Below, piece by piece: positions 1-64,000 of a stretch of 64,000 nt of DNA. The stretch lies in assembly GCA_033442325.1 (NCBI GenBank), contig JAWQFM010000001.1, forward strand, positions 101,225 to 165,224. Direction: 5' to 3'. Both the position numbers and the translations under genes were made by a program. This DNA comes from Salpingoeca rosetta. Its lineage: Eukaryota > Protista > Choanoflagellata. The notes beneath the pieces were generated by a model. That model did no database searches. It saw only the letters and a program-made list of their open reading frames with translations, and had not been told where the DNA came from. Numbering within the stretch: the stretch's first letter is position 1; the number at the start of each line of letters is the position of its first letter.

Positions 1-19515: not shown

Positions 19516-20169
19516 ATGCCCGTCGTCAGCGCAGGCGTTGTCAACGACCAAGCCCACCTCACCGGCAAGACGCGTGAGGAGGTGTTTGAGTACCTGGCCA
19601 ACTTTGACAACATTGCGTCGTGGGACCCGGGTTGCCTCAAGTCCAAGCGCGTTGACAGCGGACCCCTCAAGATTGGCTCATCCTTCGACCTGGTCACAGT
19701 CTTCAAGGGCACAGAGTCCAAGATGACGTGAGTGCAGTTGTGTGTGTGGGGGGGGGGGCATGCCAACGCAGGCAGATGCCCTCCCATGTGCGTGCAACTG
19801 GCGACCTCGTCAACAGTGTACGTGTGTGTGTGTGTGTGGATATGGATGCACGGCATACGCACTCACACACGACCCTTGTACCCCCCCCTCCCTTCTCTGC
19901 TCCTGTTGCCCCCTGCCAGGTACACAATCACAAAGCTCGATGCACCGAACGAGGTGGTGCTGGAGGGTGAATCTGCCATGGTGCGGGCCATTGATACCAT
20001 CAAGGTGCTCCCATCCCCTGACGATCCAAACAACGTTGTCGTTGATTACACAGCCGACCTCTCCCTCAAGGGCTGGCGCCGGCCCTTCATCCTCTTCCTC
20101 AAGAACGACCTCAACAAGCTCGGGAGGGATGCCATGGAAGGATTGGAAAAGGCAATCAACCCCAAATAG
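19516..20169 (+). CDS. SRPBCC (START/polyketide cyclase-dehydrase) superfamily protein
   Basis: Exons 19516-19727 and 19920-20169, about 153 aa: EEVFEYLANFDNIASWDPGCLKSKRVDSGPLKIGSSFDLV..MTYTITKLDAPNEVVLEG..VDYTADLSLKG. Ends in an amphipathic helix. Confidence 0.85.
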
Positions 20170-20170
20170 G

Positions 20171-20205
<35 letters not shown>

Positions 20206-20585
20206 GTTAACGGTATGTTCGCGGCATCATGCGCGTCGACACAGTGCTCTGGGGCGCCTGTGCCACGACAACTTGTGTGCGTGTGTGTGCATCGCTGTTG
20301 ACGCCATGCAGTTATTAACACGAGGCGTGGAACCGCGTGCTTGAACAGCCAAGGCTTTCGTCTCTATTTCTCTCTATTGTGCATGACTCGATGATTGGCA
20401 GCATGCTGCCGCTGTTAACAACACAAACAAACGCAATGAAATGACTACCAACAATGGCACCAGCGCAGGAAAGCCATGGCGCTGCAAACGTAATGCGTAA
20501 TGTAACACAGTCATGGCAATGGGAAGGGTGTAGATGTAACATGACACACACACACACACACTCACACACACACACTCGACCGCGT

Positions 20586-20885
20586 TCAAATGGTGATGAA
20601 GATTCGTTTCAAGAAGAGGTAACGGGCCAGCAGCATCCACACGCCAATGTACGCCAGCGTCCACAGCATGACCTGGTAGTTGTATGTCGGCTTGAATGGC
20701 CGCTCATCACCGTCGCCCCAGAACACACCCGTCGGCCACAGAATATTCGCCAGGTTGTTCTCCTACAGGTTTTCAGGGGAATGGAGGGGGAAGAGAGGTG
20801 TGTTGGATGAGGCGAGTTGCGATAAGAGCAGACACCACGCAAGAGTCACGCAAGAGTATGCGCGTGCCAGTATGGACATGCAGAC

Positions 20886-20929
<44 letters not shown>

Positions 20930-21254
20930 TGAGAGGCAGACAGACAGACAGACACACACAGACACACACACACACAGAGACACACACACACACCGGCTTG
21001 TTCCAGTAGAATGCGGCCAGGACGTAGGGGATGATGTCGCCCTCAGCGCAAAGGTACATCACAATGGCGTTCATGCCCATGTATCTGCACCCGCTCCACG
21101 CCCACTCGCCCACGTGCAGGCGATCAACGATGACATAAAACAACGCAAGCAGCACCCCGCCTGTGCCAGCTGTCACGAGCGTGTACGAGATGGAGTACAG
21201 GTCTGACAACGAAAGGCATCGCATGCGTTCGCGTGTGCAAAGAGGAGATACATC

Positions 21255-21322
<68 letters not shown>

Positions 21323-22418
21323 TGAGTGTGTGTGTGTGTGTGTGTGAGTGCGTTGCCATGCAGCGCCCGACATTTTTTTTTTGAAGCACAAGCACGCAGC
21401 AATCACATTCCTCTTCCCAAGCAAACACACACACGCACACGCACGAACACGCGCGCGCACCTGTGTTCATGACGAATGCGCCAGAAAAGTGGAGGGCAAA
21501 GCCGATGACCAACTGCACAACACCAAACGCCGTCCAGTGCACAATTCGCGCCTTTGGTGACTGCACTCGGCGCAGAACCTGGCATGTGTGTATGTGTGTT
21601 GGGTGTGTGGGGGGGGGGAGGCGGGGGCACGTAAGTGTCATGGAAGATTGGGTCCGATGAAGCAAGACTGCTGCTGAGCAAGCTTGAAAAGCGAGATACC
21701 ATTGTTCAAACACACACACACACACATATGTGAACTCACGTGACCGTAGTGAATGCCGATGACGGTTGCGATGATGGCGTTGAGGGAGGAAACGAGGCCC
21801 TCCGGGTCAAAGGGGCCGTGCAGACACCACGCCGGAGCATCCTCGGGCGGTACGCACTTGCCGGGCGAGCACGTGCTACACTCGGGAAGACGCTGGAAGG
21901 TCACGTCGTTGCCGCTCTTGTCGCCTGCACCGAGCGCAAATGGATTGAGGAGGAGGGAATGGGGGGGGGGATGTTGGGTGACGGAGAGTCACGGAGGGAT
22001 GAGCAACAACGGGGGGGGGGGGTGTTGGCGGTTGAATTATCGCACGGACAGGAATCGACGCAAACCTATACGAACACAATGAAAGCTCAGGTATGCCCAC
22101 CTGAAGACACACAGACACAGACACACAGACACAGACACACAGACACACACGCACGCACACAGAGACACGCACACACAGACACGCGCACACGCACCTCCGT
22201 TGGCGGGAAAGTACATGTGCTCAACAGTGAGCACGTTGCGATCAATGTAGGTGGCGGCGTTGCAGGCGGGGGTGAGCACGCCACGCCCACACTCTTCTCC
22301 AAACGCATCAGGGACATTCACGCCATACATGATGCCCGTGTGCGTCGCAAACAAGCACGCAGCCGTGAACCAGTGCCACTTGTACCGCCACAGCATGTGT
22401 AGCACATCCACGGCCCAC

Positions 22419-22483
<65 letters not shown>

Positions 22484-22937
22484 AAGGGAACAAGAGGTTA
22501 TTCTTGGACATTGGGAGTAGACAGACTTGATTCTGCTCACACATTACCATAAACAATCACAGACACAGACGCACACACACACACACACACACACAGACAT
22601 GTACACATACACACACATACACACACACACAGACACAGACACACAGACACACACAGACATGTACACATACACACACACAGCACGACCTACCTGTGACGGT
22701 GTCAGTCTCGTTGTAATTGCGGTATTTCTTGTTCCTTGGCAGGAAAATCTCCATGAGGGCCACAGCGTAGTAGCAGACAGCAACACGCTGCAAGATGCCC
22801 ATGATGCGAATGTGCGCCAGGTCGTAGTTCATAATGTCAATACCGCCTTGTGTCAGCATGCCGAGGATAAACAGCTTCAGGAAGCGGATTGTCGCTTTGC
22901 GCAGCGCAGGCCATACGCGCGGCGTCGTCGTCGCGTC

Positions 22938-23019
<82 letters not shown>

Positions 23020-23609
23020 GATAGTGGGGTGAATGCGGGTTTGTGATGGTGATGTGTTCTCGTGCACGAATGTGTGACAGAAAAACACACGCACACGCAC
23101 GCACGCACACGCACACAAATACACACACGCACACACACAAGCCTTCAAACAAACAAACAAAAAAAAAACAAAAAAACAACACCACACACACACAGGCATC
23201 CACGACGCACAATTACGCTGCACCATCACCTTCGAGGTCAAACTTCTTAAAGGAGAGGGCGAGGGAGACGCCGACAATAAAGTCGAAGAACGGCATGACG
23301 AAATCCGCCAGACGAACGCCATTCCACGGCGAGTGGTCGATTGGAGGGAACGCGGCACCCGTCTCATCCACTGCACGCGTGTGTATGTGTGTTCATCGGT
23401 GAAGGAGGCAGCAGCTGAGCACGACAAACACACGCACACGCACACGCACACGCACACACACACACATATGAAAGAGCGGTGGCCACATCGTGCAATGCAA
23501 CATCGAGGACAATGACAATGGCAGTTGTGGCTGTACCAAAGACCATGAGGGCAACAGTGAATCCGCGAAAGACATCCAGACTCGACAACCGCTCCTTTGG
23601 CAGCGACCG
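20586..23609 (-). other. HGSNAT: HGSNAT (heparan-alpha-glucosaminide N-acetyltransferase)-type transmembrane catalytic portion
   Basis: Exons 23609-23537, 23370-23230, 22936-22691, 22419-22195, 21924-21740, 21578-21461, 21202-20994, 20762-20586. Motifs: [20 protein letters not shown], catalytic-His motif [65 protein letters not shown]-terminus [11 protein letters not shown]. Confidence 0.95.
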
Positions 23610-23715
23610 CTGATCGATTTGTTGGGGGAGGGATGGATTGATAAGGTGGGGCAACGTCGAACGTCGAACACACCCGTTGTGCAAAGACACACACACACAC
23701 GCGCGCGCGCGCACG

Positions 23716-23807
<92 letters not shown>

Positions 23808-26480
23808 CACACACACACACACACGCACGCACGCACACACACACGCACGCACGCACGCACGCACGCACACACACGCACGCACGCACACACACACACGCAC
23901 ACACACACACACAGACACACACACGCACGCACGCAGACACACGCACAGACACACACACACACAGACACGCAGCAGACCTGTGCTGGTTGGGCGTCAAGGG
24001 TTCCCCGGGCTGAGGCCGATGCTGCCGTGTTTGACCGAGAGCGGGCAGCCGCCACTGCCGCTGATGATGACGATGTTGGTGGCGGTGGCGGTGTTGCTGC
24101 CATGCGACTGGCGCGCGAGAACGACGATGAAGCAGGACGCGTGTCTCCAACAGCAAGAAGTGGCACCTCGTCCTCATTTGTCTTCGCGTGCTGCACTGAA
24201 CCTGCAGCACACGTGTGTGTTCGCGATGACAGGAAACAAACACATGACAGAGAGAGGTAGTATATGTGTGTAGGTGTGTGTGTGTGTGTGTAAGTGTGTG
24301 TGTGTGTGTAAGTGTGTCGTGGAGAAGTTGGGTGAGGTGCACTGTGATCACGTGTGTGTTGCGTGGCAGTGAGATCAAAACAGACACTCGCATGCAATTC
24401 ACCTGCGGTGCCTGCAGCCACTGATTGCGCATTGAGTGTGTCGTCGCGTCCGCTGAAAAACACAGTGTGATTGCGCCACGTTGGTATGTATGAACGATGA
24501 GCCAAGGTCGTGCATGGTACACATCACACTTCAAACGCACGTGTCAAGCCACGTCTGCCCAGGAATGACGTGATGCAATGCGACTCACCGCACGCGAAAG
24601 CCAACGCCGAAGCAGGCGGCAAAAACCCATACAACCGCGACGCCCAGCAGGAATATGAACACCAGCAACGCTGCAATGCGCGGTGGAAGAGATGGGAACA
24701 GTCAATGCACTTGAGCTGTCAGTTTCACACTGTTGCGTGCACACACACATATGAATGCATAGACGAACGAACACACAAACACAAATGCACAAACACGCAG
24801 GGGCAAAAGGTGCGTGTACACAGTGCACAGCAATTTGCACATGATACAGTCAACTCACCTGACATTTCGCCAACGGTCATGTTGACACTGTGATGATGAG
24901 ACGAGGAAAGCTGGTGGATGTTCACATCCTGCGTGCGTGGTGTGGCGGTGAGAGCAAACGGGGGAAGCAGAGTGGTCAAACATGCGCGGTGGGTGTTTGG
25001 TCGAAGGCTCACGAGACGTACATGTGTGTGTGCGTGTGTGTATGTGTGTGTATGTGTGTGTATGTGTGTATGTGTGTGTGTGTGTATGTGTGTGTGTATG
25101 TGTGTATCTGTGTGTATGTGTGTGTGCGTGCATGCGTGCGCGCGTGCACAGGCGCGGAGTTTTGCGGTGACACACGAGTTGCCGCACACCTGCGCGTCGT
25201 GGCTGCAGTAGTCTGCCCAGATGGGACCGACAGGGATGCCGCGTGCAGCCATGCGACACCGATGCACGCCTGAAAGGGGAAGTGGGGAATGAACGGTGGA
25301 TGGGGTGATCGGTAACCTGAGAGAATATGTTCATACACACACACTAGCATACACGAGAACGCATCGACACACACACACACACACACTCATACACACATAT
25401 GCACGCACACACACACATCGACACACACGCGCGCGCGCATACACACACACACATGTGCACGCGCGCGCATGCGCACACATACACACGCGCACATGCATGT
25501 GAGCATGCCCACGTGCCCACGGACCGATGCGCTGTGCCGCGTCGAAATGATCTGTTGCGTTTTGATTCCATAGTCGTTCGGCTGCGGCGAGAGCACGCGG
25601 CCACACCCGCGCATCAATGCTGAGATCAGACACCTACAGACGATGAGCAGTGCACGGGCAACCATGGTTGAGTTCTGTAGGCTCACTCAACGTGCTGAAA
25701 CAGTAAATACATGTACAAACGCAGCTACACGCGCGCATTCATCCATCAACAGCAACATCATCACCATCATGACGATGCCATGGCACACCTGCTCGCTCCA
25801 CATTGGCGCTTCGCCCCCGAGAATACGGCCGCCGCCCGCTGGTGCCCGTGGAAATGCAACCGCGTACATGTCTGCCCACGTGTCCAGCCAGAACCAGTGC
25901 GTCATGTTGCCGTATGGCACCTTGTGTTGGTTTTGTGTTGTGTTGTGTTGTGTTGTGTTGTATTGATTTTGTGTGTGCACGCGTAGGAGAATGTGGTGGC
26001 AATCAGCACGGTGAAATGGAGAGGTCAACAGGAATGATGTGTGAGAACACTTCAGAAGCACATACACACAAGCTTGCAACGTGTGCGTACGCACGCACAC
26101 ACGCACACACACACACACACACGCACGCACGCACACAAATACAGACACACGCAACAGCACACCTGCCGGTCGAGGTACCATCCGCTGGCGAAGAGGACGT
26201 CGTGTCCGGCGCGGAGTGCGCGCTCCAGCAAAGTCGGGTCGTCCCACACCTCCACGACGACAGATGTGTCGAGGTGGTCGTGCATGTCGGTGAAGGCCTC
26301 ATCCCACACAACAGCGCGGCGATTGTGTGTGCGCAGCATCGCAAACAGGCGTTGCTCAAAGTACACCTGGGTGGATAATGTATGATCATGGGTGAGGTGG
26401 GTGCTGTTGCATGGGCGGTGGAAAGCGCTCGTATTGAACCACCCAAAGCAAAACAGCAGCACGTGGGAAAGGAAAACAGC

Positions 26481-26526
<46 letters not shown>

Positions 26527-26715
26527 CGCGAGCGTGTGTGTGTATATGTGTATGTGTGTGTGCCTCATTGTTAAAGGCAGCATTGACATGACTATCATTA
26601 GCGCGTTTACCTCGAGCTGCTGCTCCGAAGAAATGTTGTTCTTCTTCATCCAATCTTGAATATCCTGTTGCCACGTCACAAACAACAACCAAAAACATGG
26701 ACTCATGTGAGTTCG

Positions 26716-26760
<45 letters not shown>

Positions 26761-27243
26761 ATACATGCATGTGTGTGTGTGTGCATGCCTTCATATGTGT
26801 ACCTGGTTGGCGCGCCAGCATTCGTACTGGACTTCATCGCCACCAACGTGCAGCATTGCGTCAGGAAACAGGGACGTCGTCTCTGCCAAGACATCCTCCA
26901 GCACCTGAGAACATCACGGTGGTTAGGAATGCGTGATTGCATGGCAACGAGTGACAGCACATGTGTGTATGTGTGTACGTCTGCGTCTGCGTCTGCGTCT
27001 GCATGTGAACACAATTGCGTCCATGCGCATATCTAGCCCTTTGTGCCTGCACACGAGCACGAACCTGGTACGTCAACTCCTTCGTCGGATCCAGAGGAAC
27101 GACGTTGATGGGCCCAATGTCCGTTGTGTGAATCTTCGGACACTCAACCGTGATGTCAGGATAGGCCAGGCCCCAGCTGCAGCCCATGCAAGGCCGATGC
27201 ACAGGCAAGTGTGTGTGTGTGTGCGTGTGTGTGGGCGTGTGTG

Positions 27244-27320
<77 letters not shown>

Positions 27321-28234
27321 GTGTGTGTGTGAAGGTGGTGCATGCTGCAATGTCACAAGTGATGGGTGCATCATACGGTCATAGGAACAGACAAAGGAAC
27401 AGCAATGCGTTTTTACTTCATCGAATTTGCGTGACTACATGACAGCGTCGCACCTGTACGCGTGTCCGGGGACGTCAATCTCTGGAATGACGCGAATGCC
27501 GCGCTGTTGCGCGTATTCCTGCACCGCTCGCATGTCTGCGCGCGTGTACACCGTGGTGTTGCTCCACGCACCGCGGCGGCTGAGCATGGGGCGGCTCGGC
27601 ACCTGGGAAGAGCAGGGGACACGTGGAGGATGACGGTGGTCGTGGGTGGGGTGTGCATGCTGGTCAGGAGCAAAGTGCAAAGATATATGCAAGGATGCAA
27701 GGGTGGGCACACTCGTGTATACACGGCACATTCGCACCTACAGCACAAGCTTACACACAGACACACAGACACACAGACACACACAGACACACAGACACAC
27801 ACACAAAAAAACACAAACGCAGGCACACACAGACACACACACACACCCGCCTCTCAGCAGACCTGCATGGGGAATGAGTACGAGTCGACGAGGTGCCAGT
27901 GGAGCGTGTTCATCTTGACAGCAACCATGCCATCCAACAGCCGTTTGATCGCCGGCACCCCGATAAAGTGGTTGGCCGAGTCCACCATGATGCCTGTGAT
28001 ACATGTTCATGGCGGCATCCAGGCAGGGGTTGGCGTTGGGCGGGTGCACACGGGCAACGTGTTCACGTGTCACACGCCATATCCTCCCGTTGCCCAAAGA
28101 GCCAAACCACCCACCCACCCACCCACCACCACCACCACATACAACACGCACACACACGCACACACAACACACACACACACAACACACAACACACGCGCAC
28201 GCACACAACACACGCACACAACACGCACGCACAC

Positions 28235-28266
<32 letters not shown>

Positions 28267-30339
28267 GCACACAACACTAGTTTCTCTCCCCCATCCTTCA
28301 CTTCACCTCGCATCGGGTAGCTTGGCTCGTCCCAAATCTCCAGCGGGGCGTCTGTTCATTGGTAACACGGGTCGGAGCACGTGCACGCACTGTGAGGGCA
28401 GCATGCTCATGAACGTGTGGCCAGTCGCGATCGCTTTGCGGCAGATACGTGGTGCGCATGTATGCACGTGCACACACGGCGAGAAAGCAGCGTGACCGCC
28501 TTGGAATCGACGACAGGATACACAACAGTACTCACGCGAGATGGTGTGGGCACTCGTCACGTCGTTGAACATGATGACCTGGGATAGAGTTTCTAGCGCA
28601 TACATTGCGCCCCAGCTGGCAGAATCGATGATAGCACACCAAGGCATGCGCAAACCTCAAAGATGAGCTTGTGAGGAGCATTGCTTGGCAGGCACAGGCC
28701 GTGCCAGCGTGCAAATTTGTGTGGGCGTGCGTGTGTGTATATGGGTGTGTGTGTGTGTGTGTGCATGCGAGTGTGTGTGTATGGGTGTGTGTGTGCATGC
28801 GAGTGTGTGTGTATGGGTGTGTGTATGTGTGTGTGTGTGTAGTGGTGGGGGGTATGTCGTAGTGTCGGTGTGTGTGTATCCAGAGGCGTTTATGTAGAAA
28901 TGTGGTACGGGAGTGTGGGTTAAGTGTGCCAAATGAACGCTGGGATATGCGAACGCCCCACACTGACGCATACGGCAGAGACCTTATAACGCCCCTGCTA
29001 GAGTCTAGCGACCATTACCGTCACGTACGGGGTATATGTGGGGGGGGGGTGTGCATGCGGGTGTGTGTGTGTGGGTGTGTGTATGTGTGTGTGTATGTGG
29101 GGGGGGGGGTGTGCATGCGGGTGTGTGTGTGTGTGTGATGATATGCCATGTGCTAGTGGTTGCATTCCGCTTACATGGTTTGGGCTGTGATGTGGGTGGT
29201 GGGGCTCGTGACGTTGAGGAAATACGATTCGTTGGACGCAACATGCTTCAGCGTCTCCGTGTCGTCGAGGACTGAGATGGACACCGTTGTCAGGTAAGGA
29301 ACTGCGCGCGAGCCTGCACGCATGCGCGTGATTGAAGTGATCATGTACACGCAATGGGAACAGACAAGTAAGGGTGCGAAATATTGATCGTGTCCGTGGT
29401 CGGCAGCAGCACCAAACAGCAGCTTGTACGTGTTTTAACGGACAACTTGCATGGCACTTGCTTTCTGCGGAGACACTGACCATTCTTGCTGGGGCTAGCT
29501 GCGCTCGCATCAAGCGTGTCTGGCCAGCCGGCCTTCATGTGAGGTTCCAGGTCCCCTCGATGCCTGTGCACAAACTGTGATGTGTTGGACGTGAGAGTGT
29601 TTTGAATACAATGCCCGAGTGCCGGTCAGTGCAAATAGTGTGAGCAGTTGGACATCGCATGCAGCGACCTTGCCAGCCAGCATGTGCCCCTTCTTCTTCT
29701 TCGTCTTTTTCTCGTGTTCCCACAAACGGTACAGCAGCAACGGCCGTTGCGCTCTTCGTGTGCATCTTCACTGACCTTTGTGAGAAGTAGATCTGAATAA
29801 CGGTCGATGGCTTGCTGTAGCACAGTATTGGATGAGTTGCTATTGATTTGCAGCGCTGGGTGCACCGACTGCGTGTGTGTTTATGTGTGTGTGTGTGTGT
29901 GTGTTGGGGTGAGTGAGCAAGTGTGCGCAAGTGAGATATGTGTGTGTGTGTGTGTGTGTGCGTGAGTGAGCGAACGCGTGTGAGTGTACGCAAACATCCA
30001 TGTACACAAACATCTTTGTACACAAACATCTATGTACAAACATCTATGTACACAAACATCTGTGTACGCAAACATGTGTGAACTCTTCCAACACAATCCA
30101 ATACGCAGCAGCACACCAGATTCCACAGTCACTCGGCACAAACTCACGATGGTTGTGCTGTGTGTCCTGCAACGCGTGGGCTTTGGCCACACTGTAGCAA
30201 TCCCATCGCACCCGCCCGTGCTCACAACAGCTCCTGCTGAGCATAATGGCACCACTGTTGTGGCCAGCGCCACCAGCGCCACAACCGCCAGCAGGACCGC
30301 TCGCACACAACACACTTCTCCACAACACCGCAGCAGCAT
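20586..30339 (-). CDS. Putative fusion protein: signal peptide + GH20 beta-N-acetylhexosaminidase + TM helix + linker + HGSNAT-type transmembrane N-acetyltransferase
   Basis: One continuous phase-consistent splice path runs from ATG 30339 to TGA 20586. Bridging exons are 25269-25190, 24928-24859, 24670-24589, 24452-24403, 24201-23978 and 23609-23537, all GT..AG. There is no stop after the GH20 C-terminal motif. Confidence 0.75.
25190..30339 (-). other. GH20 beta-hexosaminidase portion (HEXA/HEXB-like)
   Basis: Signal peptide [13 protein letters not shown]. Motifs: [79 protein letters not shown], catalytic HVGGDEV (about 26830-26850), [48 protein letters not shown]. Confidence 0.96.
29985..30075. 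repeat. About 16-bp minisatellite (TGTACACAAACATCTN) x5-6 in intron 1 of the hexosaminidase gene
   Basis: Tandem imperfect copies visible directly in the sequence. Confidence 0.85.
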
Positions 30340-30476
30340 CGTCAACCAAAACAACGGTTTGCGACAACACAAAATAAAAGCGACTGCCTGCACGCACTCG
30401 TCGCATGCGCTCCTTCTTCCACTCCTTCCTTGCCTCTTCACACGCGAAGGCTCCACCCACGAACGATCATAGGATC

Positions 30477-31739
30477 ATGCTTCTTCCCCACGCCCAGCAC
30501 GCCCGCATCCCGTGCTTCGCTGCGCTTGCCGCTGTTGCCCTTCTCACGCTTGCGGTGGGGAGTCTTGCTGGGTCTGGGCGCGCGTCGCTGACGCAGGACG
30601 CGAATGGAACCGTGCATTTGCGCACCAGCGACCCGTCCCAGCGCGTGCTGGTGAACGATGTAGATGTGCTCGGTGTCTTGCGTGAGCTCCAGAGCCAACA
30701 AGGCGTGCTCGACACACTGAAGGTTCGCATGTGTGCGGGCGTGGATGCACTCGCCACCATTGGTGGTCCCTTCACTGCTCCGTACTCCGACGTCGTTGCA
30801 GCGCCAAACGGCATTCTTTATGGCATTCCAAGCGTTGGCGATGAGGTGGCCTGGATCAACCCTCGCACCGGACAGGTCGGAACCGTCCTCATTCGGAACA
30901 TCAATTGGGCTTCAAGTTTATACTGGGCCAGTGGGGTACTGGCAAGCAATGGCAAAATCTACGGTACGCCTGCCAAAGCGCAGTTTGTCCTTATCATCGA
31001 TCCGGCCACCAACACCGTGGATGTGTCCACAATCGAGGTGCCTGTGCCGCCAGTCGACCCTCAGAATGCGCAGTGGGCGGGCGCCGTCCTTGCACCCAAC
31101 GACAAGATCTACGCCGTTCCCCGCCACGGCACAAGCGTCCTCATCATCAACACGAAAACGAACCTGGCGGATGTCACGACCATCGCCAGTGTCAGCACAC
31201 CACTGCAGACCGACCAGTGGCACGCTGCAGTGCTGGCGCACAACGGCCTCATCTACGGTATCCCCTTGTCTGCCAGCTCCGTCCTCATCATCAACCCTGC
31301 CACAGACACAGCGGACACAACCACACTCGCAAATGTTGGCAGTGGCATGAAGAAGTGGCTTGGCGCAGTGACGGGTCAAGATGGCCGCATCTACGGTATT
31401 CCCTACGACAGCCCGCACGTGCTCGTGATCGACCCAAGCACGAACACCTTCGACACCACCAGCGTCGCCACAAACTTTATGGCCGGTGGTGACAAGTGGG
31501 CCGGGGGCGTGCTGCTCGACGACGGCCACATCCTCGGCATGCCAAGAGCAGCCCAGAGCGTGCTCTTGATTGACCCGAGCACGAACACCACGGATGCCGC
31601 CTCTCTGGCCCTGGGCATGCTCGGTAGCGAAACTGAGCTGCAGTGGAGCGCCGCGGCCCTCGCTGTCGACGGAAAAGTGTACGCCGTTCCTCTTCAGATC
31701 GACGACGTTCTTGTCATTGACACCTTCTGCATGCTGTGA
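30477..31739 (+). CDS. Intronless secreted 7-repeat beta-propeller protein (paralog B)
   Basis: Single exon (an in-frame upstream ATG also exists at 30405). Signal peptide FAALAAVALLTLAVGSLA, motif DANGTVHLRT..RVLVNDVDVLGVL, and 7 repeats of the type WxGxVLAxNGxIYGIPxxAxxVLIIDPxTNTxDxTT. Same architecture as 13526-14842. Confidence 0.87.
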   Translation: MLLPHAQHARIPCFAALAAVALLTLAVGSLAGSGRASLTQDANGTVHLRTSDPSQRVLVNDVDVLGVLRELQSQQGVLDTLKVRMCAGVDALATIGGPFTAPYSDVVAAPNGILYGIPSVGDEVAWINPRTGQVGTVLIRNINWASSLYWASGVLASNGKIYGTPAKAQFVLIIDPATNTVDVSTIEVPVPPVDPQNAQWAGAVLAPNDKIYAVPRHGTSVLIINTKTNLADVTTIASVSTPLQTDQWHAAVLAHNGLIYGIPLSASSVLIINPATDTADTTTLANVGSGMKKWLGAVTGQDGRIYGIPYDSPHVLVIDPSTNTFDTTSVATNFMAGGDKWAGGVLLDDGHILGMPRAAQSVLLIDPSTNTTDAASLALGMLGSETELQWSAAALAVDGKVYAVPLQIDDVLVIDTFCML

Positions 31740-31757
31740 AGCATGTGTAACATGCCG

Positions 31758-31838
<81 letters not shown>

Positions 31839-32358
31839 TGTGTGTGTGTGTGAGAGTGTGTGAATGTGTGTGAGTCCGTCCGTGTTGTACACACACGCTC
31901 CGCTTGTGCGATGATGCATCGAGTGATTTACAGCAGTACATGGCGTGGGTTCAATACGAGATGCAAAACTGATGCGGTGCGTGTGGCGAAGCTCTCATCA
32001 ACAACAACCAGAAATATACAGCAGCACCACAAACGAGAGAAAGGCAGGGTGGAACAAGGGGAACGAAGGCGGCACAGAAACAAGACACGGACAACAAAGG
32101 GCAAGCAAGTGAATGGTGCAACGGCAATGGCCAGCAACACCGACGACAACAACAACGGGACGCAGAAGAACGGCTATTATGGCTACCGGCAACAAGGGGA
32201 ACAGCCACGAGAGACAAAACCCAAGAAGGAGGGAAGGCCCAAGCAAAGCGGGCAGATAACAGGAATAGCAAAGAAGCAAGCAAGCAAGGCAAGGCAAGGC
32301 AAGGCAAGGCAAGGAAAGTTCGACTAAACAGAGAGAAGAGAGAAAAAGACTTATAGAG

Positions 32359-32463
<105 letters not shown>

Positions 32464-32526
32464 CACAACACCCGACGCGGTGTGAAATCACTTGCGTCTG
32501 GCGGCAATCTCGTTGCGCTGGTGCTG

Positions 32527-32747
32527 TCACGGAAAGATGTTTGTGATTTCCTGCAGACCAATCCCGGCAAGTCGCTTCTGTAGCCTCGCATCAAAGCCTG
32601 GCGTGGCCACTGTGAAATATTGCACACCAGAACAACCAAGCAGTGGCATGTGAGCTCTTGACACCCTGCATTGAACAAGACAATACACACGCATGCACGC
32701 ACATATGCACATATGTACACACACACACACACACAAGCACGCACACA

Positions 32748-32790
<43 letters not shown>

Positions 32791-34834
32791 ACACCCACAC
32801 AAGCATGCACACACGCACACACACACACGCACACACACGTATGTTCAAGGCAAGGTGCAGTGTGCCGTGTCCCATGCACGTACGTGGATTCGTTCGTTCC
32901 CGCGCCATGTCCAGCAGCTGCTCTCGTTGTTGCACATATTTCTCTCGCAGACGAAGGTCGCGTTCCCTCTGCTCCAACGCCCGTTCACGCGTCAACAGTC
33001 GTTGCTCACGCGCCTGTACATGCGGGCAAATCAGTGAGCACGGGAGCTTGGGATGAGACGGTGTCGAATGCACACTGTGCGTCTGCGTGTCTCGTCTACA
33101 TCACGCCAACGACTTGCGTGGGTGCGTGTGTCTATGCGTGCCCGATTGAGAGCAGACACTGTGGGAGTATGAGGCCAAAAACAAAACCACTTCAGCTGCT
33201 GTCACGCTTAGCTGCGCTCACCTTCAGCGACGCCTCCAACTGCCTCAGGTCTGCTGCCTTGTCGTGCGCGCTCGAGTGACTCGAGCACGAGCTCTCCTCA
33301 CTGGAGCCAGCGTCGCTCCACATCTGAAGGAAATGGATAAATAACACGTGAGTGGTTCAGCAAAACCGGCTGAAGCAACACATCCTTGAAAATATCACGG
33401 CACACGAATGACCACACGCACCCACCGACAAACGCACACGCACGCATACAACGGCCACAATAGACAACATACACAACAATCAACGCACAAACATGCACAA
33501 CTCCTGCATTGTCGCACCTCAGCGCGGCCAATGCGACGGGAGCAGTGTGCACAGAGCGGGACAGGGGTAAGATCGGAGCCTGCCCTCGGGCTAGGCGGTT
33601 GTGCAAAGTAGCTGTGCTCAAGCAACTCCTCCGCAGACGGTCGCTTGCGCGGATCTTGCTGAAGCATCGACCTGTTCGTGTTGAAGACGAAGACACAGCA
33701 GCAAAGGGGCGGGAGGGGGCCAAGGAAGAGGAGGCGTGAGTCGAACAGTTTTTCAACCAACACCGTGCAACATACAACAAGCACACCCGACCAACTACGT
33801 GTATGTGGTTTGTGTGTGCGTGCATGCGTGCGTGTGTGTTCGTATGTACGCACGTGACGATGGCATTGAGCTGTGCAGAGTATCTTGAGGGGAGCGGCGA
33901 GAAGCGACCTTTCCTGATGCGCCGCGCCAATGACGCCTGGCAACTTGCGTCAAATGGCGGTCGCAGCGCAGCAAGCTCATACACGATGCAACCTAGGTAT
34001 TCACCGCACACAGACATAGGGACGACGTGAGACACATTGTTGTTGCTGCGCATGTTGAGCAAGGCAAGAGCAAATGCGTCATGAGACGGTGGACATGGGT
34101 TGTGAAATCCACACCGGAAGTGAAAGATGAACTTGTGCTGTGCAAACTTACCCAGTGACCACATGTCTGACTTCTCGTTGTACGCGCGCTCCGTGATTTG
34201 CTCCTGCACACGACACAATAATGGGCACAGCTTAGTGCACATCAACAGAAGAAATGCAACTGTTCACGACCATGTGCTTGCTTGTGTGCTGGGGCGAAAC
34301 TTAGACATTTCTTTTCGCATCACAACACACACAGCTTACCGGCGACATGTAGTATGGTGTGCCGACGAAAGTGTGTGCAAGCGCCGCCTTGCTTGCAAGC
34401 ACGCGGGCCAATCCAAAGTCGCCCAGCTTGGCGTTATCTACAACCATGAGCGTTGCAATGCCATGGTATTGGCGACAATTATGTGAGCGTGAGAGCGTGC
34501 AATGCGGTGCGATTGCGTGTGTATGTGTATGAGTGTTGCAGTACAATTGTGTGTGTGTGTGTGCGTGTGTCTGAGTGGGTGTGTGGGTGTGTATGTACGT
34601 GTTTGGCAATTCATCCACTTTGGGTCACGTGTGCAGAAAAGAGGGCCATCAAGATGAAAGTGCATGGCCCGTATGTACACGCACGGTCTCGATCGAGGAA
34701 GATGTTTGCTGGCTTGAGGTCGCGATGCATCACTTTTCCACTCGATCTCAGATGACACTCCTGTTGCAGAGAACAACACATGGTTTCAGAATGTGGTCGT
34801 CACACTCAACGCACGCGCATGCAAGGAAGAATGC

Positions 34835-34921
<87 letters not shown>

Positions 34922-36050
34922 GCACGCACGCAGAGGCACGCAGAGGCACACAGGCACACACACAACTGCACACACGGTGTACCTGCAGTGCGAGGAGGAC
35001 TTGCTTGAAGACGCGGCGAATGAACGGCTCCTCAAGCGTCGTGCTGTACAGCACAAGCAACAACAGCAACAGCAGCAACGTGATGGTGGAAGTATGGTCA
35101 CGTGAGTCCAATGTAGTGGAAAAGTGTGTGTTGGGGTGTGACACCACGCTTGTGCGCATCAACAGACCGCGTGCGTACCCTGTGCGCTTGCATTGCTGGA
35201 TGACACCAGAGAGGTCGCCGCCTTCACAATACTCCATCACAATGTAGATGGTCGTTCGTGACCGATCAATGATTCTGCATGTTGTTCACCACACCGGAAA
35301 AGCAGTAGCGCAACACCAACGAGCCAGCGTGAGGTTATGCGAAGCGTGTGAACATGGTCGTTTGTGAGTGAGTGTGTATGTAAGGTATGTGAGTGTGTGT
35401 ATGTGTGCGTGTGTGTAAATGTGAGTGTGCATCCAAGTGTATGTGTGCTTTTGCGTGTTGTCTGCACTAACGCTACAAGTGTGTTTTTGGGTTGCCTCAC
35501 CTGTCGTAGTAGCGTACGATGTTTTCGTGTCTGAGCTCCCGCAAGATGTTGACCTCGGACACCAGCATCTGTTTCTCCCGCTCCGTCATCTTGCCGTAGT
35601 TGAGCTCCTTCCACACCAAAATCTGGGTGTTGGTTGTCGGTAGTGGGTGGTGGCGAGCAGTTGGCGCTTCGAGGATGAGATTGGGGTGGCTTCACGGCTG
35701 CGTCTCATTCACTTCAACATGAAGGATTCGTGGCTGCACACACGCAGACACACACAGGCACACACAGACACACGCACACACACACGCAGACACAGTTGCA
35801 CGCACCTTGCGATCACTCTTGCGCATGACTTTGCTGCAGATGCCAAATGTTCCCGTGCCAATGCTTTCAAGCACAATGAAGTCGTCGCATGTTGTGCTGT
35901 GTTTCTTCCTTGTCCCTGTCCATGAAGCAAGCACGCGTGGATATCAACAGATGTGAGTGCCTCAAGCTACACTCTCAGCACAACCAGGCCAATCATCAAA
36001 GACTCAAGCAAGGGAACAAGCGAACAAGTTGTTTGTGTACCTCCAGACAT
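32527..36050 (-). CDS. NEK2: NIMA-related Ser/Thr kinase, NEK2-like
   Basis: Micro-exon MSG(G) at 36050-36041, then [109 protein letters not shown]2-type coiled coil [24 protein letters not shown]. Last exon inferred to end ITNIFP* at 32527. Confidence 0.93.
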
Positions 36051-36054
36051 GGCT

Positions 36055-36179
<125 letters not shown>

Positions 36180-36682
36180 GGTGCTGGATGAAGTATTGCA
36201 GTAGCAGCAGTGGTAGCAGCAGCAGCAGCAACAGCAGGCTCAAGCACTTGACGTGAGACAATTGCAGGTGAGCTCGCTGTGGGTCGTCCTGGATTGTGTT
36301 GATCAACGAACGTGGCGTATCGCAGCGGAGCAGTGTCGCAGCGTGTGAGATGGCTTGCTGCCCTTTTCAAATTTCGTTCCTGAGTGGGAGGTGGGCTGCT
36401 CGTTGGGACCGTTATGATTCGATGACTTGGTGGATGCATGCACACACTGACACGAGTCGGTCGGTCGCCGGGTTGCGGTCGGTGGGTGTCTGCTCGTGAC
36501 GGCTGGCTCGGCTTTTCGTTTTTCCTTGCTGGTCATTAGTGGAAATTCGAATTTCCCTCCAAATTATTGTTTATATTTTCACCAGTATTTCGGCAACAGT
36601 AACTGCAACCAAACCTCCGCTGGTGGTGTCACCGCACACCACCTCGCACAAAGCCCCGCCGTGACGTCAGAGAGCTGTGTCC

Positions 36683-36840
<158 letters not shown>

Positions 36841-37089
36841 CGACAAGTTGCAATGGGCTTGGTAGCATCGAAGCAAGGCGCCAAGTGCGAGGTGTAACGG
36901 CGGGCCAGCATAACTCAGAAAAGGAAGGGAAGACAGTCAAAAGAGAGAGCGAGTGTGTGTGTATGTGTGTGTGTGTGTACAGATGATGTTGAGATGACAT
37001 GAGCAAAGGCAGGTTGTTGCTGAAGAGGCAAGGAGATGATAAAGGTGGTGGAGGGAAAGTAAGAAGGCTGCTGTGTCCTATCGGCTGTA

Positions 37090-38456
37090 TCATTCCGATT
37101 GCGCTGGTTCATCGCTGCCTTCCTCTTGCTCTTCCTCTTGCTCTTCCTCTTGCTCCACCTCGTGCAGCTCTGCTCTCAGTAGCGTCATGGTCTTGATGCC
37201 TCGCCCAAGATACTTCCACTCTGTCCGCTCAGTCGCCTCTGCGTTTGTGTTGTGTGCATGTGTGTTGTATGTGTGTGTGTGAGGGAGGGAGAGGCTGGAG
37301 AGGCAACGGGGGCAAGCATGCACTGCAAAGAGTGCAGTGCACTTGCATTCGCGCGCGCACACACACGCGCACACACAAACACACTCATGCGCTGTCAACC
37401 TGCTTGTGTTGCTTGCAAGATGAGGTTGGTCCCAAACGCCTCTGCCCGGTGGGTGAGAAGATGAGGGAACGTAGCGGTGCGGAGAGACATGTCAGTGAGA
37501 AGGGCACACGAACGACGCATGAAGACCGCACACACAGCTACACACACAGCTACACACACACACACACACACACGCACAGCTACACGCACAGCTACACGCA
37601 CAGCTACACGCACAGCTACACACACAACTTCATGTTTCCCTGTACCTGAGTACTGTCCAACAAACACGTCTGATCCCATGCGAAACACGGGCTGTGCTGT
37701 GTGCGCACCCTGTCAACACAAAATCCCACCAACAAGGGAATTGTGCATGAACCAAGCACACAGAGAAAGGAATCAGCAATGTGTACACTCTCACACATGA
37801 ACGAGACTGGCTGTAGGGCAGTGCCCGTGTTGTCGTGTGTTGAGCACCTTTCCAACAACACCGAATACGTTGCAGCACACGCAACAAGAACAACACATGC
37901 AAGCACGAGAAGGAAGGTGGCACCAGATGAAAACCTGCAGGTGTGCGCAACATACCACGACTTTGAAGGTCTCTGGTCGAAGATTCAGGCCAGCATACTT
38001 TGAATTGTGCACTGAGGCAACAACGTACTCCGTCTAAATGGTACATCGAGTGGTGACGGGGATGCGGAGGCGAGCAGTCATGTGCATGTGTGAAATGTGA
38101 TGTGACTCTGGCATGTGTGACAGAATGCGATTGTCAAGCAAGATCCACACGTGATGTGACCATCACACACACACACATGCACACACGCGCACACCCAAAC
38201 TCATGCACACACACGCACACAATCAATCAATCAAACGAACCTCCCACTCATTGTCGTCTTCTTCATTTCCATTGTGTTGTTGTTGCTGTTGTTGTGCCTC
38301 ATTGCTGTCAGTGCTGGTGTCACTGATATCGCTGCCAGCACCTGTTGCCACCCCTCCTTGTTGCTCCCCTGCTGCCTCTTGTCCACCACCACTCCCTTCT
38401 GCTGCTTGCCCTCTCCCACTCCCGCCACCAGCTGCTGCTGCTGTTGTTGCCTGCAT
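37090..38456 (-). CDS. GTF3C6: TFIIIC subunit 6-like protein (GTF3C6/TFIIIC35 triple-barrel domain)
   Basis: Five phase-consistent exons: 38456-38241, 38033-37956, 37709-37646, 37441-37400, 37238-37090. They give ..EEDDNEWETEYVVASV..FKVVGAHTAQPVFRMGSDVFVGQYSEAFGTNLIL..WKYLGRGIKTM. This matches the TFIIIC_sub6 pattern as I recall it (acidic W-E-YVV; GxxTxxPxxxxxxxVFxGxYxxxxGTxxxF). Confidence 0.75.
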
Positions 38457-38523
38457 ATCTGCCCTTGTCACCCGCAACACTGAAATCAGTTTTTGCCGCT
38501 GCTGTCTTGTTTGTGTGTGGGCG

Positions 38524-40245
<1,722 letters not shown>

Positions 40246-40737
40246 TGTAACATGACATGACGTCATACCCCAACTCCTCCAAGATGGATTCTTGATGCGC
40301 GCATTGTAGGTCGAGCAATATGTATTGGGTGTTGGTTGACTTGGGGAAGTTGAACGCAACGAAAAAACGAAAGGCTTGCTTGTGTACGTTCGTGTGCAAG
40401 GGTGCAAAGTAAACGACCAATCAAGCGAGTGAAAGCAATCACGGCTCGTTCGTGCTACACCACCAACGCACGCCAAACAAAGAAGCTGCATCTAGTAGTG
40501 GTAGTCGAGGAAGGTGTGCGTCATAGCAGCTGCGGCGAAAGTAAGACGAAGGTTGTGATACGAAGACAAGAGGTGCGGGCGAATTGGGACGAAGGAAACC
40601 AGTGGCGAGCGACAACTCACAACACACCAGCCACGTCATCATATCATCACGCATCGTGTCATTACGACAAACAACAAAACAACTGCAAACGCAAAAGCAA
40701 GTTGAGGCGATTCTGTTGTTGCATGTGCGCAGGCGGT

Positions 40738-44274
<3,537 letters not shown>

Positions 44275-44641
44275 AGTTGCGGTGAAAGGAAAGGCGAGAG
44301 GCAAAGGGAGAGCTGGTGGCGGTCTCTATCAATCGCGTGTGTGAAGCAAGCAGGAGTGGTAAATGGCGCTGGCAGCGTGGTTGCTGTGTTCTGGCTGGCT
44401 GGCGGTCTTGCCTTCTTCGTTTGCGTGTGTGTGTTTTGGTTGTGCCACGCCACTCGAGCGCTTCTTGCTTGTTGCTTCTTGCGCCCAATGAAAACACACC
44501 CAAGGATTGCACAATATGAAAAAGTGTCTGGAGTGATGTGAGCGTTCTGCATGGGCCCGTTCCATACAGCGTGGGTTGAAAGTCAATTTTGACGTTGGTC
44601 GCGTGGGAAAATTTGCCTTTGGGAAGACGACGACAGCCAAG

Positions 44642-52917
<8,276 letters not shown>

Positions 52918-53339
52918 CCATCCTGTCACTGTCGTTGCCGCCCTAGTGAGAGAGTGGGAGAGAGGGCGCGCGCGCGTGTGTGCATGTGTGGGTGTGGAGT
53001 GTGTAGGTGTGTTCACCTGTGTTCATCTGTGTTCATCTGTGTGAACACCCGAGTTTTCGTGCCGTGTGCCGTGTGTTGTGTTGCTGTCGTGTGTTGTGGA
53101 AAGAGTAAAGCCTTGGTAGATTCAGTGAGAATGACAACAGCGATCGGACGAGCGTGGAAAGGTGTGACACTGCGTGCATCGGGCACTGTCACATCACAAC
53201 ATCATTTCACACCACTGAGCAATTCCGCTTTCTTCTTTGCTGCAGTGCCTTGGATCGACGAAGAATGGTGAAAAACTTGCCATAATCCTCCAAACTGCTC
53301 ATCGCCAATCACAATCAATCAACTTTGGCCACCAGCAGC

Positions 53340-55896
53340 ATGTTGTCTCCTCGGGTGTTGTTGCCACGTGTGCTCGGCAGCGCCGGTGCGCTGAACGCCC
53401 TGAGCGGAGGCGGGCTGCGCAGTGGACGGACTGTGCGCAGCGCCCAGAACCATGTGCGCACCTACCTGAGCCGCCGCCACAAGAGCGACAAGCCTTCCGA
53501 AGAGGCGGGTGCAGAAACACCACCGCCACCACCTCAGCCAAGTGCGTTGGTTGTATCCAACGTGATGTGATGTGATCGTGTCAACGTGCCGACGTGGTGT
53601 GTGTGTGTATGTATGTGTTGTGTGTATGTGTGTGTGTGTGTGTCCTGGCACTTGTTGTGTCAGACCTCTCCTGCCTCTGCTTCCTCATCTTACTCGGATT
53701 GTTTAACCCCAAGCAATGATGCCAAACGCACTCACGCGCACTTGCATACACACGTTCAATTGACAGAGGGTGGGGGACGCGGAGCGGCTCTTGCCATTGG
53801 TGCTGTGGGTGCAACGCTGATTGGTGGCGCTGTTGCCTACTTTATGCAGCAAGACCCTTCCAGTCAAAAAGCAATCGACGAGCACAACGCTGCCGTTGCA
53901 AGTCAGTCCTTTGTATGCGCGCGTGTGCGTGTTTGTTTGTTTGCTTGTTTGTTTGCTTGTTTGTTTGTTTGTTTGTTTGCTTGCTTGTTTGTTTGCTTGC
54001 TTGTTTGTTTGTTTGGTTGTTTGGTTGTTCGTTCGTTCGTTCGTGTAGGTGTGTATGTTTGTTTGTGTGTTCGTGTGTATGTATGTTTGTTTTGTGTGTA
54101 TGTGTGTGTTTGTTTGTGTGTTCGTTTGTGTGTATGCACTTGTGTGCGTGTGTGTGTCAGGATGTCGATGAGTTGGGGTGTAAAGTCGAGGTGCTGGTGT
54201 AGACAAACCTGTTGAGCGTCTGCGCATGCACAGTCTTTCGACATGTGTTTTGTTTGTTGACCACGTTCTTCGACCCGTTCTTCATGGCTGTACGTGTAGA
54301 TCAAGGTCTTCCCGCACGCAAGCGGCTGAGCAGGAGCACCGCGGTTGAATCGGCGCTCGTGCACAACCAAGCGAGCAAGCTTGCGTCATGCCATGGCGTC
54401 TCCGAGATCCTCACGTGCTGGCTGGCAGCCAACGACCCGCTGGAGGATCGGCACAGCGAGCATTTTCTTGGCCCCCACGGCGTGCTCGTGGGCATGTATG
54501 ACGGGCACAGCGGCTTTCAGACCTCGGATGCGCTCAGCGTGTTTCTGCCGACCTATGTGAAGCAAGCGCTTGAGAAGAGTGACTCGACAACGGTGCAGGC
54601 CACGGCGGCGGCGCTGTCGGACGCGTTTGAGGCCTTTGACCGCGACTTCACCTCGGTCGTGCCCAAGATGGCGCTCGAGGTGCGATGGCAGTGATGTGGT
54701 GGTCAATGGGTGGTGGCATTGGTGGTGCTGATGGTCGATGGATTGCGGAATGCTTTGTCGAACGTCTCAGTGAGGAGCTGTCTTGGGCAAACACTGATGC
54801 AACACTGATGCGGATGCTGACACACTCACACTCACACACACTCACTCACTGATACACACACACTGATACACACACTGATACACACACTCACACACACACA
54901 CTGATACACACACACACGCACACACACTCACTCACACACACACACACTCACACACACACACACTCACACTCACTCACACAGACGAAGGACAAGCGACTGC
55001 TGGAAGCGTTTGTCAACCCTGCGTTCAGCGGGGCGGTGGCGTGTGTCGCCCTCATCAACGCCACGGGCATCTACATTGCCAACACGGGCGACTGCCGCGC
55101 TGTCCTGGGCATCGAGCAGGCCGGCGGGCGTGTTGGCGCCGCCGTGCTCTCCAACGACCAGACGGGCACAACGCCATCGGAGGTGGCCCGTATCCGCCGC
55201 GAGCACCCGGGCGAGGACAAGTGCGTGTATCGCGGGCGGGTGCTGGGCGGCCTGCAGCCCTCGCGCGCGTTTGGCGACTCGCGGTACAAGTGGGAGGTGG
55301 CTGCCATGAAGGAGATTGGCGTGCGCGTGCCCAAGTACAGCAAGACGCCGCCGTATGTGACGGCCAAGCCCGAGGTGCTGCACACCAGCATCGACGCGCA
55401 GGCCAAGTTCCTCATCCTGGCCACAGACGGCGTGTGGGACGTGGTGTCCTCGGACGAGGCTGTGCAGGTGGTGAGCAAGGCGCTCAAGAGCGGCAGCAGC
55501 ACGCTGCTGGCCGCGGCCCAGCTGACCAAGCGCGCCCTCGAGCGCTATGCGGAGGAAGGCACCCAGGGGGACGTGGACAAGCTGCTGGAGATCCAGGCGC
55601 CGCAGGCCCGAAACTACCGCGACGACATCACGTGCTCTGTCGTGCTGCTGGAGGCGCAGAGCGTTGCGGCCGAGGAGGGCACACCCGAGGCGGCGGCAGC
55701 AGCGGCGCAGGCGGCAACAACGCCAAGCGCAGCATCCAACCTGGACAAGCCCGTTGGCCGCACGCTCGTGGACATCTTCCACATGCAGCGCAGGCAGCAG
55801 CAGGCAGCAGGCGCCGGGGCATCGCCCGCACAGCCACCAGCACCTGCCGCCGCCAACAACAACAACGGCAACAACGGCAGCGGCAACGGCGTATAA
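53340..55896 (+). CDS. PP2C-family phosphatase, pyruvate dehydrogenase phosphatase (PDP/PTC5)-like, mitochondrial
   Basis: Exons approx. 53340-53542, 53768-53901, 54300-54679, 54982-55896. Arg-rich presequence and a TM-like segment (AALAIGAVGATLIGGAVAYF). Motifs: LAANDPLEDR, MYDGHSG, ANTGDCRAVLG, RVLGGLQPSRAFGDSRYKW, TPPYVTAKPEV, FLILATDGVWD, YRDDIT. Confidence 0.9.
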
Positions 55897-55974
55897 GCAG
55901 ATGATGCTCACGCGCGCGCGTGTGTGTGTGTGCATGTCTGCCTGCCTGCTTGCGTTGCGCGCGCATGTGTGAGA

Positions 55975-56013
<39 letters not shown>

Positions 56014-56242
56014 ACGGGTCGCTTGCTGTTTGTTGTGCGGTTGCGATGGGACTGCTCGTTTGCTTTGACGTTGCTTTGAGTCTTGCGCCGTGGCTGGTGC
56101 TCACTGAACAGTTGGGTGCATTGCGTGAGACATGGCATGTGGTGAGAGGAAACAACAATACCAACAACACCAGCAACAACTAACAACCAACAACAGCAGC
56201 AGGGGGGGGAGGAGGAACAATGAGACAACAACAACAACTGAG

Positions 56243-56275
<33 letters not shown>

Positions 56276-56379
56276 CAGTCCGCAAAACGAAATGACGTCG
56301 TGCATAAGTCCTGCTGCGTTTTTCCCACACACACACACACAACCAAGCAAGACAACAACAAGCAAGCAGGACAAGAACG

Positions 56380-56498
56380 ATGAGTGGGAGCGATGGGGTG
56401 GGTGGTGGCAGCAGCGGCGGTGCTGAGCTCGCCATCCCGTTTCGCATCCTGGATTGCTGTGCACTCGTTGGCGTGGACATTCCAAAGCAGCTTGACGC

Positions 56499-56572
<74 letters not shown>

Positions 56573-56987
56573 GTGTGTGTGTGTGTGTTGGCACAACTCT
56601 TCCTCTGTCACTCATCTTGTCGCTTTTGTATATTGCTCGTCTTCACCCGTCCATGGACTCTAACCCACACCACAAGGGGGCGATGATTGGCTGGACCAGC
56701 CCATATCCAAACCGGCTGTCTTGCACTGCTTCTCGGTGAGTCAGCGTGAGTGTGCGTTGCAGATCTTGATGATACATGCGCCTGTGTCAGTGTCGATCTC
56801 ACGCAACCGATTTCATCTTGGCCTTGCAAGGGAGATGTGGGTAGTGCCTCAGATCTGAAAGTCAGCTCGCTGCTGGCCAATCATCATCCGGTGAGCTGCA
56901 TGCATTCTTGATGCGGTTGGGGACGCGCACGGAAATGCACTTGAGTTTGCTTTGCTGCCTCTGCCATCACCATCACGCAGCCTGTCG

Positions 56988-57077
<90 letters not shown>

Positions 57078-57439
57078 NNNNNNNNNNNNNNNNNNNNNNN
57101 NNNNNNNNNNNNNNNNNNNNNNNNNNNNNNNNNNNNNNNNNNNNNNNNNNNNNNNNNNNNNNNNNNNNNNNNNNNNNNNNNNNNNNNNNNNNNNNNNNNN
57201 NNNNNNNNNNNNNNNNNNNNNNNNNNNNNNNNNNNNNNNNNNNNNNNNNNNNNNNNNNNNNNNNNNNNNNNNNNNNNNNNNNNNNNNNNNNNNNNNNNNN
57301 NNNNNNNNNNNNNNNNNNNNNNNNNNNNNNNNNNNNNNNNNNNNNNNNNNNNNNNNNNNNNNNNNNNNNNNNNNNNNNNNNNNNNNNNNNNNNNNNNNNN
57401 ACCTAACCCGTAACCCTACCTACCTACCTACCTACCTAC

Positions 57440-57507
<68 letters not shown>

Positions 57508-60500
57508 CCATCGCTGATCTCTGCCTCACGACCGTCATTGCCACCTGCTCGCCCCTTCCATCGCGAACATGCCTGAACCTTCCCAGCACGGTGGCGCTGT
57601 TGGAGGAGATGGTGCAACTTGCGTCCTGGGTGCCCCACCCACTCTCTGGCGCCGTCAGCCTACGCTTCTTTCTCCAAGGTGAACGCAAACTAATGATATG
57701 CAGTGCTCCCAAGCACAAACTGTGGCCCATCCCGCCAGTCTTTCACTCAACTCAGCCTCAACCTGTGCAAAACACACGTGTACACCACACATGCAACACA
57801 TGCAACACACACAACACACACATGCACAACGCACCGTTTCCATATTCGTCCGCTCATCCACCCGTTCACTCACCTTACCCCCCCCCCCCCTCGCCCGGGT
57901 CAAAACGCAACAGGGCACGAGTTCATTGTGCGGCCATCGCCCCACGAAGGACTGCCGCTGATTGATACGCACATCACGCCGTACTTCCAGTTCTTTTCGC
58001 CACAGGACCTGCTCATGGTGGTGCTCTCTCTCGCGTTTGACAAAACCGTCATCGTCTTCAGCAGCGATGTCGCTGAAATCGCCCCATTCTGCCAGGTCTC
58101 TCTCCCCGACCAGCTGTTGTGTTCGCGTTTTTTGTATGTATGTATGTATGTATGTATGTATGTATGTATGTATGTATGTATGTATGTATGTATGTATGTA
58201 TGTATGTATGTATGTATGTATGTATGTGTGCATGTATGTATGTATGTATGTATGTATGTGTGCATGCATGCATGTATGTATGTATGTATGTATGTGTGTG
58301 TGTGTCTGTGTGTGTGTCTGTGTCTGTGTGTGTGTGTTTATGTATGTTTGTATGTATGTATGTATGTGTGTTTGTATGTATGTATGTATGTATGTATGTA
58401 TGTATGTATGTGTGTTTGTATGTATGTTTGTATGTATGTATGTATGTATGTATGTATGCATGTGCGTGTGCGTGTAGCTCAGGGAGTAGTGCGCTGTTTC
58501 TGTGCGATTGTGATCTCATCAACGACACCGCACGTCACCACACGACCCCACGTGCCTCATCAGGCCCTGCTTGGCCTGCTGTACCCGCTGGAGTTTCTGC
58601 ACACGTACGTCCCCATTGTGCCTGACGCAGACTGGGTGCAGTCGCCCACGCCAATGCTTGCAGGCATGCACGCGTCCATGCAGCGCGACGCCCTGCGTGG
58701 ATTTGAGGAGCCTGGCAGCTTGCAACCCGTGTTTGTCAACATGGACACAGGGATCATCACCCTCCCCGACACAGAGGACCTGCCCAAGTGCCCATCACAC
58801 ATTGTGCACCAGTTTGTCGCCGCTATCAACCAAGTCAAGGTGTGCAAGTGTGTGTATATGTGTACGTGCGCGCGCGTGTGTGTGTGCGCTACATCCGTGC
58901 AGCACCTGTGTCGTCGTTTGCAGGCGTGCGTCTTCAACACTGAACCCTTCTTCTGTTCTCTTTTTCCTCCACCTCCACCTCCACCGCCACCACCACCACT
59001 ATACCACATCTGGTGCTGCCATGGGCGTACAGAAACCGTTTGCCATCAGCGTGCTGGGTCGTCCGCTTGTTGATCCCCTCCACCACAAGGAGGTATGCTG
59101 CCAGCTGTGAAGACAATACATTCCCCTACTTGCGCGTGTATGTGTGTGTGTGTATTTGTGTACAATGTCATACGTTTGTGTCACTCGCCCACTTGGCGCC
59201 CGTCACACACGACAAATTTAACACGTCATCAGGCCCAGCTCGACTTTGAGGCAAAGGCAGATGTTCTGGTCAGGGAGGCCTTTCTTCGCACCATGGTACG
59301 ACTAAGTTGCATGCCTGTGTGTGTGGGTGGTGTGGGTGTGGGTGTGGGTGGGTGTGGTTGCTGCGCTCATTTGTCACATGTATGGCGCTGCCTTTGTTCA
59401 CACACAAATCTAATCCTTTGTCACGGCACGCGTGCGTACATCTGCAGGTTTCGCTTTTGAAACGCGTCAAAGAGTGCATTTCGTTTGATCTCACGCCGCC
59501 TCTTCTGCACACGGAGGCCTTTCTAGCTGTACGTCACAAAACCCCACAACACCCTGCATGTTTCCTCGTTTGGTTTGCACAACAGGCCCTCATACACTGC
59601 AGTGTTTGACCCTCCACTTACTTGACAATGAATATTTCGTTCGTGGTGGTGTTTCAGCTTCAACCTGAAGAGTCTCTTCAGTTCTTCCAAGCTCTTATCA
59701 CCTCCTCCGCCTTCAACGCGTTTGTGTGTAGTCGCACAAGGTATCAACAACGTTGCTCACACGGGCATATTATGTGCATGAATTGCGCCTCCTCGTAATT
59801 TCACCGCAACCGCAACAACAACGCACATGCACGCACTCACTCACACTTACACATGCACACATGTACACATGTACACATGCACACATGTACACATGCACAC
59901 ATGTACACGCGTGCATACGTGTGCACACGTGTGCATACGTGCGCTCACTTGCTCCCTCTTCCTGCCCTTGCCCAATGCCTGCAGGCATCGTCGCGATCTG
60001 TTTGATGTGCTGTGCAGCGCTGTGGAGAAGAAAGTGCGCACAGGCCGCCCCCACTTCTTCACCATTGCACTCGACCCGGAAGCGCTCGCGCTGACAGGTG
60101 CACACGTCAACCCGTCGGTGAACGTGTCGCAGCTGCTACACAACACCTCCGTGCCCTCGGGACTGGTGTGCAGCACGCCCGCATCCGCGCACGCAAATGG
60201 CGGCGCTCATCACAGCAACAGCACTGGCGCCCGAGACGTGTTCCCGTCATCACCAGTGCAGCCGTCGACATGTGCAAGTGCATACACAACACCGCGCACC
60301 CACCGCTCACAGCCCGGCCAACAACACCAACACCAACAACAGCAGCAGCAGCAGGAAGGGCCAGCGTCTTCACACCGCCGCCTCTCTGGACAGAGCTCAA
60401 CGGGGACATATGGACTCTCGTCGTCGCTGTGTGAGGAGGGGACAACAGCCACGCCGACTGCCAGCAACACGAGTGCACATCCAAGTGGTGATGTCCCTGC

Positions 60501-60800
60501 TGACTCACATCATACAGACTTTCACGTGAGCGCATGATTTTTTTTGTGTGTGTGTGTTGGGTAGGGGTGCGCGTGTATAAGTGGGTGTCAGTGTGTGTGC
60601 GAGTGCTTTACGCTGCACTTGTTCACCCACTCACTTAACAACGTCCGCATACCTGTTACCACCACCGCTGCCACCACGGCGTTCACCAACAGCTTGGGAG
60701 TGAACCGCCGTCACCGCTCCCAACTGCGGAAAAGAGCAAGATGTTCACACCGCAGACCCACGCGAAGCAAAAGTAAGTCGACGACGCATTGTGGTTTGTA

Positions 60801-60868
<68 letters not shown>

Positions 60869-61322
60869 CGTGTGTGTGTGTGTGTGTGCGAGTCATGCGC
60901 GTTCATTTTTCTTTCCTTGCTCACGTCTTCGTGCATGTGTGTGTGTGTGTGTGCAATCATAGGCAGCGGCTCCGTTCTCTTCCTGGCTCTCCGCTCTCGC
61001 GCGAACCGTCAGCCACCGCCCCATTTCAGGTAGCATGTTGCAGTCATTCAACGGCGGCTGTGGTCATGCACGTTGTGTGTGCGAGTGTATGTTTTGTGCG
61101 TATGTGTGTGTATTTGCGTGTATGTTCACGCGCGTGTGCATGTATCTCATGTGTTGTGGTGCCTGCTTCCGTGCGCTCGGCCGCAGGACTACTGCAAGCA
61201 CATGCTGGCCATCTTGGACGAGGCCATCGCAGCGGAAGAGCAAGGTGCCACCCCCCTCGCATGCACACGTGTTCTGTTGTCAATGCACACGCGTGCACAA
61301 TCGTGTTTGTTCCATGCTCCGC

Positions 61323-61401
<79 letters not shown>

Positions 61402-64000
61402 GCACACACACACGCACACACACACACACACACACATACACACCACTTCAAATCGACACCACCACGCCAGGGTCTGACGACACGGGCGAGCTGACGTCTG
61501 TATCGAAGAGTCTGTTCTATCTCCGTGCAGTCTACAAGCTCGGCCTGGGAAAGACCATCCCTGCGTTTCAGGACCTGGACAAGTTGCGCGAGGACGGGAT
61601 TAGTTTCCCGACTAAACGCGTTGCCGCTATCATTTCGGGCCTGTCCGAGGTGGAGCAGATGGTCCTTCGTGAGTCCTCCCTTGTCAAACGCAGTCCAATG
61701 TGGCAGGAAATCTTCAAGGTGCGCCTCGTGTGTGTGGCTGTGTGTGTTTGTGTGTGTGGCTGTGTGTGTGTTGCTGTGTGCGCGTGTGTGTTTGTGCGGT
61801 TGCATCGCCCACCCCCTTTATTTATCCTCTCTGTTCATCCACGTCTTCCTTGACATCAGATGTTGGCAGTGGCAACCCAAGCCGACCTTCCGCTCAACAT
61901 GCTGCCAGGTGTCCACCTCTGTGTGTGTGTGTGTGTGTTTGTGTGGATGCGTTAATCTGTGAACGGGTGATGATATGCGTGAATGTGCCAACGTCAATGT
62001 TCTTGCGTCACTTTCCCTCACACACACTCATGCACACACGCACAAACTGTTCTCGAATGATGTTATAGACGAGCACAACACGCAGATTCGCTCCTTCCGG
62101 GAACTGCAGAAAGCGTGCACGGGGCCAATGGACCGCAGGACGTTTTCGCGTTGGACGTCCACGTATGTTTCATGCACGGTTGCAAAGGCTGAGCAGGCAT
62201 TCACCGCACTTTCCTCCTTCCACGACAGTAAGCCCACGCCTTGCTCGCACAAGCGTCAACGCGTGAATGTGCCTACGAATGTGAATGCGAACGTGCGTGT
62301 ATGCGTGCATGTGCTGTGCTCTGTGTGTGTGTGTGTGTCGAGTGTCAAGTGTCTCGTATTGGATGTAACTGAGCTCTTTACACGATCGTATTCGACCATG
62401 CCATGCAACCGAAACGTGTGCAGACGTCAGCATCCCAGCGGCGGTGTGTCAAGCGTTCTTCCAGGAGCTGCGCGACGACAGCGCACAACTTCCGCTCTCC
62501 GTCCAGAAGGTGCTTCTTCTGCTCGTGACCATGCATGTGTGTGCGCGCGCGTGTGTGTATGTGGGTGCGAGAGTGTGTATTTGTATGTATAAGTGGTGAG
62601 TGCGTGTGTGCGTGTGTGCGTGTGCGTTTACGCTATCGCCTTTGTAGAGACATGTATGTCCGTCACAGACTATGTTCTGCTTGTGCCTTGATTATCTCAG
62701 CTGTTTGTGTCATGTGCCTCAATCATTTTCCATCCTGCTAACACACGCACGCACGCATCACACACACACACAACCTCTCTCTCTCTCTCTCACTCTCACT
62801 TACGCTGTGCGGCTACAACTGCAGCTGCTGAAGCTTGATCACGGCGAGAGTGTGCTCAAGTGTCAGGCCGGCGTGCGCGCGAGGGAAGTGCGAGAGCTTG
62901 GGCGCCTCATTCTCACACACAAACGCGTGTTTCTCGCCCGCAGCGATTCATCCTGTCGGGAACTGCTGTCACTGGCGGAGGTGCGCACAGTGGAGAGAAC
63001 GAAATACCGCGCAACGCGCCTCTCATCGCATATGGACGCCCTCCAAATTGTCGACAGAAACAACTGCGTAAGCGCCGCGCGCGCGTGTGTATGTGTGACA
63101 CGTGCACTGTGTTCCCGAGTGCTTGCTTGACACACACGTGCTCGTGCATTTTGTGCTCCCCTACTTTGTGCTCCCCTGTTTTGTTCCCTTACTCTCTCCT
63201 TGTCATGCTCACCGCCCCACATCGCACAACCACAGAAAACGACACTTGTGTTCTTCAGTCTGCGGGACAAGTGGTTCCACTTCATCACCGAGCTCGTCAG
63301 CGCACACAAGGTTGCCACACATGCACTTATTTTGAACCTATTCTGCTTGTTGCGCTCACATAAGCACACAAGCAAACGCTCGCACGCTCATGCACACATG
63401 CACACACACACACATGTACACATGCACACACGTTTGCACGCACCCTCGCCGTGTCCACAGGTCACGCAGACGCGCGGATCGCAGCTGCTCTCGGAAGCAA
63501 AACTCAACATCCTTCTTGTCGACGCAATTCACAAAGTAAACGTTAATGTGTGTGTTTGTGTGTGTGTGTGCGAGCATGTGTGAGTGTGCGCGTGTGCGTG
63601 CGTGTGCGTATGTGTGTGTGCGCGCGCGCGTCGCTGTGGTTACTTTCCGTGCTCGCGTTTGCTTCGCATTCTTGCCCGTCATTGAATTGACGCTCATTCA
63701 TGTGTGCGTGCGTGCGTGCGTGTGTGCGTGTGTGTGTGTGTGTGTGGTTTTGTGGTTAGGTTACGACCTCAACAACACCGCCGTCGCGTGACAGCGAAGA
63801 TGACGTCATTGCCAATCGCCACGTGCGTACATGCGCCCGTTGTACTCGAGGCCCAACCCTTCCACTGTGACGCAATGTTGGTGTCTTGCTCACACTATTG
63901 GCCCAATTCCAACTACGTCTCACCCACTGCACCCCGCGCACGCGCATACATGCTTGCTTGCTTGCTTGCACACATACATACGTACGTACGTATAGGTGCG
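56380..64000 (+). CDS. DENN-domain Rab GEF, DENND3-like (DENN + helical linker + PH/GRAM-like domain); probably continues beyond the window
   Basis: uDENN start [10 protein letters not shown]. Core DENN: [69 protein letters not shown]. dDENN: VREAFLRTM. Then [15 protein letters not shown] and a PH-like segment [12 protein letters not shown], which recall DENND3. Contains an N gap; the 3' end is unresolved. Confidence 0.8.
57078..57400. other. Assembly gap (N run) after (CA)n
   Basis: Run of N. Confidence 0.99.
58133..58459. repeat. (TATG)n tetranucleotide microsatellite, intronic in the DENN gene
   Basis: Long imperfect TATG array with a (GT)n insert. Confidence 0.93.

What the first reader, a model, noticed from the sequence alone, without database searches (positions are those of the whole stretch)
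20586..30339. GH20 beta-hexosaminidase fused to an HGSNAT-type acetyltransferase: candidate single-chain 'acetylate-then-cleave' lysosomal system
Seen: the GH20 domain reaches its usual end ([19 protein letters not shown]) without a stop codon. Five consecutive GT..AG introns with matching phases (0,1,2,1,0) join it via [14 protein letters not shown], a TM helix, and a linker to [16 protein letters not shown]. Both catalytic signatures are intact (HVGGDE; HSPWNG). Known: HGSNAT uses cytosolic acetyl-CoA to N-acetylate terminal glucosamine in the lysosomal lumen. In heparan sulfate turnover its product is removed by alpha-specific NAGLU (GH89). GH20 enzymes are beta-specific and need the N-acetyl group for substrate-assisted catalysis. 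Inference: coupling to GH20 points to a different substrate, beta-linked free GlcN/GalN ends. Candidates are chitosan/partly deacetylated chitin, lysozyme-resistant de-N-acetylated peptidoglycan, or deacetylated PNAG from ingested prey, re-acetylated and then clipped. I am not aware of this fusion being described.
Basis: partly seen in the sequence, partly recalled or inferred. Interest (0 to 1): 0.9.

Follow-up and report, generated by a model that had tools for sequence, protein, structure and literature searches.

The report
Hexosaminidase fused to membrane acetyltransferase
In the choanoflagellate Salpingoeca rosetta, and in its relatives, one expressed gene joins a sugar-clipping enzyme (GH20 beta-hexosaminidase) to a membrane enzyme that acetylates amino sugars (HGSNAT family); the pairing sits unremarked in public gene models and suggests a two-step way to digest de-acetylated amino-sugar chains.

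Summary
Transcript contigs of 3.5 kb from two further studies span both halves. The gene has 27 exons and encodes 1171 aa in this order: signal peptide, GH20b and GH20 domains, 23-aa linker, TM1, disordered cytosolic loop, 10-TM acetyltransferase domain. The organism is Salpingoeca rosetta and the gene is PTSG_09649. The public model already carries the fusion but has a wrong N-terminus. Complete fused ORFs exist in at least six other choanoflagellates of both orders. Catalytic residues of both halves are conserved.

- The acetyltransferase half is not the HGSNAT orthologue. An animal-type HGSNAT and two NAGLU genes lie elsewhere in the genome.
- The GH20 half belongs to a subfamily with Asn in place of the canonical substrate-binding Arg.
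- No paper describes the fusion, but databases hold it.

"Acetylate, then cleave" beta-hexosamine ends is plausible. Human HGSNAT is routinely assayed this way with added hexosaminidase, and bacterial NagX homologues sit near GH20 genes. It remains unproven. Interest is moderate to high.

The parts
20586..30339 (-). Whole coding region of the fused gene (S. rosetta PTSG_09649, corrected model): 27 exons, 3516 nt, 1171 aa
   Evidence: Exon threading with GT..AG at all 26 introns; RNA joints and spanning contigs; 100% match of an exon to P0001
30148..30339 (-). Exon 1: start codon, signal peptide (hydrophobic core aa 15-33) and the WPKP start of the GH20b domain
   Evidence: Hydropathy scan; aligns with N-termini of complete orthologue ORFs; absent from the NCBI model
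28536..29868 (-). Exons 2-5 (29868-29776, 29574-29481, 29313-29175, 28615-28536): GH20b N-terminal domain, aa 65-200
   Evidence: Pfam Glycohydro_20b2; orthologue alignment fixes exon 2 donor at 29776 and the middle exon
25190..28351 (-). Exons 6-15: GH20 catalytic domain, aa 200-572. N222 at 27973-27971, S252/Y253 at 27883-27878, H305, D368/E369 at 26838-26833, Y461/D463/R464 at 26177-26166, W506/E508 at 25800-25792
   Evidence: Pfam Glyco_hydro_20 1e-90; human HexB E 2e-93; residue table; splice joints in RNA
24859..24928 (-). Exon 16: luminal linker [23 protein letters not shown] joining GH20 to TM1
   Evidence: Joints 25190/24928 and 24859/24670 in raw reads; variable in length among orthologues; pLDDT <50 in the orthologue model
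24589..24670 (-). Exon 17: TM1 (aa 595-620, [25 protein letters not shown])
   Evidence: Hydropathy 2.93; helix 581-605 in the AF2 model of the M. roanoka orthologue; conserved in orthologues
23978..24452 (-). Exons 18-19: cytosolic loop CL1 (aa 623-714), low complexity, with acidic dileucine motif DEVPLL (aa 650-656, 24172-24152)
   Evidence: RNA joints; PLL conserved in orthologues; motif search; same position as human ETDRLI (PMC11357348)
20586..23609 (-). Exons 20-27: HGSNAT-family 10-TM acetyltransferase domain, aa 715-1171. D726, R729, M736, D740, H751 (23335-23333), D761, R803, R829, E984, Y1093
   Evidence: phmmer to human HGSNAT structures E 7.5e-26; Pfam HGSNAT_cat 23.6 bits; residue table; coordinates

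Best explanation
Shown: one gene gives one about 3.5-kb mRNA and one 1171-aa membrane protein. A signal peptide puts a HexA/B-like GH20 beta-N-acetylhexosaminidase in the lumen. A short flexible linker and one membrane helix (TM1) follow, then a disordered cytosolic loop. The loop leads into a 10-helix HGSNAT-family domain. In the human enzyme this domain threads cytosolic acetyl-CoA through the membrane to a luminal His-Asp site that N-acetylates a terminal glucosamine. The arrangement is conserved across choanoflagellates.

Inferred: the protein lives in endolysosomes or food vacuoles, both halves are active, and they act in sequence on the same chain end. The acetyltransferase would N-acetylate a non-reducing beta-linked GlcN or GalN. 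GH20 cannot cut such a residue, because its mechanism needs the 2-acetamido group. The tethered GH20 would then remove the new GlcNAc or GalNAc. Likely substrates are partly de-N-acetylated amino-sugar polymers from bacterial prey (peptidoglycan, PNAG, chitosan-like material).

My odds:
- Single fused gene: about 0.97.
- Both halves active: about 0.75.
- Sequential coupling on beta-hexosamine ends: about 0.4-0.45.
For: - Fusion: junction reads and spanning contigs from three studies, with even depth over both halves and no intron retention. The frame stays open through 27 exons.
- Conservation: complete fused ORFs occur in Microstomoeca roanoka, Barroeca monosierra, Monosiga brevicollis, Salpingoeca infusionum, Didymoeca costata and Stephanoeca diplocostata, with TM1 and a PLL motif conserved.
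- GH20 active site: the Asp-Glu pair, His, Trp/Tyr cage, Asp and Glu are kept in all catalytically intact fusions.
- HGSNAT site: D272, R275, M282, H297, D307, R345, R372 and E499 equivalents are kept, Y611 in all but M. brevicollis (Phe). Their roles are given in PMC11199644.
- Topology: 9 of 10 N-glycosylation sequons lie before TM1, and DEVPLL lies after TM1, where human HGSNAT has ETDRLI (PMC11357348).
- Chemistry: human HGSNAT acetylates beta-glucosaminides, and its usual assay is coupled to beta-hexosaminidase (PMC3177862; MU-beta-GlcN bound in the active site, PMC11199644).
- Independent link: bacterial NagX (HGSNAT family) lies in chitin/GlcNAc regulons and is needed for glucosamine use (PMC9007349, PMC2996990, PMC7014002).
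- My own bacterial test: 11 of 80 bacterial GH20 loci carry a Pfam HGSNAT_cat gene within 10 kb (8 checked with Pfam, 3 by my own profile), against about 1% expected.
- Division of labour: S. rosetta has a separate animal-type HGSNAT and two NAGLU genes and makes no detectable heparan sulfate (bioRxiv 10.1101/139022). The fused paralogue is therefore free for another substrate.
- One divergent fusion (P0045) has lost catalytic residues in both halves together.
Against: - There is no biochemical or localisation evidence, and the substrate is unknown.
- The GH20 half has Asn222 where nearly all GH20 enzymes have the sugar-binding Arg (HexA R178, HexB R211), so its specificity or activity may differ. 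The same signature occurs in 21 stand-alone eukaryotic GH20 proteins, so it is not tied to the fusion.
- N286 of human HGSNAT is Asp here.
- The linker is variable and disordered, and AF2 gives pTM 0.58 with no confident domain packing. The complex test gave no verdict. Nothing therefore shows that the two active sites face each other.
- Three environmental fusions have Gly at the HexB D240 position.
- The bacterial neighbourhood sample is mostly Acidobacteriota and is not phylogenetically independent.
- The double-dead paralogue is a single case.
Confidence: 0.45

Rival explanations
1. Tethering or co-delivery only. The fusion anchors a HexA/B-like hydrolase to the endolysosomal membrane and borrows the sorting signals of the membrane partner. 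The hydrolase may be released later by cleavage in the linker. The two enzymes work on unrelated substrates, for example GH20 on chondroitin, N-glycans or glycolipids, and the acetyltransferase on something else.
For: The linker is flexible, variable and low-confidence, and no domain docking is predicted. A sorting-type motif, DEVPLL, lies next to TM1. Human HGSNAT is itself cleaved into two chains (PMC11357348). S. rosetta makes chondroitin, which needs a beta-hexosaminidase for breakdown (bioRxiv 10.1101/139022).
Against: At least five other GH20 loci in the same genome have no HGSNAT-like match beside them, so fusion is not needed for delivery. The partnership of the two families recurs in bacterial gene neighbourhoods (PMC9007349). 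Other TmAT-family fusions (OatA, OafB, CASD1) pair the membrane domain with a soluble domain that acts on the same glycan (PMC12423673).
Confidence: 0.3
2. The GH20 domain serves mainly as the luminal sugar-recognition module of the acetyltransferase. It takes the place of the metazoan luminal domain, whose proposed role is substrate recognition and positioning. Hydrolysis is weak or secondary.
For: GH20 occupies exactly the position of the human luminal domain, before TM1 (PMC11357348). The canonical sugar-binding Arg is replaced by Asn. A paralogue keeps the architecture with a dead GH20 site.
Against: All other catalytic residues are conserved across choanoflagellate orders, and the same Asn/Ser-Tyr signature occurs in stand-alone enzymes. 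The dead paralogue has also lost the acetyltransferase His, so it does not show an active transferase with a lectin-like GH20.
Confidence: 0.1
3. Free-sugar salvage, as proposed for bacterial NagX. The membrane domain acetylates free glucosamine in the lumen to GlcNAc for export. GH20 simply feeds the same GlcNAc pool, and there is no ordered action on one chain end.
For: NagX is proposed to act on free periplasmic glucosamine (PMC9007349). Glucosamine is a competitive inhibitor of human HGSNAT, so the free sugar binds it (abstract of bioRxiv 10.1101/2021.08.26.457793, listed). The GlcN-contacting R372 and E499 are conserved.
Against: This does not explain why the two enzymes should be one polypeptide for hundreds of millions of years. 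It has no direct evidence either.
Confidence: 0.1
4. Artefact: two neighbouring genes joined by read-through transcription or mis-assembly, with HGSNAT translated from Met at 24880.
For: An in-frame ATG exists at 24880, just before TM1. Contigs alone cannot prove a single transcript.
Against: Raw junction reads cross 25190/24928 in two runs. Depth is even, there is no cluster of read ends near 24900 and no intron retention. There is no stop codon after GH20. Complete fused ORFs appear in independent transcriptomes of at least six other species.
Confidence: 0.02

Closest known systems
[quoted passage not shown]
   Same: Same order of parts: luminal N-terminal domain, TM1, disordered cytosolic loop with an acidic dileucine motif, then a 10-TM domain. 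The His-Asp dyad, CoA-binding Arg residues and GlcN-binding Arg and Glu are conserved.
   Different: The luminal beta-sandwich is replaced by a 530-aa GH20 enzyme. N286 is Asp and F310 is Met, as in plant homologues. The domain falls outside the animal-type clade, which holds a second S. rosetta gene on contig 14. The organism makes no detectable heparan sulfate (bioRxiv 10.1101/139022).
Human beta-hexosaminidase B/A (GH20; PDB 1NOU, 2GJX)
   Same: Best solved match (E 2e-93), aligned from the GH20b domain to the last residues. It shares the Asp-Glu pair, His, Trp cage, Tyr450, Asp452 and Glu491. It also has an Arg at the position of HexA Arg424.
   Different: Asn222 stands in place of Arg211 (HexB) / Arg178 (HexA), with Ser-Tyr after Asp240. 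The protein is membrane-tethered and continues into an acetyltransferase instead of ending.
Bacterial NagX (HGSNAT_cat family) with GH20 Hex in chitin/GlcNAc utilisation regulons
   Same: The same two families work in one pathway for beta-linked amino sugars. NagX is proposed to use cytoplasmic acetyl-CoA to N-acetylate glucosamine outside the cytoplasm (PMC9007349). 11 of 80 bacterial GH20 loci have an HGSNAT_cat neighbour.
   Different: The bacterial genes are separate, not fused. The proteins are periplasmic rather than endolysosomal. NagX lacks TM1. The bacterial GH20 enzymes keep the canonical Arg.
Other TmAT-superfamily fusions: OatA and OafB (AT3-SGNH), CASD1
   Same: A transmembrane acyl-CoA-conducting domain is fused to a soluble extracytoplasmic carbohydrate-active domain that works on the same glycan (PMC12423673).
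   Different: There the soluble partner is an SGNH transferase that completes the acyl transfer. Here it is a glycoside hydrolase that would destroy the acetylated product.

Membership tests
GH20 beta-N-acetylhexosaminidase (HexA/B-like) | Catalytic (beta/alpha)8 domain matching Pfam PF00728 above its cut-off | tested here: met
   305 bits against a cut-off of 22.3, covering profile positions 1-347 of 348; human HexB E 2e-93
GH20 beta-N-acetylhexosaminidase (HexA/B-like) | N-terminal GH20b domain | tested here: met
   PF14845 41.6 bits on the truncated public model. The missing first half (WPKP...) is encoded by exons 1-2 and aligns with orthologues.
GH20 beta-N-acetylhexosaminidase (HexA/B-like) | Catalytic Asp-Glu pair in H-x-G-G-D-E, with the His, Trp cage, Tyr, Asp and Glu of the -1 subsite | tested here: met
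   D368, E369, H305, W418, W438, Y461, D463, W506 and E508 are conserved in 13-14 of 15 fused sequences
GH20 beta-N-acetylhexosaminidase (HexA/B-like) | Substrate-binding Arg of the D-x-x-R-H motif (HexB R211, HexA R178) | tested here: not met
   Asn222 in every catalytically intact fused sequence that covers the site, and in 21 of 119 stand-alone eukaryotic GH20 proteins. Arg in 94 of 119 stand-alone proteins and in all 80 bacterial loci.
GH20 beta-N-acetylhexosaminidase (HexA/B-like) | Hydrolysis of terminal beta-GlcNAc or beta-GalNAc | not testable with these tools
   Needs an enzyme assay
HGSNAT / TmAT family (Pfam PF07786, TCDB 9.B.169) | Sequence match to the catalytic TM2-TM11 domain | tested here: met
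   phmmer to human HGSNAT chains, E 7.5e-26, over residues 253-615. Pfam HGSNAT_cat is only marginal at 23.6 bits against 22, and the precomputed annotation omits it.
HGSNAT / TmAT family (Pfam PF07786, TCDB 9.B.169) | Catalytic His297-Asp307 dyad, DxxR motif, Arg345, and GlcN-binding Arg372 and Glu499 | tested here: met
   H751, D761, D726, R729, R803, R829 and E984 are kept in all intact fusions, Y1093 in all but M. brevicollis (Phe). Roles are given in PMC11199644.
HGSNAT / TmAT family (Pfam PF07786, TCDB 9.B.169) | Asn286, which stabilises the acetyl carbonyl | tested here: not met
   Asp740, as in plant homologues. The human N286D mutant keeps more activity than N286Q or N286A (PMC11199644).
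Orthologue of metazoan HGSNAT (heparan sulfate pathway) | Groups with animal HGSNAT in a tree of the TM domain | tested here: not met
   The fused clade is separate. The S. rosetta gene on contig 14 groups with Saccoglossus HGSNAT (SH-aLRT 96-99) and keeps Asn286. This is a quick tree without bootstrap.
Orthologue of metazoan HGSNAT (heparan sulfate pathway) | Luminal beta-sandwich domain before TM1 | tested here: not met
   The region before TM1 is GH20b plus GH20
Lysosomal membrane protein | Location in lysosomes or food vacuoles | not testable with these tools
   Only indirect evidence: a DEVPLL motif after TM1 and YLFL near the C-terminus, by analogy with human ETDRLI and YXXO (PMC11357348)

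The most novel reading that the evidence does not exclude
Choanoflagellates carry a dedicated one-protein route that re-acetylates and then clips de-N-acetylated beta-hexosamine glycans in the food vacuole. This would counter the de-N-acetylation that bacteria use to protect peptidoglycan and PNAG from host glycosidases. The same chemistry would explain the unknown role of non-metazoan HGSNAT homologues (plants, protists) and of bacterial NagX.
Probability: 0.25. Interest if true: 0.8.

Novelty: new variant of a known kind. Interest (0 to 1): 0.6.

Why it matters
- HGSNAT carries out the only known synthetic reaction in the lysosome. Outside animals its family has no assigned substrate.
- A fusion to a beta-specific hexosaminidase, conserved throughout choanoflagellates, is a natural "Rosetta stone". 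It argues that the ancestral job of this family is in turnover of beta-linked amino sugars (chitin, peptidoglycan and similar), with heparan sulfate as a later metazoan specialisation.
- This agrees with genetic data on bacterial NagX.
- It gives a directly testable prediction in S. rosetta, a genetically tractable model: acetyl-CoA-dependent release from 4MU-beta-GlcN by a single protein.
- The public annotation names the protein only as a hexosaminidase and truncates its N-terminus. The architecture is therefore easy to miss.

Tried and rejected
- Complex prediction on the GH20 and acetyltransferase halves of the M. roanoka orthologue gave no verdict (score 0.00, alignments not used). It counts neither for nor against docking.
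- AF2 of the full orthologue folds both domains with high confidence (mean pLDDT 85), but pTM is 0.58 and the linker and loop are disordered. It gives no information on domain packing.
- Searching the genome for Pfam HGSNAT_cat exon by exon found nothing, not even this gene. Protein queries were needed.
- The search for related loci with the acetyltransferase alignment found no bacterial relative.
- The Atlas search was blank.
- The contig around P0038 was uninformative.
- ORFs upstream of the contig-14 HGSNAT gene gave no phmmer match to the human luminal domain. Homology of that region is therefore not shown.
- Literature searches for the locus tags and for the domain pair found nothing.
- Alternative exon-2 donors (29772, 29742, 29733, 29724) and the NCBI start ([11 protein letters not shown]) were rejected on the orthologue alignment.
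- A link between the Asn-type GH20 and bacterial HGSNAT neighbours was rejected. All 80 bacterial enzymes have Arg.
- Endogenous chitosan as a substrate gained no support. There is one chitin-synthase-like locus, but no CE4 deacetylase was found exon by exon. Absence is not proven.

Full report
**1. What is in the sequence**

The region is an intron-rich eukaryotic gene on the minus strand, and its introns are largely (CA/TG)n microsatellite. I threaded the protein through the DNA with GT..AG introns only. This gives 27 exons, 3516 coding bases and 1171 residues, from the ATG at 30339 to the stop at 20586.

The last GH20 exon ends at 25190 with ...[13 protein letters not shown]. It aligns to human HexB up to residue 512 of the 514-residue chain 5bro_A, so the hydrolase has reached its normal end. 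No stop codon follows. They encode:
- a 23-residue linker;
- a strongly hydrophobic helix (aa 595-620, hydropathy 2.93);
- a low-complexity loop;
- [16 protein letters not shown], which begins the acetyltransferase domain.

**2. Is it transcribed as one unit?**

Yes. I laid two raw stranded RNA runs and two sets of transcript contigs, three studies in all, on window 22750-28700 (5951 letters).
- Every predicted joint is present with CT..AC ends on the + strand, which is GT..AG on the gene strand. The decisive joint 25190/24928 has 6 and 13 reads. The joints 24859/24670, 24589/24452, 24403/24201 and 23537/23370 are also seen.
- Intron 25189-24929 has depth 0 and 0.6, so it is spliced out.
- Depth is similar over both halves.
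- Nearly all first mates lie on the + strand, as expected for a minus-strand RNA in the usual stranded library.
- No cluster of read ends marks an internal start or an early poly(A) site.
- Single contigs of 3455 and 3577 nt cover exons of both halves and bridge the joint 23978/23609, where the GT-repeat intron was masked.

The longer contig fits the 3516-nt coding region plus very short untranslated ends.

**3. Identity and the public record**

A 78-residue acetyltransferase exon found a 1087-residue protein at 100% identity. It is Salpingoeca rosetta PTSG_09649 (XP_004990073.1, UniProt F2ULL2). NCBI calls it hypothetical and UniRef calls it beta-N-acetylhexosaminidase.

That model already contains the fusion. 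Its precomputed Pfam list shows only the GH20 domains, because the HGSNAT_cat match is marginal at 23.6 bits against a cut-off of 22.

Its N-terminus is wrong.

**4. Conservation**

Complete fused ORFs of 1047-1332 residues occur in six other species:
- Craspedida: Microstomoeca roanoka, Barroeca monosierra, Monosiga brevicollis, Salpingoeca infusionum;
- Acanthoecida: Didymoeca costata, Stephanoeca diplocostata.

Several environmental sequences also carry the fusion. I found no fusion outside choanoflagellates and unidentified environmental material. TM1 is conserved, while the linker and loop vary in length. The acetyltransferase half is the more conserved: 69% mean column identity against 53% for GH20. 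In quick trees the fused GH20 domains and the fused acetyltransferase domains each cluster together, so a single origin is not excluded.

**5. The GH20 half**

The catalytic Asp-Glu pair, His, Trp cage, Tyr, Asp and Glu are all present.

The Arg that binds O3 and O4 of the sugar in essentially all characterised GH20 enzymes (HexB R211, HexA R178; family knowledge) is Asn222. It comes with Ser252-Tyr253 and Arg464. This signature is found in every catalytically intact fusion that covers the site, and in 21 of 119 stand-alone eukaryotic GH20 proteins. It is a subfamily trait rather than a consequence of fusion.

By contrast, the two other S. rosetta GH20 loci I examined (on contigs 2 and 6), and 80 bacterial relatives, keep Arg. 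What the Asn type does to specificity is unknown.

**6. The acetyltransferase half**

It matches human HGSNAT structures at E 7.5e-26 over TM2-TM11. The following are conserved, numbered as in the human 663-residue form with roles from PMC11199644:
- the His297-Asp307 dyad;
- D272 and R275;
- M282;
- R345;
- the GlcN-contacting R372 and E499;
- Y611 (Phe in M. brevicollis).

N286 is Asp and F310 is Met, as in plant homologues.

The genome holds a second HGSNAT-family gene on contig 14. It keeps Asn286 and groups with an animal HGSNAT (Saccoglossus) with SH-aLRT 96-99. Two NAGLU (GH89) loci are also present. The fused gene is therefore a paralogue, not the heparan-sulfate orthologue. S. rosetta makes chondroitin but no detectable heparan sulfate (bioRxiv 10.1101/139022).

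**7. Topology and location**

The predicted layout puts GH20 in the lumen, in the place of the human luminal domain, whose function is still unclear (PMC11357348). Four things support this:
- the signal peptide;
- 9 of 10 N-glycosylation sequons lying before TM1;
- TM1 itself;
- the known topology of human HGSNAT.

DEVPLL lies in the loop after TM1, where human HGSNAT has its ETDRLI sorting motif. This is the only pointer to an endolysosomal location, and it is inference.

**8. How it may work**

GH20 enzymes use the substrate's own 2-acetamido group as nucleophile (family knowledge), so a terminal GlcN or GalN blocks them. An acetyltransferase tethered beside the hydrolase could remove that block. 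Three lines make this more than a guess:
- Human HGSNAT acetylates beta-glucosaminides. Its standard assay is 4MU-beta-GlcN plus acetyl-CoA, coupled to beta-hexosaminidase (PMC3177862; substrate analogue seen in the active site, PMC11199644).
- Bacterial NagX, of the same family, belongs to chitin/GlcNAc regulons, is needed for growth on glucosamine, and is proposed to N-acetylate it outside the cytoplasm (PMC9007349, PMC2996990). A GH20 gene lies close to a DUF1624 gene in Paraglaciecola (figure legend of PMC7014002).
- In my own sample, 11 of 80 bacterial GH20 loci have a Pfam HGSNAT_cat gene within 10 kb (8 checked with Pfam, 3 by my own profile). These genomes hold 2-4 such genes per 5 Mb, so about 1% is expected by chance. 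The sample is dominated by Acidobacteriota and is not independent.

One divergent fusion (P0045) has lost the key residues of both halves together. That fits coupling, but it is a single case.

**9. What remains open**

Nothing shows that the two sites face each other. The linker is disordered, AF2 gives pTM 0.58, and the complex test gave no verdict. Simple co-delivery, a lectin-like role for GH20, or salvage of free glucosamine all remain possible.

**10. Verdict**

The architecture is a new variant built from two known families. It is present in databases but, as far as my searches reach, undescribed in the literature.

Noticed in passing
window 29175 / 28615 (exon 4-5 joint): RNA reads and contigs from three studies read ...CAAACCAGCTGGGG (Thr-Ser-Trp). 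The genome with canonical GT..AG splicing gives ...CAAACCATCTGGGG (Thr-Ile-Trp, as in the NCBI protein). Either the last exon base differs (T in the assembly, G in RNA) or the joint is non-canonical. Position 29175 lay outside the stretch I could lay reads on.
   Followed up: partly
window 29481-30339: The public model PTSG_09649 (P0001) starts at an internal out-of-frame ATG ([11 protein letters not shown]). It lacks the true first 95 residues, which hold the signal peptide and the first half of the GH20b domain.
   Followed up: yes
G000:C14 about 578000-581600 (L024 about 5000-8600, minus strand): A second HGSNAT-family gene of animal type (FVNYGGG..., Asn286 kept, 46% identical to a Saccoglossus HGSNAT). 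Upstream it has a TM1-like helix and about 250 codons of open frame. PMC11357348 states that the luminal domain and TM1 are metazoan-only. This gene suggests at least TM1 is older, but I could not show homology of the upstream part.
   Followed up: partly
P0045 (Logan contig L026:27-2957): A divergent GH20-HGSNAT fusion from an unidentified organism. Both active sites are degenerate: GH20 Asp-Glu is Ala-Ser, HGSNAT His297 is Gly and Glu499 is Asn. It may be a pseudoenzyme.
   Followed up: partly
P0172-P0232 (21 proteins); window 27971-27973 and 27878-27883: A eukaryotic GH20 subfamily has Asn for the canonical substrate-binding Arg, with Ser-Tyr after the conserved Asp. It occurs as stand-alone enzymes (for example in Ectocarpus fasciculatus) and in all choanoflagellate fusions. 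I know of no characterised member.
   Followed up: partly
window 30405-31739 (+): An intronless 444-aa secreted repeat protein (Pfam DUF6923, beta-propeller-like) starts only 65 bases from the ATG of the fused gene, on the other strand. The two genes must share a very short divergent promoter.
   Followed up: no
window 22937-23030, 23690-23960, 25030-25140 and most other introns: The introns are dominated by long (CA/TG)n runs. Intron 21 ends in a (CAA)n run that reads as poly-Gln, poly-Thr or poly-Asn in the three frames. These repeats create many long spurious ORFs.
   Followed up: no
L065, L069, L078, L086, L099, L100 (Terriglobia MAGs), about 3.4-5.2 kb in each locus: A conserved arrangement: an HGSNAT_cat/Acyl_transf_3 membrane protein gene lies about 5 kb upstream of a HexB-like GH20 gene on the same strand. 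L080, L082 and L090 show a second arrangement, with a closer HGSNAT relative on the opposite strand.
   Followed up: partly
G000:C10:1696566-1698218 and G000:C7:242777-244364: There are two NAGLU (GH89) loci in a species reported to make no heparan sulfate. Their natural substrate is unclear.
   Followed up: no
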